DNA of 64,000 nucleotides. Origin: an uncultured Nitrospiraceae bacterium (GTDB lineage: Bacteria; Nitrospirota; Thermodesulfovibrionia; Thermodesulfovibrionales; SM23-35). The notes below the pieces were generated by a model. The model made no database searches. It was not told where the DNA came from and saw nothing but the letters and a program-made list of their open reading frames with translations. The translations under genes were made by a program, and so were the position numbers. This document shows, piece after piece, positions 1 to 64,000 of the stretch; within the stretch, counting starts at the first letter, position 1, and each line of letters opens with the position of its first letter. The stretch is from contig CAVSHB010000002.1 of NCBI GenBank assembly GCA_963727775.1, forward strand, positions 32,001 through 96,000. The letters are read 5' to 3'.

Positions 1-1103
<1,103 letters not shown>

Positions 1104-1225
1104 AAATTGTTTATTTTAATTATATACTGACCGCCTGTGCCTTGACAATAGTTTTTCATTATCTGCTACAGTATAGATTGAGTTAATTCTAAAGCAATAC
1201 TAAAATTTATGGGAGGATATCCGGT

Positions 1226-1894
1226 TTGGATTTTTCAAGCATTGCGAGGCAGATAATTGTATCGGCCTTTCCAATTCTGATAGCTATTGTATTTCACGAG
1301 CTTTCTCATGGTTTTGCGGCAAATAAATTAGGCGATCCTACCGCCAAAATGATGGGCAGGCTTACACTGAACCCTATTGCCCATATTGACCCGATTGGAA
1401 CAATATTAATGCCATTGATGCTTATAATATTTACAAACGGCCAATTTGTTTTTGGATATGCAAAACCTGTCCCAATAAACCCTATGAATTTTAAAAATCC
1501 CAGGAGGGACATGGCCATTTCGGCTTCTGCGGGTCCGATAACCAATATCATTCTGTCGATCTTAAGTATCCTTATTCTTAAATTCATAATGGCCCCCCTG
1601 TCGTTTTTACTGCCTGAATCGATCAGCTCGGCCATAATGACCCCTTTAATTATGATATTTCAGTCAAGTGTAGTAGTTAACGTCGTTCTTGCGGTATTCA
1701 ATATGATCCCGATACCTCCTCTCGACGGCGGAAGGGTATTAATGGGTTTTCTGCCTTACAAACAGGCAGTCACTTTCGGTAAAATCGAACCATTCGGTTT
1801 TATAATAGTTATTTTTCTTATCGCAACGGGCATAGCGAACTATTTTGTCATACCCATCATAAATCTGTTCTTGAGTGTTCTGCAATTAATTTAG
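1226..1894 (+). CDS. Site-2 protease family (M50) membrane metalloprotease
   Basis: HELSH zinc motif, NMIPIPPLDG motif, multiple TM segments; TTG start with GGGAGG RBS. Confidence 0.9.
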   Translation: MDFSSIARQIIVSAFPILIAIVFHELSHGFAANKLGDPTAKMMGRLTLNPIAHIDPIGTILMPLMLIIFTNGQFVFGYAKPVPINPMNFKNPRRDMAISASAGPITNIILSILSILILKFIMAPLSFLLPESISSAIMTPLIMIFQSSVVVNVVLAVFNMIPIPPLDGGRVLMGFLPYKQAVTFGKIEPFGFIIVIFLIATGIANYFVIPIINLFLSVLQLI

Positions 1895-2031
1895 ACCGAA
1901 ACAAATTATCAAAAACAATGGTATTATAATAATTCGAATTATTAAGAAAAAATTTCCTAATTCCCTTTGTTGCGTCCAATTCCGACCATAACAAGGGGAT
2001 ATTAAAGGATATTTGGTGAGGCAAAGGATAT

Positions 2032-3018
2032 ATGAATAAGGACAAAGTTTTAAGCGGAATGCAGGCGAGCGGCAAGCTTCATTTAGGAAACCTTGTAGGG
2101 GCTTTGAGCAATTGGGTAACGCTTCAGGACAAATACGAGTGTTACTATTTTATTGCCGACTGGCACTCTCTTACCACAGGATACGCGGACCCGTCGCATA
2201 TGAAGGAATCTACTAAAGACCTGCTGATTAATTATCTGGCTGCAGGTCTCGACCCGGAAAAATGTACGATATTCATACAGTCACGGGTTATTGAACATGC
2301 GGAGTTGCACCTGCTCCTTTCTATGATAACCCCCCTCGGCTGGCTCGAAAGGGTCCCGACATATAAAGAGAAGCAACAGGAGCTTAAGGATAGAGATCTA
2401 TCCACATATGGTTTCCTCGGCTATCCGTTGCTTCAGACCGCTGATATCATCATCTACAGGGCTAAGTATGTGCCTGTAGGTGTCGATCAGGTGCCGCATC
2501 TTGAGATAAGCCGGGAAGTTGCGAGGAGGTTCAATTATCTTTACAAAGAAATTTTTCCCGAACCCGAAGCCCTGCTTACCGAGTTTCCCAAAGTTGTCGG
2601 TACGGACGGAAGGAAGATGTCGAAGAGCTATGACAACGCGATCTATCTTTCCGACAGCCCTGAAGAGATTGAAAGGAAGATCAGGACGATGGTTACCGAC
2701 CCCGCAAGGGTGAAGAAGACCGACGTCGGAGATCCGGAATTATCTCCGGTGTATCATCTCCACAAGATTTTTTCTTCGAAGGAAGAGCAGGAATACATTG
2801 CTGACGGGTGCCGGACTGCGGGTATCGGATGTATAGAATGCAAAAAAATTCTTATTAAGAATGTCCTTAAGGTTATGGAGCCGATCTGGCAAAGACGGAA
2901 TGAACTCCTTCGGGATCCGGATATCCTTCAAGACATCGCAAACAAGGGTACGGAAAAGGCAAAGAAGGTAGCTGAAGAGACCATGCAACTTGTCCGGGAG
3001 GCAATGGGGCTTTATTAA
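2032..3018 (+). CDS. trpS: Tryptophan--tRNA ligase
   Basis: HLGN (HIGH-like), GYPLLQTADI, VPVGVDQ, KMSKS motifs. Confidence 0.97.
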   Translation: MNKDKVLSGMQASGKLHLGNLVGALSNWVTLQDKYECYYFIADWHSLTTGYADPSHMKESTKDLLINYLAAGLDPEKCTIFIQSRVIEHAELHLLLSMITPLGWLERVPTYKEKQQELKDRDLSTYGFLGYPLLQTADIIIYRAKYVPVGVDQVPHLEISREVARRFNYLYKEIFPEPEALLTEFPKVVGTDGRKMSKSYDNAIYLSDSPEEIERKIRTMVTDPARVKKTDVGDPELSPVYHLHKIFSSKEEQEYIADGCRTAGIGCIECKKILIKNVLKVMEPIWQRRNELLRDPDILQDIANKGTEKAKKVAEETMQLVREAMGLY

Positions 3019-3020
3019 TC

Positions 3021-3596
3021 ATGCAAGGGCAAGCCGCAAATAAAATACTCGGTGTTATAGGAAGTCCGCGCAAAAGGGGAAACACATATGCCCTAGTCTC
3101 CAAAATATTGGAGGGCGCTGAAAAAGAAGGCGCCTCTACAGAAATTCTTTTTCTCAATGATATGAATATCCGGGAGTGTGATGGATGTCATGTCTGCTGG
3201 AAAGGGAAACAGTGCAGTAAAAAAGACGATATGAATAATATTTATGCGAAGATTATTGATAGTGATATTATCGTTTTCGGTACTCCGGTATACTGGTACG
3301 GACCGACAGCGTTGATGAAATGTTTCATAGATCGTTTCGTCTACTTCAATTGCCCTGAGAACAGATCAAAGATCAGAGGCAAGTCTGCAGTGATAGCAAT
3401 TCCTTTCGAAGAAGAAAATCCAAAAACAGCCGATCTATTAATCAAGTTCTTTAAGAAAAGCCTTCAATATTTGGAGATGAAATTAGTCGGTAAAATCATA
3501 GTGCCCGGAGTCGGCAATAGGGGAGATATCTTAAAGAAAGCCGACCGCTTGGAATACGCCTACGAACTTGGGAAAAGACTGCCTCGATCTAAATAG
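3021..3596 (+). CDS. Iron-sulfur flavoprotein / flavodoxin-like FMN reductase family
   Basis: GSPRKRGNT, CDGCHVC-x5-C cluster motif, GTPVYW. Confidence 0.85.
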   Translation: MQGQAANKILGVIGSPRKRGNTYALVSKILEGAEKEGASTEILFLNDMNIRECDGCHVCWKGKQCSKKDDMNNIYAKIIDSDIIVFGTPVYWYGPTALMKCFIDRFVYFNCPENRSKIRGKSAVIAIPFEEENPKTADLLIKFFKKSLQYLEMKLVGKIIVPGVGNRGDILKKADRLEYAYELGKRLPRSK

Positions 3597-3646
3597 AATA
3601 TCTTAGACTGCCTTAGATTTCCTTCGCTGTTTTCGAGAGATGAATT

Positions 3647-5548
3647 TTATTGTTTTTTCTGAGCGTATCCTATTCTTTTGAGAGCGTCTTCCACTTCACC
3701 GAGAATAGACGGGTCATCAATCGTGGACGGCATAGTATAAGGCTCTGCGTTGGCGATCTTCCTCATTGTGCTTCTGAGTATCTTGCCGGACCGCGTTTTG
3801 GGGAGCCTCGTCACAACGACCGCCTCTCTAAAACAGGCGATAGGTCCTATTTCATTGCGCATCATCTGGACAAGCTCTTTCTTTAAGCCAACCTCATCTG
3901 TTGCCACTCCGGATTTAAGAACAACGAGTCCCAAAGGGAGTTGCCCTTTGAGAGGATCATTTGCCCCGATTACCGCGCACTCCGCAATATCCTGGTGCTG
4001 CGCCACGACCTCTTCCATAGCGCCTGTAGAAAGTCTGTGTCCCGCGACGTTAATGACGTCGTCAACCCTTCCCATGATATGAACATATCCGTCTTCATCC
4101 ATATACCCGCTGTCGCTTGTAAAGTAATAGCCGGGAAATATCTTCATGTACGATTCAATAAACCTTTCATCTGCGTTCCAGAGAGTCGGCAATGTCCCTG
4201 GAGGGAGGGGAAGCTTTACAACAACGAGCCCTTCCTCTCTTGTGCCGAGCCTTTGCCCGAGATTGTTGATTATCTGTACATCGTATCCGGGCACAGGTTT
4301 TGTGGAAGATCCGGGTTTGACGGGAAAATGTTCAATGCCCATGCAATTAGCGGTAATCGGCCATCCGGTCTCGGTCTGCCACCAGTGATCGATCACCGGT
4401 TTTTGCAGGAGTTCATGTGCCCAATGGTAAGTGTCGGGGTCTGTACGCTCACCGGCAAGGAAAAGGTATTTGAATCCAGAGAGGTCATATTTTTTTATAT
4501 AGTCACCGTTCGGATCCTCTTTCTTTATTGCTCTAAATGCAGTTGGAGCAGTGAACAGGGTCTTTACTCCGTGCTGAGAGATGACTCTCCAGAAGGCCCC
4601 CGGATCCGGAGTCCCAACGGATTTACCTTCATAGAGTATTGTCGTGCAACCGGTTAACAATGGACCGTAAACGATGTAAGAATGCCCGACTACCCATCCG
4701 ACATCAGACGCAGCCCAATATATTTCTCCCGGCTTTGTATCATAGATGTGTTCTATGCTCCATCTCAAAGATACGGCATGTCCGCCGTTGTCACGTACAA
4801 CTCCTTTCGGTTTTCCTGTAGTGCCGGAAGTGTAGAGGATGTAAAGCGGATCTGTTGCCTTTACAGGCACACAGGGGACGGGGTCTGCCTTGACCATAAG
4901 CTCGTCCCAGTCCAGATCACGGCCGGGAGTAAGTTCAGCCTTAAGAATATCCCTTTGGAAGATCACGCATTTCTCAGGTTTGTGAACTGCAAGATCAATC
5001 GCCTTATCGAGCAACGGTTTGTATTCAATGAGTCTTTTTGTCTCCATTGCGCCTGAAGCTGAAACGATGACTTTCGGTTTGGCGTCATTAATTCTGAGTG
5101 CAAGTTCGTGCGGAGCAAAGCCGCCGAATACGACTGAATGGACCGCTCCGAGCCGCGCACACGCGAGCATCGAAACAACAGCCTGCGGAATCATCGGCAT
5201 ATAGATAACGACTGTGTCCCCTTTGTGTACACCAAGGGTTTTCAAAACACCGGCAAAACGGGATACCTGATCAAGCAATTCACGATATGTAAATTTCTGT
5301 ATAGTTTTTGTTACCGGGCTGTCATAAATGAGCGCTGTTTGGTCGGCCCTTCCCCCTTCAACATGCCTGTCCAAAGCGTTGTAACAGGTGTTCAACTCAC
5401 CGCCGCTAAACCAGCGATAGAATGGCGGATTTGAAGCATCAAGGACTTTATCCCACTTCCTGTGCCATGTAATGGCTTCTGCGGCTTCGGCCCAGAAACC
5501 TTCAGGATCCTGAACGCTCCTCTGGAATATACCTTCATACTTCCCCAT
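3647..5548 (-). CDS. prpE: Propionyl-CoA synthetase / acetate-CoA ligase family
   Basis: YTSGTTGKPKG, DHWWQTETG, LPKTRSGKILR; PrpE-type WAASDVGWVVGHSYIVY. Confidence 0.85.
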   Translation of the reverse strand: MGKYEGIFQRSVQDPEGFWAEAAEAITWHRKWDKVLDASNPPFYRWFSGGELNTCYNALDRHVEGGRADQTALIYDSPVTKTIQKFTYRELLDQVSRFAGVLKTLGVHKGDTVVIYMPMIPQAVVSMLACARLGAVHSVVFGGFAPHELALRINDAKPKVIVSASGAMETKRLIEYKPLLDKAIDLAVHKPEKCVIFQRDILKAELTPGRDLDWDELMVKADPVPCVPVKATDPLYILYTSGTTGKPKGVVRDNGGHAVSLRWSIEHIYDTKPGEIYWAASDVGWVVGHSYIVYGPLLTGCTTILYEGKSVGTPDPGAFWRVISQHGVKTLFTAPTAFRAIKKEDPNGDYIKKYDLSGFKYLFLAGERTDPDTYHWAHELLQKPVIDHWWQTETGWPITANCMGIEHFPVKPGSSTKPVPGYDVQIINNLGQRLGTREEGLVVVKLPLPPGTLPTLWNADERFIESYMKIFPGYYFTSDSGYMDEDGYVHIMGRVDDVINVAGHRLSTGAMEEVVAQHQDIAECAVIGANDPLKGQLPLGLVVLKSGVATDEVGLKKELVQMMRNEIGPIACFREAVVVTRLPKTRSGKILRSTMRKIANAEPYTMPSTIDDPSILGEVEDALKRIGYAQKKQ

Positions 5549-5744
5549 CAGGTGCCTCCTTATTCGTTTTTAGAGCATATTTTTTATCTTATCACAAAAA
5601 ATGTTTTTAACTCAGCAACATCTATGGCCTGCCGCGATTTTATCGCTTGACAAATCGTTTCTTTATCCTACATAGTTATTTTAAATCTTTTAGGGCTTAT
5701 GAAAGCTTGTTAAAGATCAGTGCGAAAAAGCAGAAGGAGGAAGA

Positions 5745-6062
5745 ATGAGTACAAGGCTTTATGTCGGTAACATCTCCTTTAAGGCAACAGAGGATGATGT
5801 AAGGGACCTGTTTTCTCAGTCAGGTGAAGTTGTTTCCGTCAAGCTTATCAAAGATGCAGCTACTGGCAGGCTGAGAGGGTTTGGCTTTGTAGAGATGGCC
5901 TCAGATGACGATGCCCAAAAGGCTATTTCCAAGTTCAACGGAAATGCATTTATGGACAGGAACATTGTTGTTAATGAGGCAAAGCCGCAGGAAAGGCGGG
6001 AAAGATCCGGTGGCTACTCAAGAGATAAGGGTGGGTTTGGCGCAAGAGGGGGAAGAAGATAG
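5745..6062 (+). CDS. RRM-domain RNA-binding protein with Gly/Arg-rich tail
   Basis: RNP2 LYVGNI, RNP1 RGFGFVEM; strong AAGGAGG RBS. Confidence 0.93.
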   Translation: MSTRLYVGNISFKATEDDVRDLFSQSGEVVSVKLIKDAATGRLRGFGFVEMASDDDAQKAISKFNGNAFMDRNIVVNEAKPQERRERSGGYSRDKGGFGARGGRR

Positions 6063-6256
6063 GCATTTCCGAATAGGGATTATCCAGCCGACAAAGTCAG
6101 GATTTTTTAGAAGCATTGATACTTTAGAAAGGCCCAGTTCTTCAAAAACCACATCAGTTTTGGATTGGAAAAGGAAGAAAATGTTCTTTTTTGCGCTGAT
6201 AAGCGCCTTAAAATTGCCTTGTCCTTTGCTGATAGTTATTCGAGATGAACCTCATT

Positions 6257-6757
6257 TCAGTCTTTACGCCCTTTAAATATCTTTGCTTTTTTCTCTACCA
6301 TTGCTGCCAAATTTTGTCTGTAATCTTTCAGCCTTCGTGCCAGATTTGAATCTTTCTTTGCGATAATCTGGGCTGAAAGGATCGCAGCGTTCTTTGCTCC
6401 TGCTTTCCCTACCGCCATTGCAGCAACAGGGACACCGGCCGGCATCTGGACGGTTGAAAGAAGCGAGTCAAGTCCGCTCAGGGGTGAAGAATCGATAGGC
6501 ACTCCGATCACGGGGATGAGTGTATGTGCAGCAATAATTCCGGCCAGATGGGCTGCCATGCCTGCGCCTGCGATAATTACTTCAACGCCCTTTCCTTCAG
6601 CCTCCGATGCAAGTTTAATCGCGCGTGCAGGAGTCCTGTGTGCAGAGGCGATGGTCGTTTCATACGGGACCTTAAGTTTTTTTAGAATATCTTCTGCGCC
6701 CTCCATAATGGTATAGTCGGAATCACTCCCCATAATGATCAAAACTTGCGGTTTCAT
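6257..6757 (-). CDS. purE: N5-CAIR mutase / AIR carboxylase
   Basis: IMGSDSD, SAHRTP, AAHL, VQMPAGVPVA motifs. Confidence 0.95.
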   Translation of the reverse strand: MKPQVLIIMGSDSDYTIMEGAEDILKKLKVPYETTIASAHRTPARAIKLASEAEGKGVEVIIAGAGMAAHLAGIIAAHTLIPVIGVPIDSSPLSGLDSLLSTVQMPAGVPVAAMAVGKAGAKNAAILSAQIIAKKDSNLARRLKDYRQNLAAMVEKKAKIFKGRKD

Positions 6758-6776
6758 ATTTGCTCCTTATCCATAA

Positions 6777-8033
6777 TTATGTTTTACCGATATCTTCTCT
6801 ATAATACATCCCATCAAAGTGAATATTATCCACTGCGGCATATGCTTTTGCTCTGGCTTCTTTCATATCCGCTCCGATTGCCGTTACGCTGATGATTCTT
6901 CCGTCAGAGGTTACTATATTATTATTGTTGAATAATGTATTTTCGTGGAACACAACCGTATCATTTATGGCTTTGGGTTTTTCAAGTCCTGTAATAATCG
7001 ATCCCTTATGGCATTCACCCGAGTGGTCCTTGGATGAAATCACAACGCTCACTGATGATCCCTGAGGCCATTCTATAGCCGTAGCAGACAGCCTTTCTTC
7101 AATGATAGATAACACTATTTCAGTAAAGTCCGTTTTGAGCCTTGGGAGAACAGTCTGTGCTTCCTGATCTCCAAACCCGCAGGTGACTTCAGAAATATGA
7201 ATGCGGTCATTGTCGACTGCGAGATCCACAGAGATAGCGCCTCTATATTTTATGCCGTCTGAGTTGAGCGCCTTCAACAGAGGTATCATTACCTTTTCCA
7301 TTATAGTAGACTCAAGTTCCCTCGTAACGATCTTTACAGGACTGTATGCGCCCACAATTTTAGATCCTGAACCGGTATCATCGCCTGTGTCCCTATAAAT
7401 ACACAAACTGGCAAGCGGCAGTATGGTATTCCCGTCGGTTAAGCAAACAAAGGAGAGCCTTTCACCCTTCAGACGTTCTTCAATAATCACTTGCTTTCCC
7501 GCATCGCCAAGGATCTTGTCTTTCATCATGAGCTTGAGAATATTTATTGCGCCGTCAACGGAAGAAGCAACAAATACACCGTCATCTCCGGAATGTCCGG
7601 CAGCCTTTATTACTATCGGGGAGCCCTTTAATCTCACATAATCCTGTGCATCGGGGAATGATGTAAATACTTTGTATTCAGCTACCGGCAGCCGATGAAG
7701 CCTTGTAAGGTCTTTTGCAAATATCCTGCTTGAACTTACCCGGACAGCGGTACTGTTCGGGCCTAATATCTTGCAGCCTTCTCTTTCGAACGCGGGTACG
7801 ATGTCTCGCGGGAAAAGTTTCTCTGAGCCGACGATTGTAAAGTCAATCCATTCATACTTTACAAAGTCAATTAATGCCTTAAAGTTATTGGGACTTACAT
7901 CTATGCATTCTGCTATTTCGGATATGCCCGCATTTCCGGGACAACAATAGATATTGGTGATATGTTTACTCTGGGACAGTTTCCATGCAATTGCATGTTC
8001 TTTGCCTCCTCCACCGATGATCAATACTTTCAC
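6777..8033 (-). CDS. purD: PurD-like ATP-grasp protein with degenerate catalytic motifs (function uncertain)
   Basis: Colinear with GAR synthetase (GGGGKEHAIAW, PGNAG, GAYSP, REDIG) but signature motifs altered; see findings. Confidence 0.75.
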   Translation of the reverse strand: MKVLIIGGGGKEHAIAWKLSQSKHITNIYCCPGNAGISEIAECIDVSPNNFKALIDFVKYEWIDFTIVGSEKLFPRDIVPAFEREGCKILGPNSTAVRVSSSRIFAKDLTRLHRLPVAEYKVFTSFPDAQDYVRLKGSPIVIKAAGHSGDDGVFVASSVDGAINILKLMMKDKILGDAGKQVIIEERLKGERLSFVCLTDGNTILPLASLCIYRDTGDDTGSGSKIVGAYSPVKIVTRELESTIMEKVMIPLLKALNSDGIKYRGAISVDLAVDNDRIHISEVTCGFGDQEAQTVLPRLKTDFTEIVLSIIEERLSATAIEWPQGSSVSVVISSKDHSGECHKGSIITGLEKPKAINDTVVFHENTLFNNNNIVTSDGRIISVTAIGADMKEARAKAYAAVDNIHFDGMYYREDIGKT

Positions 8034-8047
8034 TTGGGATAGCCTAT

Positions 8048-8650
8048 TTATTTCTTTTCCGTTACCCGTGTGAGGTAATCGGCAATGATTGAATCGTATC
8101 TTGACGTGTGTTTAAATACCTTTTTTGCAAGTCTTAATTTCGTAGTATAATCCAGATTGCCGTCATGGTTCTTCATTTCAGTCAGGATAGAGTCATAATC
8201 AGACGGGTCTACTATAACGACGACATCCTGAAAGTTTTTTGCCGCAGACCGCAGCATTGCAGGCCCGCCTATGTCGATATTCTCTATGGCCTCTGCAAAT
8301 GAAATCCCGGGCTTTGAGATAGTCTCTTCAAAGGGATACAAGTTCACAACAACCATATCTATAGTGTCAATCCCATGCTTCTTTATTTCCTCCATGTCTT
8401 TTGGATTGTCCCTCCTTGAAAGTAGCCCACCATGAATTTTGGGGTGAAGGGTTTTTACTCTGCCGTCAAGCATTTCGGGCGATCCGGTGTGTTCTGAAAC
8501 ATCTTTAACCGATAAACCCGCATCCCGTAAGGCCTTTGCAGTCCCGCCGGTTGAAAGTATCTTAATCCCCATCGACTGGAGACCCTTTGCAAATTCGATA
8601 ACTCCTTTCTTATTCGATACACTTATCAAAACTGTTTTAATCTTTGACAT
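8048..8650 (-). CDS. purH: IMP cyclohydrolase (stand-alone N-terminal domain of PurH)
   Basis: [38 protein letters not shown]; only 200 aa, no AICAR transformylase domain. Confidence 0.85.
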
Positions 8651-8658
8651 AATCCCTC

Positions 8659-9372
8659 CTATCCCTTAGCATTTCTTTGCGTCCCTTTCTTTATATATCC
8701 TTTTTCCATCATGCTTACATAATTGTTGTATCCTATAATGACGTGGTCCAGTACCTTTATCCCTATTATCTCCCCCGCATCAGCAAGCCTTTCAGTGATC
8801 GCAATATCTTCACGGCTCGGACTTGGGTCCCCGCTCGGGTGGTTATGGACAAATATAACAGACGCAGCGGACTCCTTTATTGCATCCTTGAAAGCCTCGC
8901 GCGGATGTATTAACGAATGAGTAAGGGTCCCTTCAGAGACACGACAGTCCCTGAGTATCCTGTTTTTTGCGTCAAGCATCGCACAGTGGAATACCTCTTT
9001 CTTCATGTTTTTCAGGCGCTGGTGATAGAAGGCATAAACGTCGTGGCCCGATGATAATGCAGGCCCTTTGTCGTAAGGTTTTTCATTAAGTCTTCTGCCG
9101 AGTTCAAAGGCGGCCTTGAGCTGAGCAACCTTTGCGTCACCCATCCCTTTGAAAGGAGCGAATTCCCCGGGAGACGCATTTTCGATCCTCTGTAAATCGG
9201 CAAAGGAGTTTAAAATCTCTATAGCAAGGTCAAGAGCGCTCTTGCCTCCTCCCCCGGTGCGGAGTATTATGGCAAGGAGTTGAGCATCTGAAAGATTATG
9301 GGCGCCATGTTTCAGAAGCCTTTCCCTCGGCCTTTCTCCTTCAGGCCATTTTTTAATACTCTGGTATCCCAT
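8659..9372 (-). CDS. radC: RadC/JAB domain protein
   Basis: RPRERL N-terminus, [21 protein letters not shown]. Confidence 0.95.
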
Positions 9373-9570
9373 AAAGTAGGAAATTTTAGCATCTGTAACA
9401 ATTATAGGTAAAGGATTAATTGACGTAAAATATGTATAATGATAGCATAATAATGCATAAACGGGATTAATTAAGCATAGCCGAACACAAAGAATTTTCC
9501 GTTATCATAAATATTTTGATATTTGTGTTTAGATCAAATTTTGATAGAATTGTATCGTTACGGAGGTAGT

Positions 9571-10005
9571 ATGAAGCTGAGCATAAATGAAAGGCATCTT
9601 AATAACAAAAAAGGATTCACACTTGTTGAACTCATTGTCGTTATGGTTATCCTCGGAATGCTCGCGGCCCTTGTCTTTCCCAAGTTACTGCCGAAGGTAG
9701 GAAAAGGCAAGCAATCCGCTGCTAAAACGCAGATAGAGCTGCTCGGCCAGGCACTCGACCAATTCAGGCTCGACACCGGAAGATACCCGACTACGGCAGA
9801 AGGTTTGAATGTCCTTCAAACAGACCCGGGTCTCCCCGGCTGGGATGGTCCATATTTGAAAAAGGGCGTACCGAATGACCCGTGGGGCACGCCTTATCAC
9901 TATGAATCACCCGGCACCCACGGGGATTATGACCTCATTTCATACGGAGCCGACCGCGCACCAGGCGGAGAAGGTGAAGCTAAAGATATCAACAGCTGGG
10001 AATAA
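9571..10005 (+). CDS. gspG: Type II secretion major pseudopilin
   Basis: G|FTLVE prepilin site, WDGPYL, DPWG, SYGAD...DINSW; ATG 9571 follows GGAGG RBS (track start 9523 likely too long). Confidence 0.92.
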   Translation: MKLSINERHLNNKKGFTLVELIVVMVILGMLAALVFPKLLPKVGKGKQSAAKTQIELLGQALDQFRLDTGRYPTTAEGLNVLQTDPGLPGWDGPYLKKGVPNDPWGTPYHYESPGTHGDYDLISYGADRAPGGEGEAKDINSWE

Positions 10006-10021
10006 TGACTACAGTGATACG

Positions 10022-10040
10022 ACTGACGAATTTTGTCAGT
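10022..10040. promoter_or_regulatory. Palindromic candidate enhancer (UAS) for a sigma54 activator of the pilin gene
   Basis: ACTGAC-GAATTTT-GTCAGT inverted repeat ~140 bp upstream of the -24 element. Confidence 0.5.
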
Positions 10041-10114
10041 TAACGTACTTTAATGGGAGCTTTAGGAAGTGACGGCTTATAGAGTTATGATAGGCTCACA
10101 AAGTGGTGCCTTGC

Positions 10115-10127
10115 CAACCCATTGATT
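10115..10127 (-). promoter_or_regulatory. Candidate IHF binding site
   Basis: Minus strand AATCAA-TGGG-TTG matches WATCARNNNNTTR; lies between the UAS and the sigma54 promoter. Confidence 0.5.
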
Positions 10128-10176
10128 ATCTGTTATTTTTTAGTGTAGCATTAAGGCAGTATCCCTTTTCAGGGCT

Positions 10177-10192
10177 TGGCATAAAGATTGCA
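10177..10192 (+). promoter_or_regulatory. Sigma54 (-24/-12) promoter of the major pilin
   Basis: TGGCATAAAGATTGCA, exact GG-N10-GC spacing. Confidence 0.85.
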
Positions 10193-10311
10193 TGTTTAAA
10201 GTAAAGCGAATCTGAAGGAGGTGATGCTCTTAAGGTTTATCGGTCATCAGGTGGCAAATTGGTCATTGATTAATGACTGGAGATTAAAATTCATTAAGAA
10301 GGAGGGTTTAA

Positions 10312-10839
10312 ATGTTTAAGACAATTCATAAGATGAAAGTTGCGGAAGAGAGAGGTTTTACCCTGATTGAGTTGCTCATAGTCGTGGCGATTATCGGGAT
10401 TCTTGCAGCCATAGCAATTCCGGGGTATATCGGCATGCAGGAGAAATCTAAGAAGGGCGCCTTAATCAGATCTGCAACAGCGGTAGGTCCTGAATTACAG
10501 GGGTGGCTTGTAGCCTCTGGGAATCCAAATGGTGTCTTAATTGAAGTTGATTCGAACTTCAATGGAACGATTGACACTGCCGATGTGGCTGATTCCGCTC
10601 TTGTTGGTAAAGTTGCGAATCTATACGTTTCCGGAAAAATTGCTATGACTAAACCCGAAACGTCACCGTGGAACTCTACTCAGAACCTTTGGGTTTATGG
10701 CGGCGCCGCGAGTACACTGCCAAACGTAGCAGCAGTTAATGGGGCAGTAAGTCTCTATGATTTGTCGCCTGGTGTCGGGATCATAGCAATGGACTCTACG
10801 GGCAACGTCGCGTATTCGAAAGTTATAGGCGCTGATTAA
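10312..10839 (+). CDS. pilA: Type IV major pilin
   Basis: G|FTLIELLIVVAIIGILAAIAIP; own sigma54 promoter, strong RBS and terminator. Confidence 0.85.
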   Translation: MFKTIHKMKVAEERGFTLIELLIVVAIIGILAAIAIPGYIGMQEKSKKGALIRSATAVGPELQGWLVASGNPNGVLIEVDSNFNGTIDTADVADSALVGKVANLYVSGKIAMTKPETSPWNSTQNLWVYGGAASTLPNVAAVNGAVSLYDLSPGVGIIAMDSTGNVAYSKVIGAD

Positions 10840-12734
10840 TTTTTACCGGACGGCAGGCGGGGAGGAGTTATCTTTCCCGCCTTTTTTTTTAATGCAAGAT
10901 ATGCTTCTAAGTAGTTGGCAATGGTCTCTTTCGAATCTAGATAGAGTGCGTGTCGGATATATTCCTCAACTGATTCATCAGAAGCCCCTTTCATCAACAG
11001 TGCAAAAGCTAAGGCAGAGTAAAGCTGGTGATGATTCGATATTCCAATCCCACTGACATTCTCCATGCCTATCTCGTCATATATCTTGCCCTTATCGAGG
11101 TTATATTTAGCTATAAGGTCCTTAAATTTCGGTATGTCTCTTACAAATATCATTTCTTTGCCGTCTAAGTAGACGAGCTTCCACTGATCATTTGTGACCA
11201 TTCGGATTGCAAAGGTATATAGCATGCCCGTGTAGACGTTGCATGCCTCATGAACTATTATGTCTATATTATGGGTATCAAGGAGGGTCAACCATCTTTC
11301 TTTCACCGGAAGATGTGCAGGCCTTTTCCCAAGTTTAAATTCGACCCGCCCGTACTCCTTCGGTAAAACGTCACTGATCGCATCTATTAAAGAATATTGA
11401 TCTCCGTTCCATCTCTCCGCGCTTTCTATCGCCTCTGTTTCAACGGTAGTTTTATAGCTAAGCCCCCGAGCATCCACAAAGGTTTTGAATTTAGGGTACA
11501 GCCTGTAGAGAAGGTAGCTTCCAATGTTATAGGAACAGAATATGTTTCCACCCTCCACATTATTAAGCAGAAATTGAGTAGCCCGTTTGGGGTAAAGCCT
11601 TGTCTCGGGCAATTCTTTGAAATATCGAAGACTCCTATACACTGGACGGACGAGAGATCCGCACCAGCACAAAACAAGAATCAACGACACTGCCGCCGCA
11701 AGGAATTTTAGTTTCTTAAGTCTGGTGAAATTTTCAAAGTTGACTATATTAAACCCGTACTGCCCGCTGATGAGAAGCCCAGTTATAACATAAAAAGGTA
11801 AAAACCTTACTGCCGATAATGATATATAAAGGGCAAAGAATATCATTGCCAAATGCGTTAGATCTAACCGCCTGAGATTGAGGACAAGAAGAACAAGGCT
11901 GTATCCCACAATGGCCCAGAAGATAAAATCGTTTTTGTTTACAAAAGGGCCAGCTGTTTCCTTGAGGGGTGGAAGATACTCTCTTATCATATTTGCATAA
12001 TTGTTCATAGTCGCAAGCGTAATGGTGAGGGCTCTGTAAGTGTTTGGATTCAAGTAAGAGACGAGTATGGAGATAAGACCTATCGCTACCAATGGCAAAA
12101 GCTTGTCTTCGGATAACGATCCTGAGTATTTCCGCAAGAAAAAATACTTAACGGCTTCAGATAGGCAATAGATTACTATCGTTATATTGCCGAAAATATA
12201 GCCACCATGCAGATTGGCCCATAAGAGCATTAACAACGGAATAAAAAGAATGGATTTTATGGAAGAAAATTTCTTGAAGTTTTCTAAAAGCGCAATCACT
12301 ACCGCTGCAAAGAAGAAAGAAAAGAGCTGGGGTCTGTCAGTTGCATAATTGAGGAACAGCGTCGCGGCAAGATAAAGGATACCGATTTTTACTAATATCG
12401 GCGTTTCTTTCATGAAATACCATAAGATAACGATAATTCCTGTGAGTAGCAAACTTCTCATCAGAATGATGCTGACGGGCCCTGTCAGTGTAAAGAATAT
12501 ATAAAAAATGACCTGTGCCAACCAATACTGTGATAGGATGAATCTTGCAAACATATCTCCGGCTGCAACGATTGAAAAAGGATCGGTCTTAGGGATTTCC
12601 CCGTGCTGATAGATGTACTCTCCTGTCTTGAGATGCCAGGCGAAATCCCCATCTACAATTGGAGAAATAAAACTGAGGAGAGCTGATATGAAAAAAAGAA
12701 TTGCGATCGTATTTTTTAATTTAGAATTTATCAT
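10836..12734 (-). CDS. Polytopic membrane protein, probable GT-C fold glycosyltransferase
   Basis: Many TM helices, acidic DGDFAWHL motif in first extracytoplasmic loop, RPQLFS, WANLHGG, soluble C-terminal domain. Confidence 0.6.
   Translation of the reverse strand: MINSKLKNTIAILFFISALLSFISPIVDGDFAWHLKTGEYIYQHGEIPKTDPFSIVAAGDMFARFILSQYWLAQVIFYIFFTLTGPVSIILMRSLLLTGIIVILWYFMKETPILVKIGILYLAATLFLNYATDRPQLFSFFFAAVVIALLENFKKFSSIKSILFIPLLMLLWANLHGGYIFGNITIVIYCLSEAVKYFFLRKYSGSLSEDKLLPLVAIGLISILVSYLNPNTYRALTITLATMNNYANMIREYLPPLKETAGPFVNKNDFIFWAIVGYSLVLLVLNLRRLDLTHLAMIFFALYISLSAVRFLPFYVITGLLISGQYGFNIVNFENFTRLKKLKFLAAAVSLILVLCWCGSLVRPVYRSLRYFKELPETRLYPKRATQFLLNNVEGGNIFCSYNIGSYLLYRLYPKFKTFVDARGLSYKTTVETEAIESAERWNGDQYSLIDAISDVLPKEYGRVEFKLGKRPAHLPVKERWLTLLDTHNIDIIVHEACNVYTGMLYTFAIRMVTNDQWKLVYLDGKEMIFVRDIPKFKDLIAKYNLDKGKIYDEIGMENVSGIGISNHHQLYSALAFALLMKGASDESVEEYIRHALYLDSKETIANYLEAYLALKKKAGKITPPRLPSGKN
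10856..10890 (+). terminator. Intrinsic terminator of the pilin gene
   Basis: GGCGGGGAGG...CTTTCCCGCC stem followed by T9; embedded in the 3' end of the convergent gene. Confidence 0.8.
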
Positions 12735-12801
12735 GTTACAATATACAATAAATATAATAATTTACTAAACGACCAAAAGTAAAAGCAGAGGAGAAGAAAC
12801 A

Positions 12802-13263
12802 GTGAAGAGAGAAAAAGGATTTACTTTGGTAGAGTTAATGGTTGTCATTGCTATTATCGGTATTCTCGCTACAATCGCGATACCGATGTATACCGGCAGT
12901 CTATTAAAATCCACGCGAACAGAGGCATACTCCAATCTCCAGAACTTGAGGCTCCTCGAGGAGCAGTTTTATGCAGACAATGCCAGATATACTGTCAGCT
13001 TAGGTACATGTGCAAAAGATAATCCCGGGAATGTGCAACAAATATATCAGGGAGGCGCTGTTGCTGATCCTACAAATGCTCTTACCGGATTCAAGCCGGG
13101 GCCGGGAAACACATTGAATTTTAGTTACTGCATTGAGCAAAATATTGTCCTTGCCGGCGGTGCTCAGACACCGTGCTTTAGAGCTTCTGCGTTTGGCAAC
13201 ACAGGCTCAAGGGTAAATGGTGATAAATTTCAAATAGACTGCACTAACAACAGAAACTTTTAA
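12802..13263 (+). CDS. Type IV pilin-like protein (minor pilin, PilE-like)
   Basis: G|FTLVELMVVIAIIGILATIAIPMY, EEQFYADN, four Cys; GTG start with GAGGAG RBS. Confidence 0.85.
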   Translation: MKREKGFTLVELMVVIAIIGILATIAIPMYTGSLLKSTRTEAYSNLQNLRLLEEQFYADNARYTVSLGTCAKDNPGNVQQIYQGGAVADPTNALTGFKPGPGNTLNFSYCIEQNIVLAGGAQTPCFRASAFGNTGSRVNGDKFQIDCTNNRNF

Positions 13264-13296
13264 CCTTCGCTCTGACCCACTGGAATACTTATAATA

Positions 13297-14019
13297 TTAC
13301 TTTTTCCTTGCAATACCGACCAGTGAGGTCCCGATAGGTAATGGAACGCCCTTTGAAATAACTCTTTCTATCTCAAAAAGCCCGGAAAGCAGCATGTTTG
13401 TAATTTTATTTATTTTAAAGAGGTCGTTGCCTTTTTTGCCTTTGCCGCGCATGTATTTCATGGGCAGATAAAGCGACATAAATAAATAATCTGTTATCAG
13501 TGTATTCAAGTGTAATTCCATGAAAATTTTTCTTAATCCTTCCTTTGCATATCTCCTTTTATGCAAGGAAATCTCGTCAAACCAACTCCATAGCTCTTCC
13601 CTTGCAGGAACTGTTATTACGACAATACCTTTGTCCTTAACCACCCTAACAGCCTCTTGGAGCAGAGTGATTTCATCTTCAAAGTGTTCAATCACGTCGA
13701 AGAGCCCAATTACATCGAAGCTGTTGTCTTCAAACGGAAGGCCATTGGCATCACCTTGAATTATTTGAAAACTGGGCCAAGCTCTGCTAATTGCTTCAGA
13801 ATAATACTCGCATCCAGTAACCTGATAACCTTTTCTTGCCAGGAAACTGCTCACATTGCCTGTACCGCAACCAATCTCAAGGATTTTTGCCGGCGGGAGG
13901 ACGAACTTCTTGATTCGATCAAAAATCCATTTTCTACGAATGCGAAACCAAAAATGTTTTTCTTCAACATTTCTCAGTCGATCAAAAAAAGAAGGATTAT
14001 ATGTATCAATCTGTGTCAT
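13297..14019 (-). CDS. Class I SAM-dependent methyltransferase
   Basis: LEIGCGTG motif I, LPFEDNSFD, DVIEH, ITVPA. Confidence 0.88.
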   Translation of the reverse strand: MTQIDTYNPSFFDRLRNVEEKHFWFRIRRKWIFDRIKKFVLPPAKILEIGCGTGNVSSFLARKGYQVTGCEYYSEAISRAWPSFQIIQGDANGLPFEDNSFDVIGLFDVIEHFEDEITLLQEAVRVVKDKGIVVITVPAREELWSWFDEISLHKRRYAKEGLRKIFMELHLNTLITDYLFMSLYLPMKYMRGKGKKGNDLFKINKITNMLLSGLFEIERVISKGVPLPIGTSLVGIARKK

Positions 14020-14048
14020 AGATATAGCAGTAAAAATATGTCCGGCAC

Positions 14049-14762
14049 CTACAAAATCTTTCCGAAAATCATATCGTATTCTTTAACAAAAAAGCCTATC
14101 TTGATATAGAAATTTAGCGCCTCAAGATTCTTTAACTGTGTCCTCACGGTAACTAATGAAATTTTTTGACTCCTAAACCATTCCATCGCCTTTTTTATGA
14201 GAGCTGTCCCGAAACCTTTGCCTCTAAGACCTTTCTTTATGCCGATAAGGACAATCGAGCCAGAATTTTTCTCCGATTTTCTGCACGTGATAAATCCCGT
14301 TTGAGGAATCCAATAAGTTATGTCAGCAGCCTGTCCTTCCACTGAATTTTCTACCCATACTTGATATAGTCTTTCTGCCATTGCTTTCGAAAAAAATGGG
14401 TCGCTATAAAATCGGCTTTCGATAAAAAGTGATTTGATCATTCTCTTTAGCGTGGAAATATCTTGGGTATACGCAGGCCTTACAGTCTTCGTGACGGTCA
14501 AATCTTCTAAATTCCTCTGAAAAAACATATCGGTTTTTGTTACTAATGTTACGCCGATGTCTGTCAGGTAAAATCCAGATGATTCCAGAAGCCTGTTTAA
14601 CGAAGTATTCTGAGCTCTCATCTTACAGGTAATATAATCGAATCTATTCTCCTTTGCCTTATTAAGAACTTCTTTCAAATAGGATGGTTTTTGAGAAACC
14701 ATAATGAATTCACCTATTTTCTTTTTGAAAAGAGTACTATCCCATAGTAATTCTTTAATCAT
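14049..14762 (-). CDS. GNAT acetyltransferase, WecD/RffC-like (dTDP-amino-sugar N-acetyltransferase)
   Basis: LWDSTLF N-terminus, SRFYSDP, LYQVW, RGKGFG acetyl-CoA motif, ALNFY. Confidence 0.75.
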   Translation of the reverse strand: MIKELLWDSTLFKKKIGEFIMVSQKPSYLKEVLNKAKENRFDYITCKMRAQNTSLNRLLESSGFYLTDIGVTLVTKTDMFFQRNLEDLTVTKTVRPAYTQDISTLKRMIKSLFIESRFYSDPFFSKAMAERLYQVWVENSVEGQAADITYWIPQTGFITCRKSEKNSGSIVLIGIKKGLRGKGFGTALIKKAMEWFRSQKISLVTVRTQLKNLEALNFYIKIGFFVKEYDMIFGKIL

Positions 14763-14767
14763 GAAAA

Positions 14768-15733
14768 TTAAAAAAGAGATTCCTTTAGAATATAAAGCGG
14801 CCTTCTCTGAACTTCTTGATAAGTTCTTCCAAGATATTCGCCGAATAGCCCAAGAACAAGTAATTGTACTCCACCAACAAAGAAGATTGAAATAATGATC
14901 GATGCATACCCTAAAACCGGGATACCAAAAAATATTTTCTGATAAATAAATAATATTCCTATAATAAAGCTGATAAAAGCACTTACAAAACCCATATATA
15001 TGGCGAGTTTTAAAGGTACGGTTGAGAAAGATGTGACTGCATGAAATGCAAGCCTGAACATTTTGGGAATATTATATTTGCTTTTTCCTCTAGTCCTCGG
15101 ATTATGTTGGATTTCTAATGTGGTTGTTTTGAACCCCGCCCATGCTATAAGTCCATGAATAAACCGCGCTTGTTCTCTCATCTCCTTTAATATATTAACA
15201 AGCCTTTTACTTAATATCCTTAACATAGTCTGTCCCTGAGGAATATCAACACCTGAAAATTTTCGCAATATCCACCAGAATGCATATGAAGTCACTCTCT
15301 TGAGAAAAGAGTCTCTTCTGTGTTGTCTTATTCCGTAAACTACATCATAACCTTCCTTAAATTTTTCGAAAAGTTTCGGTATTTCCTCGGGCGGATCCTG
15401 AAGATCACCATCCATCAGGATTATGGCTTTGCCTCTTGCGTAATCAAGTCCGGCAGTAATTGCTAAGTGGTGCCCGAAGTTTCTCGAAAAGCTTATCCCT
15501 TTTACTCTTTGGTCTTCTTTATTGAGTTCTTTGATCGAATGCCAAGAATGATCCTTACTGCCGTCATCTACCATGATGACTTCATAGCTATCCATAGGAT
15601 ACTTCAAGTTGTAACATAATCCTTCCATTACGCCGGTCAATCTTTTATATAATTCCGAGATATTCTCCTCCTCGTTATATATTGGGATAACAATTGAAAA
15701 TTCGAGAGATGAGTCTTGTGCTTTATTTGTCAT
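14768..15733 (-). CDS. GT2 polyprenyl-phosphate glycosyltransferase (GtrB/ArnC-like)
   Basis: IPIYNEE, DDGS, SRNFGH, MDGDLQDPP, two C-terminal TMs, GEYLGR..RPLY. Confidence 0.9.
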   Translation of the reverse strand: MTNKAQDSSLEFSIVIPIYNEEENISELYKRLTGVMEGLCYNLKYPMDSYEVIMVDDGSKDHSWHSIKELNKEDQRVKGISFSRNFGHHLAITAGLDYARGKAIILMDGDLQDPPEEIPKLFEKFKEGYDVVYGIRQHRRDSFLKRVTSYAFWWILRKFSGVDIPQGQTMLRILSKRLVNILKEMREQARFIHGLIAWAGFKTTTLEIQHNPRTRGKSKYNIPKMFRLAFHAVTSFSTVPLKLAIYMGFVSAFISFIIGILFIYQKIFFGIPVLGYASIIISIFFVGGVQLLVLGLFGEYLGRTYQEVQRRPLYILKESLF

Positions 15734-15788
15734 TTTGTATGAATATATGAATTGATGCTATTTATAAAATTATTTTATAATATTTGAA

Positions 15789-16919
15789 TTGAAAAAAATA
15801 GAGTTTTTCCAACACAATATTGATAATAAAGATATTGAGAGGGTTTGCCGGGTTCTTAAGTCAATATTTCTTACAACCGGCAAAGAAGTTGAGGAATTTG
15901 AGCATAAATTTTCTCATTATATCAATCTTCAACACACCATAGGCCTTACCAGTTGTACTGCTGCCCTCCATCTGAGCTTACTTTCGCTTGAAATCGGCCC
16001 AGGAGATGAGGTTATTACAACGCCGATGAGTTTTTGCGCAACAGCCAATGCTATTCTGCACGCAGGAGCAAAGCCTGTATTTGTAGATGTTGAAGAAGAA
16101 ACCGGAAATCTAAACGCAGATCTTATCGAACCGGCCATAACAAAGAATACAAAGGCAATTATACCCGTGCATCTTTACGGTCAGATGTGCGATATGAAAA
16201 AAATAAAAGCTTTGGCGGTAAAATATAATTTAAAGATTATTGAGGATGCCGCTCATGCCATCGAAGCTTCAAGAGATAATGTACGGGTCGGGGAACTCGC
16301 CGACACAGTTTGCTTCAGTTTTTATGCTACAAAGAATATTACATCAGGGGAAGGCGGGGCAATAAGCAGTAACGATAAAAAATTGGCCGGTACACTCAAG
16401 ATGTTAAGACTTCACGGCATAGACAAAGGTGCTTCGGATAGATATACAAAGAGATACAAACATTGGGACATGCCTTTGCTCGGATGGAAATATAATATGG
16501 ATAATATTCAAGCAGCCCTCCTTATTGGTCAACTTGAGCGTATTGAGGATATGTGGCAAAGAAGAGACAAGCTATGGAAGTTTTACATTCAGGAGTTGAA
16601 ATCCGTCAAAGGCGTAAGCCCCATAAAAACTCTTAAATTTGTAAAACATGCCCGACACCTTTTTACTTTACTGGTTCCCCAGCGTAAGAGAGATATATTG
16701 CTTTGGTCACTTCAGGAGCGCGGAATTGGTATAGCCGTTAATTATAAGCCTATTCACCTTTTGGCCTACTATAAAAAACGGTTTGGATATCGAGAAGGCG
16801 CTTATCCTGTGGCTGAAGAAATCGGGGCAAGAACTATATCTCTTCCTCTATATCCTTTGTTGAAGGAGATGGAGATCAAGTATATAATTCGGAAATTAAA
16901 AGAACAAATCGATAATTAA
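15789..16919 (+). CDS. DegT/DnrJ/EryC1/StrS PLP-dependent sugar aminotransferase
   Basis: SCTAALHL, PVHLYG, IEDAAHA, SFYATKNITSGEGG. Confidence 0.93.
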   Translation: MKKIEFFQHNIDNKDIERVCRVLKSIFLTTGKEVEEFEHKFSHYINLQHTIGLTSCTAALHLSLLSLEIGPGDEVITTPMSFCATANAILHAGAKPVFVDVEEETGNLNADLIEPAITKNTKAIIPVHLYGQMCDMKKIKALAVKYNLKIIEDAAHAIEASRDNVRVGELADTVCFSFYATKNITSGEGGAISSNDKKLAGTLKMLRLHGIDKGASDRYTKRYKHWDMPLLGWKYNMDNIQAALLIGQLERIEDMWQRRDKLWKFYIQELKSVKGVSPIKTLKFVKHARHLFTLLVPQRKRDILLWSLQERGIGIAVNYKPIHLLAYYKKRFGYREGAYPVAEEIGARTISLPLYPLLKEMEIKYIIRKLKEQIDN

Positions 16920-16935
16920 AATTTAGGGGGGCTTT

Positions 16936-17964
16936 ATGAAGACTATCTTGGTCACAGGTGGCGCCGGTTTTATTGGAAGTAACTTTGTTGATTACATTTT
17001 CAGAAAATACACTGATTACAGAATACTTGTTCTCGATCTCCTTACGTATGCAGGTGACATAGAGAATATTCCTAAAGATGTGAGGAACTCAGACAGGTTT
17101 GAGTTTTGGTATGGTGATCTAAACAACCTTGATTTGGTAAGCGATCTTGTCGCCAAGTCCGACATAGTTGTACACTTTGCGGCAGAGACTCATGTGGCCC
17201 GTTCCCTTTACTCTCATAGAGTCTTTTTTGTCACAGATGTCCTTGGCACTCAGTCGGTTGCAAATGCAGTGCTTAAACATTCTGATAGAATAGATAGATT
17301 CATACACATATCCACTTCAGAGGTATATGGCACTGCACTGTATGAACCGATGGATGAAAATCACCCTCTTAATCCCACAAGCCCATATGCAGCAGCAAAA
17401 GCAGGCGCAGACAGATTAGTATATTCATATATACTTGCCCACGATTTACCCGGTGTAATCATAAGGCCGTTTAATAACTACGGTCCCAGGCAGCATCTTG
17501 AGAAAGTTATCCCGCGATTCATTACGAGTTGCATCCTTGGAGAGCCCCTGACAATCCATGGGGATGGCTCTGCGTCAAGAGACTGGGTTTACACTTCAGA
17601 CACCCTCAAGGCAGTGGATTTGGCCATCCATGTTTCTCTGAGTAAGGTGAGAGGAGAAGTATTTAATATCGGCACAGGAAAAAGTTACACAGTGCTTCAA
17701 ATTGCCCATGAATTACTTAACGTCTTTGGCCTACACGAACACGATCTTTATTTTATGGAAGACCGCTATGGACAGGTTCAGAAGCACATTGCATCTTATG
17801 AAAAGGCTAAAAAGATACTGGGCTTTGTCCCCGAAATAAGCTTTGAAGAGGGACTTAAACATACTATTCACTGGTATAAAGAGAATAGTGGACTTTGGGA
17901 AAAACAGATACCGTTGAGACGCGTACCTATAAAGGCAAAAGATGGTTCAATAACCTGGTATTAA
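16936..17964 (+). CDS. rfbB: dTDP-glucose 4,6-dehydratase-like NDP-sugar dehydratase
   Basis: VTGGAGFIGS, HFAAETHV, STSEVYG, YAAAK, NNYGPRQ. Confidence 0.85.
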   Translation: MKTILVTGGAGFIGSNFVDYIFRKYTDYRILVLDLLTYAGDIENIPKDVRNSDRFEFWYGDLNNLDLVSDLVAKSDIVVHFAAETHVARSLYSHRVFFVTDVLGTQSVANAVLKHSDRIDRFIHISTSEVYGTALYEPMDENHPLNPTSPYAAAKAGADRLVYSYILAHDLPGVIIRPFNNYGPRQHLEKVIPRFITSCILGEPLTIHGDGSASRDWVYTSDTLKAVDLAIHVSLSKVRGEVFNIGTGKSYTVLQIAHELLNVFGLHEHDLYFMEDRYGQVQKHIASYEKAKKILGFVPEISFEEGLKHTIHWYKENSGLWEKQIPLRRVPIKAKDGSITWY

Positions 17965-18105
17965 TAATATCATTATTCAAAATCCACAAATCAAAAAATA
18001 CAACTTGAAAAATATTTTAAAAAATTTCTTGACAACATGCCGGTTTTTTCGGTATCTTTTTAATTCTAATAAGTAAATACGGTAGCATAGAAGGGGGGTA
18101 GAGAA

Positions 18106-18528
18106 TTGTATGCTTTAGGAACTCATTTATTAATAGAATTGCGGGAGTGCAATCCCGAGATTCTGAAGAGCCTTGATAAGGTCAGAAATGCATTGGTCTC
18201 GGCCGCCAAAGAGGCCAAAGCAACTATAGTAGACGTTTCCTTCCACGAATTTAATCCCTTTGGCATCAGCGGAGTTGTTGTCATAGCGGAATCCCATCTA
18301 ACGATTCATACATGGCCCGAATATGCTTATGCAGCCGTTGATATCTTTACCTGCGGAGATATTATAAAACCGGAAACAGCCGCCTCGTATCTAATAGACC
18401 AATTTGAATGCAAGAGTCCCTCTGTTGTCGAGATGAAGAGAGGAATTATTTCTCACGGAGACCAGAAGCTGCCCCATAAGGTTTCTTCTGCCTCCGAGAC
18501 TAATTTTTATCAGACAATAACCAGTTAG
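18106..18528 (+). CDS. speD: S-adenosylmethionine decarboxylase proenzyme
   Basis: IAE|SHLTIHTWPE autocleavage motif, DIFTCG. Confidence 0.92.
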   Translation: MYALGTHLLIELRECNPEILKSLDKVRNALVSAAKEAKATIVDVSFHEFNPFGISGVVVIAESHLTIHTWPEYAYAAVDIFTCGDIIKPETAASYLIDQFECKSPSVVEMKRGIISHGDQKLPHKVSSASETNFYQTITS

Positions 18529-18544
18529 GATTGACGGCATTTCG

Positions 18545-19777
18545 TCAATCTACCCGATTTGTTAAGGCCGCAATCCCGGGGAGTTCTTTGCCTTCGAGAA
18601 GCTGAAGAGAGGCCCCGCCGCCGGTTGATATGAATGATATCGAGTCGGAGACACCGGCTCTATGCACAGCGAGGTCGGTATCCCCGCCGCCGACAATTGT
18701 GAGGGCGTAGGCATCCGAGACCGCGCGGGCTATATCAAAGGTTCCCCTCGAGAATATATCCATCTCGAACATGCCCATCGGGCCGTTCCACAAAATTGTC
18801 TTTGCATCCTGCAATGCAACGGTAAAAAGCTTGACAGAAGCAGGCCCGATATCAAGGGCCTTCCATCCCTTTGGGATCTCCTGAGTCGGTACGATCTTGA
18901 TTACTGCGCCGGGTTCGGTATTCTGAGCAATCACACAATCTACAGGCAAATAAAACTTTATCCCGTTTTCTATCAGCTTCTTTCTTATCCTCTCTGCTGT
19001 CTCCAGCATGCCGTCCTCAACCAGAGAGTCGCCAATTTCGTTCCCCATCGCCTTTATAAAAGTAAAGGCCATACCTCCTCCGACTAAGACTTTATCGACG
19101 TGGCCCACAAGGTGCTCAAGAACACCGATCTTTCCGGAAACCTTTGCCCCTCCGAGGATTGCAATGAAAGGTTTGACTGGATTATCTATTGCCCCTTTCA
19201 GATATTCTATTTCTTTCTTCAACAGTAACCCTGCTGCAGAGGGAAGAAATTTGGTAATACCGACGGTAGATGCATGGGCCCTATGCGCCGCCCCAAAGGC
19301 ATCATTCACATAGACATCCGCCAGTTTCGCTAAAGCACGTGCAAAATCCTCATCGTTGTTCTCTTCCCCGGGGTGATACCTCAGGTTTTCGAGGAGAATC
19401 ACATCTCCCTCATTCATTTTTGAGACAATATTTTCGACCTGGCTCCCGACACAATCAGGCGCAAAGGTGACCTCTTTATTGAGAAGCCTCTGAAGTCTTT
19501 TCGCCACAGGGGCAAGGCTGTATCTGGGGTCTACCTTTCCCTTCGGCCTTCCGAGATGTGAAGAGAGTATGACTTTTGCTCCTTCGTCAATGGCATAGTT
19601 TATGGTGGGGAGTGTCGATCGTATCCTTCTGTCATCGGTGATCATCAGATTATCGTCGAGAGGAACATTAAAATCCGCTCTGATAAAAACCCTTTTCCCT
19701 TTGATCTCAAGGTCCTCTATGGTGAGCTTATTAAATACACCTTTAGCCAGCATAGGGTCTATGTCCTTCTTTTTCAT
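18545..19777 (-). CDS. pgk: Phosphoglycerate kinase
   Basis: RADFNVP, SHLGRP, LENLR, GGAKVS, WNGPMG, STGGGASL; start moved to ATG 19777 after gap stop. Confidence 0.96.
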   Translation of the reverse strand: MKKKDIDPMLAKGVFNKLTIEDLEIKGKRVFIRADFNVPLDDNLMITDDRRIRSTLPTINYAIDEGAKVILSSHLGRPKGKVDPRYSLAPVAKRLQRLLNKEVTFAPDCVGSQVENIVSKMNEGDVILLENLRYHPGEENNDEDFARALAKLADVYVNDAFGAAHRAHASTVGITKFLPSAAGLLLKKEIEYLKGAIDNPVKPFIAILGGAKVSGKIGVLEHLVGHVDKVLVGGGMAFTFIKAMGNEIGDSLVEDGMLETAERIRKKLIENGIKFYLPVDCVIAQNTEPGAVIKIVPTQEIPKGWKALDIGPASVKLFTVALQDAKTILWNGPMGMFEMDIFSRGTFDIARAVSDAYALTIVGGGDTDLAVHRAGVSDSISFISTGGGASLQLLEGKELPGIAALTNRVD

Positions 19778-19779
19778 CG

Positions 19780-20811
<1,032 letters not shown>

Positions 20812-20864
20812 TTATAACGGAAAAGTTTAAAAATACGAAATTTGCCTGGGTGATATGTCAGACG

Positions 20865-22103
20865 CTATTCCCATTTGTTTATAACTAATCCAGTCATAAG
20901 TTTGGGATAAAAATAGGTCGATTTGGGAGGCATCCTGACAGAGGAAAGGGCGGATCTTTCAACATCCTCTACCCTTGTAGGATTGAGAAAGAAGGCGGCG
21001 CTGAATTCGCCGTTTTTTACTTTATCAATAGCCTTATTAACGTCCATCTCATATCCGATTTCAGTTGTATTCAATATTTTTTTCAGGATAAGTTCATGCA
21101 GTATGACCACATCTATTTCCCTCAAGTCGGGACGTACTTCAGATAAGTTTCCGCTCTTGTATTTAAGCAAAGACCACACATTACTCCCCGTTTGAAGAAA
21201 CCCGAAGACATGCCCTCCGCCTGCCAGTCTTTTTTTGATATCGAGATCGTTTTTCACATACTCAATCTCAAAACACTCGGAAAGAACTTCGCTCATGTCC
21301 TCCGGGATTTTCTTTAACAGCCGGTGGGTCGGCAGTATTGTTATCCCCTCGTCCATCATGTTGGCAAGAAACATAAGGATATGATCAAACGGCCTGGCGC
21401 TCGTCGGGCTCTCTTTTGCCGACATCTCCTTATGCAATTCAAAAGCGGTTTCATATCTGTGATGTCCGTCGGCAATGAAAACAGCCTTGTCTTCAAACTC
21501 CTGTTTGATGGTCTCTATCCACTCTGTATTATCAATCTGCCAGAGCCGGTGCACATCCCCGGTTATGTCGGCAGATTCTATATATGGCTTGGCTGCGGAT
21601 ACTTTCGAAAGAATGTTTGAGATCCGTCCCTCCGAACTCTTGTAAAGAGAGAAGATCGGGCTTGTATTTGCTCCGCATGATCTCATGAGGTTTAGCCTGT
21701 CCTGCTTTGGTTTGGAGTGCGTGCATTCATGCGGGTATATGCCGCCTTTCCCTAATTCTTCAAGCTTCACAAGACCAAGGAGACCGAGTAAACGCTTCTT
21801 TACTCCTTCTATCGCATAGGACATCTCGTATGCATAGAATGAGGGCTGATCACTCCTGATGAATACGCCTTTTTTCATCCATGTGTCCAGATATCCTCTG
21901 GCGCGCGTGTATTTATTTTCAGTTTCAGTATCTCCCTTTTCTTCTTTCCCGAAGTCAATTCTTACGATGTTATAGGGGCTCTGCATATATAGAGCTTCCC
22001 GGTATTCAGGCGTAATAACATCGTATGGAGGCGCCAATACATCCTCTACAGAAACCCTGGAGACATTGTAAAGAAGTCCTTTAAAAGGGATTATCTTAGC
22101 CAT
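20865..22103 (-). CDS. DUF1015 family protein
   Basis: PPYDVI, PHE.T, IADGHHRY, MPPKSTYFYPK. Confidence 0.88.
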   Translation of the reverse strand: MAKIIPFKGLLYNVSRVSVEDVLAPPYDVITPEYREALYMQSPYNIVRIDFGKEEKGDTETENKYTRARGYLDTWMKKGVFIRSDQPSFYAYEMSYAIEGVKKRLLGLLGLVKLEELGKGGIYPHECTHSKPKQDRLNLMRSCGANTSPIFSLYKSSEGRISNILSKVSAAKPYIESADITGDVHRLWQIDNTEWIETIKQEFEDKAVFIADGHHRYETAFELHKEMSAKESPTSARPFDHILMFLANMMDEGITILPTHRLLKKIPEDMSEVLSECFEIEYVKNDLDIKKRLAGGGHVFGFLQTGSNVWSLLKYKSGNLSEVRPDLREIDVVILHELILKKILNTTEIGYEMDVNKAIDKVKNGEFSAAFFLNPTRVEDVERSALSSVRMPPKSTYFYPKLMTGLVINKWE

Positions 22104-22472
22104 TATTTTAGTTCCGCAGAATCTTAAGAAAAGAATTCAAATATCTTAGCACGGCCAGAATGCGAAATTCAAATAGAAGCTTCATGGGAAAGCTCCGCCT
22201 TCATAGCGCCCTCGGAACCCAATTGAGGTATATTTACTTATCATAAACTAATAATTGAGTAAACTTTTTTGAAAAGTTTCTTTTTCCGATCTCGATATCC
22301 TATATTCAGGCAATTCTATATTCGGGTATTGACAAAGTCAATTGCTTTTTAGTATGTTATAAACAGATATAATACTTCGTTTAAAAATCGTATGAACCTC
22401 CCTGGATAGGCAAAGTCCTACCGGGTTATTTAAAAAAACCGCCATATAAGTAAATCCAATAGGAGTTTAATA

Positions 22473-23759
22473 ATGGAAAATACTAAAAAGAATTTAATGA
22501 CTGATAATATCTCTATCTCCGAACTCAAGGAAAAAACGATCGACGAACTGACGGAAGTTGCAAGGGAGTTGAATGTTGAAGGCGCCAGCGGCATGAGAAA
22601 ACAGGACCTCATATTTGCAATCCTCCAGGCGCAGACTGAAAAGACAGGGTATGTATTTTCAGCGGGCGTGCTTGAGATACTTCCCGATGGGTTTGGCTTT
22701 TTAAGATCACCCGACTACAGCTACTTGCCTGGACCTGATGATATCTATGTATCTCCTTCCCAGATACGACGTTTTAACCTGAGGACAGGTGATCTCGTCT
22801 CCGGACAGATAAGGCCGCCGAAAGAAAGCGAGCGTTATTTCGCCCTCCTCAAAGTTGAGGCTATAAATCATGAATCTCCCGATGACAATATAAACAGACC
22901 TTTATTCGACAACCTCATCCCTTATTATCCTACCGAAAAGATGAAGCTTGAATACGATACGCATGACTACTCCACGAGGGTCATGGATCTCATAACTCCG
23001 ATCGGCATGGGACAAAGGGGAATGATTGTCGCTGCGCCCAGGACCGGCAAGACCATGCTTCTTCAATCTATAGCGAAGGCAATAAAGAAAAATCATCGTG
23101 ACATACACCTTATGATACTACTCATTGACGAAAGGCCGGAGGAAGTGACTGACTGGAAGCGACAGGTTCCCACAGCAGAAATAATAAGCTCGACATTTGA
23201 TGAACCGCCCCAGAGACACTGCCAAGTCTCTGAAATGGTCATAGAGAGGGCGAAAAGGCTTGTTGAGGGCAAGCGGAATGTTGTAATACTCCTTGACAGT
23301 ATCACAAGGCTTGCGAGGGCATATAATGCGGTTATCCCGGCAAGCGGGAAAGTCCTTTCAGGAGGACTTGACTCTAATGCGCTCCAGAGGCCGAAGAGAT
23401 TTTTCGGTACTGCAAGAAATATAGAGACCGGCGGCAGCCTTACTATATTGGCAACTGCGCTTGTAGATACGGGAAGCAGGATGGACGATGTAATTTTTGA
23501 AGAATTCAAGGGCACCGGCAATATGGAACTGCATCTCGACAGAAAACTGGTCGACAAGCGGATATTCCCGACCATTGACATTAACGGCTCAGGCACCAGA
23601 AAAGAAGAGCTTCTTGTAGATAGAGAGGTACTTAATAAAATGTGGATACTCAGAAAGGTACTTACGCCTCTGAGCACTGTTGAAAGCATGGAGTTTCTTC
23701 TCGGAAAACTCACGGGTACAAAGGGCAATAAGGATTTTCTCGAGATGATGAACAAATAA
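22473..23759 (+). CDS. rho: Transcription termination factor Rho
   Basis: [43 protein letters not shown]. Confidence 0.98.
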
Positions 23760-23800
23760 CTTGCCTTTAAACTGTTTATTTCAATGCATTGTTAGTATTA

Positions 23801-24199
23801 ATGACAAAAACATTAGAAGACGATAATTACTGCTTCGTATGTGGGAAGAAAAATCCCTCCGGTCTTCATCTCAAGTTTTCCAGTCAGGACGGAAAGGTAT
23901 TAACCGAATTCATCCCGCAAAAAATTCATCAGGGATATAAAGATATCGTCCACGGTGGATTAATCTCCACGCTTCTTGACGAAGCAATGGTCAAAGCCGT
24001 TTTGATGCAAGGCATGCCTGCTGTTACCGCTGAGATTACGGTGAGATTCAAGAAGCCGCTTATAACCGGCGAAAAGGCAGTTGTTGAGGCAAAAATAATA
24101 ACGATGAACAAAAAGATTATCGAGACAAATGCAATTGTCAAAAAATCAGACGGTACAATAATAGCTGAAGGTAGAGCCAAACTCATAAGGCAGGAATAA
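23801..24199 (+). CDS. PaaI-family hotdog thioesterase
   Basis: CFVCG..NP.GL, HGGLISTLLDE; ATG 23801 preferred. Confidence 0.85.
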   Translation: MTKTLEDDNYCFVCGKKNPSGLHLKFSSQDGKVLTEFIPQKIHQGYKDIVHGGLISTLLDEAMVKAVLMQGMPAVTAEITVRFKKPLITGEKAVVEAKIITMNKKIIETNAIVKKSDGTIIAEGRAKLIRQE

Positions 24200-24224
24200 A
24201 AGAAAAGCGTTTTTTCAAGTTCAT

Positions 24225-24869
24225 TCAGGACCAATCATTCAGAGTGACGACAACAAGATGCCGTTTTATCTCCGACAAGGGCAGACTGATAATCAATACG
24301 TCGTATGTGACATCCGTGAGCGTATTTATTTCTTCTTTTACTTTTGGGCCTTTACTGAGGACCAAAGTTCCTCCTTGCCTGACAATATGAGACGCTTTAT
24401 TGATAAATTCTCTGCTATCACACAATGCCCTTGTGACCGCAACGTCAACAGGAGCTGATATTTCTTCATTCACCCTAATATCTTCTATTCTTTGTTCTAT
24501 TACCTCAATATTTCTGAGCTTAAGATGCCTTATGATATGCCTGAGAAAAGCGGATTTTTTTCCTGACGATTCTATCAGGTACATTTCCATGTCCGGTCTG
24601 ATAATCTTAAGCGGTATACCCGGGAACCCGGCGCCGCTTCCGATATCGGCAACCCTCATCTCACCGGCTGGAATGGCTTTGAGATAAAGCAAGGAATCAA
24701 GAAAGTGTTTGATGATTATATCTTCATCTTTTTTGATCCCGGTTAGATTATAAGCCCTACTCCATTTCTTCAGTTCGGAGAGGTAAGTCATGAAGGCCTG
24801 TATTTGTTCTCCTGAAGGAGCAAGACCTAATTCTGCAAGACCTTTATTAAGTAGTTCTATTATCTCCAC
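24225..24869 (-). CDS. rsmG: 16S rRNA (guanine527-N7)-methyltransferase
   Basis: HFLDSL, DIGSGAGFPG, TRA, KG; downstream of mnmG. Confidence 0.95.
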   Translation of the reverse strand: MEIIELLNKGLAELGLAPSGEQIQAFMTYLSELKKWSRAYNLTGIKKDEDIIIKHFLDSLLYLKAIPAGEMRVADIGSGAGFPGIPLKIIRPDMEMYLIESSGKKSAFLRHIIRHLKLRNIEVIEQRIEDIRVNEEISAPVDVAVTRALCDSREFINKASHIVRQGGTLVLSKGPKVKEEINTLTDVTYDVLIISLPLSEIKRHLVVVTLNDWS

Positions 24870-26700
24870 GGTTTCTTTTAAGCCGCTCTATTGACACCAT
24901 CAAAAGTGAAATTGCAGCGGGGGTGATGCCGGGGATTCTGCTTGCCTGGCCGAGATTTGCCGGCCTTATTTCCTGAAGCTTGCTCAAAACCTCTTTGGAA
25001 AGTCCATTCACAGAGACATATTCAAAATCTTCAGGTATCTTCTTCCCCTCTATCTTCTTAAGCTTTTCCGCCATATCCGTCTGCCTAACAATATAGCCTT
25101 CATATTTGACATGTATCTCTACCTGCTTTTTAATCTCGACGGTAAGAGATTTGTCCGAAGGCGAATTGTTGTCAATGAATGCATAGGTTAGCTCAGGTCT
25201 TTTTAGAAGCTGCTCCAGAGATTCCGATTTGTGCTCATCCCTATACTTAATACGTTTTTTACCCAGCCGCTGAAGTTCTTCATCAATAAGCTTCTTTTTT
25301 TCGAGAAATCTCCGATAAACCGCATTATCAAGAAGCCCGGTTTCATGCCCTTTATCCATCAGACGCAGATCGGCATTATCATGCCTTAAGAGAAGTCTGT
25401 ATTCAGCTCTTGAGGTGAACATCCTGTAAGGCTCATTAGTACCTTTTGTTACGAGATCATCAATGAGAACGCCGATATAGGCTTCATGCCTCCCGAGGAT
25501 CAATGGCTCCCTGCCCTGAAGTTTTAAAGAAGCATTTATGCCTGCCATGAGCCCCTGTGCAGCAGCCTCCTCATATCCTGAAGTCCCGTTTATCTGTCCA
25601 GCCAAAAAAAGGCCGTCAATTATTTTTGTTTCAAGGTTGTGCTTGAGTTGAGTCGGATAAACAAAATCATATTCGATTGCATAACCGGGCCTCATGATTT
25701 CGGCATTCTCAAGACCGGGGATAGTCCTCACAAACTTTACCTGGACATCATAAGGCAGGCTTGTAGGTATCCCGTTTGCATAATATTCCTTGGTCTCAAG
25801 ACCTTCAGGTTCAAGAAAGACCTGGTGCCTTTCACGTTCTTTAAAACGTACGACTTTATCCTCTATTGACGGACAATACCGCGCTCCGACTCCTTTAATC
25901 TTCCCGCTGTAAAGCGGAGACCGGTCAAGATTGGCGAGGATTATCCTGTGGGTTTCAGAGTTTGTATATGTTATATAACATGGGAGCTGCGGGTTTGTTA
26001 TCTTCTCTGTGCTGTGAGAAAAAGGCGGAGGCGGTTCATCTCCATGTTGAGGCTCAGTTTCCGAGAAATCTATCGTTTTAGCGTCGAGCCTCGGAGGTGT
26101 ACCTGTTTTTAATCGCCCCATCTTGAGGCCGAGGCTGCTCAGCGAATCGGACAATCTTATTGATGGAAATTCTCCCGCCCTGCCGGCGGAAAAATTTTCA
26201 AGGCCGATGTGTATCAGCCCTTTCAAAAAGGTGCCTGTTGTGACGATTACAGCCTTTACCCCGTAATAGATGTCGAGAGAAGTCAGAACACCCTGGACTT
26301 TTCCGTTATCCACTATTATTTTATCTACCAATGCCTGTTTTATATCAAGGTTTGCCTGTGCCTCGATCACTTTCCTCATAGCGAGCTTGTATAAGACCCT
26401 GTCGGCCTGTGCGCGCAAAGACCAGACAGCGGGGCCCTTACTCATATTGAGCATTCTGAACTGTATGCCCGCCTTGTCCGTTACCTTCGCCATCTCGCCG
26501 CCGAGCGCGTCTATCTCACGAACGAGATGACCTTTCGCAAGACCGCCAACAGCAGGGTTACAGGACATCTGGCCGATCATGTCAAGGTTTATAGTGAAAA
26601 AACATGTGGAAAAACCCATGCGCGCGGACGCAAGGGCAGCCTCGCAACCCGCGTGTCCCGCGCCGATCACCACGACATCATAATCACGGTCTTTATGCAT
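24847..26700 (-). CDS. mnmG: tRNA uridine-5-carboxymethylaminomethyl synthesis enzyme
   Basis: GAGHAGCEAA, MSCNPAVGG, RLKTGTPPRL, RYCPSIEDK, GQINGTSGYEEAAAQG; ATG 26700 preferred. Confidence 0.97.
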   Translation of the reverse strand: MHKDRDYDVVVIGAGHAGCEAALASARMGFSTCFFTINLDMIGQMSCNPAVGGLAKGHLVREIDALGGEMAKVTDKAGIQFRMLNMSKGPAVWSLRAQADRVLYKLAMRKVIEAQANLDIKQALVDKIIVDNGKVQGVLTSLDIYYGVKAVIVTTGTFLKGLIHIGLENFSAGRAGEFPSIRLSDSLSSLGLKMGRLKTGTPPRLDAKTIDFSETEPQHGDEPPPPFSHSTEKITNPQLPCYITYTNSETHRIILANLDRSPLYSGKIKGVGARYCPSIEDKVVRFKERERHQVFLEPEGLETKEYYANGIPTSLPYDVQVKFVRTIPGLENAEIMRPGYAIEYDFVYPTQLKHNLETKIIDGLFLAGQINGTSGYEEAAAQGLMAGINASLKLQGREPLILGRHEAYIGVLIDDLVTKGTNEPYRMFTSRAEYRLLLRHDNADLRLMDKGHETGLLDNAVYRRFLEKKKLIDEELQRLGKKRIKYRDEHKSESLEQLLKRPELTYAFIDNNSPSDKSLTVEIKKQVEIHVKYEGYIVRQTDMAEKLKKIEGKKIPEDFEYVSVNGLSKEVLSKLQEIRPANLGQASRIPGITPAAISLLMVSIERLKRNRGDNRTT

Positions 26701-26807
26701 AATTTTACTATAAAGGATTCTTCTTGCACGATTCAAACGGCAGGGCTAAAAGGTTGTGCTATAATTCAGTATGATTTTCGATCCTTTAGATATTTTAAAA
26801 GGACACT

Positions 26808-27659
26808 TTGCTTCAATATAAGGAAATATTTTTAGGCGGCCTATGCAACAATAACTGTCTTTATTGTCCCGCCAATCACAAGGTCTCGCTGCCTGTTGAT
26901 TCCAACCATATCATTGCTTCTCTGGATCAGGATAAAGAAGATAGTGTCTTTTTTTACGGGGGGGAACCGACTTTGAGAAATGATCTTCCGGAAATCATCA
27001 GTCATGCGAGAGTCAGTGGTTACAAGAGGATCAAGTTATTAACGAATGGCCGTGCTTTTTCCGATGTCCGCCTGCTCCAGCAAACAGTTGCAGCGGGGTG
27101 TAATATCTTTGAAATTAAATTATGGGGCTCCAATCCGTCCCTGCACGATCACATGACTCAGATCCATGGGAGTTTCTTGGGAACGATAAAAGGATTGGAA
27201 AATTTGACAGGATATCCAGGAGATAAGTTTATTTGCATACGCATCCCGATCTGCGAAGAAAACTATTCGGATATGGAAAACACGGTTGTAACAGCCGTGA
27301 ATTTCGGCGTCAATCGCATCATCCTTTCTGTTCAGGATAACAAGGTCCCCTTTCAATCCTTATTGCCCCATATCAATAATGCGGTTAATATAAGCATTTT
27401 CAATCGAACGTGGATTATGATCGAAGGGATGCCTTTCTGTACCCTGCAAGGGCTGGAGAAGCATGTAGGAGAAATCTACTCCGGCTGGAACAATATTTAT
27501 GACAGGATTTTTCAACACCACAAATATTGTACGGATTGCATTTTTGGAGAACTCTGCCCCGGAGTGGAGGCGAAATATTTGTCCAGGTTCGGAGACAAGG
27601 AATTTAGTCCGGTTCTGACAAATAAACATTTTAACAGTATCAAGGCATTGTATGAATAA
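26808..27659 (+). CDS. Radical SAM protein with short Cys-rich C-terminal extension
   Basis: CNNNCLYC, GGEPT, TNG, C-terminal CxxCx5CxG. Confidence 0.85.
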   Translation: MLQYKEIFLGGLCNNNCLYCPANHKVSLPVDSNHIIASLDQDKEDSVFFYGGEPTLRNDLPEIISHARVSGYKRIKLLTNGRAFSDVRLLQQTVAAGCNIFEIKLWGSNPSLHDHMTQIHGSFLGTIKGLENLTGYPGDKFICIRIPICEENYSDMENTVVTAVNFGVNRIILSVQDNKVPFQSLLPHINNAVNISIFNRTWIMIEGMPFCTLQGLEKHVGEIYSGWNNIYDRIFQHHKYCTDCIFGELCPGVEAKYLSRFGDKEFSPVLTNKHFNSIKALYE

Positions 27660-28932
27660 GAAGAAGGTCATTCTCATCTCCTTTAATTGGGCAAACCATT
27701 TTTCCCTTGCCCTCGGTTATCTGAAGGCATACGCTCTTAAAGACGGGTTCATCCGCGAAAATACGGAAATCGAGATAATCGATTTCGACACCGAGATGCT
27801 GAATGTCCAGCAGGTGGTCTACTATCTTTCGCAGATCAGCCCCGATATTATCGGATTTTCCTGTTATTGCTGGAATATCGACAAGGTCCTGGATACCACG
27901 CGGATCATAAAAACAATATATCCTCAAATTCAGATAGTTTTCGGAGGGCCGGAGGTTGGACCCGTTGGCCCGAAGTATTTAAAGGAAAATCATTTTATCG
28001 ATGTGGTAATAAAAGGGGAAGGTGAAATTACCTTTACCGAACTACTGAAGCATTATTTGGGAACTGTCCGGATAGAAGAGATAGCCGGCATCAGTTATCG
28101 GGTAAACGGCGAGGTCTATGTAAATCCCGAAAGGCCGCCGATAGAAGATCTGAGCGAAATCCCTTCTCCCTATCTAGAGGGTATCTTAGTCCCCAGAGAC
28201 AAGGTAACCTATATCGAAACTTATCGCGGTTGCATTTTTCGGTGTCACTACTGTTTCGAAGGCAAGCACCTTCCGAAACTGCGGTTCTTCCCCGAGGACA
28301 GAATCAAGAAAGAAATAGAATTCGTTTTGGGTCATCAGGATATAAAGAGCTTTCACTTCGTAGACACTGTTTTTAATGTTAAGAAAGACAGGCTTGAAAA
28401 GTTAGTGGGAATGATTTCAGGCGCCAACCGCTTCGGAACGGAATTGCGCACCGTCGAGATCATAACTGAATTCGTTGATGAAGAGACCGTCGCTTTCTTT
28501 AAAAAAGCAAACGTGCATAGTGTCGAAACAGGCCCCCAGACGGTCAATCCTGATACGCTCAAAAACGTTAACCGCTATTACCGTGAAGATAAATTCAGGA
28601 ACGGCGTAAAGCTTCTCGAAGAAAATGGGATAGAAGTAACGACCGATCTTATTATCGGACTTCCCGGTGATAACTTTTTTAAATTCGTAAAGTCCGCAAA
28701 GACTCTAATAGATATGAAGCCTTCAACGATTGTTTTCAGTATTTTGCACGTTCTACCGGGCACTGTCCTTTATGAAAAGAGCAGGGAATTCGGCCTCAAA
28801 TTCGATGACAAAGCCCCGCATCTTATCCTCAGCGCCCCCGACTTCCCTTATGAAGATATCGATAACGCCGTGATCATGGCTTATAGCCTTGATAAGGAAT
28901 ACAATATCAAACAGCCATCTACCGCCGTTTAA
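27652..28932 (+). CDS. Cobalamin-binding radical SAM enzyme (class B methyltransferase-like)
   Basis: B12 domain (LALGYLKA, GFSCYCWN, GGPEV, GEGE) plus RGCIFRCHYC, IIGLPG. Confidence 0.88.
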   Translation: MNKKKVILISFNWANHFSLALGYLKAYALKDGFIRENTEIEIIDFDTEMLNVQQVVYYLSQISPDIIGFSCYCWNIDKVLDTTRIIKTIYPQIQIVFGGPEVGPVGPKYLKENHFIDVVIKGEGEITFTELLKHYLGTVRIEEIAGISYRVNGEVYVNPERPPIEDLSEIPSPYLEGILVPRDKVTYIETYRGCIFRCHYCFEGKHLPKLRFFPEDRIKKEIEFVLGHQDIKSFHFVDTVFNVKKDRLEKLVGMISGANRFGTELRTVEIITEFVDEETVAFFKKANVHSVETGPQTVNPDTLKNVNRYYREDKFRNGVKLLEENGIEVTTDLIIGLPGDNFFKFVKSAKTLIDMKPSTIVFSILHVLPGTVLYEKSREFGLKFDDKAPHLILSAPDFPYEDIDNAVIMAYSLDKEYNIKQPSTAV

Positions 28933-28979
28933 TAGGGGGAAGGGTAGCGTGAACTTCAACATTTATAAACAGACTCTAT

Positions 28980-29813
28980 TTATATGATATTTAAGACTGA
29001 CTTTGTTGACTTTGTATACTTTCCACCGGATATGGTGGTATATAAAATACAGTAACCTGCCGGCATGTCTTCAGGCATAGTGAACTTAATTGTCGAAACA
29101 TAAGTCCCAGGTGTCCTAATAATCTCTCTCCTGGATAATTCCATCCTCTTGCCGGCAGTGGACAGTATTCTGGTTTCCGTAATCTTAATCTGCTGTGTGT
29201 CGACAGGCGCAAGTAATGCATACTGGACGTTTGACTCCACTGTAGAACCGGTTTCTACCAGTTGATTCAAGACCGATGCCGCTTCTATAATAAGTTTCAC
29301 TTTTTCGTCTTCTTTTTTCTTTTCGGCTTTTTTCTCAGTTTCTTTTATCTCTTCAGCTTTTTTATCCTCCTGCCTTTTCTGTTCAGCCTTCTTGTCTATT
29401 TCCTTTATCTCTTCGGCCTTCTTATCTTCCGGCTTTTTTTGTTCGACCTTTTTCTCAGTTTCTTTTATCTCTTCGGCCTTCTTATCTTCCGGTTTTTTTT
29501 GCTCAGCTTTTTTGTCTTCCTTTTTTTGCTCTTCTGCCTTGTATTTATCCTGGAATCTTCTTGCAGCTTCTTCCCCGTTTTCCAATTGTTTATCTTCATA
29601 TTTAATCGTAGCCAGGCTGAAAATATCAGCAGCGAGAGCCCCAACTATTGCGCCACCCGCATTCCCGGCAACCAAAACGCCCAACACGCCGCCGGCAAGA
29701 GTACGTAAAGCACTTTTTTCTTCAGGGGCACGCCTGCCGTAAGCAGTAGAACAACCAAAGAGATAGAATATTATGAGAGATAAAATTACGAAAATAACGA
29801 TAATTTTTTTCAT
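28980..29813 (-). CDS. Lipoprotein with glycine zipper, K/E-rich tandem repeats and beta-rich C-terminal domain
   Basis: Lipobox LFG|C; AGGVLGVLVAGNAGGAIVGA; KKAEEIKETEKK repeats. Confidence 0.7.
   Translation of the reverse strand: MKKIIVIFVILSLIIFYLFGCSTAYGRRAPEEKSALRTLAGGVLGVLVAGNAGGAIVGALAADIFSLATIKYEDKQLENGEEAARRFQDKYKAEEQKKEDKKAEQKKPEDKKAEEIKETEKKVEQKKPEDKKAEEIKEIDKKAEQKRQEDKKAEEIKETEKKAEKKKEDEKVKLIIEAASVLNQLVETGSTVESNVQYALLAPVDTQQIKITETRILSTAGKRMELSRREIIRTPGTYVSTIKFTMPEDMPAGYCILYTTISGGKYTKSTKSVLNII
29320..29520. repeat. ~3.3 copies of a 60-bp coding tandem repeat (20 aa)
   Basis: Rows 29341, 29401 and 29461 start in phase (tcttttatctcttcrgcytt). Confidence 0.85.
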
Positions 29814-29941
29814 AAATTTTTTTTGGCCGGAAAATCCGATTAAGTTAATTTAATACCTTTTTTGAAACCTGTCAATTCTTTATTTGCTGCTTGTTAGTAT
29901 CCGCTGAGATTTATTATTACTTCAAGGAATTTTGTATTTAC

Positions 29942-30676
29942 TCAATAAAATTTATGGCACCTTTTACATTTTTTTCCATTAGAAAATAATTGTGCATAAG
30001 CTGAACTGTGGGGGTTATGGCAAGTTGTACAACTCAGTTCTTTTGTTGATTTCTTGGGATCCGGTACCCCTCCGATCGGGTGGATACGCCCTCCCGGGAG
30101 TGTCACTATATGTCTGCCTGTTGCCTGGGCTTTGTGACAGCCTGTGCAGAGGTCATTTATTGAGTGAGAAAGCAAAAAAGGATTTTCACTAACGTGAGGG
30201 TTATGACATATCTTGCCGCATGCATTTAGAGCCACTTTATGGGGATATTTTTTTGTAAATTTTGTCTTGTCATGACAACCATAACAAAGCTCCGGAGGCT
30301 CATCGGTAAGAAGTTTGTAATAATTTGACTGATGAGGGTTATGGCATTTTGTACAGGCGCCTCCTGCCACGGGAGGATGAACATCTTTCCCTTCAAAATA
30401 AGATTTTTTATGGCAATTGTAACAAAGTTCAGGCATGTCATCTTTCAGTTTTATGCTGGCGGCATCATGCGGATGTTCTTTGTTTGATACTCTCAGATGG
30501 CATGTCTCACAGCCTAATAACAAGGCCCGATGGCCGGTTTTCCCGATATTCCTGAAGTTCTCATGGCATGTCAGGCAAAGATGCTCCTGAGCGGCAAAAG
30601 CGCTAAAGGTGAAATTAAAAATAACCAATAGAAAGAATAAAACACTCAGAAGTTTAGCAGACAGTTTAGGTTTCAT
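29942..30676 (-). CDS. Periplasmic multiheme cytochrome c (doubled-CXXCH family)
   Basis: Signal peptide (AFA|A), 8 CxxCH plus 1 CxxxCH, repeated CxxCHNPH...LCxxCH units. Confidence 0.9.
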   Translation of the reverse strand: MKPKLSAKLLSVLFFLLVIFNFTFSAFAAQEHLCLTCHENFRNIGKTGHRALLLGCETCHLRVSNKEHPHDAASIKLKDDMPELCYNCHKKSYFEGKDVHPPVAGGACTKCHNPHQSNYYKLLTDEPPELCYGCHDKTKFTKKYPHKVALNACGKICHNPHVSENPFLLSHSINDLCTGCHKAQATGRHIVTLPGGRIHPIGGVPDPKKSTKELSCTTCHNPHSSAYAQLFSNGKKCKRCHKFY

Positions 30677-30816
30677 TGAAGCGATTTATACAGTATAGAC
30701 CTGTTTTTTGTCAAGGCGCTGGATTTCATTGAAAAAAATACTTAAAAATTAGTAATATTAATCTTCTGTTAATTGAATGAAGATCGGGTGATTTAATCCT
30801 TGGACATAATGAAAAT

Positions 30817-31887
30817 ATGAATGACCTTGAAAAATTAAGAGCAAAGATAGACAAAATCGATAATGAAATCCTCAATCTCCTGAATAGAAGATCCAATATT
30901 GTACTTGACGTCGCACATATAAAAAGGAATAACAAATCAAAATTCTATTCACCTGATCGGGAGCGCGAGATATTCGAACGCCTTACAACCCTCAACAAAG
31001 GGCCGTTCCCGAATGAAACTCTGAAAGTCATATACAGGGAAATACTCTCTGCTTCCCTTTATCTTGAGGAACCCTTAAAGGTTGCCTGCCTCGGTCCTAT
31101 GGCGACCTTCACCCATCTTGCTGCTTTAAGACATTTCGGTTCATCCGCCTCATTCGTACCGGTCATCGGTATCAAAGATGTCTTTGAGGCAGTTGAAACC
31201 GGAAAAACAGAATTCGGGGTTGTTCCTATTGAAAACTCTAACGAGGGTGTCATAACCTATACTCTTGATCTATTCATAGATTATGACCTCAAGGTCTCTG
31301 CCGAGGTTATGCTGGAAATTACTCATAACCTGCTTTCACGAAGCGGTGATAGAAAGAGAATTAAAAAGATATACTCATTTTCTCCACCGACAGCTCAATG
31401 CAGGCGATGGCTTCAATTAAATATGCCCGGGATACCGATAATAGAAGCAACAAGCACAGCGAATGCGGCAGAACTTGCTGCGCATGATGACGACGCAGCT
31501 GCTATTGCAAGTGAACTGGCGGCAGAGATATACAACCTACAGTTTGTCGAGCGGAGCATAGAAGACAATAAACACAATTTTACCAGGTTCCTTGTTATCT
31601 CAAAGGAGTTCCCCCATAAGACGGGGAAAGACAAGACCTCCATCATGTTCTCAATCAAAGATAAACCCGGATCGCTCTACGATATCCTCTACCCATTAAA
31701 AAAAGCAGGGATTAATCTTACAAAAATAGAGTCAAGGCCTTCCAAAAGAAAAGCCTGGGAGTATATATTTTTTGTTGATATGGAAGGGCACATAAATGAT
31801 AAAAAATTGAAAAAGGCTGTAGAGTCCCTGAAAGATAATTGTCTTTATCTCAAAATTCTCGGCTCTTATCCTTATAGTGGAGTCTAA
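30817..31887 (+). CDS. pheA: Chorismate mutase / prephenate dehydratase
   Basis: LRAKIDKID CM domain, VPIENS, TRF, ACT with IESRP. Confidence 0.95.
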   Translation: MNDLEKLRAKIDKIDNEILNLLNRRSNIVLDVAHIKRNNKSKFYSPDREREIFERLTTLNKGPFPNETLKVIYREILSASLYLEEPLKVACLGPMATFTHLAALRHFGSSASFVPVIGIKDVFEAVETGKTEFGVVPIENSNEGVITYTLDLFIDYDLKVSAEVMLEITHNLLSRSGDRKRIKKIYSFSPPTAQCRRWLQLNMPGIPIIEATSTANAAELAAHDDDAAAIASELAAEIYNLQFVERSIEDNKHNFTRFLVISKEFPHKTGKDKTSIMFSIKDKPGSLYDILYPLKKAGINLTKIESRPSKRKAWEYIFFVDMEGHINDKKLKKAVESLKDNCLYLKILGSYPYSGV

Positions 31888-33018
31888 ATGATCAAGCCGC
31901 CTGATTATGTCTCAGCCATAAAGCCATATATCCCCGGGAAGCCTCTGGAGGAGCTTGAGCGTGAACTGGGGATTAAAGACTCTGTAAAGCTTGCGTCGAA
32001 TGAGAACCCGTTGGGCCCGTCTGCAATGGCGGTCAGGGCCATATCAGAGAGCCTGATGAGTAACGATCTTTCCAATACTATAAACAGATATCCCGACGGG
32101 AGCGGTTACTATGTTAAGAAAGCCTTATCCGAAAAGCTGTCGGTCAAAGAAGATGAGATAATCCTCGGCAATGGTTCCAATGAGCTGATCGATATTGCTG
32201 CAAGGACATTTGTCCAGCCTGCGGACGAGGCTGTTATGGCTTATCCGTCTTTCGTTGTGTATCCGATGGCGATACAGGCAATAGGCGGGAAACCCATACA
32301 GGTACCTTTGAAGGAATACACACATGACCTCGATGCCATGGCGGATGCGGTTACCTCAAGGACAAAGGCGGTTTTTATAGCAAATCCGAATAACCCGACA
32401 GGCACCATAAATAACCGGAATGAATTCGAACGCCTGATAAAAAAACTTCCTGACGGTATATTGATAGTAGTTGACGAAGCCTACTTTGAATATGTTACCG
32501 ACCCCGAATATGCCGACAGTATGAAATATTTCAGGGAAGGAAGGGACATATTAATACTCAGGACTTTTTCCAAGATTTATGGGCTTGCCGGCCTCAGGAT
32601 TGGCTACGGGATCGCAAAGAAGGAAATAGTTTCTGAGATGAATAAACTCAGGCCTCCCTTTAACACAAGCTCGCTCGCCCAAAATGCCGCGCTGTGGGCG
32701 CTTAAAGATGAAGATCATATAAAACGAACACAGCAAACAAACGAACAGGGAAAGAGGTTCCTTTACAAGGAGCTTGACTCTCTGGGCTTTAAGTATGTTC
32801 CTTCCGAGGCAAACTTTATCTATATAGTATTAGAACAGGATTCAAATATACTGTACAATAAATTATTAACACAGGGTATAATTGTCAGGCCGATGGGACC
32901 TCGAGAAATAAGGGTTACGATCGGTTTGCCTGAAGAAAATGAACGCTTTGTTAAAGCACTGAAGAAAATTCTCAATAAATCTATAGGCATCAAGCTCAAG
33001 AATGTAAATATCTGCTGA
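31888..33018 (+). CDS. hisC: Histidinol-phosphate aminotransferase
   Basis: KLASNENP, NPNNPTG, DEAY, RTFSKIYGLAGLRIG. Confidence 0.95.
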   Translation: MIKPPDYVSAIKPYIPGKPLEELERELGIKDSVKLASNENPLGPSAMAVRAISESLMSNDLSNTINRYPDGSGYYVKKALSEKLSVKEDEIILGNGSNELIDIAARTFVQPADEAVMAYPSFVVYPMAIQAIGGKPIQVPLKEYTHDLDAMADAVTSRTKAVFIANPNNPTGTINNRNEFERLIKKLPDGILIVVDEAYFEYVTDPEYADSMKYFREGRDILILRTFSKIYGLAGLRIGYGIAKKEIVSEMNKLRPPFNTSSLAQNAALWALKDEDHIKRTQQTNEQGKRFLYKELDSLGFKYVPSEANFIYIVLEQDSNILYNKLLTQGIIVRPMGPREIRVTIGLPEENERFVKALKKILNKSIGIKLKNVNIC

Positions 33019-33053
33019 TGACCAATGACTGCTGATAAAAGGTGGAGTAATAA

Positions 33054-34079
33054 ATGGACATTATTGTTTTAAGGCCGGGGACTTCTGAAGAAGAGCTGAG
33101 GCATATTGTAAAGAAGCTTGAAAGCCGCGGGCTTCAGGCAAATCTCTCTAAAGGCGCCGAAAGAACGATAGTTGGAGTAATCGGGGACACTTCCAATGTA
33201 ACAGAGGAAGAAGAAAATGCGATAAGGGTGATGCCCGGCGTTGAAGATGTAATGAGGATATTGAAACCCTACAAGCTTGCAAGCAGGGATTTCAAGACTG
33301 AAAACACGACTATCAATGTAAAAGGGAATATTATCGGCGGCAGGAAGATTCAAGTGATCGCAGGCCCGTGCGCTGTCGAAAACAAGACTATACTGCTGAA
33401 CATCGCTGAAAAAGTCAAAGACGCGGGAGCTGCATTTATCAGAGGGGGCGCTTTCAAGCCGCGGACTTCTCCTTATTCTTTCCAGGGCCTTGGTGAAGAA
33501 GGATTAAAGTATCTCGCATATGTAAGAAAGAAGACAGGACTTCCCGTTGTTACAGAAGTGATGGACCCCAGGGATATGGAAGTAATTTCAAAATATGCAG
33601 ACATAATACAGATAGGAGCAAGGAACATGCAGAACTTCAGGCTGCTCCTTGAGGTCGGCATGGCCAAAAAACCGGTGCTGCTTAAGAGAGGCTTATCGGC
33701 AACGATTAAGGAATGGCTTATGGCGGCCGAATATATAATGTCCAAAGGCAATCAGAATGTAATTCTCTGTGAACGCGGGATCAGGACGTTTGAGACTGCA
33801 ACAAGGAATACCCTTGACCTGAGCGCTGTTCCGGTCCTTAAGAAACTCACACATCTCCCTGTTGTTGTTGATCCGAGCCATGGGGTCGGCAAGTGGGATC
33901 TTGTTGCGCCCATGTCAAAAGCAGCCATTGCCGCAGGAGCGGACGGACTTATTATCGAGGTACATACAAACCCTGAGGAGGCATTGTCGGATGGTGAGCA
34001 GTCACTGAAGCCGGATGATTTCAAAAAATTGATGAAAGAAATGAAACCGATAGCAGCCGCTGTCGGGAGAGAGATATAG
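33054..34079 (+). CDS. aroF: DAHP synthase (type I beta, N-terminal regulatory domain)
   Basis: [32 protein letters not shown]. Confidence 0.95.
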
Positions 34080-34954
34080 TGACAGCGGAACAAGGTCCCC
34101 TTTTTTTTGACAAAGTAACGATACTTGGTGTCGGTCTAATTGGTGCATCTTTTGCGCTTGCGCTGAAAAATCGCGGCCTTTGCAGCGAGGTCGTCGGCTT
34201 CGGAAGGAGAGAGGAAAATCTCAATAAGGCAAAGGGAAAAAAAATAATCGACGTCGTTGAACTCGATGCCGCAAAGGCTTGTAAAGGATCGGACCTCGTG
34301 TTATTTGCAACGCCGGTGGGTATATTTATTGATTTAGCAAAAAAGATAACCGGTTCATTAAAAAAGAACGTCATAGTAACGGATGTCGGGAGTGTAAAAG
34401 GAAAGCTCGTCCGCGATATGGAGGCATTAATGCCTGACGGCGTTTTTTTTGTCGGAGGGCATCCTATTGCTGGGAGCGACCGCTCGGGGATCGACACGGC
34501 TGCAGCAAATATATTCAATGGTGCAAAGTGTATTATTTCACCCACTGAGAATACGGATAAAACTGCTCTTGACAGCATCACGTCCCTGTGGAGGACATTC
34601 GGTTCGGTTGTAAAACTTATCAATCCCGATGAACATGACAGAATATATGCAGCGGTCAGCCACCTCCCCCATCTCATCGCGTATGAAATGATAAATACAG
34701 TAGCGGCCATAGACAGCTCATATCTCGCATTCTCAGGACAGGGGTTTAAGGACTTCACCCGGATAGCATCAAGCCATCCGGAACTATGGCGCGATATATG
34801 CATTTTGAACAGAGAGAATCTCCTTGAGTATGTCGAAATTTTCAAGAAAAATCTCGATAGGGTGAGTCAGTATCTCAGGGCTTATGATTTCGAGTCTCTT
34901 GAAAGAGATTTCAAAAAAGCCCGGACACTGAGGGAAGGTATTGGACAGAATTGA
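34079..34954 (+). CDS. tyrA: Prephenate/arogenate dehydrogenase
   Basis: GVGLIG, TDVGSVK, HPIAG, SHLPH, DFTRIA. Confidence 0.93.
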   Translation: MTAEQGPLFFDKVTILGVGLIGASFALALKNRGLCSEVVGFGRREENLNKAKGKKIIDVVELDAAKACKGSDLVLFATPVGIFIDLAKKITGSLKKNVIVTDVGSVKGKLVRDMEALMPDGVFFVGGHPIAGSDRSGIDTAAANIFNGAKCIISPTENTDKTALDSITSLWRTFGSVVKLINPDEHDRIYAAVSHLPHLIAYEMINTVAAIDSSYLAFSGQGFKDFTRIASSHPELWRDICILNRENLLEYVEIFKKNLDRVSQYLRAYDFESLERDFKKARTLREGIGQN

Positions 34955-36230
34955 ACTTAATAAGGCAAAGAGGTTTAGAGGCGAGTTTTCTCCTACCCCC
35001 GATAAATCCATATCCCACAGGGCGGTGATCTTTTCTTCCCTGTCAAAAGGGAAAAGCGTTATAAGAAATTTTCTCAGGGCTGAAGACCCTGTCAGCACTA
35101 TCAATGCTTTCCGGGCATTAGGTGTTGATATAGACGATATCGGAGATGACATTATTATCAACGGCAATGGTACTTTCGGACTCAAAGAACCTCTCAATAT
35201 AATTGATTGCGGAAACTCTGGGACAACTATCAGGTTGCTTTCAGGGGTCCTCTCAGGTAATCCTTTCTTCTCCGTGCTTACAGGCGACGAATCATTGAGA
35301 AAAAGACCAATGGCCAGGATCATCACTCCTTTAAGACAGATGGGCGCCGAGATCGTCTCAAGGGCGGAAAACAAGTATCCTCCGGTATCAATAAGAGGGA
35401 GGAAGTTGCAACCGCTGAAATATAGCTTACCCGTTGCCAGTGCACAGGTAAAATCAGCGGTCCTCCTTGCAGGTCTTTATGCGGACGGGGAAACTGAAAT
35501 AGTGGAACCTGCGAAATCAAGAGACCATACCGAACGGATGTTGCCCGCATTCGGCGCAGAGATAAAAATTGACGGGCTGCGTGTCACTATACAGGGAGGT
35601 GCGGAATTAACGGGGAATGATGTTTATGTACCGGGTGACTTCTCATCAGCCGCGTTTTTTATGGTCGGCGCATTATTGATCGGGGATTCCGATATAACAA
35701 TAAGGGGAGTTGGGATTAATCCGACGAGAACAGGGCTGTTGAGTGTCTTAAAGGAAATGGGCGCTGAGATCGAGGTGGATAATATAAGGACCGTGTCCGG
35801 CGAACCGATCGCGGATATCCTCTGCAAGGGTGGCTCCGGATTAAGGGCCGTAGACATAACTAAAGAAAAGATACCCGCCCTTATCGATGAGTTCCCTATT
35901 TTGTGTGTTGCAGCCTCACAGGCAACAGGAGTCACGACCATTCGAGGTGCTGAAGAGCTTAGGGTGAAAGAGTCCGACAGGATAAGAAGTATGGTGACAG
36001 AACTCAGGAAAATGGGAGCGCAGGTTGAAGAATTCGTAGACGGTTTAAGTATTCAAGGGAAATGTGAATTAAAAGGCTCTGTTATAGAGAGTTACGGAGA
36101 CCACAGAATCGCGATGGCAATGTCGATAGCGGCGCTTATTGCCGATGATACGACAACCATACATGGAATCTCTTCTGTAAACATTTCATTCCCCGGATTT
36201 TTTCAAGTATTAAGGAGATTAACCTTATGA
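34941..36230 (+). CDS. aroA: EPSP synthase
   Basis: DKSISHR, CGNSGTT, SAQVKS, ELRVKESDR, DHRIAM. Confidence 0.97.
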   Translation: MDRIELNKAKRFRGEFSPTPDKSISHRAVIFSSLSKGKSVIRNFLRAEDPVSTINAFRALGVDIDDIGDDIIINGNGTFGLKEPLNIIDCGNSGTTIRLLSGVLSGNPFFSVLTGDESLRKRPMARIITPLRQMGAEIVSRAENKYPPVSIRGRKLQPLKYSLPVASAQVKSAVLLAGLYADGETEIVEPAKSRDHTERMLPAFGAEIKIDGLRVTIQGGAELTGNDVYVPGDFSSAAFFMVGALLIGDSDITIRGVGINPTRTGLLSVLKEMGAEIEVDNIRTVSGEPIADILCKGGSGLRAVDITKEKIPALIDEFPILCVAASQATGVTTIRGAEELRVKESDRIRSMVTELRKMGAQVEEFVDGLSIQGKCELKGSVIESYGDHRIAMAMSIAALIADDTTTIHGISSVNISFPGFFQVLRRLTL

Positions 36231-36883
36231 ATAAGGTTATTGCTATAGATGGTCCTTCAGGGTCAGGGAAGACCACGTTGGCAAAGCTCATCGCAAAAGA
36301 GCTGAACCTGAACTACCTCGATACGGGCGCATTATACAGGGCTGTTGCCATTGCATTGAGGGACGCCGGGATAAAGCAAGAAGACAGTGATGAAAAATTC
36401 AGGGATGTACTCAGCCGGACTCTCGTTACATTCAACGAAGGCAAGGTTTTCCTTAACAACAGGGATATCTCAGACCATATAAGATCAAAGGAAATCGATC
36501 ATTACTCCTCCGTCTTTTCAGCGAGGAAAATCGTCAGAGATTTTCTTCTTGAGTCCCAGAGAAGTGCCGCGTTAAGCAGCGACCTCGTTGTTGAGGGCAG
36601 AGATACGACGACGGTTGTATTTCCGAATGCGAAGAAAAAGATTTTCCTTGACGCCTCAGTGGAAGAAAGGGCGAAAAGACGTTATCTTCAGTTCAGGGGC
36701 AATGGCGTGGATATAAGCATTGATGAGGCTAAAATTAATATAATAGAAAGAGACAGTAGAGATGCGGGCCGCGATATTGCCCCTTTGACAATAGCGCCTG
36801 ATGCTATCGTAGTGGATTCTTCGGAACTTTCTATCGATCAGGTTAAGAAAAAAATAATTGATTTTATAGAGGCCGATCATTGA
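36227..36883 (+). CDS. cmk: Cytidylate kinase
   Basis: IDGPSGSGKT, DTGALYR, EGRD. Confidence 0.95.
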   Translation: MNKVIAIDGPSGSGKTTLAKLIAKELNLNYLDTGALYRAVAIALRDAGIKQEDSDEKFRDVLSRTLVTFNEGKVFLNNRDISDHIRSKEIDHYSSVFSARKIVRDFLLESQRSAALSSDLVVEGRDTTTVVFPNAKKKIFLDASVEERAKRRYLQFRGNGVDISIDEAKINIIERDSRDAGRDIAPLTIAPDAIVVDSSELSIDQVKKKIIDFIEADH

Positions 36884-36960
36884 GTTTTTTTACAATTTCC
36901 GTTGCAATAATTTGTATTATTCTTGGAGTGGTCAGCAGGTCTGACGCCAAATGGAAATAA
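36880..36960 (+). CDS. Putative 26-aa single-TM small protein
   Basis: TTG overlapping cmk stop, GAGG 7 nt upstream, MSFFTISVAIICIILGVVSRSDAKWK*, stop overlaps ispH start. Confidence 0.35.
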   Translation: MSFFTISVAIICIILGVVSRSDAKWK

Positions 36961-37787
36961 TTATAGCCAAGACAGCCGGCTTTTGTTTCGGGGTCAAGAG
37001 GGCTATTGAGATAGCCTTTAAGATGGCCAAGGCAAAGCGCAAAGGTGTATATACGCTTGGTCCTATAATTCACAATCCCCAAGTGGTGGACAAGCTTAAA
37101 GAAAAAGGTATTATCCCCATCGAAAATTTTAGGACAAAGAAGGATATAAAGGCGCTGATAATAAGGACCCACGGCATACCGCGCAATCTTTCGAAAGAAA
37201 TATCTTCCAGCGGCTGTGAGATTATCGATGCTACATGTCCATTTGTAAAAAAGGCCCAGTATTATGCTAAACTCCTTAGTGAAGAGGGTTATCAGGTAGT
37301 TATTCTTGGAGAAAAAAACCATCCAGAGGTCAAGAGCCTGATGAGTTATGCTGATGACCGTGTTATAGTGGTTGACGGCAAAACGCCTTTGCCGGTCTTG
37401 AAAAATAGGGTGGGGATAGTTGTCCAGACTACACAACCCCTCGAAGTCTTGAAAAAAGTGCTGTCTGAGGCCTTAGAGCATTCGAAAGAGATTAAAGTAT
37501 ATAATACAATATGTAATTCTACCGCCCTTCGGCTGAAAGAAACTGGGAATATGGCGGGTAAGGTAAATGTCATGTTTGTTGTCGGCGGCAAGAACAGTGC
37601 AAATACAACCCAGCTTACCAGATTGTGCACGTCTTTGTCCGTGCCGACACGCCACATAGAGACGTCTTCCGAGATTAGAAAAGCGTGGATTAAGGGGGCA
37701 AAAAAGATCGGGATAACTGCCGGGGCATCAACGCCCAAGTGGATTATAAAAGAAGTAGAAAAAAGAATTAGAGATATAGGAGGGTAG
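36951..37787 (+). CDS. ispH: 4-hydroxy-3-methylbut-2-enyl diphosphate reductase
   Basis: GFCFGVKRA, DATCP, QTT, TICNST, TAGASTP. Confidence 0.96.
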   Translation: MEIIIAKTAGFCFGVKRAIEIAFKMAKAKRKGVYTLGPIIHNPQVVDKLKEKGIIPIENFRTKKDIKALIIRTHGIPRNLSKEISSSGCEIIDATCPFVKKAQYYAKLLSEEGYQVVILGEKNHPEVKSLMSYADDRVIVVDGKTPLPVLKNRVGIVVQTTQPLEVLKKVLSEALEHSKEIKVYNTICNSTALRLKETGNMAGKVNVMFVVGGKNSANTTQLTRLCTSLSVPTRHIETSSEIRKAWIKGAKKIGITAGASTPKWIIKEVEKRIRDIGG

Positions 37788-37792
37788 GTTAG

Positions 37793-39379
37793 GTGGAACT
37801 TAAAAACGACGAGATGGAAAAACTCTATGCTGAGACCTTTCACAGCATTGAGGAAGGGGCAATACTGAAAGGGAAATTACTCACCCTGCGACCGGACGGG
37901 GTGATTGTGGATATCGGCTTTAAATCGGAGGGTTTTATACCGATTGAGGAATTCTCACATGAGGAAATCGCCTTGCTTAAACCCGGTATGGATATAGAGG
38001 TGTTTGTCGAAAACATTGAGGATTCGGAAGGCATGATAACTCTGTCAAAAGAGCGCGCAACAAAAATCAAGGTGTGGGATATGCTTGAGAACGCGTTGCG
38101 CAGCGGCAGCCCTGTTGAAGGTAAGATTGTTGGAAAGACAAAAGGCGGGTTTTCGGTCGATATATCGGGCGTGAATGCATTTCTTCCAGGTTCTCAGTTT
38201 GATATAAAACCGCCCAAAGATAGTGACAACCTTATCGGGAAAAGGATATCCTTCAAGGTCTTGAAATTGAACAATAAACTCTCAAACGTCATAGTATCGA
38301 GAAGAGTGATTATAGAAGAAGAGATGCAAAAGAAGAAGAAAGAAACCCTTAAGAGCCTCAAGGAAGGTCAACTCATGAAGGGCACAGTCAAGAATATCAC
38401 AGATTATGGCGTGTTTGTTGATCTCGGTGGGGTAGACGGGCTTTTGCATATATCGGATATCTCATGGGGTAGGATAAACCATCCTTCTGAATTTTTTGCT
38501 ATCAGCGATGAGATTGATGTTATTGTGCTGAAATACGATGGAGAGACCGAGAAAGTTACATTAGGCTACAAACAAAGAAAAGCAGACCCCTGGTCCGTCG
38601 TCGATGAGAAATATCCCTTAGGCAAAAGGGTGAAGGGCAAAGTTGTTAGCATTACCGATTACGGCGCATTTATTGAACTTGAAGAAGGTCTTGAGGGCCT
38701 TGTCCATATATCCGAGATAGACTGGATATCAAGGCCGAAACATCCTTCAAAATACTTGTCGATCGGGGAGACCGTTGAAGCTGTTGTATTGAAGGTAGAT
38801 AAGGACGAGAGGCGTCTTTCATTAAGCATAAAACAGATAAAGCCGAGTCCTTGGGAAGTTGTTTCGCAGCGATATAAAGTCAGTCAGAAGATATCGGGGA
38901 AGGTTAAGACAATAACAGACTTTGGCGTTTTTGTGGGGCTTCCGGAAGGCGTGGACGGACTCATCCATATATCCGACCTGTCATGGACAAAACACATAAA
39001 ACATCCTTCAGAAGTTCTGAGGAAAGGACAAAAAGTCGATGCCGTTATTTTAAGCATGGAACCGGAGGCGGAAAAGATGGCGCTTGGGCTGAAGCAGGTT
39101 GAACCCGATCCGTGGCAGCACGATATACCTGAAAAGTTTAAGCTGGGTTCCGAGGTAAAAGGAAAGATCCTGACGATCACCGATTTCGGGATTTTTGTTG
39201 AACTTGAAGGCGAGGTTGAAGGTCTTATTTATTCTTCCGAGATTCTTAAGCCGGCGTCGGGAATGATAGAGGATGTTGTAAATGTCGGAGATTCCATCGT
39301 TGTGAGGATAATAAAAGTGGATTGTGAAGAAAGAAAGATAGGACTGAGCATGAAAAATTTAAAGAGGGTTGAAGAGTGA
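37793..39379 (+). CDS. rpsA: 30S ribosomal protein S1
   Basis: Tandem S1 domains (TDYGVFVDL..DGLLHISD repeats). Confidence 0.97.
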   Translation: MELKNDEMEKLYAETFHSIEEGAILKGKLLTLRPDGVIVDIGFKSEGFIPIEEFSHEEIALLKPGMDIEVFVENIEDSEGMITLSKERATKIKVWDMLENALRSGSPVEGKIVGKTKGGFSVDISGVNAFLPGSQFDIKPPKDSDNLIGKRISFKVLKLNNKLSNVIVSRRVIIEEEMQKKKKETLKSLKEGQLMKGTVKNITDYGVFVDLGGVDGLLHISDISWGRINHPSEFFAISDEIDVIVLKYDGETEKVTLGYKQRKADPWSVVDEKYPLGKRVKGKVVSITDYGAFIELEEGLEGLVHISEIDWISRPKHPSKYLSIGETVEAVVLKVDKDERRLSLSIKQIKPSPWEVVSQRYKVSQKISGKVKTITDFGVFVGLPEGVDGLIHISDLSWTKHIKHPSEVLRKGQKVDAVILSMEPEAEKMALGLKQVEPDPWQHDIPEKFKLGSEVKGKILTITDFGIFVELEGEVEGLIYSSEILKPASGMIEDVVNVGDSIVVRIIKVDCEERKIGLSMKNLKRVEE

Positions 39380-40221
39380 AGAAATTTTTTCTGATCCTGC
39401 TCGGCCTGTTCGTGTTGGTAATTATAAGTCTGGTCTTTGTAATGCTGCAAAAAAACCTGTCCATAGGCGAACGCGTGGCGCTTATACGTGTGGAAGGACC
39501 GATCCTTGATTCAAAAGACACAATCGACGAGATCAAGGATTATGTGAAAGACCCTTCAATTAAAGCCATTATACTTCGTGTAGACAGCCCCGGCGGAGCA
39601 GTGGCGCCTTCGCAGGAAATATACGAAGAGGTGAGAAAGGCCGTCACAAAAAAGAAGATCGTTGTTTCCATGGGGTCTGTTGCCGCGTCAGGGGGCTATT
39701 ATATCGCATCTCCTGCATCAAGAATTGTCGCAAACCCGGGAACTTTGACCGGATCTATCGGGGTGATTATGGAGATACCGAACCTGGAAGGTCTCATGAA
39801 TAAGATCGGGATTAAAACCGAGGTAATAAAAAGCGGCAGGCACAAAGATATTGCATCAATTTTCCGGGGCGTTAAAGAAGAGGAGAAGCAGATACTTCAA
39901 AATGTGCTCGATAATGTGCACGAGCAGTTCATCATAGCTGTTGCCGACGGCAGGAAGATGCTCCGCGACGATGTGAAAAAAATCGCTGACGGACGGGTCT
40001 TCACCGGCGAGCAGGCGCTCAAGGCCGGGCTTGTAGACGAACTTGGTAACCTTGACGACGCGGTCAAAGCTGCTGCAAAGCTTTCGGGTATCAGGGGGGA
40101 GCCTGAGGTAATAAGCAAAAAGGAAAAGTTTTCTTTGATTAACCTGCTGAGAGGAAAGGTACCGAAAGAATTTATGGATGCCTTTCCGTCTGTAAAAGTA
40201 AAATACTTGTTTTCACCATAA
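39376..40221 (+). CDS. sppA: Signal peptide peptidase SppA (36K type)
   Basis: DSPGG, AASGGYYIA, TGSIGVI. Confidence 0.93.
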   Translation: MKKFFLILLGLFVLVIISLVFVMLQKNLSIGERVALIRVEGPILDSKDTIDEIKDYVKDPSIKAIILRVDSPGGAVAPSQEIYEEVRKAVTKKKIVVSMGSVAASGGYYIASPASRIVANPGTLTGSIGVIMEIPNLEGLMNKIGIKTEVIKSGRHKDIASIFRGVKEEEKQILQNVLDNVHEQFIIAVADGRKMLRDDVKKIADGRVFTGEQALKAGLVDELGNLDDAVKAAAKLSGIRGEPEVISKKEKFSLINLLRGKVPKEFMDAFPSVKVKYLFSP

Positions 40222-40253
40222 ACTTTCCCCAATAGGGGACTCGAGGAGGTTGT

Positions 40254-40538
40254 ATGACAAAATCAGTCCTCATAGAAAAAGTATCGGAGAGAATAGGCAG
40301 CCTTACAAGAAAGCAGACCGAGATAGTTATTGAGACTGTTTTTGAAAGCATAAAAGAATCGCTTGTAAAGGGCGAGAAAATAGAAATAAGAGGTTTCGGA
40401 AACTTCAAACCGAAGAACAGAAGACCGAGAAGAGCGAGAAACCCGAAGACGGGGCAGAAGGTTGAGGTACCGGAGAAAAGGGTTCTGCACTTTAAGGTAG
40501 GAAAGGCCCTCAGGGAAGCAATGAACCCCAAAGCTTAA
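40254..40538 (+). CDS. ihfB: Integration host factor beta / HU family
   Basis: MTKS, EIRGFGNF, RNPKTG; synteny after rpsA-sppA. Confidence 0.88.
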   Translation: MTKSVLIEKVSERIGSLTRKQTEIVIETVFESIKESLVKGEKIEIRGFGNFKPKNRRPRRARNPKTGQKVEVPEKRVLHFKVGKALREAMNPKA

Positions 40539-40625
40539 TGGTTTTCTTTCCTCCCCGATATTCATTGGGACATTATTATAATTGCGGTATTTGGATTAAC
40601 GCATAGTCCGCATTATTCATAAAAT

Positions 40626-40738
40626 TGACGACAGATACGGTCTTTGCGCTCATTCCCGGCCCGGTACGAATCGGGCCTCCGAGGTAAATTCTTTCTTCGG
40701 AAGAATTTAAAACCGCTTAAATACTGTACCTGTCGTTA
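40626..40738 (+). repeat. Structured dispersed repeat, copy A (MITE/REP-like element or ncRNA)
   Basis: Long terminal stem enclosing two hairpins; homologous to reverse complement of 57715-57823. Confidence 0.8.
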
Positions 40739-40849
40739 CCCACATATTTTATTAAGGTGGGATAAATTGTATATTCAACCCGGTATGAATAAACATCTGT
40801 CTAAGGCCCTGTCTGTTTATGATAAAATAAATATTTCGGAGAATTATTT

Positions 40850-42403
40850 ATGAAAGGCAAAGTTTATTTAGTCGGCGCAGGTCCGGGAGACATAGGTCTT
40901 CTTACGATAAAAGGGCTGAAATGCCTCAAGAAGGCTGACGTGGTTGTCTATGATTTTCACCTAAACGCACAGGTTTTAAATTATATCAACCACGATGCGG
41001 AGTTCATCTATGCCGGAAAGCGCGGCGGTCACCATACCATGACCCAGGATGATATCAACACTGTCCTTGTTCAGAAGGCAAAAGAAGGTAAAATGATATG
41101 CAGGCTTAAAGGTGGGGACCCCTTTGTATTCGGACGTGGAGGAGAGGAAGCAGAGGCACTGTCGAAAGAAGGGATAGAGTTTGAAATTGTGCCCGGCGTG
41201 AGCTCTGCGATTGCAGCCCCCGCGTATGCCGGGATCCCGCTGACGCACAGACTTTTTTCGTCTTCCTTTGCGGTCATTCCGGGATATGAGGATGCAGCGA
41301 AAAAGGAGAGCACAATTGAGTGGTCAAAAATCGCGACTGGTGTGGGAACACTGGTGTTTCTTATGGGTGTTAAAAATGTGGACCTGATAGCTCAGAAGTT
41401 AATCGAGAACGGCCGTTCATCCGACACCCCCGTCGCGGTTATCAGATGGGGCACAAGACCGGATCAGAAGACGATTGTAGGGACATTGAAGAACATTGCC
41501 GAACTCGTAAAAGAAAAGCATATCAAACCTCCTGCGGTAATGGTTGTCGGAGATGTGGTGAAACTCAGGGGGTCCCTGCAATGGTATGAGAAGAAGCCGC
41601 TGTTTGGCCACAGGATACTCGCAACAAGAGAACACGCTGAAGGGTTTGAACCATTGGAAGAACTCGGCGCTGAGATTATTGAATTCCCGACAATAGATAT
41701 TGTACCTCCTGAAAATTACGAGGAGCTTGATGATTCGATTGACAAAATAACGACATATAACTGGCTGATTTTCACAAGTAGAAACGGTGTGAAATATTTT
41801 TTCAAAAGGTTCCTGGACAAAGATTTGGATATCAGAGAGTTAAAAGGAATAAAGATCTGCGCTATAGGCACAAAAACAGCTGAAGAGCTGAAACATTATG
41901 GGTTAAAGGTTGATTTAGTGCCAGATGAATTCCGGGCTGAAGGACTTATTCAATCGGTTCAAGAGCTTGAGGGTTCAAAGCTTAAAGGTCTCAGATTTTT
42001 ACTCCCGCGGGCCGAGAAGGCAAGGGAGATATTTCCGGAAAAAGTGAGGGAACTCGGCGGAGAGATAGATGTGCCTGTTACATACAGGACGATAAAACCT
42101 GAACATCGCGGGAAAAGGCTGAGGAGGTTTTTGAAAGAGGGAAGAATTTCAATAGCTACCTTTACAAGTGCGGCAACATTCAACAATTTCAGGGACATCA
42201 TGGGAAATGATGCAGAGGACCTCCTCAAAGGAATCACAATCGCGGCCATTGGACCCGTTACAGCAAAGGCTATTGAAAAAGCCGGACTTCGCGTGGACAT
42301 CATGCCGGAAAAGGCTACCATCGAGGCAATGGCAGCAAAGATCATTAAATGGATAAGAGAAAAAGGAAAAAGAGAAATAGAGAATGTGAGTGATTTGTCC
42401 TAA
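40850..42403 (+). CDS. cobA: Uroporphyrinogen-III C-methyltransferase / uroporphyrinogen-III synthase fusion
   Basis: LVGAGPGD, RLKGGDPFVFGRGGEE, then HemD domain (FTSRNGV, FTSA, AIGPVT). Confidence 0.93.
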   Translation: MKGKVYLVGAGPGDIGLLTIKGLKCLKKADVVVYDFHLNAQVLNYINHDAEFIYAGKRGGHHTMTQDDINTVLVQKAKEGKMICRLKGGDPFVFGRGGEEAEALSKEGIEFEIVPGVSSAIAAPAYAGIPLTHRLFSSSFAVIPGYEDAAKKESTIEWSKIATGVGTLVFLMGVKNVDLIAQKLIENGRSSDTPVAVIRWGTRPDQKTIVGTLKNIAELVKEKHIKPPAVMVVGDVVKLRGSLQWYEKKPLFGHRILATREHAEGFEPLEELGAEIIEFPTIDIVPPENYEELDDSIDKITTYNWLIFTSRNGVKYFFKRFLDKDLDIRELKGIKICAIGTKTAEELKHYGLKVDLVPDEFRAEGLIQSVQELEGSKLKGLRFLLPRAEKAREIFPEKVRELGGEIDVPVTYRTIKPEHRGKRLRRFLKEGRISIATFTSAATFNNFRDIMGNDAEDLLKGITIAAIGPVTAKAIEKAGLRVDIMPEKATIEAMAAKIIKWIREKGKREIENVSDLS

Positions 42404-44430
42404 TGAGCCTTCCCGGAATAGACAACCTTGTCTTCTTTTTTGTAAACAGAGACCTTCAGAACAGATTTTTTGATATCTTCATGCCCTTTATAACAGACAA
42501 ATCCTACCTGTTTTACATGCCTGTTTTGTTATGGTTCCTTTTGAAAGAGAGAAAGCACGCACTGACTGTCCTCGCACTCGCATTTGCTTCTCTCTTAATT
42601 TCTGACTGGGGGGCAAATATATTGAAGCACTTTTTTGAGCGCACGAGGCCATGTAATGCGCTTGAAGGGGTAAGAACTTTGGTAGGGTGCACAGGGTCAT
42701 TTTCCATGCCTTCAAACCATGCTGTAAATGCCTTTGCTTTTATTACCCCGTTCTGCAGTATGCTCACGGGCGGACTTCGATATGTCCTTATAGTTCTCGC
42801 AGTTCTTGTGGGCTTCTCGAGGGTTTATGTGGGCGTCCATTATCCATCCGATGTTATCGCAGGAGCACTGTTTGGGGTACTTTTGGCTGCCGGGGTGATC
42901 AAAGGATATAAATGGTCATTGAAAAGATATGAAGTAAGGCCGCATACAACTCTGCTTTTTGTTTTTCTTCTGGCGATAAGTTTCTTCCGGATATACTTCA
43001 TTCTGAATAGTCCGTTCGATTTAAGTCCTGATGAAGCTCACTATTGGGAGTGGTCACGCAGGCTGGATCTCAGTTACTACTCGAAAGGTCCGATGATAGC
43101 GTATCTGATCCGTTTAGGAACATTTTTTTTCGGTGACACCGTTTTTGGTGTACGTTTTATGGCTGTTATGTCCTCTTTGCTTGGCAGCGTTTTCCTTTAT
43201 ATTTTCGGTAAAGGGCTCTATGATGAACAGGTCGGATTGTCTTCAGCAATAATTATGCAGATAATCCCTTTGTTTTCAGTGTTCGGTGTGCTGTTTACTA
43301 TCGATTCTCCGTTTATTTTCTTCTGGATTTTGTCTCTGTTTTTTTTCTGGAAATCCATCAACAGTCAATCTCAAATCGCAAACCGCAAGCCCCGGATATA
43401 TTGGCTTCTTCTCGGCCTGTCCATAGGACTCGGCCTTTTGACGAAATATACAATGGCCTTCTTTTATATCTGTGCATTTCTTTTTTTGGCGCTGTCGAAC
43501 GAATACAGGAAACTCCTGTCTACTAAAAATCCCTATATCGCTTTTTTAGTCAGCTTTCTGGTTTTTAGTCCGGTCTTACTCTGGAATGCGGACCACGACT
43601 GGGTCACGTTCAGGCATACAGCCGGACAGGCGCATATTGCAGACGGTATCCAGATATCGTTTCAAAGTCTTTTTGAATTTTTAGGCTCGCAATTCGGCGT
43701 AATAACCCCTGTTTTATTGCTGCTTATGATCGTCTCTCTATGGAAACTGAGAAAAAAACCGGAAGGCTCTTTCTTATTCTGGTTTTCGGTTCCTGTGGTC
43801 GTTTTCTTTTCATTAAAGAGCATTCAGGGCAAGGTCCAGGCAAATTGGGCTTTGCCTGGATATATAACTGGAATCGTCGCTTTCTCTGCTTTTTACATGA
43901 AAAGATTCATCTCCAGCTCCGGCGGTAAGAAAATTCTCATAGCGTCAGCCGTTCTACTTTCGTTCATCGTAACTTCAGTAGCTCACTATCCCGCGATGCT
44001 CAACCTTCCTGTCAGTCTGGACCCCGCGACAAAACTTGAAGGATGGAAGGAGCTTGGCACAGAGGTTTCCGCTATATATAAGAAGATGTCTTCGGGCCAT
44101 CCCGTCTTTATTTTTTCCGACAGTTATCAAACAGCAAGCGAACTTGCTTTTTATGTGAAAGGTCATCCTTTTACCTATTGCGTTAATATAGACCGCAGGA
44201 TGAACCAGTATGACCTCTGGCCGGGGTTCAACAGTTTATCCCATTACGATGCGATTTTTGTCATGACAGATGATGCCGAGGTACCTGAAAAAGTTGCTTC
44301 TGCTTTTGAAAAGATTGAGAAAAAGGTTTTTACTGCTTATACTAAAAAACATGTTAAGCTTAAAGACTATTCTATGTTTATGTGTTATGATTTCAAAGGA
44401 TTAAAGCAAGATAAAACGGAGACTTATTAA
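42403..44430 (+). CDS. PAP2 phosphatase fused to ArnT/PMT-like (GT-C) glycosyltransferase
   Basis: K-x6-RP, PSNH, SRVYVGVHYPSD; then DEAHYW, KGP, LTKY motifs and many TMs. Confidence 0.85.
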   Translation: MSLPGIDNLVFFFVNRDLQNRFFDIFMPFITDKSYLFYMPVLLWFLLKERKHALTVLALAFASLLISDWGANILKHFFERTRPCNALEGVRTLVGCTGSFSMPSNHAVNAFAFITPFCSMLTGGLRYVLIVLAVLVGFSRVYVGVHYPSDVIAGALFGVLLAAGVIKGYKWSLKRYEVRPHTTLLFVFLLAISFFRIYFILNSPFDLSPDEAHYWEWSRRLDLSYYSKGPMIAYLIRLGTFFFGDTVFGVRFMAVMSSLLGSVFLYIFGKGLYDEQVGLSSAIIMQIIPLFSVFGVLFTIDSPFIFFWILSLFFFWKSINSQSQIANRKPRIYWLLLGLSIGLGLLTKYTMAFFYICAFLFLALSNEYRKLLSTKNPYIAFLVSFLVFSPVLLWNADHDWVTFRHTAGQAHIADGIQISFQSLFEFLGSQFGVITPVLLLLMIVSLWKLRKKPEGSFLFWFSVPVVVFFSLKSIQGKVQANWALPGYITGIVAFSAFYMKRFISSSGGKKILIASAVLLSFIVTSVAHYPAMLNLPVSLDPATKLEGWKELGTEVSAIYKKMSSGHPVFIFSDSYQTASELAFYVKGHPFTYCVNIDRRMNQYDLWPGFNSLSHYDAIFVMTDDAEVPEKVASAFEKIEKKVFTAYTKKHVKLKDYSMFMCYDFKGLKQDKTETY

Positions 44431-45377
44431 TGACACTCTCGGTAGTCATCCCGCTTTACAACGAAGAAGAAAATGTTCATCTGCTTTACGAAAAATTAAG
44501 GGAAGCTCTCGACCCCCTGAAGCAGGAATATGAAATCCTTTTTGTTGACGATGGGAGTACTGACGGAACGCTTTCAGTACTCGATGTGATCCAGGCAAAG
44601 GATAATCGTATAGTCGTGGTGAGCCTGAGACGAAATTTCGGACAGACGGCGGCATTTGCAGCCGGATTCGATTTTGCGCGGGGAGATGTTATAGTAACAA
44701 TGGACGGTGACTTGCAGAACGACCCTGCCGACATCCCTAAACTTCTCGAACGTATCAAAGACTATGATCTTGTGAGCGGCTGGAGAAAAGAGAGGAAAGA
44801 CCCCTTTTTCACAAGAAGGCTTCCTTCCATAATGGCAAACTGGCTGATAAGTAATGTTACAGGGGTAAAGCTTCATGATTATGGATGTTCCCTGAAGGCA
44901 TACAGGCGAGATGTGATTGAGAATCTTAAGCTTTATGGCGAGATGCACCGGTTCATTCCGGCTGTAGCGAGCTGGTACGGTGTCCGTATAGCGGAAGTTG
45001 AAACCGTTCATCATCCGAGGACGCACGGGAAATCAAAGTACGGAATATCACGTACGGTAAAGGTCGTTCTGGATTTGATTACCGTGAAATTTCTACAGAG
45101 TTTTTCCACAAGGCCTATTCAATTCTTCGGACCTGTGGGTGTTTTGAGCGGCTTGCTCGGTTTTCTTATTCTCCTTTCCCTGAGCATGGACAAACTGGTT
45201 AAGGGGCGTGATATAGGGGGCAGACCTCTCCTTTTGCTCGGCGCCCTTTTAGTGATCGTCGGTATTCAGCTTATCGGTATGGGGCTTTTAGGGGAAATGC
45301 TTGTTAGGGTTTACCACGAAAGCCAGAAAAAACCTATCTATGTGATTAAGAAGATCCTTGGCCCTGAAAGTAAATAA
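44430..45377 (+). CDS. GT2 polyprenyl-phosphate glycosyltransferase (ArnC-like)
   Basis: IPLYNEE, RNFGQTAA, MDGDLQNDP, HDYGC, HRFIP. Confidence 0.9.
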   Translation: MTLSVVIPLYNEEENVHLLYEKLREALDPLKQEYEILFVDDGSTDGTLSVLDVIQAKDNRIVVVSLRRNFGQTAAFAAGFDFARGDVIVTMDGDLQNDPADIPKLLERIKDYDLVSGWRKERKDPFFTRRLPSIMANWLISNVTGVKLHDYGCSLKAYRRDVIENLKLYGEMHRFIPAVASWYGVRIAEVETVHHPRTHGKSKYGISRTVKVVLDLITVKFLQSFSTRPIQFFGPVGVLSGLLGFLILLSLSMDKLVKGRDIGGRPLLLLGALLVIVGIQLIGMGLLGEMLVRVYHESQKKPIYVIKKILGPESK

Positions 45378-46290
45378 AATATTTTTTACCATTATAAAGC
45401 TCGCCGTAAGCTCGTTCCTGCTTTATATTGTTCTTTCGAAAACAGGGCTTGAGAAAGTCTTCGAGATATTGAAAAAAATGAGTCTCCCCGCTTTTTTCGC
45501 CGCCATATTACTTAATATATTTGCCCAGTTAATATCTACTTTTAGGTGGAGGTTTCTCCTGCCGGCGGGAATCGGAATACGAAAGCTCTTTTCCCTTTAT
45601 ATGATAGGAGCTTTTTTTAATAACTTTATGCCGGGAGTTATAGGTGGAGACGCCGTTAAGGGATATTATCTTTACCAGGCAACCGGAAAAGGCGGCCTAA
45701 GCCTGGCTTCTATTTTCATGGATAGATATATAGGCTTTGTGGGGTTGCTTGCGATATGTACCGCTGCCTTTCCTTTTGGCTTTAAATATATGCAGGGTTC
45801 ACGTGTGGAATGGTTGCTGCCTTTGGTCGTTTTGTCTTTTATCGTCGCAAGTCTTTTAATTTTTGGGCTACGGCTCGGTAAAAGATTAAGGACGCTTTCC
45901 GAGTTTTACAACTATTTTCATGCATACAGAAACCAGAAAGAGGTCATCGGAAAGGCATTCCTGCTGTCGGTGTTGATACAGGTATCAGCCGTTGTTGCCG
46001 TATATCTGTTGTCGCTGGGAATCGGGCAACATGTTCCGATCCTTGCGTGCCTCATTTTCCTGCCCCTCATCGTACTTTTTACAACAATTCCCCTCTCTAT
46101 TTCCGGTCTTGGAATCAGGGAAAGCGGTTTCGTGCTTTTTTTTGGACTTGTCGGCATAAAACCCGAGGCTGCAACAGCAATCTCCTTAGCGTGGTTTATC
46201 GCTACTTCCATCGGTAGTCTTATCGGGTTGTTCGAATATATCAAATACAAGAAAGAAAGCATTTCTATTGAGATAAAAAGTACGGATTAG
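45358..46290 (+). CDS. Flippase-like membrane protein (lysylphosphatidylglycerol synthase TM / UPF0104 family)
   Basis: RW, FFNNFMP..GGD, DR, GLGIRE motifs; multiple TMs. Confidence 0.8.
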   Translation: MALKVNKIFFTIIKLAVSSFLLYIVLSKTGLEKVFEILKKMSLPAFFAAILLNIFAQLISTFRWRFLLPAGIGIRKLFSLYMIGAFFNNFMPGVIGGDAVKGYYLYQATGKGGLSLASIFMDRYIGFVGLLAICTAAFPFGFKYMQGSRVEWLLPLVVLSFIVASLLIFGLRLGKRLRTLSEFYNYFHAYRNQKEVIGKAFLLSVLIQVSAVVAVYLLSLGIGQHVPILACLIFLPLIVLFTTIPLSISGLGIRESGFVLFFGLVGIKPEAATAISLAWFIATSIGSLIGLFEYIKYKKESISIEIKSTD

Positions 46291-46300
46291 GAGGTGGAAA

Positions 46301-46795
46301 ATGAATATTTATCTTGTTCAGCACGCAGATGCAAAATCGGAAAAAGAAGACCCTTCGCGACCGTTGTCTGAAAAGGGCCTGCAGGATATAAAGAGGATTG
46401 CTTCATATGTTGCGACACTGAATATAGCGGTCCATAAAATATTCCACAGCACTAAATTAAGGGCAAGGCAGACGGCGGAGGTACTGTCAGAAAACCTGAA
46501 ACCAAAGGGTAGTATATCAGAGGCAGACGGACTCTTTCCTCTGGATGACCCGAATATTTGGGCTGAACGACTCCGAAACATAAATGAAGACAGCGTTATA
46601 ATAGGCCATCTCCCCCATCTTGGGAAACTGGCTTCTCTGTTGCTGTGCGGGGACGTTAATAAGAATATCGTGTCTTTCAGGATGGCCGGAATCGTCTGCC
46701 TTAAGAGGAATGAGTCCGGTGCATGGTCTCTGGAATGGTTATTAATCCCGGAGCTAATTGAAGAAAAAAATGTCGGTCCCTGTGACGGATTGTAA
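46301..46795 (+). CDS. sixA: Phosphohistidine phosphatase SixA-like
   Basis: YLVQHA, RPLSEKG, RARQTA, GHLPHL. Confidence 0.85.
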   Translation: MNIYLVQHADAKSEKEDPSRPLSEKGLQDIKRIASYVATLNIAVHKIFHSTKLRARQTAEVLSENLKPKGSISEADGLFPLDDPNIWAERLRNINEDSVIIGHLPHLGKLASLLLCGDVNKNIVSFRMAGIVCLKRNESGAWSLEWLLIPELIEEKNVGPCDGL

Positions 46796-46840
46796 GGATT
46801 GCGATAAATAATTTTATAGCCTTTGGGGTAGGAGGGAAAA

Positions 46841-48223
46841 ATGAGGCTTACTTTTCTTGGAGGAGTGAGGACTGTCACAGGCTCCTGTTTTTACATTGAA
46901 TGTAATAATCTGAAGTTTCTCATTGATGCAGGCTTGTATCAGGGTGAAGGAGATGATGAGATAAACAGAAATGCCTTCGCTTTCCAGCCTGAAAAGATTG
47001 ATTACATCTTTATAACCCATGCTCATCTGGACCACTCGGGAATGCTGCCGAGGGTTGTTAAGGAAGGGTTTAAGGGAAAGATCATAACAACATCCGCAAC
47101 CAGAGACCTCCTTGAGCCGATGCTGTATGACTCTGCGCATATACAGGAGAGTGATGCTGAGTGGTTTAACAAAAAGGCTGTCAGGGCCGGAAAACCTCCG
47201 GTCATTCCTTTGTACACTATAGAGGATGTTGAGGACGTAATCCCTCTCTTTGATACAAAACCTTACGGTGAGTTGATCCATCTCGGCAATGGAGTCAAAT
47301 ACAGGTTTCTTGACGCGGGGCACATACTCGGTTCAGGCACACTCGAATTATGGTTTCAGGACAGTGAAGAGGAAAAGAAAATCGTATTTTCAGGCGATAT
47401 AGGGAAGAAAGATAATCCTATAATCAAAGACCCCTTAGCGCCTGTTGAAGCTGATTTTATCGTGATGGAGTCAACTTATGGAAACAGGACACACAAACCG
47501 CTGACACAAAGTATAGATGAATTAGTCGATGCCGTAAAAGCTACTTTTAAAAAAGGAGGGAATGTCTTTATCCCGTCATTTGCCGTCGGAAGGACCCAGG
47601 ACATGCTTTATATATTGAATAATCTTGCGAGAGAGAAAAGGCTTTACAATATAAATGTTTATCTTGACAGCCCATTGGCAGAAGAGGTAACCAGGGTATA
47701 TCTTGCGCATCCTGAGTGCTATGATGACGAGGCAAAGGTCCTTTTTTCACAGAGAGATTTTGATGACTCAATAAAATTGCATTTTGTGCAGAGCGTCGAG
47801 GACTCAAGGGCATTAAACAGAATAAAATCAGGCATCATTGTAATTGCGGGGAGCGGCATGTGCGACGGGGGGAGAATACGCCATCACCTTAAACATAATT
47901 TATGGAGACCTGAGTGCAGCGTTGTATTTGTTGGATTTCAGGGACGGGGCACGCTGGGTAGAAAGATTGTTGATGGCGCGAAGTCTGTTCATATACTCGG
48001 AGATGAGATAGCGGTCAAAGCATCTGTTTACACAATAAACGGTTTTTCCGCACATGCAGACCAGGCAGAACTCATCGGTTGGCTAGCGTGCTTTAAAGAT
48101 TTACCCGAGGTATTCATAGTGCATGGCGAAGAAGATGTCGCCGTATATTTCGGCGAACTTGTGAAAGAGAAATTCGGTATCAGGACACATGTCCCTGAAA
48201 GGGGTAAAATTTTTGAGCTTTGA
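46841..48223 (+). CDS. Metallo-beta-lactamase / beta-CASP ribonuclease family
   Basis: THAHLDHSG, AGHILGS, ESTYG, FSAHAD, VHGE. Confidence 0.92.
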   Translation: MRLTFLGGVRTVTGSCFYIECNNLKFLIDAGLYQGEGDDEINRNAFAFQPEKIDYIFITHAHLDHSGMLPRVVKEGFKGKIITTSATRDLLEPMLYDSAHIQESDAEWFNKKAVRAGKPPVIPLYTIEDVEDVIPLFDTKPYGELIHLGNGVKYRFLDAGHILGSGTLELWFQDSEEEKKIVFSGDIGKKDNPIIKDPLAPVEADFIVMESTYGNRTHKPLTQSIDELVDAVKATFKKGGNVFIPSFAVGRTQDMLYILNNLAREKRLYNINVYLDSPLAEEVTRVYLAHPECYDDEAKVLFSQRDFDDSIKLHFVQSVEDSRALNRIKSGIIVIAGSGMCDGGRIRHHLKHNLWRPECSVVFVGFQGRGTLGRKIVDGAKSVHILGDEIAVKASVYTINGFSAHADQAELIGWLACFKDLPEVFIVHGEEDVAVYFGELVKEKFGIRTHVPERGKIFEL

Positions 48224-48253
48224 TTTGGAAGCAAACCACCGGAGGCTTAATAA

Positions 48254-49780
48254 ATGATTGAGTCTACATTGTTAATATTAACGGTTTTGGTTTTGGTGTC
48301 AGTAATTATTTCTATTATATTATTGACTAAAACTTCGACCGCAAAAATTGAAGCGAAGTTCGATTCTTTTGAAAAAAATCAGGAACGGGTTGAGAAGACG
48401 TTAAAGGAAGAATTAGTTCAAAACAGGGAAGAGACATCTAAAAACTCCAAGCAGTTACGGGAAGAGACAATAATTTCTTTGAAATCGTTTAACGATTCAC
48501 TTCTTCAGACTATGTCAAATATTGCCAATCTGCAAAAAGATCAGCTTGATACCTTTTCAAAGCAGCTTAATATATTAACAGCTTCAAATGAAGAAAAGCT
48601 GTATAAAGTGACTCAAACTGTTGAAGAAAATGCTAAGAATAACAGGGCGGAATTGAGCAAGTCACTAAAGTCGTTTGAAGATAATTTTACTTCAAAGGTG
48701 AATGAGTTTAATGAGTTGCAAAAGCAAAAATTCGACGGTTTGACAAATAGACAAACGGAATTAATTCAGTCTACTGAGCTGAAACTTGAAAAAATGAGAG
48801 AAACAATCGAAGCTAAACTGAAATTGATCCAGGATGACACTAATGACAAGCTTGAAAAAATGAGAGCAACAGTAGATGAAAAACTCCACAAAACGCTTGA
48901 GGAAAGACTCAGTCAATCTTTCAAAATTGTCAGTGAGAGACTGGAATTAGTTCATAAAGGGTTAGGTGAAATGCAGACTTTGGCTGTCGGGGTAGGCGAT
49001 CTGAAAAAAGTGTTATCGAATGTGAAGACAAGAGGAGTACTTGGAGAAATACAATTGGGCAATATTCTAGAACAGCTTTTGACTCCTGAACAATATGCCA
49101 AAAATGTAGCTACAAAAAAAGGCAGCAGAGATAATGTGGAATTTGCCATTAAACTTCCTGGGAAAGATGATTCGGGAGAGCCCGTATATCTGCCCATAGA
49201 TTCCAAGTTCCCGATTGAAGACTACCATGTATTAATGAATGCTTATGAACATGGTGAAGCGATAACTATTGAGAATGCCGCTAAACTGTTTGAGAATAAG
49301 ATAAAGAGCTTTGCTAAAGATATAAGAGATAAATACATCGATCCTCCATATACAACAGATTTTGGAATCATGTTCTTGCCTGTTGAAGGCCTTTATGCTG
49401 AGGTAGTAAGAAGAACAAGTTTAATCGAAGTTTTACAGAGAGATTTTAAAATTATCATTACCGGCCCAACCACATTGGCGGCAATATTAAACAGCTTGCA
49501 AATGGGCTTTAAGACTCTTGCAATAGAAAAACGTTCAAGTGAGGTATGGAAGATATTGGGAGCTGTTAAAACGGAATTTGAAAGATTTGGCGGTGTCTTG
49601 AAAAAGGCCCGAGAAAAGATAGATCAGGCGGGCGCCGAAATTGATGATTTAGTCGGGACCAGAACAAGACAAATTCAGCGTAAACTAAAAAATGTTCAGG
49701 AATTGCCGATACAAGAATCCAAATTATATATATCGGATGGAGGGTCTGAAAATGAACATGAAGAGACGGAAGAAAAATAA
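48254..49780 (+). CDS. rmuC: DNA recombination protein RmuC
   Basis: N-terminal TM, coiled coil, KTRG..GE, IDSKFP, FLPVEGLY, GPTTL. Confidence 0.92.
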   Translation: MIESTLLILTVLVLVSVIISIILLTKTSTAKIEAKFDSFEKNQERVEKTLKEELVQNREETSKNSKQLREETIISLKSFNDSLLQTMSNIANLQKDQLDTFSKQLNILTASNEEKLYKVTQTVEENAKNNRAELSKSLKSFEDNFTSKVNEFNELQKQKFDGLTNRQTELIQSTELKLEKMRETIEAKLKLIQDDTNDKLEKMRATVDEKLHKTLEERLSQSFKIVSERLELVHKGLGEMQTLAVGVGDLKKVLSNVKTRGVLGEIQLGNILEQLLTPEQYAKNVATKKGSRDNVEFAIKLPGKDDSGEPVYLPIDSKFPIEDYHVLMNAYEHGEAITIENAAKLFENKIKSFAKDIRDKYIDPPYTTDFGIMFLPVEGLYAEVVRRTSLIEVLQRDFKIIITGPTTLAAILNSLQMGFKTLAIEKRSSEVWKILGAVKTEFERFGGVLKKAREKIDQAGAEIDDLVGTRTRQIQRKLKNVQELPIQESKLYISDGGSENEHEETEEK

Positions 49781-49890
49781 AACTTAAATATTTTCATAAT
49801 GTCCTGTAAAATAGCCATATTCGTTAGGAGGCATATTATTATTGCTTAGTTTTTAGGGTGGATTATATGGAAATTTAAAAAGGAGGGGTT

Positions 49891-50172
49891 ATGTCAGAGA
49901 AATTGAATTATGAGGAGTTTGTAAAAAAAGCAATTGTCAGTCTGAGGAAAGAGGGGTATAAAGGGATTCATTCCGTATATTCCGGGTTCAATAATGCGTT
50001 CAAGAAATACTTCGACGGAGAGAACCCGGTTGAAGCTACGAACAAACTCGCGATGGAAGGCAAGCTGGTAATAAGGCCCGTTAAGGGTGGTGTCATGCTT
50101 TATCTTCCTGAAGATGCGCCTATTGCAAGAGATGCGGCTGAAGATGCGCTAAAGAAGATGGGACTTGAGTGA
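49891..50172 (+). CDS. Small hypothetical protein
   Basis: Strong AAGGAGG RBS, 93-aa globular-looking sequence (GIHSVYSGFN). Confidence 0.75.
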   Translation: MSEKLNYEEFVKKAIVSLRKEGYKGIHSVYSGFNNAFKKYFDGENPVEATNKLAMEGKLVIRPVKGGVMLYLPEDAPIARDAAEDALKKMGLE

Positions 50173-50304
50173 AGTCGGGGATTGCTGAGAAAGCATAAGA
50201 AATAAGAAATAAGAAGGGTGTTAGGTGCTTTCAGGTATGTACGGGTTTGCTCGGATGGATGATCAACTCTGATTACCGGAAGACCACGGACTAAGGGCGA
50301 GAAT

Positions 50305-50871
50305 CTATGATACCGGGGTCACTCCGATAGAGTTGATCCATTCGATAATTTCTCTCTTCATTTCCTTCGCATTATAGCCGTGCCACCGTTTTCTTTCTTT
50401 CGGATAATCAATAAGGACATCCTTGAATTTCCTGAAAGCCCCTTTCCCGCCCAGGGAAAGGGAAAGTTCTTCTTTAAACACGGGGTCTTCAATAGTATCA
50501 ATAAATGCAGCCATGGATTTATATGCAACTGACTTATTTCGTTCAGGGATACGTACAAATCGTTCAGCTTCGTCAAGAAAAATTTCCAGTGCAAGCTCTA
50601 TCTCGTCATGCATCCAATCAGGCAATTCGGGTTCTTCATCAAATTCTATATACTCTACATCGTCCCTTATCTCGTCGGAGTCACTGTCGTATAATCTCGC
50701 TTTGACCTCATCGAGGATTTCTTCTGAAAACGATATAACCTCGCCGGTCTCAAGGTCAAGAAAGTAGTCGAATGTCTCCCTCGAAATATCCTCCATGGCT
50801 TTTTGTATCTCAGCAAAACTTACCCTAAGGCTTTTCACAATGTGTGCATTATTCGGGTTAATTACCGGCAA
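50305..50871 (-). CDS. UPF0158 family protein
   Basis: YFLDLETGEV, GKGAFRKFKD, W motifs. Confidence 0.8.
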   Translation of the reverse strand: MPVINPNNAHIVKSLRVSFAEIQKAMEDISRETFDYFLDLETGEVISFSEEILDEVKARLYDSDSDEIRDDVEYIEFDEEPELPDWMHDEIELALEIFLDEAERFVRIPERNKSVAYKSMAAFIDTIEDPVFKEELSLSLGGKGAFRKFKDVLIDYPKERKRWHGYNAKEMKREIIEWINSIGVTPVS

Positions 50872-51283
50872 ACATCCTCTTAAATTCTTCGTTCTTTGCG
50901 CACGCCCTTCTCCAACTGCATTTTTTACAATATATCGTCGCCCACTTGCCGAATACCTCTGGAATTCTGTCTTTTATGTCCAGCCAGTTAATGCTGTCAT
51001 GTTTTTTTATCCGCAGCAGTTTCAGCGCCAGACTGTCCATCTCTCTTATCTCAGCTTCGGCGACCTCATTGTAAAAGCATTCCTCATTTTTCAGATAAGG
51101 ACACATCCTGCAGACATCATCGGCCTCCGGGGAAACCTTAATCTTTGTTCCCGCCTTTGCTCTGTTTATCAGTTGAGAGAGATTTTCAATGAATTCAGAG
51201 GTGTATCCCTCGCCCTTAAAGAAATGGAGACAAATCAGATGATGGCCTCTAAACCTTATAGCCGGTTCTCGAACATTTTTCAT
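50858..51283 (-). CDS. DUF1284 family Cys-rich protein
   Basis: RGHHLIC, GYT.EF, DDVCxxCP, CxxCxW..C; ATG 51283 overlaps queC stop. Confidence 0.82.
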
Positions 51284-52077
51284 CGAAATAGCTTTAGTAA
51301 GGGATCTTTGGTCCCAGCCTCCTGAAAACCCTTTGCCCTGAATACACAGCTGTCGCACCTTCCGCAAGGAACAAGCGTGAGGGTTTGAATTTCGAATTTC
51401 GAGTTTTGGGTTTTATAACTTTGAACTTTCTCCGGCTGCGGGTCATAACAACTCCAAGTCAAAGAGTAATCGAGCCCGAGTTCGATACCCTTCCTGATTA
51501 TCTCTGATTTTTTCATCGTGACCAGCGGAGACCTTATGTTGAATCTTAGTTTGCCCTCGACTGACGCTTTTGTGGCGAGATTTGCCATGTCCTCGAAAGC
51601 TTTGAGATACTCGGGCCTGCAATCAGGATATCCACTGTAATCGATCGCATTTGCACCGATAAAAATATGTTCGGCGCCGAGAACCTCCGCCCATGCGAGG
51701 GCAAAGGAAAGGAATATCGTGTTTCGGGCAGGAACATAAGTGACTGGTATACTTGAAGAGACAACAGCTCCGCTGTTAGCCTTGCTGCCGGGGGGATGGA
51801 TGGGTGGGGTTCCTTCCTTTTTAGGGACTTCTATCTCTGATGTAAGAGCAGACCCGCCGATCTCTCTAAGGTCAAACTTTATGATAAGATGCTTTTGAAC
51901 TCCGAGGGATGACGCAACCTTTTTTGCAGAATTGAGTTCAATTCCATGCCTCTGGTTATAATCGAAACTGAGAGCATATAATTCATGTCCTTCAGATTTT
52001 GCAATCGCAAGGGCCGTAGAAGAATCAATCCCGCCGCTAAGAAGGACAACGGATTTAGTTTTGGTATCCTGTAACAT
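51280..52077 (-). CDS. queC: 7-cyano-7-deazaguanine synthase, with two loop insertions
   Basis: LSGGIDS, YVPARN, YPDCRP, TWSCY, CGRCDSC. Confidence 0.95.
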
Positions 52078-52167
52078 AATTATTAATAATACACGATATG
52101 AGATTCACGATCTCAATAAGTTGTTGCCAGAGGTTTAGAAATTTATCTGAAGCCCGCGCTTTGACCT

Positions 52168-53217
52168 TCAATGAATATCGTCTGCCGTACCTTTTATTCC
52201 GTCAGCTCCAGCGCTGACAACAACAAAAGAATAGTTATTATGTTCATAAATGTACGGTCTTCCCCACGGATCTAATTTTTTTGATATCAAGCCAAGCGAT
52301 TCAGGATATGAGCCGTGTTCAAACTTGTAGGCCTCTATTTTGAACCTCAGATCATCAATAGCTTCAGAAGCAGAGAATCTTTTAACCATATAACCGGAAG
52401 CAAATAAGAAAGATGAAAGAGAAAGCAGAAATGCAATTGCAACAGCCAAAAAAGGCAAGAAACGATAAGAAATCCCGGCTCTTTTTGCTTTTGGTACGGG
52501 TATTTCAGTAAGGACAGGCAGGACCTTTGTGGCCTCGATGAATCCTTTTTCTATCAATGAAACCAGAGTCTTTGAAACAGAAAAATCGTCTTTACCTGTT
52601 ATGTCTATTATGGTGCTGACATCATTCTCTCCATCAACCAGCGATAGAATATCTTCTTCATCTTCGGTCAGGTCTGTTATGTCTTCAGCCTTTTTTGTGA
52701 ATACAGTGTCGAGAGTTATCTTCCCTTCAATCAGTGCCCACTCATCGACTATTCTCAGCCCTTCCATAAGCAGATGTTGAGTATCTATCGTTATCGGGAC
52801 GTCCTTATCAACAGGGACAGCCTGGGGGGTGAATTCGTATGTCCCGCCCTTCCAGCCGAATATCTGGACCACTGTCTCTTTGATCTGCCCTATTATGATC
52901 TCTTCTATCTTCTCTTTTTTTACTACCCCTTTTCTTATAAGCAGATTGCCGAGTTTTACATTAGAGCTTCGCTGTTCTCCGAGAGCGGTTTGAAGGTCAT
53001 CTTCCATTAATATGCCTTTTTTGACCAACACTTTGCCGAGCCGGTTGGCTTCCATTCTCCTCTTTGATTCCGAACCGACAATGTTTCCATCAATGAACAG
53101 CAGCTTTACCTTATCCAACCTGCCTTCAAGAGTGAGCACGCCGGTCTTCCGCTGGAAGAAGATAAGCTGAAGTATATCGGCAAGTCCGAAATCTTTGAGC
53201 GATCCTTCTAAAGCCAA
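52168..53217 (-). CDS. DUF4388 + MshEN-like + TM + GspG-like C-terminal domain protein
   Basis: LEGSLKDFGLADILQ; RLGKVLVKKG/KLGNLLIRKG; DPWG..SAGADG; TTG 53217 preferred. Confidence 0.75.
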   Translation of the reverse strand: MALEGSLKDFGLADILQLIFFQRKTGVLTLEGRLDKVKLLFIDGNIVGSESKRRMEANRLGKVLVKKGILMEDDLQTALGEQRSSNVKLGNLLIRKGVVKKEKIEEIIIGQIKETVVQIFGWKGGTYEFTPQAVPVDKDVPITIDTQHLLMEGLRIVDEWALIEGKITLDTVFTKKAEDITDLTEDEEDILSLVDGENDVSTIIDITGKDDFSVSKTLVSLIEKGFIEATKVLPVLTEIPVPKAKRAGISYRFLPFLAVAIAFLLSLSSFLFASGYMVKRFSASEAIDDLRFKIEAYKFEHGSYPESLGLISKKLDPWGRPYIYEHNNYSFVVVSAGADGIKGTADDIH

Positions 53218-54875
53218 CCTTTTGAAAGCCTCCTTCTTGTTATTATGTTGGATAATACATATACGAGGGCCGCAAGGAACAGTGAGATCAGGCTTATCCA
53301 TATATGAGAAAAATTGGACATGCCTACTACGAATACCGAATTCATAACGGGAACGAGAAGGAAAAACAGGAATGTCCACAAAAATAATAAACCGAATAAA
53401 ATATTTCCCGCAAATATCTGTCCTGATCCCGGCAGAATATAAGAAATAATCTTTATGATATTTCTCCTTCTTTTCTGATAATTATACACAGTAAGTATTT
53501 TTGAGATCCTGTCCTTGGCGTCGAGTTCATCAAGCTTTACTAATGACCTGTAACAATTCAAGCACATCTGCCCCCACAGGATATGTTTTTCACACTTACT
53601 GCACAAGATCTCTCCGCACCTGTTGCATCTGTGTGCCCTGCTTTTCAATTGCCTGTCGAGTACATAAAAAAAGACTACCATGAAGATTGCAATCACCGGC
53701 ATGAACAAAGGCGATACTGTTGATAACCCCAATGTAGAGATTCCGGTTGTTCTTCCCTCAATATATTTCCAGAGCGCTGAAAAAGGCAGGCCTTCATCAA
53801 TTACAAACCTGTTCGGGTTTCTACTGAATACTTCCCTGAATCTCGATACTGCATTACTATCCAGCTTTTGAGCTGCGATGAAGTATTCCTCGCCTTTGTC
53901 GAATTTGAGTGTCTCTCTGTATACCTGGCTTATATTGTAGAGCGCAGCAGGAGATGGCTTAAGTTCAATGGATTTCTTGTACAGTTCTTTTGCCTTTTCC
54001 ATGTCATTTAAGGCAACATAGCAATTCGCGAGATTGTTATAGGTTCGGGGATCGGGTCCTCTGGCAATGAGCTTATTGTAAATGTCTATGGCCTCGGAAT
54101 ATCTGCCTTCATGTTTTAAGGCAAGGGCATATGCGAAGAGTTCAACAGGGTCGTTTTTATCTTTTAACAAAGAAAGCGCATAGGTATTGCCTTTTGCTTC
54201 ATTTACCTGAATGACTGCCTTTAATTCTCCTGAAGCAGGCGCGTTAAGGATCAAAGAAACAGGCATAAAGACAACAGGTGATAGAAGAAGAAACAAAAAG
54301 TAAAGATAGACAACCGCCTTGTCCCATTTTTTCATATAGAGGCCGGTTATAATGAGTATGCACCCTAACATATATAGCGGTCCGAATATAGATAGCATAA
54401 GCACAAACAAGAGCATTGCTTTGGTCTTGACTTCCTGTATCTCATGCGAGAATAGAGGGCTATCTTTAAGGAGTCTTAAAATAACCGTGATTAAAATTGC
54501 AAGGATGAACGATAGTATTAAACTCGAAAACAGAGAAGCTGTCACCATAAATGACCACCAGAAATTTCGCTGGTATGCTTCTATCCCCTGCAGTATGTAA
54601 TTAACAGCTTCAAATACGTCTTCGGGCTTAAAGCTGAAACTTGCTTTTGACAATTCAAAATAAGCGGCGGGAAGGTCGGGAGAATATCGCAAGGCCTCTT
54701 GAAGGATGCTTTTAGCTTCAGCGCGGTCCGCCCTTGCCCGCCTAATAAGAAGGTACGAGTATGACTCCGAATTCCTTATGCCCTTATTGAGCTGTTCTTC
54801 ATGTAAAGATGTCCCTGCTGAAAAAGAAGGAATAAGGAAAAGGCATAAGAAGAGCGGTATGATAATTTTTTTCAT
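53208..54875 (-). CDS. Membrane protein with TPR repeats and Cys-rich zinc-finger-like segment
   Basis: Signal peptide, TM bundles, TPRs (YNNLANCY, ALYNIS), CNRCGEILCSKC...CLNC. Confidence 0.75.
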   Translation of the reverse strand: MKKIIIPLFLCLFLIPSFSAGTSLHEEQLNKGIRNSESYSYLLIRRARADRAEAKSILQEALRYSPDLPAAYFELSKASFSFKPEDVFEAVNYILQGIEAYQRNFWWSFMVTASLFSSLILSFILAILITVILRLLKDSPLFSHEIQEVKTKAMLLFVLMLSIFGPLYMLGCILIITGLYMKKWDKAVVYLYFLFLLLSPVVFMPVSLILNAPASGELKAVIQVNEAKGNTYALSLLKDKNDPVELFAYALALKHEGRYSEAIDIYNKLIARGPDPRTYNNLANCYVALNDMEKAKELYKKSIELKPSPAALYNISQVYRETLKFDKGEEYFIAAQKLDSNAVSRFREVFSRNPNRFVIDEGLPFSALWKYIEGRTTGISTLGLSTVSPLFMPVIAIFMVVFFYVLDRQLKSRAHRCNRCGEILCSKCEKHILWGQMCLNCYRSLVKLDELDAKDRISKILTVYNYQKRRRNIIKIISYILPGSGQIFAGNILFGLLFLWTFLFFLLVPVMNSVFVVGMSNFSHIWISLISLFLAALVYVLSNIITRRRLSKGWL

Positions 54876-55462
54876 CCCCGCCGGCCTATCTTCCTTTCCG
54901 TCCCATTTATAAGCCTTTGAATATTATCTCTATGCCGCATAAGAATAAAGACGGTAATAAGAACTGCTATTAACATTTTCCCTTTGTCATCAGGATCAAA
55001 AAAATATATGTTTACAGGTAAAAGGCCGAATGAAATAATTGCTCCAAGGGATGAATATTTTGTTAAAACCGCGGCTGCCAGCCATATAATCACTGTTAGT
55101 AGTGCCACGAACGGGGTATAAAAGATAAGGACGCCGATACTTGTGGCAACTCCTTTGCCCCCCTTGAATCCTAAAAAAATGGAAAAATTATGTCCGAGGA
55201 TTGCCGAAATACCGACAAGGCCTTGATAGACCGATCCTGTTTCAAAATGGCTCCCTATTGCGACTGCTGCAGTGCCTTTCAATATATCTCCGAGAAGGGT
55301 CAATACGGCAGGCCATTTCCCGAGTGACCTAAGCACATTCGTCGCTCCGATATTGCCGCTGCCGACTTTCTTGATATCGACTCCCTTTATCCTTGAGATT
55401 ATTATACCAAAGGGGATCGATCCGAGAATAAACGAGAATATAAAGAGCAAGAAAAATTTCAT
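54872..55462 (-). CDS. plsY: Glycerol-3-phosphate acyltransferase
   Basis: GSIPFG, GSGNIGATN, DILKG, GH, FKGGKGVAT, H..NI.RL. Confidence 0.96.
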   Translation of the reverse strand: MKFFLLFIFSFILGSIPFGIIISRIKGVDIKKVGSGNIGATNVLRSLGKWPAVLTLLGDILKGTAAVAIGSHFETGSVYQGLVGISAILGHNFSIFLGFKGGKGVATSIGVLIFYTPFVALLTVIIWLAAAVLTKYSSLGAIISFGLLPVNIYFFDPDDKGKMLIAVLITVFILMRHRDNIQRLINGTERKIGRRG

Positions 55463-56004
55463 TATGATTGTTGTATCTTTTTGCCGAAAGATATTGTATA
55501 CCGGACTCCTGAAATTATGGACATTATGAGTGATATCCAGATAAGAATTACGCCGATATCATAAAGATCAATATCAAAAATACTGTTCTCCAGTATAAGG
55601 CAGAGTATCGCTATTATTTGGAAAGTTGTCTTTATCTTCCCTCCGATTTCAGCAGAGATTACTATGTCCTTTGAGAGGGCGACCACCCTTAGTCCCGTCA
55701 CAAGGAATTCCCGGACAATAATGGTAATAGCTATCCACGCAGGTAGCCTGTCCATGTCTACCAGCACGATTAAGGCCGATATAACCAGGAATTTATCGGC
55801 AATCGGATCGAGAATGATGCCGAATTTAGTTATTTCACCCGAACGCCGCGCAAGATATCCGTCAAGAAAGTCCGTTAAAGATGCAATGCTGAAGACAAAG
55901 GCGCCGAAAACCGGGTGCAAGTTGACAGTGTAAATAAATACGGGGATGAGGACAATCCTGCTCAGCGTGAGAACTGTCGGGAGATTAAGTTTTAGAGTAC
56001 CCAT
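55462..56004 (-). CDS. pgsA: CDP-diacylglycerol--glycerol-3-phosphate 3-phosphatidyltransferase
   Basis: NLPT.LT..R, TDFLDGYLAR..G..LDPIADK; ATG 56004 preferred. Confidence 0.94.
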   Translation of the reverse strand: MGTLKLNLPTVLTLSRIVLIPVFIYTVNLHPVFGAFVFSIASLTDFLDGYLARRSGEITKFGIILDPIADKFLVISALIVLVDMDRLPAWIAITIIVREFLVTGLRVVALSKDIVISAEIGGKIKTTFQIIAILCLILENSIFDIDLYDIGVILIWISLIMSIISGVRYTISFGKKIQQS

Positions 56005-56527
56005 CGATAATATCCTGCCAAAGCCCCTTTGCCTTAAGTAGAAAATCACATACTTCTCTGCCCGCTCCTCTGCCCCCGCTTTTTTTTGTTACCATTTTTA
56101 CACAATCCTTAATCCCGTCGGCCGCATCTGCAACAGTTACCGGCAACCCGCAATTAGTCAAAACAGGGATATCGACGACATCATCTCCGACATATGCAAT
56201 CTCGTTTTCAGACAGGGAATATTTTTCAGCGAGTTCTCTGTACGCTATCCTCTTGTTATGACATTTTTGAAAGACGTCTTTGATGCCGAGCTCACGAGCT
56301 CTTCTCTCGACAACTATCGAATGTCTTCCTGTAATCAACGCCACCTGAATCCCTGCCTTCATGAGCATTTTTATACCGTGACCGTCCCGGACATGAAAGA
56401 TTTTGTACTCGTTGTCATTATTGTCGAGTATAATACTCCCGTCTGTAAGCACACCATCTACATCAAATATGAGCAGCTTGATTTTTTTGGCTATTTCAAG
56501 AAGTTCTTCCTCGGAGATGTTTTTCAT
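55985..56527 (-). CDS. kdsC: KDO 8-phosphate phosphatase (HAD)
   Basis: FDVDGVLTDG, DGHGI, GDDVVD, GGRGA.RE. Confidence 0.93.
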   Translation of the reverse strand: MKNISEEELLEIAKKIKLLIFDVDGVLTDGSIILDNNDNEYKIFHVRDGHGIKMLMKAGIQVALITGRHSIVVERRARELGIKDVFQKCHNKRIAYRELAEKYSLSENEIAYVGDDVVDIPVLTNCGLPVTVADAADGIKDCVKMVTKKSGGRGAGREVCDFLLKAKGLWQDIIDGYSKT

Positions 56528-56662
56528 CTTTCAGTTTTTCGGGCAGTGACCTCATTATATATAAAAAAATGATTCTCAAAAAAGTATATCAGAGAAAATG
56601 AGAAAAGTCATGGAGAAACGTCCATGAAACGGGGAGATAAAATTCGGGTTAATTTATTATTA

Positions 56663-57058
56663 TTAAATGATATTTTGCGATTTAATTTTTGCCCTATTAC
56701 AGATCAGCGCGAAGATATCTTCATACTTGGAATCTAATCTTTGAAAACTTAGGCTGTCAATATAATTATATTTTGTAGCAAACTCCAGGCAATTTTGTGT
56801 TTTTGAGGCGGCTTGCGCCGCATCCGATAACTTACCCATAAAGACAGACCTGTCATCTTTCATTTGCCATGCTTCCGCAAGATTAGTGCACACTAACCTG
56901 GAATGTCTGACAACCTGGTCTGTTAAGTAGAATTTCTCTTTCGGAAAACGCTTCGACGCGCTGGATATTTCTTCGAATATTTCAATTGCCGTTTTAAATA
57001 TAAAGTGATATGTCTCGGAATCTAATCTGTCACTCACGATTTTCTCGTCATTTTTCAT
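56663..57058 (-). CDS. Divergent four-helix-bundle protein (23S rRNA IVP / Avd-like family)
   Basis: FPKE..LTDQ..R.S..VC.NLAEAW, KLSDA, LEFA. Confidence 0.75.
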   Translation of the reverse strand: MKNDEKIVSDRLDSETYHFIFKTAIEIFEEISSASKRFPKEKFYLTDQVVRHSRLVCTNLAEAWQMKDDRSVFMGKLSDAAQAASKTQNCLEFATKYNYIDSLSFQRLDSKYEDIFALICNRAKIKSQNII

Positions 57059-57071
57059 CTTTTCCCCCTTG

Positions 57072-57461
57072 CTATATCCATAAAGTTTTTAAGACCATCC
57101 CAAAACTTTTTAATGCATCCTTTATGACATTAGTGGAAACAGGCTTCTCAAAATAAAAAGACGCCCCCAACCTGTAAGCTTTTTTCATTATATCCTGGTT
57201 CCCATAAGCTGTTATCAAGATGATGCGCGTTTCCGGATGACGGTCCTTAACATAACGAATGACCTCCAATCCTTCTTCTCCTGCAAAGCCCGAAAGCCTG
57301 AGGTCCGCGATAACGGCGTCATAAGACTGTTCGTTCAGCAAACCAGCCGCGTCTTCGAAGGTTTCGGCTGTATCCACTTCGACTTCAGGGCATTGGAACA
57401 ATTTTTTAAAGGCAACCAGGATAGTCTTTTCATCGTCTACAACCAATAAATGTTTCGGCAT
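57072..57461 (-). CDS. Single-domain response regulator (receiver only)
   Basis: LVVDDE, IADLRL, ITAYG, EKP; ATG 57461 with AAGGAG RBS. Confidence 0.9.
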   Translation of the reverse strand: MPKHLLVVDDEKTILVAFKKLFQCPEVEVDTAETFEDAAGLLNEQSYDAVIADLRLSGFAGEEGLEVIRYVKDRHPETRIILITAYGNQDIMKKAYRLGASFYFEKPVSTNVIKDALKSFGMVLKTLWI

Positions 57462-57518
57462 GTTTCTCCTTTGTACAGTGCAGCAACAATTATTATCAAT
57501 GCCCTCATAAATATTTAT

Positions 57519-57534
57519 TGCAAAATGAATGCCA
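57519..57534 (-). promoter_or_regulatory. Sigma54 promoter for the receiver/four-helix-bundle operon
   Basis: Minus strand TGGCATTCATTTTGCA, GG-N10-GC. Confidence 0.8.
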
Positions 57535-57617
57535 CGGTAAAAATATGAGAAATGCAAGCAGGACAGCGTTTCAGAATTCGCTGCTTTTTGTCATATTCTC
57601 ATTTTCGCAAAAAGCAG

Positions 57618-57631
57618 TCTCATTTATGAGA
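57618..57631. promoter_or_regulatory. Candidate enhancer-binding-protein UAS
   Basis: TCTCAT-TT-ATGAGA palindrome with further half-sites nearby, ~85-100 bp upstream of the -24 element. Confidence 0.5.
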
Positions 57632-57714
57632 ATGATGAGAATATGGAAAATGTCGGAGCGGCTACTTCGGAGCGTATGAATAAGATGAAAGCTATCAAGT
57701 ACTAGTTATAAGAT

Positions 57715-57823
57715 TGCCGACAGCTACAGTATTTGAGCGGTTTTAAATTTTTTCGAAGAAAAAATTTACCTCGGAGGCCGCCGCAGCGGACGAGAATGAG
57801 CGCAAATACTGTAGCTGTCGGCA
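57715..57823 (-). repeat. Structured dispersed repeat, copy B, with perfect 21-bp terminal inverted repeats
   Basis: TGCCGACAGCTACAGTATTTG ... CAAATACTGTAGCTGTCGGCA; homologous to 40626-40738. Confidence 0.85.
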
Positions 57824-57851
57824 TCCACAAATTTCATGGATCGAGTGAGAG

Positions 57852-59174
57852 CTAATTGTCTTTACGGAATTTTTTTAGTTTTCGGTATAGGGTCGCCCTG
57901 GAGATGCCTAAGGACTCGGAAGCTTTCAGGGTGTTGCCTCCGAAATGTCTTATGACCGATCTGATATGGGACCCTTCGAAATCTTTTAAATTACCCGTAT
58001 CTTTTTCCGACTCTCCTGTAATACGCAGGGAATCCAGACCCGGAAAATGTTCAGGCAGCAAAGGTTGCCCATGCGCAAGCAGGAGTGCCCTTTCCAGAAC
58101 GTTTCTCAATTCGCGGATATTCCCGGGCCACGGGTAATGTTTTAATACTTGCATTACCTCAGACGATATCATGACATCCGGTGAGCCGAGATTTCTCAGG
58201 GTATAAAGAATAAGCCCGGGTAAGTCTTCCTGTCTCTCCCGTAGAGGAGGGATGTCAATGGGAAGCACGTGGACACGAAAATAAAGATCGCTTCGGAACC
58301 TGCCCTGACGGACTTCTTTGAGGAGATCCCGGTTTGTTGCACAGATCAGCCTGAATTCACTTCTGCGGACCTTTACTTCTCCAAGTCTGCGGTAATGTTT
58401 TTCTTCAATCACCTTGAGAAACTGCGCCTGGACGCCGATGTCCATATCACTGATTTCGTCAAGAAACAGGGTCCCGCCGTCTGCAACCTCGATAAGTCCC
58501 TGCCTGTCCTGTACGGCGGTTGTGAATGCGCCACGCGCATGACCGAAGAGTTCACTGGAGAGCAGATCACCTCTGAGGTTGGAACAATTCACCTCTACAA
58601 ACGGCGCCGTATTGCGCAAGCTGTTTTCATGCAGCCATCCAGCCAAAACCCCTTTCCCGGAGCCGGTTTCGCCTGAAATTAAAACAGGTGAATCGTTTTT
58701 TGCCGCAAGCGAAGCGATCTCGCTAACTTTTTTCATGACAAGACTTTTCCCGAAATAAATCCGGTCTTTTTTCTCAAGCCTCCTGGTAGCGAAGTTCTTC
58801 CGCCGAAGGTCCCCGAGTTCAAGACTCTTTCTTAAAAAAATATCGAGGTCCGTCATGTTGACCGGTTTTGTCAGGAAATTGTCCGCGCCGCGCCGCATAG
58901 CCTCGACAGCTACGGGAATGTCACCGAAACCCGTGACGATAATGATCGGGATATCCGGATAACTTTTCCTGAATTCTATTATCCATTCCAACCCATTTCC
59001 ATCCGGCAGCTTCAGATCGAGCAGGACCGCATCGAAGCGCTGAGACAACAGAGCATCCTGGGCCCCGGACAGGCAAGAAGCTTCCTGGACTGTATAACCC
59101 GCTTTTGAGAGGTATCTCGATAGCCCAAACCTAGTGCCCTCATCGTCTTCGATGAAAAGGATTTTCGGATTCAT
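57852..59174 (-). CDS. Sigma54-dependent response regulator (NtrC family)
   Basis: Receiver, GETGSGK, ELFGH.RGAFTTA (GAFTGA variant), LFLDEI, WPGNIREL, Fis-type HTH. Confidence 0.95.
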   Translation of the reverse strand: MNPKILFIEDDEGTRFGLSRYLSKAGYTVQEASCLSGAQDALLSQRFDAVLLDLKLPDGNGLEWIIEFRKSYPDIPIIIVTGFGDIPVAVEAMRRGADNFLTKPVNMTDLDIFLRKSLELGDLRRKNFATRRLEKKDRIYFGKSLVMKKVSEIASLAAKNDSPVLISGETGSGKGVLAGWLHENSLRNTAPFVEVNCSNLRGDLLSSELFGHARGAFTTAVQDRQGLIEVADGGTLFLDEISDMDIGVQAQFLKVIEEKHYRRLGEVKVRRSEFRLICATNRDLLKEVRQGRFRSDLYFRVHVLPIDIPPLRERQEDLPGLILYTLRNLGSPDVMISSEVMQVLKHYPWPGNIRELRNVLERALLLAHGQPLLPEHFPGLDSLRITGESEKDTGNLKDFEGSHIRSVIRHFGGNTLKASESLGISRATLYRKLKKFRKDN

Positions 59175-61177
59175 TATAGCTCAGCTCCTTCAATAACAGG
59201 CAGACTGATTTCCACCGTGCATCCGGGCGGCGGATCATTGTTCTTTATAGTTATATTACCACCATGGGCCAGAATGGTATTTTTTGCCAGGCTTAAACCT
59301 AACCCATTCCCACGCTTGCGTGTCGTAAAAAAAGGTTCAAATACCTTCTGATAATTTTCAGGCGGCACCCCTGCGCCATGGTCAACCACATAAATCCGCG
59401 CGGTCATTCCCTTGGGGTTAGCGACAATAAACTGTATATCACTCCCATCAGGACTGTGTTGCGCCGCGTTTTCCAGCAGGTTGAAAAAGACTTGCTGGAG
59501 TCTTGAGCTGTCCGCCATCACATTAAAGTTACTGTTCGCGGAAGGAAGAATTAACCGCACCCTATGGGTTTTTGACAAGGTTGTCTGTTTCCATAAATCC
59601 ATAGTTGTTGCACAGAGCAAAGGCAATGACTCCTGATGCAAGCTGGACGGCTGAAGGGGTTTGCCCAGATCCAATAAATCTCCCATCAACCGGGCCAACC
59701 GGTCCACCTGGGTCCGGATATGATCGAGAAAGGGCTGGTATTCAGGGTTGTCCCCGATGTCCTGGAAGAGGGCCTCGGTAATTGCCAGGATGGCGTACAA
59801 AGGGTTCCTTACCTCGTGGGCAACCCCCGCAGCCATCTGGCCGAGGATCTTCATCCTGTCCAAATGCCGCAATTGCTTTTCCATTACGTTTCGCTCAAAC
59901 TCATAAGCTACGTACCGCGCGAAGATTTCTATGAGGCGGACCTCGTCTTCGCTGAATATGTTTTCCTCATAATCCATGGCGCAGACAAAGCCTACTACTT
60001 TGCCGCTGACAATTTTTATCGGGACCCCGATATGCGTTTTGAAATCATGATCATGAAAGAATTTATTTTCAGGGAAAAGCTGCCTGAGCGGACCTTTAAT
60101 CTGGAAAGGCTCTTTTTTCTCACATATGATTGCACAGGGGGAGTGCTCCGTCGAGATTGTTTCGTTATGGATAAATATTCCGTCGGTTATCCTCGATATA
60201 ATCTTGATCCGGTCTTCTTCAATGTGCTGAACTGCAACATATGAAATTCTGAGAAGGGCGGCAAGATTGAAAACCACCTGGTCGCAGACCGCTTCGTATG
60301 AGCCGCGCAGTGTCGTGGCAATATTGTAAACCGACTGTAACACTTCGAGACTTTGGACCAATCTTTCTTCGGCCCGCTTGCGCTTGGTGATGTCTTTTTG
60401 TGAAACGACAATGTTAATAATCTCCCCTTGTTCATTGCAGACAACGGAAGTCGTGCAATCGGTATTGATTATCGAGCCGTCTTTGCAGACTATATCTACC
60501 TCCTGGCGGTGGGACCTTTGCTTTAAGCGCACAGGAAAGTGCTCATTATAAATTTCTTTTGACAAAGGGCTGAAGAACCTCGCTATATTTGAACCGACTA
60601 ATTCATCTTCCGTATAACCCAATCCATCTGAGACGGCCGGATTAACCTGGGTAATTATTCCATTTTCATCCAATACATATATAAAGTCGTTCACTGCGTT
60701 AAAGAAGGAGCGCAGTCTCTCTTTACTCTCAAAGAGCGCTTCTTCCGCGAGTTTGCGGTCCATTATGTCTTCGATAACACCGTCAATCCATTTGATCCGT
60801 CCGTTTTTATCATATTGAACTCTTGCGGTAACAGAGCCCCACATGAAAGTGCCGTCTTTTTTCCGGAGTTTCAATTCTTCATTTTTTACGAAACCCTGTT
60901 CCTGAATTTTTTCTATAAAACGTCTCCTGTCTTCCGGGTCCTGGTAAAGCTCGGATATGCGAAGTTTCAAGAACTCTTCAACGGAATCATAACCGAACAT
61001 CCTTGCCATGGCCGGGTTTGCCTGGAGGAGCCGGCCATGAGCTCCACCTGTATTCCTGTAAATCCCGGTATTTATGTTCTCAACCAGAGAGCGGTATTTC
61101 TCTTCTGAACCGGAGAATGTTGCCTGATCTTTCGGGGGGCGGCCTGTAATTTTGCTTTTTGTTTTTTTCATCAGCAA
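59174..61177 (-). CDS. Cytoplasmic PAS-PAS-GAF sensor histidine kinase
   Basis: Two PAS/PAC, GAF, AHEVRNPL H-box, NLLENA, DHGAG, FFTT, GNGLGL. Confidence 0.92.
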   Translation of the reverse strand: MLMKKTKSKITGRPPKDQATFSGSEEKYRSLVENINTGIYRNTGGAHGRLLQANPAMARMFGYDSVEEFLKLRISELYQDPEDRRRFIEKIQEQGFVKNEELKLRKKDGTFMWGSVTARVQYDKNGRIKWIDGVIEDIMDRKLAEEALFESKERLRSFFNAVNDFIYVLDENGIITQVNPAVSDGLGYTEDELVGSNIARFFSPLSKEIYNEHFPVRLKQRSHRQEVDIVCKDGSIINTDCTTSVVCNEQGEIINIVVSQKDITKRKRAEERLVQSLEVLQSVYNIATTLRGSYEAVCDQVVFNLAALLRISYVAVQHIEEDRIKIISRITDGIFIHNETISTEHSPCAIICEKKEPFQIKGPLRQLFPENKFFHDHDFKTHIGVPIKIVSGKVVGFVCAMDYEENIFSEDEVRLIEIFARYVAYEFERNVMEKQLRHLDRMKILGQMAAGVAHEVRNPLYAILAITEALFQDIGDNPEYQPFLDHIRTQVDRLARLMGDLLDLGKPLQPSSLHQESLPLLCATTMDLWKQTTLSKTHRVRLILPSANSNFNVMADSSRLQQVFFNLLENAAQHSPDGSDIQFIVANPKGMTARIYVVDHGAGVPPENYQKVFEPFFTTRKRGNGLGLSLAKNTILAHGGNITIKNNDPPPGCTVEISLPVIEGAEL

Positions 61178-61298
61178 TTTTAAAGCTGGTGTTGGAACTG
61201 CAGCCTATAGTTAAATTTTATCAGAATGCTGCTCAGCATCTCAATAAAATGCGGACCGCATAGTGATATAATTATTCTAAACGCAAAAGGAGTGAAAT

Positions 61299-63734
61299 AT
61301 GGAAGCCTTCAATCTTGAGAAATACTCTGTCCCCTTTGATAAACTTCGCTGGATCTGCCCGTCCGACTTGTTTCAGTTTGAGTGTACTGCAGATATTGAA
61401 CCTCTGAAAGAATTTATAGGCCAGGACAGGGCAATTGATTCCATAAATTTCGGACTGGCTGTGGAAAGGCCGGGATATAACCTGTTCCTCACAGGACTTA
61501 CAGGCACAGGCAAGGCGGCGACCATTAAGGCACGCCTGCAGAAATTCATAGAAGACAGAAAATCCGGGGGGACGCAATATCAATTTTTTGACTGGTGTTA
61601 TGTCTATAACTTCTCTGCGCCTGACGAACCCCGGATACTAAAGTTACCGCAGGGATTCGGGAAATCCTTCAACAACAATATGGAAGAGCTCCTGAAAACA
61701 TTAAAAGACGAAATACCGAAAACCTTCGGCAGTGAGGAATACAACAAGAGAAAACAGGAAATCATGGAAGGGCATCAAAGGAGATACCAGGAGGCTATGG
61801 ACGTACTGGACAAGGAAGCCACGGAAAAGCAGCTGATGGTCCAAATCTCTCCGATGGGTGCGGTTGTCGTGCCGGTAGCTGAGGGGAAACCGTTGTCGAG
61901 GGAAGAATTCCTGGCCCTTCCTGAAACACAAAGAGCAGAAATTGAGACAAGACGTCTGGGAATGATGCAAAGGGTCGATGAGACATATGCGCGACTTCGT
62001 GATCTGGAGAAAGAGATCGGTGAAAAAATGAAAGAAATAGACACAAAGGCCGGCGAATATGCGATAGCACACCCCTTTGAGGAGATGTTAAAAAAATATA
62101 GTGAATATCCCGACGTCGTACAATTTCTGAAAGAGGCGAGAGAATATACCCTGACTAAGCTGGACTTATTCACGCAGGCGCCTGTCCAGCCGCAGTTCCC
62201 GGGACTTCCCGGTATGCCGCAGGCAGACTTGCTCATGGCTTACAAAGTGAATATCTTTGTGGATAACAGCTCTATCAGCGGGCCGCCGATAATTTTTGAG
62301 CCGAATCCCAATTGGTTTAATATGTTTGGGAAGATTGAAAGAAAAGCCTTAATGGGCACATACATGAGCGACCATACGATGATTAAGGCAGGGGCCGTGC
62401 AATCGGCAAATGGCGGCTATCTTATCCTGAATATCCGCGACGTACTATTGAACCCGATTGTGTGGGAAGGATTAAAAAGGGTCATTAAGACCAAGGAAAT
62501 CCGGGCTGAAGACCCGGGGGAACAATTCGGGTATTTTGCACCCCACAGTATGAAGTCCCAACCAATGCCCGTAGAGTTCAAAATTATTGTTATGGGTGAC
62601 GATTCTCTCTATCAGCTTCTTACCCTTTACGACGAGGATTTTTGGGAAATGTTTAAGGTCAAGGCAGACTTCGACTATCAGATGCAGCGTTCTGATGAAA
62701 ATATAAAGTCTTTTGCCTGTTACATTCGTACCTGCTGTGACGGTGAAAATCTTTTGCCCTTTGATCTTACGGGAGTGGCAAAGATCGTAGAATATGCAGT
62801 GCGGGCGGCAGGAGATCAGGAAAAAATATCTGCAAGGTTCGGTCCATTGAAAGACCTGATCGTGGAATCCGACTATTGGGCAAGGGATTCCCGGCGCAAG
62901 ATGGTAACCGGAGAGCATGTGGAAAAAGCAATGAGGGAGAAGATACACCGGCTCGATCTGATTGCGGAACGCATCCTGCAGATGATTGCAGAGGGCACCC
63001 TAATGGTTGACGTTAAAGGGGCGGTTATCGGACAGGTCAACGGGCTTGCCGTTTACGACCTCGGGATATTCAGCTTTGGAAGGCCGAACCGCATTACCGC
63101 CAAAACTTTTCTGGGAAGGCGCGGCATCATCAATATCGAAAGAGAGTCCCAGTTAAGCGGGCGTATCCATGATAAAGGAGTGCTTATCCTGTCCGGTTAT
63201 CTCGGCTGGAAATATGCGCAGGACAAGCCCCTGTCCCTTTCCGCAAGTATCTGCTTTGAACAGTCTTATTCCGGGGTTGAAGGGGACAGCGCTTCATCTA
63301 CAGAGCTTTACGCGATTGTTTCCAGCCTTGCTGATCTTCCCGTAAAGCAGAATATAGCAATCACGGGTTCAGTGAATCAGAAAGGTGAAGTCCAGCCTAT
63401 TGGAGGAGTCAACCATAAGATTGAGGGCTTCTATGATGTCTGTAAAGCAAAGGGGCTGACGGGTGAGCAGGGAGTTATGATCCCCCATCAAAATGTTAGA
63501 AACCTGATGTTGCGGGAAGATGTTGTAAAAGCCATACATGATGGCCAATTCCATATTTATTCGGTCAAGACTATCGATGAGGGAATCGAAGTCTTGACCG
63601 GTATTATTGCGGGGGAAAGACAACCGGACGGTACGTATCCCGCAGGAACAGTCAATTATCTTGTTGACGCAAGATTAAGTGATTTTGCGAAGAAAATGAA
63701 AGGGTATTATTCACCGGAGGGAGATACGGTATAA
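61299..63734 (+). CDS. Lon-like protease (LonC type: AAA-like domain with coiled-coil insert, S16 protease domain)
   Basis: GQDRA, GLTGTGK, ANGGYL, GDSAS and K of the Ser-Lys dyad (HKIEG). Confidence 0.88.
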   Translation: MEAFNLEKYSVPFDKLRWICPSDLFQFECTADIEPLKEFIGQDRAIDSINFGLAVERPGYNLFLTGLTGTGKAATIKARLQKFIEDRKSGGTQYQFFDWCYVYNFSAPDEPRILKLPQGFGKSFNNNMEELLKTLKDEIPKTFGSEEYNKRKQEIMEGHQRRYQEAMDVLDKEATEKQLMVQISPMGAVVVPVAEGKPLSREEFLALPETQRAEIETRRLGMMQRVDETYARLRDLEKEIGEKMKEIDTKAGEYAIAHPFEEMLKKYSEYPDVVQFLKEAREYTLTKLDLFTQAPVQPQFPGLPGMPQADLLMAYKVNIFVDNSSISGPPIIFEPNPNWFNMFGKIERKALMGTYMSDHTMIKAGAVQSANGGYLILNIRDVLLNPIVWEGLKRVIKTKEIRAEDPGEQFGYFAPHSMKSQPMPVEFKIIVMGDDSLYQLLTLYDEDFWEMFKVKADFDYQMQRSDENIKSFACYIRTCCDGENLLPFDLTGVAKIVEYAVRAAGDQEKISARFGPLKDLIVESDYWARDSRRKMVTGEHVEKAMREKIHRLDLIAERILQMIAEGTLMVDVKGAVIGQVNGLAVYDLGIFSFGRPNRITAKTFLGRRGIINIERESQLSGRIHDKGVLILSGYLGWKYAQDKPLSLSASICFEQSYSGVEGDSASSTELYAIVSSLADLPVKQNIAITGSVNQKGEVQPIGGVNHKIEGFYDVCKAKGLTGEQGVMIPHQNVRNLMLREDVVKAIHDGQFHIYSVKTIDEGIEVLTGIIAGERQPDGTYPAGTVNYLVDARLSDFAKKMKGYYSPEGDTV

Positions 63735-63787
63735 GAGGAAAAGGCACGAAAATTGCTTTTTTTAGGGTTGCGGCTAAATAATTAAAT

Positions 63788-64000
63788 ATGGACAGGCGGT
63801 ATAACTCTTTCGGCTCATATATAAAAAAATTATTCGGGACCACTGTTTACAAGGTGAACGTTGATGCCGGGTTTACATGTCCCAATAGGGACGGAACAGT
63901 CGGGATATCAGGATGTATTTATTGCAACAACGACAGTTTCAGGCCGATTTCCTGCGTACCGACTCTCTCAGTCAGTGAGCAGATCAATAAAGGCGTCACA
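63788..64000 (+). CDS. TIGR01212/YhcC-type radical SAM protein, N-terminal part (runs off window end)
   Basis: Manual translation MDRRYNSFG...DAGFTCPNRDG...GCIYC. Confidence 0.88.
   Translation, partial: MDRRYNSFGSYIKKLFGTTVYKVNVDAGFTCPNRDGTVGISGCIYCNNDSFRPISCVPTLSVSEQINKGVT

Follow-up and report, generated by a model that had tools for sequence, protein, structure and literature searches.

The stretch of DNA analysed here, referred to as the window, comprises 64,000 nucleotides of the genome of an uncultured Nitrospiraceae bacterium (genome G000) and carries on its reverse strand a short run of purine biosynthesis genes (Table 1). The central gene codes for a protein of the PurD fold with degenerate catalytic motifs, which we call the degenerate PurD. 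The purH-N gene ends 14 nt before its start, and purE begins 19 nt downstream of its stop codon. The earlier note on this DNA had described a full-length uninterrupted reading frame of 418 aa, ten replaced motifs and the gene order purH(N)–purD–purE, and our results agree with it on each of these points: the frame is open, both flanking genes lie on the same strand, and all ten replacements stand when the protein is aligned with 19 canonical orthologues and with the solved PurD structures 2YW2 and 1GSO. The positions of the motifs were verified by translation. The other half of purH is encoded elsewhere in the genome, and a search of G000 for PurP (PF06973) gave no match; the idea that the degenerate PurD is needed for the formylation of AICAR was set aside. 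A prediction of a three-chain complex of the degenerate PurD, PurH-N and PurE, each with its own alignment, gave a score of 0.00, which speaks neither for nor against binding.

Table 1. Features of the purine locus and related genes of G000, the genome from which the window derives. Positions are those of the window unless a contig is given.
Feature	Position	Strand	Remarks
Degenerate PurD (PurD-fold ORF, degenerate catalytic motifs)	6777..8033	-	418 aa, GTG start, weak Shine-Dalgarno
GGGGKEHA	7992-8015	-	motif replacement
GSEKLF	7812-7829	-	motif replacement
VSSSR for LE(G/S)SK	7725..7739	-	E100 to S, K103 to R
GHSGDDG for GLAAGKG (B-loop position)	7578..7598	-	canonical form in 19/19 canonical orthologues
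CIYRD for QDHKR	7389..7403	-	glycine-binding D212 to I; K214 to R or gap, depending on the alignment
GSGSKIVG for GPNTGGMG	7350..7373	-	from alignment with canonical orthologues
EVTCGFGDQE for E(F/Y)NxR(F/L)GDPE	7161..7190	-	R287 to G, N285 to T; E283 and E292 retained
DHS	7020-7028	-	motif replacement
FHENT	6936-6950	-	motif replacement
DGRI	6894-6905	-	motif replacement
purH, N-terminal half only (IMP cyclohydrolase, 200 aa)	8048..8650	-	MGS domain and start of AICARFT_IMPCHas
purE	6257..6757	-	TIGR01162, 197 bits; AAGGAG ribosome-binding site
radC-like gene	8659..9372	-	conserved upstream neighbour, same strand as the degenerate PurD
AICARFT half of purH	G000:C2:149142-149951		outside the window
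Canonical purD, third type	G000:C4:100783-102048		TIGR00877, 528 bits; all motifs intact

By sequence the protein belongs to the PurD/GAR synthetase family, as it has all three GARS domains (Pfam GARS_N 105 bits, GARS_A 136 bits, GARS_C 86 bits) and scores 361.9 bits on the purD model TIGR00877, above the curated cut-off of 288. For comparison, the other purD of the genome reaches 528 bits and the single purD genes of sister families 565–607 bits (among the 150 best matches listed). The window protein retains 84 of the 128 positions that are invariant in the 19 canonical orthologues. Glycine is bound by D212, R287 and E292 (Aquifex numbering; PMC8880213), and these positions are occupied by I, G and E. 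Of the ATP/Mg residues E100, K103, K143, E185, E192 and K214 the window protein preserves just K143 and E185; it has S at 100, R at 103 and 192, and R or a gap at 214. Contact with the gamma-phosphate is made by the B-loop GLAAGK(G) (PMC2978367), where the window protein has GHSGDDG, and the PROSITE pattern PS00184, given as R[LF]GDPEx[EQIM] in PMC3261824, is broken, the window protein having GFGDQEAQ with R changed to G and P to Q.

Nonetheless the overall structure is predicted to be that of a PurD. The AlphaFold2 model is confident (pLDDT 88.8, pTM 0.89), and its best Foldseek match is the ATP complex of Aquifex PurD (2YW2, TM 0.92). The TM values are 0.83–0.94 to thirteen PurD structures and 0.6–0.76 to biotin carboxylases, and the model thus has the ATP-grasp fold.

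In the earlier note the gene was taken for a purD paralogue. This view has to be corrected. All 16 relatives from 12 other families of the Thermodesulfovibrionales possess a single purD, which has canonical motifs, is 46–54% identical to the window protein and in several cases adjoins purH and/or purE; in an order-wide sample almost all families other than the one discussed here likewise show one purD match. In the tree the window protein is found inside a clade of 23 orthologues of its family (SH-aLRT 99), in which 22 degenerate copies form one clade (SH-aLRT 100) that is sister to the canonical, short-branched copy of genome G008. Identity, tree and synteny agree: the degenerate PurD is the ancestral gene, orthologous and syntenic to the one canonical purD of the order, and not the product of a duplication, and the canonical copies found beside it are the newcomers. 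The degenerate gene is conserved in 46 genomes from 24 genera, all of one family.

Comparing these 46 orthologues with the canonical ones reveals which residues were given up. The 19 canonical orthologues without exception retain E100, K103, K143, E185, E192, D212, K214, E283, N285, R287 and E292. In the degenerate copies, D212, R287 and the GKG of the B-loop (G150-K151-G152) are never found, and E100 is kept in 2, K214 in 13 and E192 in 14 copies. Key catalytic or substrate residues, the absence of which characterizes a pseudoenzyme, are therefore missing. Conservation in the degenerate clade has dropped most in the active-site loops 145–153, 211–219, 221–229 and 278–286; the changes are concentrated on the catalytic loops, as had been proposed from the window copy, and are not scattered by chance. 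Other residues persist, namely E12, H13, N34, H363 and T366 (45/46 each) and R379 (31/46) of the pocket proposed for the ribose-phosphate of PRA. In total, 63 of the 128 canon-invariant positions are retained in 80% or more of the degenerate copies, and individual orthologues form a graded series that retains 60 to 110 of them. Conservation also appears to be gained on stretches of the surface; since the degenerate sequences come from one family and the canonical ones from thirteen, the two groups differ in phylogenetic depth and we do not use this gain as evidence.

The pattern of the replacements bears on the question whether the protein has become an altered ATP-grasp enzyme, which would use ATP to ligate another acid or nucleophile, for example as a PurK-like N5-CAIR synthetase feeding the adjacent purE. 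The fold and the lid domain are intact in the model, K143 and E185 persist in 44 and 43 of the 46 copies, and some changes look directed: R occupies the K103 site in 43 of 46 orthologues, and H213Y and Y268S each occur in 83% of the 24 degenerate genera. The gene lies directly upstream of purE, G000 has no purK above the cut-off, and its PurE carries the motifs SAHRTP/AAHL, which we take to be those of class I. On the other hand, the lost sites show no convergence: R287 has given way to C, T, G, S, N, V or Y and D212 to K, N, I, V or P, and the 46 copies have 42 different B-loop sequences. The minimal ATP/Mg set (K143, E185, an acidic residue at 283, N or D at 285) is incomplete in 21 of them including the window copy, which has T at 285, and K143 and E185 may have been kept for structural reasons, as 63 of the 128 canon-invariant positions persist in 80% or more of the copies anyway. 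The PurK idea in particular has no differential support and is rejected. No purK above the cut-off was found in any of 41 genomes of the order, and as 16 of these have only a canonical purD, the lack of purK is not tied to the degenerate protein; purK can, moreover, be dispensable at high CO2, as is argued in PMC3261824. PurK and PurT share the superfamily and the layout of N, ATP-grasp and C domains, but the degenerate PurD is not a member of either, scoring 15–28 bits on their models against cut-offs of 326–339 (PurK models NF004679, 20.8 against 326 bits, and NF004680, 15.2 against 327 bits). Given that different genera have different residues at the lost sites, the comparison points to a non-catalytic role rather than a new ligase, and an altered ligase appears unlikely to us. 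ATP binding, and even some ATP-dependent chemistry, is conceivable for part of the clade, because the minimal set survives in 25 of the 46 sequences.

A search for a second, canonical purD in the genome, one of the checks named at the outset, was successful on contig C4 (Table 1). GAR synthesis is predicted to be carried out by this third-type gene in G000 and by the respective other purD in the relatives. Judged from purD-type matches, a second, canonical purD accompanies the degenerate copy in at least 43 of the 46 genomes; the 3 genomes in which none was found are 76–93% complete. The second gene is of a 433-aa type or, in G000, of the third type, and each canonical type is only 33–36% identical to the degenerate PurD. 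The 120 best database clusters of the 433-aa purD all belong to the same clade (78–100% identity), and the organisms named are all Nitrospirota or Nitrospirae; among 120 other Nitrospirota genomes no match was found at E<=1e-110, but that sample held no known carrier and is weak evidence. Both extra purD types have long stems in the tree, where their placement was flagged as unreliable. The 433-aa partner has been exchanged for the purD of another lineage in G000 and in G006; in G000 it is reduced to a remnant of 48 residues, and the third-type gene lies beside an IS630 transposase.

Given this co-occurrence, the degenerate PurD could be a dead subunit that activates or stabilizes the active purD product in a heteromer. 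Dead paralogues that activate a live relative are a known kind of protein, for example the AdoMetDC prozyme of trypanosomes. However, the 433-aa partner was exchanged in G000 and G006 as described above, and even so the branches of the degenerate protein in these two genomes (0.52 and 0.61) are comparable to that of their sister G012 (0.55), which retains the 433-aa type. Furthermore, the two genes are never adjacent, and E. coli PurD is a monomer. We regard such a heteromer as quite improbable.

A role as a weak or conditional GAR synthetase, in reserve for the other purD, is still harder to accept. The score on TIGR00877 would allow it, and every source naming one of the 120 best database clusters of the degenerate protein calls it phosphoribosylamine--glycine ligase. 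Yet D212, R287 and the GKG of the B-loop are each gone from 46 of 46 copies and E100 from 44, all of them invariant in the canonical orthologues, and the window protein has G-F-G-D-Q-E where PS00184 needs R-[LF]-G-D-P-E; this explanation is very unlikely.

The gene is nevertheless maintained. Internal stop codons are absent from it in all 49 family genomes that hold it, at a divergence down to 41% identity, whereas the off-frames of the same genes contain about 30 stops on average. For 23 within-genus pairs with 0.05<dS<1 the dN/dS ratio (NG86) has a median of 0.178 and a range of 0.108–0.266, and not the value of about 1 by which the earlier note would have recognized a pseudogene. The corresponding medians are 0.073 for the 433-aa purD, 0.138 for purE and 0.110 for purH-N. 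The low ratio and the open frames show that purifying selection retains the gene, the second hallmark of a pseudoenzyme. The ratio is, however, only about 1.3–2.4 times that of the neighbouring true enzymes, and a constraint as strong as that of an enzyme speaks against a non-catalytic role. In G000 it stayed although the 433-aa purD shrank to a remnant and another purD arrived. The gene was not found in four genomes (G022, G063, G001 and G062); because PurH-N was not found in any of them either, the locus is probably unassembled there and we do not count these cases as losses. This check covered these four genomes, with G047, G049, G055 and G069 (60–74% complete) outside it. A search of sequencing runs gave no RNA run among the matches listed, and the 20 DNA runs shared at most 0.19 of the sequence words.

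It is hardly credible, then, that the gene has no function at the protein level, be it as a slowly decaying relic or as a frame kept open only for translation through to purE: the terminal branches are long (0.14–1.84 changes per site), GTG or TTG stands at the aligned start in 17 of 46 degenerate copies as compared to 0 of 19 canonical ones, and the Shine-Dalgarno sequence of the window copy is weak, but the low dN/dS of all 23 unsaturated pairs, the open frames across the family, 15 invariant and 64 nearly invariant columns spread across all domains, the confident predicted fold and the actual deletion of a redundant purD from the same genome (G000) argue against it.

Because catalytic residues are lost, a canonical purD is present, internal stops are absent, dN/dS is low and the fold is kept in the model, the protein appears to be neither a working GAR synthetase nor a decaying pseudogene. 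The retained non-canonical role that had been suggested at first is the best reading of the second purD, the intact frames and the dN/dS of 0.11–0.27. Judged from sequence and predicted structure, we assign a probability of roughly 60% to the degenerate PurD being a selected, folded, non-catalytic protein of the PurD fold that binds a ligand and is not a GAR synthetase. In this reading the residues that hold glycine, Mg and the gamma-phosphate were lost from the ancestral operon-resident purD of the Thermodesulfovibrionales in just that family in which a second purD is present as well. The protein would have kept part of the adenine-nucleotide site (K143, E185) and the pocket between the N and C domains which was put forward for the ribose-phosphate of PRA in the paper on human GARS, where the binding sites are proposed or modelled and do not come from a solved PRA complex. 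The protein could thus bind a phosphoribosyl or adenine-nucleotide ligand and might act as a sensor, as a partner of its operon neighbours or as an escort, for example by passing labile PRA on from the native PurF to the foreign PurD. A more daring version, which we consider a long shot, is a dedicated non-catalytic adaptor: a fossil of the native GAR synthetase that would dock to the native PurF, hold PRA (or sense a phosphoribosyl or adenine nucleotide) and couple the pathway to the horizontally acquired PurD. If true, a bacterial pseudoenzyme would here organize a hand-over resembling that of a purinosome, which would also account for the degenerate protein having outlived two successive incoming purD genes.

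How does the degenerate PurD compare with known systems? It descends by orthology from canonical PurD (GAR synthetase, EC 6.3.4.13; Aquifex 2YW2, E. coli 1GSO), with which it shares the three-domain architecture, length, fold, the location in a pur operon and 39% identity to 2YW2; it differs in the replacement of D212, R287, E100, GLAAGKG, QDHKR and GPNTGGMG and in the presence of a separate canonical purD. The herpesviral pseudo-GAT and the AdoMetDC prozyme are likewise proteins that have kept the fold and lost catalytic residues while selection retains the gene; in contrast to these, the degenerate PurD is the original gene, whose place an incoming homologue has taken. Pseudo-GAT is derived from the purine enzyme FGARAT (PMC7605207). 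Similar cases are haloarchaeal: Haloarcula marismortui rrnAC0307 and Halorubrum lacusprofundi Hlac_1553 are called ‘not actual glycinamide ribonucleotide synthetases’ in PMC3261824. They too are second PurD-like genes that accompany a normal purD, and in their products R[LF]GDPE is broken, the Mg sites are lost and the P-loop is divergent; by that published description they lack GARS_N and occur in two genomes. The degenerate PurD, on the contrary, is the ancestral copy, with all three domains and a place in a pur operon, and selection maintains it in 46 genomes from 24 genera. Another divergent second copy of a purine enzyme is the PurE' domain of the fused PurE-PurE' of Methanobacteria, which is required nevertheless and for which the authors raised a structural role (PMC3261824). 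It has another fold, is fused to its active partner and comes with complementation data, whereas the degenerate PurD is known here from sequence and a model. Literature searches on PurD pseudoenzymes, purD paralogues and purine metabolism in Thermodesulfovibrionia, with subscription journals outside their coverage, did not find a description of it.

Several consequences would follow. Pathway reconstructions for these Nitrospirota could credit the wrong gene, because the relatives of the degenerate protein carry the name phosphoribosylamine--glycine ligase even though D212 and R287 are both missing from 110 of the 120 best clusters. The in vitro coupling of PurF and PurD is too weak and another protein may be needed, as cited and suggested in PMC3261824; the degenerate PurD is a concrete candidate for this long-suspected missing factor in the transfer of PRA from PurF to PurD. 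The graded series of 46 orthologues offers a route to study how an ATP-grasp enzyme turns into a pseudoenzyme. Finally, if our reading is true, the family would present a clean natural case in which, after the arrival of a homologue, catalysis is given up by the resident version of a core biosynthetic enzyme and not by the newcomer, the resident then being kept for something else throughout the lifetime of a bacterial family.

The gene under study codes for PurD*, a protein of the PurD (GAR synthetase) family, and the features discussed here are collected in the table. All three PurD domains (GARS_N, GARS_A, and GARS_C) are matched, and the score against the NCBIfam purD model is 361.9 bits at a cut-off of 288, so that the protein belongs to the sequence family. 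The intact frame colinear with PurD which the earlier note described is borne out, as is its placement in a purH(N)–purD*–purE operon, with the purH half upstream and purE downstream on the same strand. The intergenic gaps are 14 nt (purH-N/PurD*) and 19 nt (PurD*/purE); the Shine–Dalgarno sequence is poor before the PurD* start, and AAGGAG precedes purE. The purH gene of this genome (G000) is split, the AICARFT protein being encoded ∼110 kb away. A short purH-N is present at all loci of the degenerate clade, that is, of the orthologues with replaced catalytic motifs, and also in the relatives G035 and G032; full-length purH is found at the same place in G008, G036, and several other families. 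Two further ORFs of the window begin, as read from their translations, with segments resembling the signal motifs of type IV pilins or type II secretion pseudopilins.

Features of the window, of genome G000, and of related genomes (window positions unless a contig or locus is named)
Feature	Position	Strand	Remarks
PurD* ORF	6777–8033	-	418 aa, GTG start, uninterrupted
purH, IMP-cyclohydrolase half only	8048–8650	-	200 aa; MGS domain and first 60 positions of AICARFT_IMPCHas model
radC-like gene	8659–9372	-	upstream of purH N-terminal half
purE	6257–6757	-	downstream of PurD*
ORF	9523–10005	+	N-terminal FTLVELIVV
ORF	10312–10839	+	N-terminal FTLIELLIV
AICARFT protein, G000	C2:149142–149951		430 aa
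Second purD, G000	C4:100783–102048		424 aa, 528 bits
59-codon ORF, G000	L001:1217–1396	-	abuts PilZ-like gene
IS630-family transposase, G000 C4	L001:2654–3898	+	follows canonical purD; 273 bits
Third-type purDs, G006 (L048, L049)	C10:47938–49191; C5:399054–400307		terminal branches 0.036, 0.0055
433-aa purD, G017 (L067)	C29:21149–22445		two pieces (residues 1–329, 343–417)
Window-type purD, G010 (L028)	C106:759–2009		fully canonical
Partial purD, G010	C106:4807–5379		TAA inside

All ten motif replacements listed in the earlier note are present, both in the translation of the exact window coordinates and in alignment with the solved PurDs 2YW2 (Aquifex, numbering used here) and 1GSO (E. coli) and with 19 canonical orthologues. 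The residue roles are partly derived from modelling papers. In a QM/MM study of 2YW2, K103, K143, E185, E192, and K214 contact ATP, the glycine is bound by D212, R287, and E292, and E100 and K214 bind Mg (PMC8880213). The paper on the human GARS structure describes a gamma-phosphate touched by the B-loop GLAAGK, an anion site of R13 and R292, a ribosyl group oriented by E14, and R385 as candidate for the PRA phosphate contact (PMC2978367). Eleven catalytic positions (100, 103, 143, 185, 192, 212, 214, 283, 285, 287, and 292) are all kept in 19/19 canonical orthologues; E283 and N285 correspond to Mg ligands of ATP-grasp enzymes. Among the 46 degenerate orthologues the glycine ligands D212 and R287 are found in none and E292 in 36, E100 in two, and K103 in three (R in 43). 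E192 and K214 are kept in 14 and 13, E283 in 22 (D in 16), N285 in 24, K143 in 44, and E185 in 43. At the eleven positions, in order from 100 to 292, the window protein has S, R, K, E, R, I, R, E, T, G, E. All 19 canonical copies have GLAAGKG as their B-loop; the 46 degenerate copies have 42 different B-loop sequences, none with G150-K151-G152. The minimal ATP/Mg set is incomplete in 21 of the 46, the window copy among them, and the replacement residues at lost sites do not converge between genera.

The remainder of the protein is better kept. Each degenerate copy retains 60–110 of the 128 canonical-invariant positions (84 in the window copy); 63 are still at ≥80% across 24 degenerate genera, and the 27 which are no longer the majority residue cluster at 144–153, 212–215, 223–225, 268–272, and 286. 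The N domain is the best-kept domain (mean top-residue frequency 0.77 vs 0.81 in canonical copies), and the proposed phosphoribosyl contacts are mostly retained (E12, H13, N34, H363, and T366 in 45/46 each, R379 in 31/46). An AlphaFold2 model from the 46-sequence alignment has a pLDDT of 88.8 and a pTM of 0.89, confidence dips at the rewritten loops (71–80, 141–150, 211–230, and 331–340), and the closest structure is Aquifex PurD with ATP (TM 0.92). The best 120 clusters in a public protein collection are 53–94% identical to PurD* and every source-given name is phosphoribosylamine–glycine ligase, but 110 lack both D212 and R287.

The genome G000 (4 contigs, 3.43 Mb, 96.8% complete) does contain a second purD, whose motifs are all canonical and which shares 34% identity with PurD*. 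The purD search covered 40 relatives of the same order, and almost all genomes are MAGs. Other families have a single purD with canonical motifs (16/16 genomes, 12 families; 46–54% identical to PurD*), in several cases adjoining purH and/or purE. Most genomes of the window's family have two: an orthologue of PurD* (41–65% identity), always in the order radC–purH(N)–purD–purE where the flanks are assembled, and a 433-aa purD (33–36% identity), whose catalytic motifs are canonical and which has an insertion ahead of GYP. In a quick IQ-TREE search (60 rows, fragment L067 left out, long branches) PurD* falls within a clade of 23 orthologues from the family (SH-aLRT 99); the 22 degenerate copies among them group together (SH-aLRT 100), and their sister is the canonical, short-branched copy of G008. 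Both G008 and its congener G057 have this purD only, without the 433-aa type. The single orthologues of other families, the tree position, and G008/G057 thus indicate that the ancestral purD of the lineage is the window gene, which the earlier note took for a paralogue; the canonical copies are the additions.

The additional purD has itself been exchanged. In the relatives G023 and G021 a metF-like gene and/or a small PilZ-like gene comes after the 433-aa purD, and in G006 a third-type purD, the type of the second G000 gene, is in that same place. In G000 a 59-codon ORF adjoins the PilZ-like gene (69% identical to that of G021); the final 48 residues of this ORF match the C-terminus of the 433-aa purD at 75% identity (E 3e-22), and the third-type purD lies ∼100 bp away on the opposite strand. 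This looks like one purD replaced in place by another: the remnant with the third-type gene nearby means that the 433-aa purD was lost once another arrived, while PurD* stayed. G006 has two nearly identical third-type copies, one of them in the place of the relatives' 433-aa type. In G017 (85% complete, 5% contamination) the 433-aa purD matches in different ORFs, owing to a frameshift or to faulty assembly; if the split is real, this genome would have the degenerate PurD* as its only purD. The canonical window-type purD which G010 has besides its degenerate PurD* groups with G035 of another family (SH-aLRT 99); its contig also carries a partial purD and may be foreign (the genome has 6% contamination).

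The PurD* gene is found in 49/57 family genomes, without internal stops in any of the 49; the two off-frames of the 46 degenerate genes have on average 33 and 30 stops. Of the eight remaining family genomes four were checked, and the neighbouring PurH-N is missing there too (0/4), so the locus is probably unassembled and we do not count these as losses. The median dN/dS (NG86, within-genus pairs, 0.05<dS<1, many saturated-dS pairs left out) is 0.178 for PurD* (23 pairs, range 0.108–0.266), 0.073 for the 433-aa purD (12 pairs, 0.045–0.092), 0.138 for purE (19 pairs, 0.076–0.330), and 0.110 for purH-N (22 pairs, 0.051–0.273). The ratio of dN in PurD* to dN in the 433-aa purD, taken over the same genome pairs, has a median of 3.0 (23 pairs, range 0.48–4.17). 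GTG or TTG is the aligned start in 17/46 degenerate and 0/19 canonical copies, which is consistent with lower expression but no proof of it. Simple decay is ruled out because the frames are intact, dN/dS is far below 1, the core is conserved, and PurD* survived two turnovers of the other purD.

These data favour the retained non-canonical role which had been proposed. New conserved catalytic chemistry is less likely than a non-catalytic role, because the replacement residues do not converge and the ATP/Mg set is so often incomplete. An altered ligase, a PurK-like role included, is a doubtful reading. The PurE of these genomes has SAHRTP and AAHL motifs, typical of class I (N5-CAIR mutase). No purK over the cut-off was found in any of the 41 genomes (G000 and 40 relatives of the order), with or without PurD*, so genome content lends the PurK idea no support. 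With such a PurE this would be consistent with N5-CAIR forming without an enzyme at high CO2, as discussed in PMC3261824, where it is argued that purK can be dispensable under this condition. A canonical purD accompanies the degenerate copy in at least 43/46 genomes, and a prozyme-like partnership of PurD* with this live PurD is conceivable, if rather improbable. GAR synthetase activity is very unlikely since D212 and R287, which hold glycine, as well as E100 and the GKG of the B-loop are lost in all or nearly all copies and a canonical purD is nearly always there; even a weak GAR synthetase would be surprising, and we give equally little credit to a gene without any protein function.

We suggest, with a probability of roughly 0.6, that PurD* would be a purine-pathway protein which folds and binds a ligand but does not catalyse a reaction, the choice of ligand and partner being conjecture. 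The literature searched holds no description of PurD*; the nearest precedent found is a remark in PMC3261824 on extra PurD-like proteins of Haloarcula marismortui (rrnAC0307) and Halorubrum lacusprofundi (Hlac_1553), which are judged there not to be true GAR synthetases. In contrast to these, PurD* retains all domains and represents the ancestral copy in the operon; 24 genera conserve it, and it is demonstrably under selection. By sequence it belongs to the PurD family, but it fails on the defining substrate and phosphate-contact residues and should not be filed as a GAR synthetase.

Follow-up and report, generated by a model that had tools for sequence, protein, structure and literature searches.

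A gene-less repeat in an uncultured Nitrospirota genome carries a conserved three-armed fold that recurs in other phyla

Several described systems resemble the repeat analyzed here in part. Type II prokaryotic MITEs with folded interiors include Correia/NEMIS in Neisseria, ERIC/IRU in enterobacteria, RUP and Nezha. Like these, our repeat carries no genes, measures 100 to 170 bp and is present in dozens of intergenic copies, with IS-like terminal inverted repeats (TIRs), a short target duplication and folding into a long hairpin. Unlike in type II MITEs, the best conserved part is an interior junction and not the ends, the interior recurs beyond this phylum, where its flanks are different or absent, the closing stem of the fold varies per copy and can be built from local gene sequence, and there is a strong bias towards sense orientation. 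REP and REPIN sequences, which are thought to act as single-stranded hairpins and can stabilise upstream mRNA, are likewise dispersed extragenic palindromes that often lie just after genes; in REPINs, however, the arms are conserved and the loop is variable, whereas the core element here is the reverse, and the Y1 genes of this system, unlike in REPIN/RAYT pairs, are neither flanked by the element nor do they track its presence. The attC sites of integrons, which act as a folded single (bottom) strand, share with our element a structure that is more conserved than the sequence, a position directly behind the stop codon with a set orientation relative to the gene, and strictly Watson-Crick pairing. 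Yet attC sites have conserved outer boxes, a variable centre and cassette arrays beside an integrase, whereas the core here has a conserved centre and local arms, and its copies are dispersed over all four contigs of the genome. The IS1380 family (PF13701) is represented in the same genome by a 1,657-bp IS with one 448-aa DDE transposase, short inverted ends and 4-bp flanking repeats; the ends of this IS match the outer ends of our repeat, but the core is missing from it. In the literature that we searched, we found no description of a MITE that combines such a core with descent from this type of IS.

Two copies of the repeat, A and B, lie in the window, by which we mean the whole stretch of 64,000 nt that was analyzed. 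The features around them are as follows.

40254..40538, plus strand: HU/IHF-like DNA-binding protein gene, upstream of copy A (PF00216, E 2.7e-31)
40604..40764 (limits approximate), plus strand: whole MITE of copy A, its ends matched by eye to the family and to the IS ends
40628..40736, plus strand: folded core of copy A (covariance model R1, 96.9 bits, E 3e-22), consisting of the P1 closing stem, a 2-bp GC helix, P2 (CUCGG/CCGAG, a CCU bulge and a variable hairpin) and the P3 hairpin
40850..42403, plus strand: cobA-hemD fusion (tetrapyrrole methylase and uroporphyrinogen-III synthase; PF00590, PF02602), downstream of copy A
57072..57557, minus strand: response-regulator receiver gene, downstream of copy B (PF00072)
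57692..57855 (limits approximate), minus strand: whole MITE of copy B with its flanking tetranucleotides, by eye against the family ends
57717..57821, minus strand: folded core of copy B (R1, 100.2 bits, E 4e-23)
57852..59174, minus strand: sigma-54-dependent response regulator gene, upstream of copy B (PF00158, PF00072, PF02954)

An initial annotation of this DNA had described a structured element of about 110 nt, present twice. The likeness of the two stretches was reproduced: 40626-40738 on the plus strand aligns with the reverse complement of about 57713-57825 at a mean column identity of 84% over 145 columns (82.7% over 110 nt by BLAST, E 1e-24), and all three shared blocks that had been quoted were found in both copies. 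Both consist of a long closing stem around two hairpins, as had been proposed, and fold far better than shuffled sequences (copy A at -45.5 kcal/mol, z -6.1; copy B at -57.2 kcal/mol, z -11.3). Co-oriented genes lie upstream and downstream of each copy, as had also been stated; the gene calls are crude longest ORFs, and the genes were confirmed by Pfam. Regarding the base changes between the copies, those in the second hairpin (C-G to T-A and T-G to T-A) are real, while the outer-stem change reported as A-T versus C-G is in fact an A.C mismatch in copy A against a C-G pair in copy B, and is therefore one-sided. In addition, copy A has a private C at position 40656, where the family has a T, which disrupts one pair of an otherwise invariant helix. 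In a 2.8-kb metagenome contig from a close relative, with flanks about 97% alike, 235 other letters replace the 243 nt at 40538-40780, indicating that the intergenic region around copy A differs between strains; this replacement is not an empty site, and no empty site or presence-absence polymorphism was seen. A terminator scanner gave no match at copy A and a single one upstream of it, at 40554-40569. As a separate observation, TGGCATTCATTTTGCA on the minus strand at 57534-57519 has GG and GC 10 nt apart (by eye), resembling a sigma-54 -24/-12 promoter; the sigma-54 activator gene is found upstream of this sequence, and the response-regulator gene just downstream of it.

The term "present twice" proved misleading. 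While the window holds exactly two matches to covariance model R1, namely copies A and B, the 3.43-Mb Nitrospirota genome (G000) from which it was taken holds 73 at E ≤ 0.01. R1 was built from 29 sequences, of which 2 are the window copies and 27 come from other genomes, with a structure set by hand. BLAST and iterated nhmmer searches gave a similar count of about 74 full copies and a few fragments, spread over all four contigs; about 32 copies are roughly 90% identical. Among the 31 genomes searched, G000 included, 24 had R1 matches: 17 of 18 from sister genera, with 3 to 70 copies each, and 6 of 12 from other families of the order, with 1 to 8 copies each. One single copy, L121 (G023:C6:3855-3983), the only one of its genome, sits in sense orientation between NifE/N-like and small NifX/NifB-like genes, as named by eye from their translations.

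We also scanned one genome per species for the exact pattern CGCTCATTCTCG-N(8-30)-CCTCCGAGG, which returned at least 119 loci, mostly from Nitrospirota/Thermodesulfovibrionales among the matches listed; most of the loci listed are without IS-type ends. Outside Nitrospirota, the pattern was matched in a Planctomycetota MAG, Desulfobulbaceae, Competibacteraceae, Nitrospinota, Saccharibacteria and Parcubacteria. Two odd matches, in an archaeal bin and in a 507-bp Elusimicrobiales contig, resemble the Nitrospirota MITE type and may be mis-binned. The pattern scan gave 0 matches in viral contigs, so that carriage by phages is not supported. Searches with the model gave at least 109 to 116 matches in the Planctomycetota MAG, whose cores are without IS ends. 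The Competibacteraceae MAG had 46, a deltaproteobacterial MAG 11, and two CPR genomes 4 and 6. None of 25 genomes taken as relatives of the Planctomycetota MAG had a match at E ≤ 1e-4, a result weakened by their distance, since the same 25 gave no orthologue to a PGM/PMM query at E ≤ 1e-30. Among the genomes around the Competibacteraceae MAG, 1 of 25 had a match at E ≤ 1e-12. Three copies in the latter MAG (L032, L097 and L105) share a flank motif, ATACGGATC...AAG..GTT.CG, 30 to 40 nt upstream of the stem, and two of them have the same stem (by eye); the core seems to ride a different repeat unit there.

In G000, the flanks of the main subfamily are themselves repeated, in the arrangement TAACCCACTTAATTCATAAAATTTGCGGGTG-core-CAATCTTATGAATAGTGTGGGTTA. 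Solo matches to the left end led us to the 1,657-bp IS, whose transposase matches PF13701 with an E of 1.9e-153 and which is present in four full copies and one partial copy, all outside the window.

G000 C1:859654-861310, 1358645-1360301, 1115311-1116975 and 632427-634083: full copies of the IS1380-type IS, 98-100% alike
G000 C3:394642-395347: partial copy of the IS1380-type IS

The IS ends, TARCCCACATAATTCATAAA and the reverse complement TAACCCAGATTATTCATAAA, match the ends of the repeat, TAACCCACTTAATTCATAAA and the reverse complement TAACCCACACTATTCATAAG; the IS itself is without the folded core. The TIR core motif lies beside 44 of the 74 copies (31 upstream, 28 downstream, 15 on both sides), against a background in which either motif is found at about 1% of 2,000 random sites. 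Both ends are recognisable in 13 copies, 8 of which are flanked by identical 4-bp direct repeats (TTAG three times, CTAA twice, TTAA three times). As 5 of these 8 (the TTAG and CTAA cases) are not palindromes, they represent duplications rather than a portion of the inverted repeat. Within the YTAR target lies TAA or TAG, and the target is often a stop codon. The repeat unit is, as expected of a MITE, short, dispersed and without coding capacity at about 160 bp, and the family has both a target duplication and TIRs that match an autonomous IS, while copies A and B have these in degenerate form only. The MITE of copy A begins with TAGTCCGCATTATTCATAAAATTG and ends in ...TTAAGGTGGGATA; that of copy B has degenerate ends and is flanked by TTAG (57855-57852) and ATAG. 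In both copies, the IS-type ends are degenerate and the flanking tetranucleotides agree at three of four positions (by eye); the TTAG beside copy B includes the TAG stop codon of the sigma-54 activator gene, whose ORF ends at 57852. The core of copy B has the standard orientation within its own MITE frame, while that of copy A is inverted relative to the frame of IS-type ends, an arrangement that an automated call finds in 5 copies and inspection by eye in 6. Such a flip would be the outcome expected of recombination or template switching between the stem arms.

It is therefore well supported that copies A and B are decayed IS1380-type MITEs of about 160 bp, and the MITE is likely moved by the IS1380-type transposase of the same genome. 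Of the two readings that the initial annotation had offered, a MITE-like family under structural selection is supported for these two copies: the ends match an IS of the same genome, the best-preserved copies have 4-bp target duplications, and covariation across many genomes supports a structural constraint. The other, a free-standing ncRNA gene present twice, is not supported, given that there are 73 copies which mostly lie just past stop codons. At eight places in G000, a main-subfamily copy lies within 300 bp of a copy from another subfamily (by eye), always in inverted relative orientation, with six pairs facing each other and two facing away; examples are C1:732675-732963, C1:831295-831537, C3:148327-148688 and C2:292803-293066. 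The MITE ends may offer new YTAR targets.

In its anatomy, the folded core combines two variable hairpins with a closing stem (about 20 bp) and a junction of invariant sequence (CGCTCATTCTCGG / CCTCCGAGG / CCGC). From its outside inwards, P1 (about 20 bp) is followed by a U.C/C.U internal loop, a 2-bp GC/CG helix, single-stranded UCAUU, and the invariant helix P2a (CUCGG/CCGAG) with a CCU bulge on its 3' side, which pairs with an inserted AGG in L062 and L118. After P2a come the variable hairpin P2b, a single G, the variable and sometimes branched hairpin P3, and single-stranded AAANCC. The 13+9+4 invariant bases are common to several phyla, in which the flanks are unrelated and IS ends are lacking, while the hairpins can differ wholly in sequence between copies and still retain their pairing. 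Double changes were found at 21 of the 26 pairs predicted by RNAalifold from a plain MAFFT alignment. When 104 matches were fitted to the model, a procedure that by itself favours the structure, 91.3% of the cells were paired, compared to 59.8% for shuffled sequences and 38-43% for slid partners, and double changes occurred at 33 of 38 pairs. The 2-bp helix of the junction shows a compensatory change: all three copies in the Planctomycetota MAG with CACTCA have CCGTTC opposite, turning a G-C pair into A-U, and the single copy in G020 likewise combines CACTCA with CCGTTC. The core is a separate module, much older than the MITE and structurally constrained across phyla. In line with the initial annotation, which had not recognised a known riboswitch, tRNA, SRP or 6S RNA, Rfam gave 0 matches at gathering score over the whole 64-kb window, a single chance snoRNA match outside the element at a relaxed threshold (E 1.2), and 0 matches at E ≤ 1 for 17 loci from several phyla. 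We found no description of the core in Rfam or in the literature searched, and the passages of PMC8632094 consulted contain nothing on the motif.

The closing stem varies in sequence between copies. Among 23 Planctomycetota copies, the pairwise likeness of the cores is 80%, whereas their P1 sequences are unrelated; still, P1 is 93% Watson-Crick paired (468 of 503 pairs) with a mean length of 21.9 bp. Two loci relate the stem directly to the preceding gene. In L153, the 5' arm is made up of the final 13 nt of a Pfam-confirmed PGM/PMM gene, followed by the TGA and 6 bases beyond it; the 3' arm complements all of these exactly (22 of 22). The stem of L151 is perfect over 31 bp and takes in the TAG of a hydrolase gene together with the 9 coding bases before it; the Pfam alignment of this hydrolase reaches the final residue. 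In other words, the 3' arm is either an inverted copy of the upstream flank or is kept complementary to it. The stem length is tightly distributed (median of 20 bp, sd 3-5) across phyla and G+C contents. Insertion into the loops of pre-existing hairpins, or scars of precise excision, were considered and rejected: hairpins that present CGCTCA as the loop on a stem of 8 bp or more number 0 in G000, and the same count for each of 25 control hexamers is 0-2. An 80-kb portion of the Planctomycetota MAG in which 23 elements lie holds just 1 hairpin that lacks the core and has a stem of 11 bp or longer.

The element usually starts 0-50 nt past the stop codon of the gene to which it is sense. Counting the copies between co-directional genes, we found 34 in sense and 5 in antisense orientation in G000 after correction of the context of copy A, which split into 22:1 for copies without recognisable IS ends and 12:4 for those with them. 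The corresponding counts are 7:2 in G006 and 11:3 in the Planctomycetota MAG (G031); the total before correction of the context of copy A was 51:10 (p ~1e-7). The overall sense bias between co-directional genes is about 5:1. The replication strand was rejected as its cause, as there is no GC skew at replichore scale and the skew follows the local gene strand. The initial annotation had taken G-U pairs in copy A to favour the plus strand as RNA, an argument that breaks down across the family, where A.C combinations outnumber G.U pairs on that strand. The sense-strand ratios of A.C to G.U are 105:47 in other genomes (69:34 with similar stems removed), 70:22 in G000 and 16:7 in the Planctomycetota copies. 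Of the pairs in P1, about 3% are G.U, and of those in P3 about 0.6%; non-pairs account for about 10%. Some hairpins are perfect palindromes, and loops are inverted between copies, for example between L016 and L017. Core flips, palindromes, loop inversions and the scarcity of G.U point to processes at the DNA level. The sense bias and post-stop position, which speak for an effect at transcript level, and these signs of DNA-level processes are not reconciled by one simple model, and the A.C excess is unexplained. T-runs follow the stem in some A+T-rich copies and are absent from the Planctomycetota copies (by eye).

The age of individual copies can be judged at one shared site, between pyrK and pyrD. 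In three genera these two genes overlap in TAATG without a spacer. Elsewhere an element lies between them: intact in sense orientation in G000 and G010, intact in antisense orientation in G015, and as antisense remnants in G001, G008 and probably G005. PyrK is only 53-63% identical across the genera in which the element survives. Orthology can still be recognised in the arms of the three intact copies, which show compensatory changes, and P3 is common to G010 and G015, while G000 has other inner hairpins, a pattern that suggests replacement of inner modules.

For copies A and B, gene-less MITEs of about 160 bp with a conserved three-armed fold that are likely moved by an IS1380-type transposase, we rate the chances as roughly even that the core is a selfish module with a putative enzyme as its reader. 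The core would be recognised by this enzyme as a single-stranded fold, which would account both for a helix of invariant sequence and for the bursts that take single genomes past 100 copies. Once enclosed by a pair of IS ends, the core would have been amplified as a MITE. The closing stem would be rebuilt at every locus from adjacent sequence, probably by fold-back copying in replication, and copies antisense to local transcription would be lost or flipped, which would leave the 5:1 sense bias. Against this stand the absence of any enzyme found to track the core and of any empty site seen, the long survival of the pyrK-pyrD copy across genera for functionless DNA, the excess of A.C over G.U by about 2:1 on the sense strand, which neither this reading nor a transcript-level one simply predicts, and the sense bias and 0-50 nt post-stop position, which fit a role in the transcript equally well or better. 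This last point leads to the possible but rather doubtful alternative that the core serves chiefly as an RNA module that acts in cis within the upstream gene's transcript, in which the ~20-bp stem clamps the 3' end after the stop codon as a 3' stabiliser, an RNase III-type site or a cistron insulator; hosts would then keep it, with mobility as its route of arrival only. The orientation counts speak for such a module (34:5 in G000 and 22:1 without IS ends, with 7:2 and 11:3 in two other genomes), as do the start of the element 0-50 nt past the sense gene's stop codon, the narrow stem length across phyla and G+C contents, and the pyrK-pyrD site, where the element is retained with compensatory stem changes in three genera while antisense copies are partly deleted in at least two further ones (G001 and G008). 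However, very rare G.U pairs and more A.C than G.U on the transcribed strand are the opposite of what selection for RNA pairing would leave, there is no consistent U-tract past the stem (by eye), the palindromic loops and loop inversions point to the DNA level, and bursts of 46 to more than 100 copies occur beside relatives with none or one. On balance, a selfish module whose orientation is selected at transcript level, itself about an even proposition, is favoured over a host RNA element for 3' ends, for which we see appreciably lower chances.

Two simpler or more radical readings fare worse. That the repeat is an ordinary MITE, with the fold a by-product of inverted repeats and the core conserved through young copies or gene conversion, seems improbable to us. 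The roughly 90% identity of about 32 copies in G000, the IS-type ends with target duplications, and the inner hairpins of the G000 pyrK-pyrD copy, which differ from those of G010 and G015 between orthologous arms and suggest module replacement, would agree with it; but 13+9+4 bases are invariant in several phyla between which gene conversion is impossible, amid unrelated flanks without IS ends, hairpins that share no sequence are still paired, and the 2-bp helix shows a compensatory change. Still less credible is the idea that repeats carry the core as a new self-cleaving ribozyme, or as some other catalytic or small RNA, in the manner of hammerhead and twister ribozymes. A junction of invariant nucleotides amid stems that covary freely, a patchy distribution over phyla with many copies in some genomes, and an orientation that follows transcription would suit a ribozyme, yet no Rfam ribozyme was matched even at E up to 1-10, a perfect 20-bp closing stem with near-zero G.U would be unusual for one, and no cleavage site can be inferred. 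Returning to the selfish module, a broader and more speculative version, which we put forward tentatively, is that the core may be a new mobile module of cross-phylum range that lands behind a stop codon in the direction of the gene and copies the gene end in reverse to produce the ~20-bp stem, giving a locus-specific hairpin with an invariant three-way junction to be read by the putative enzyme; IS1380-type MITEs would be one of several vehicles. If true, the core would rank among the most widely spread bacterial structured repeats without a name, with tens to more than 100 copies per genome across Nitrospirota, Planctomycetota, Gammaproteobacteria, Desulfobacterota and CPR. Its combination of a base-conserved junction, a stem of local sequence and a fixed orientation to transcription would represent either a new route of DNA mobility or a new signal at transcript 3' ends. 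In practical terms, the family inflates the number of intergenic structured-RNA candidates in these lineages, and should be masked or modelled in ncRNA screens.

Several candidate partners and relationships were examined and rejected. No reverse transcriptase (PF00078) was found in the Competibacteraceae MAG with its 46 copies, no neighbouring protein recurs around the 74 copies in G000 and 45 loci elsewhere, and five genomes with a single or few copies have no common neighbour. Integron attC sites were dismissed, as the core has ends unique to each copy, an invariant centre and dispersed copies. Mimicry of the Nus-factor boxA was dropped because the core is only partly like the rrn boxA sequences of this genome, GCTCTTTGAAAA and GTTCTTTGACAAC. 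Membership of the REPIN/RAYT class was rejected since the arms are the variable part, contrary to the conserved arms of REPs. Nor are Y1/RAYT genes (PF01797) flanked by the element: only 2 of 12 Y1 loci have an element within 3 kb, and the presence of Y1 does not track that of the element, as G029 has 8 copies without a Y1 match while G022, G026 and G027 have Y1 without the element. The REPIN-like variant of the earlier MITE reading thus finds no REPIN/RAYT link. As a separate observation, two of the six IS200-type Y1 transposase genes in G000 (161 aa; C1:672113-672727 and C3:133614-134228) are followed by a MITE about 140 nt later; as the intervening sequence is identical, the gene and the MITE seem to have been duplicated as one unit.
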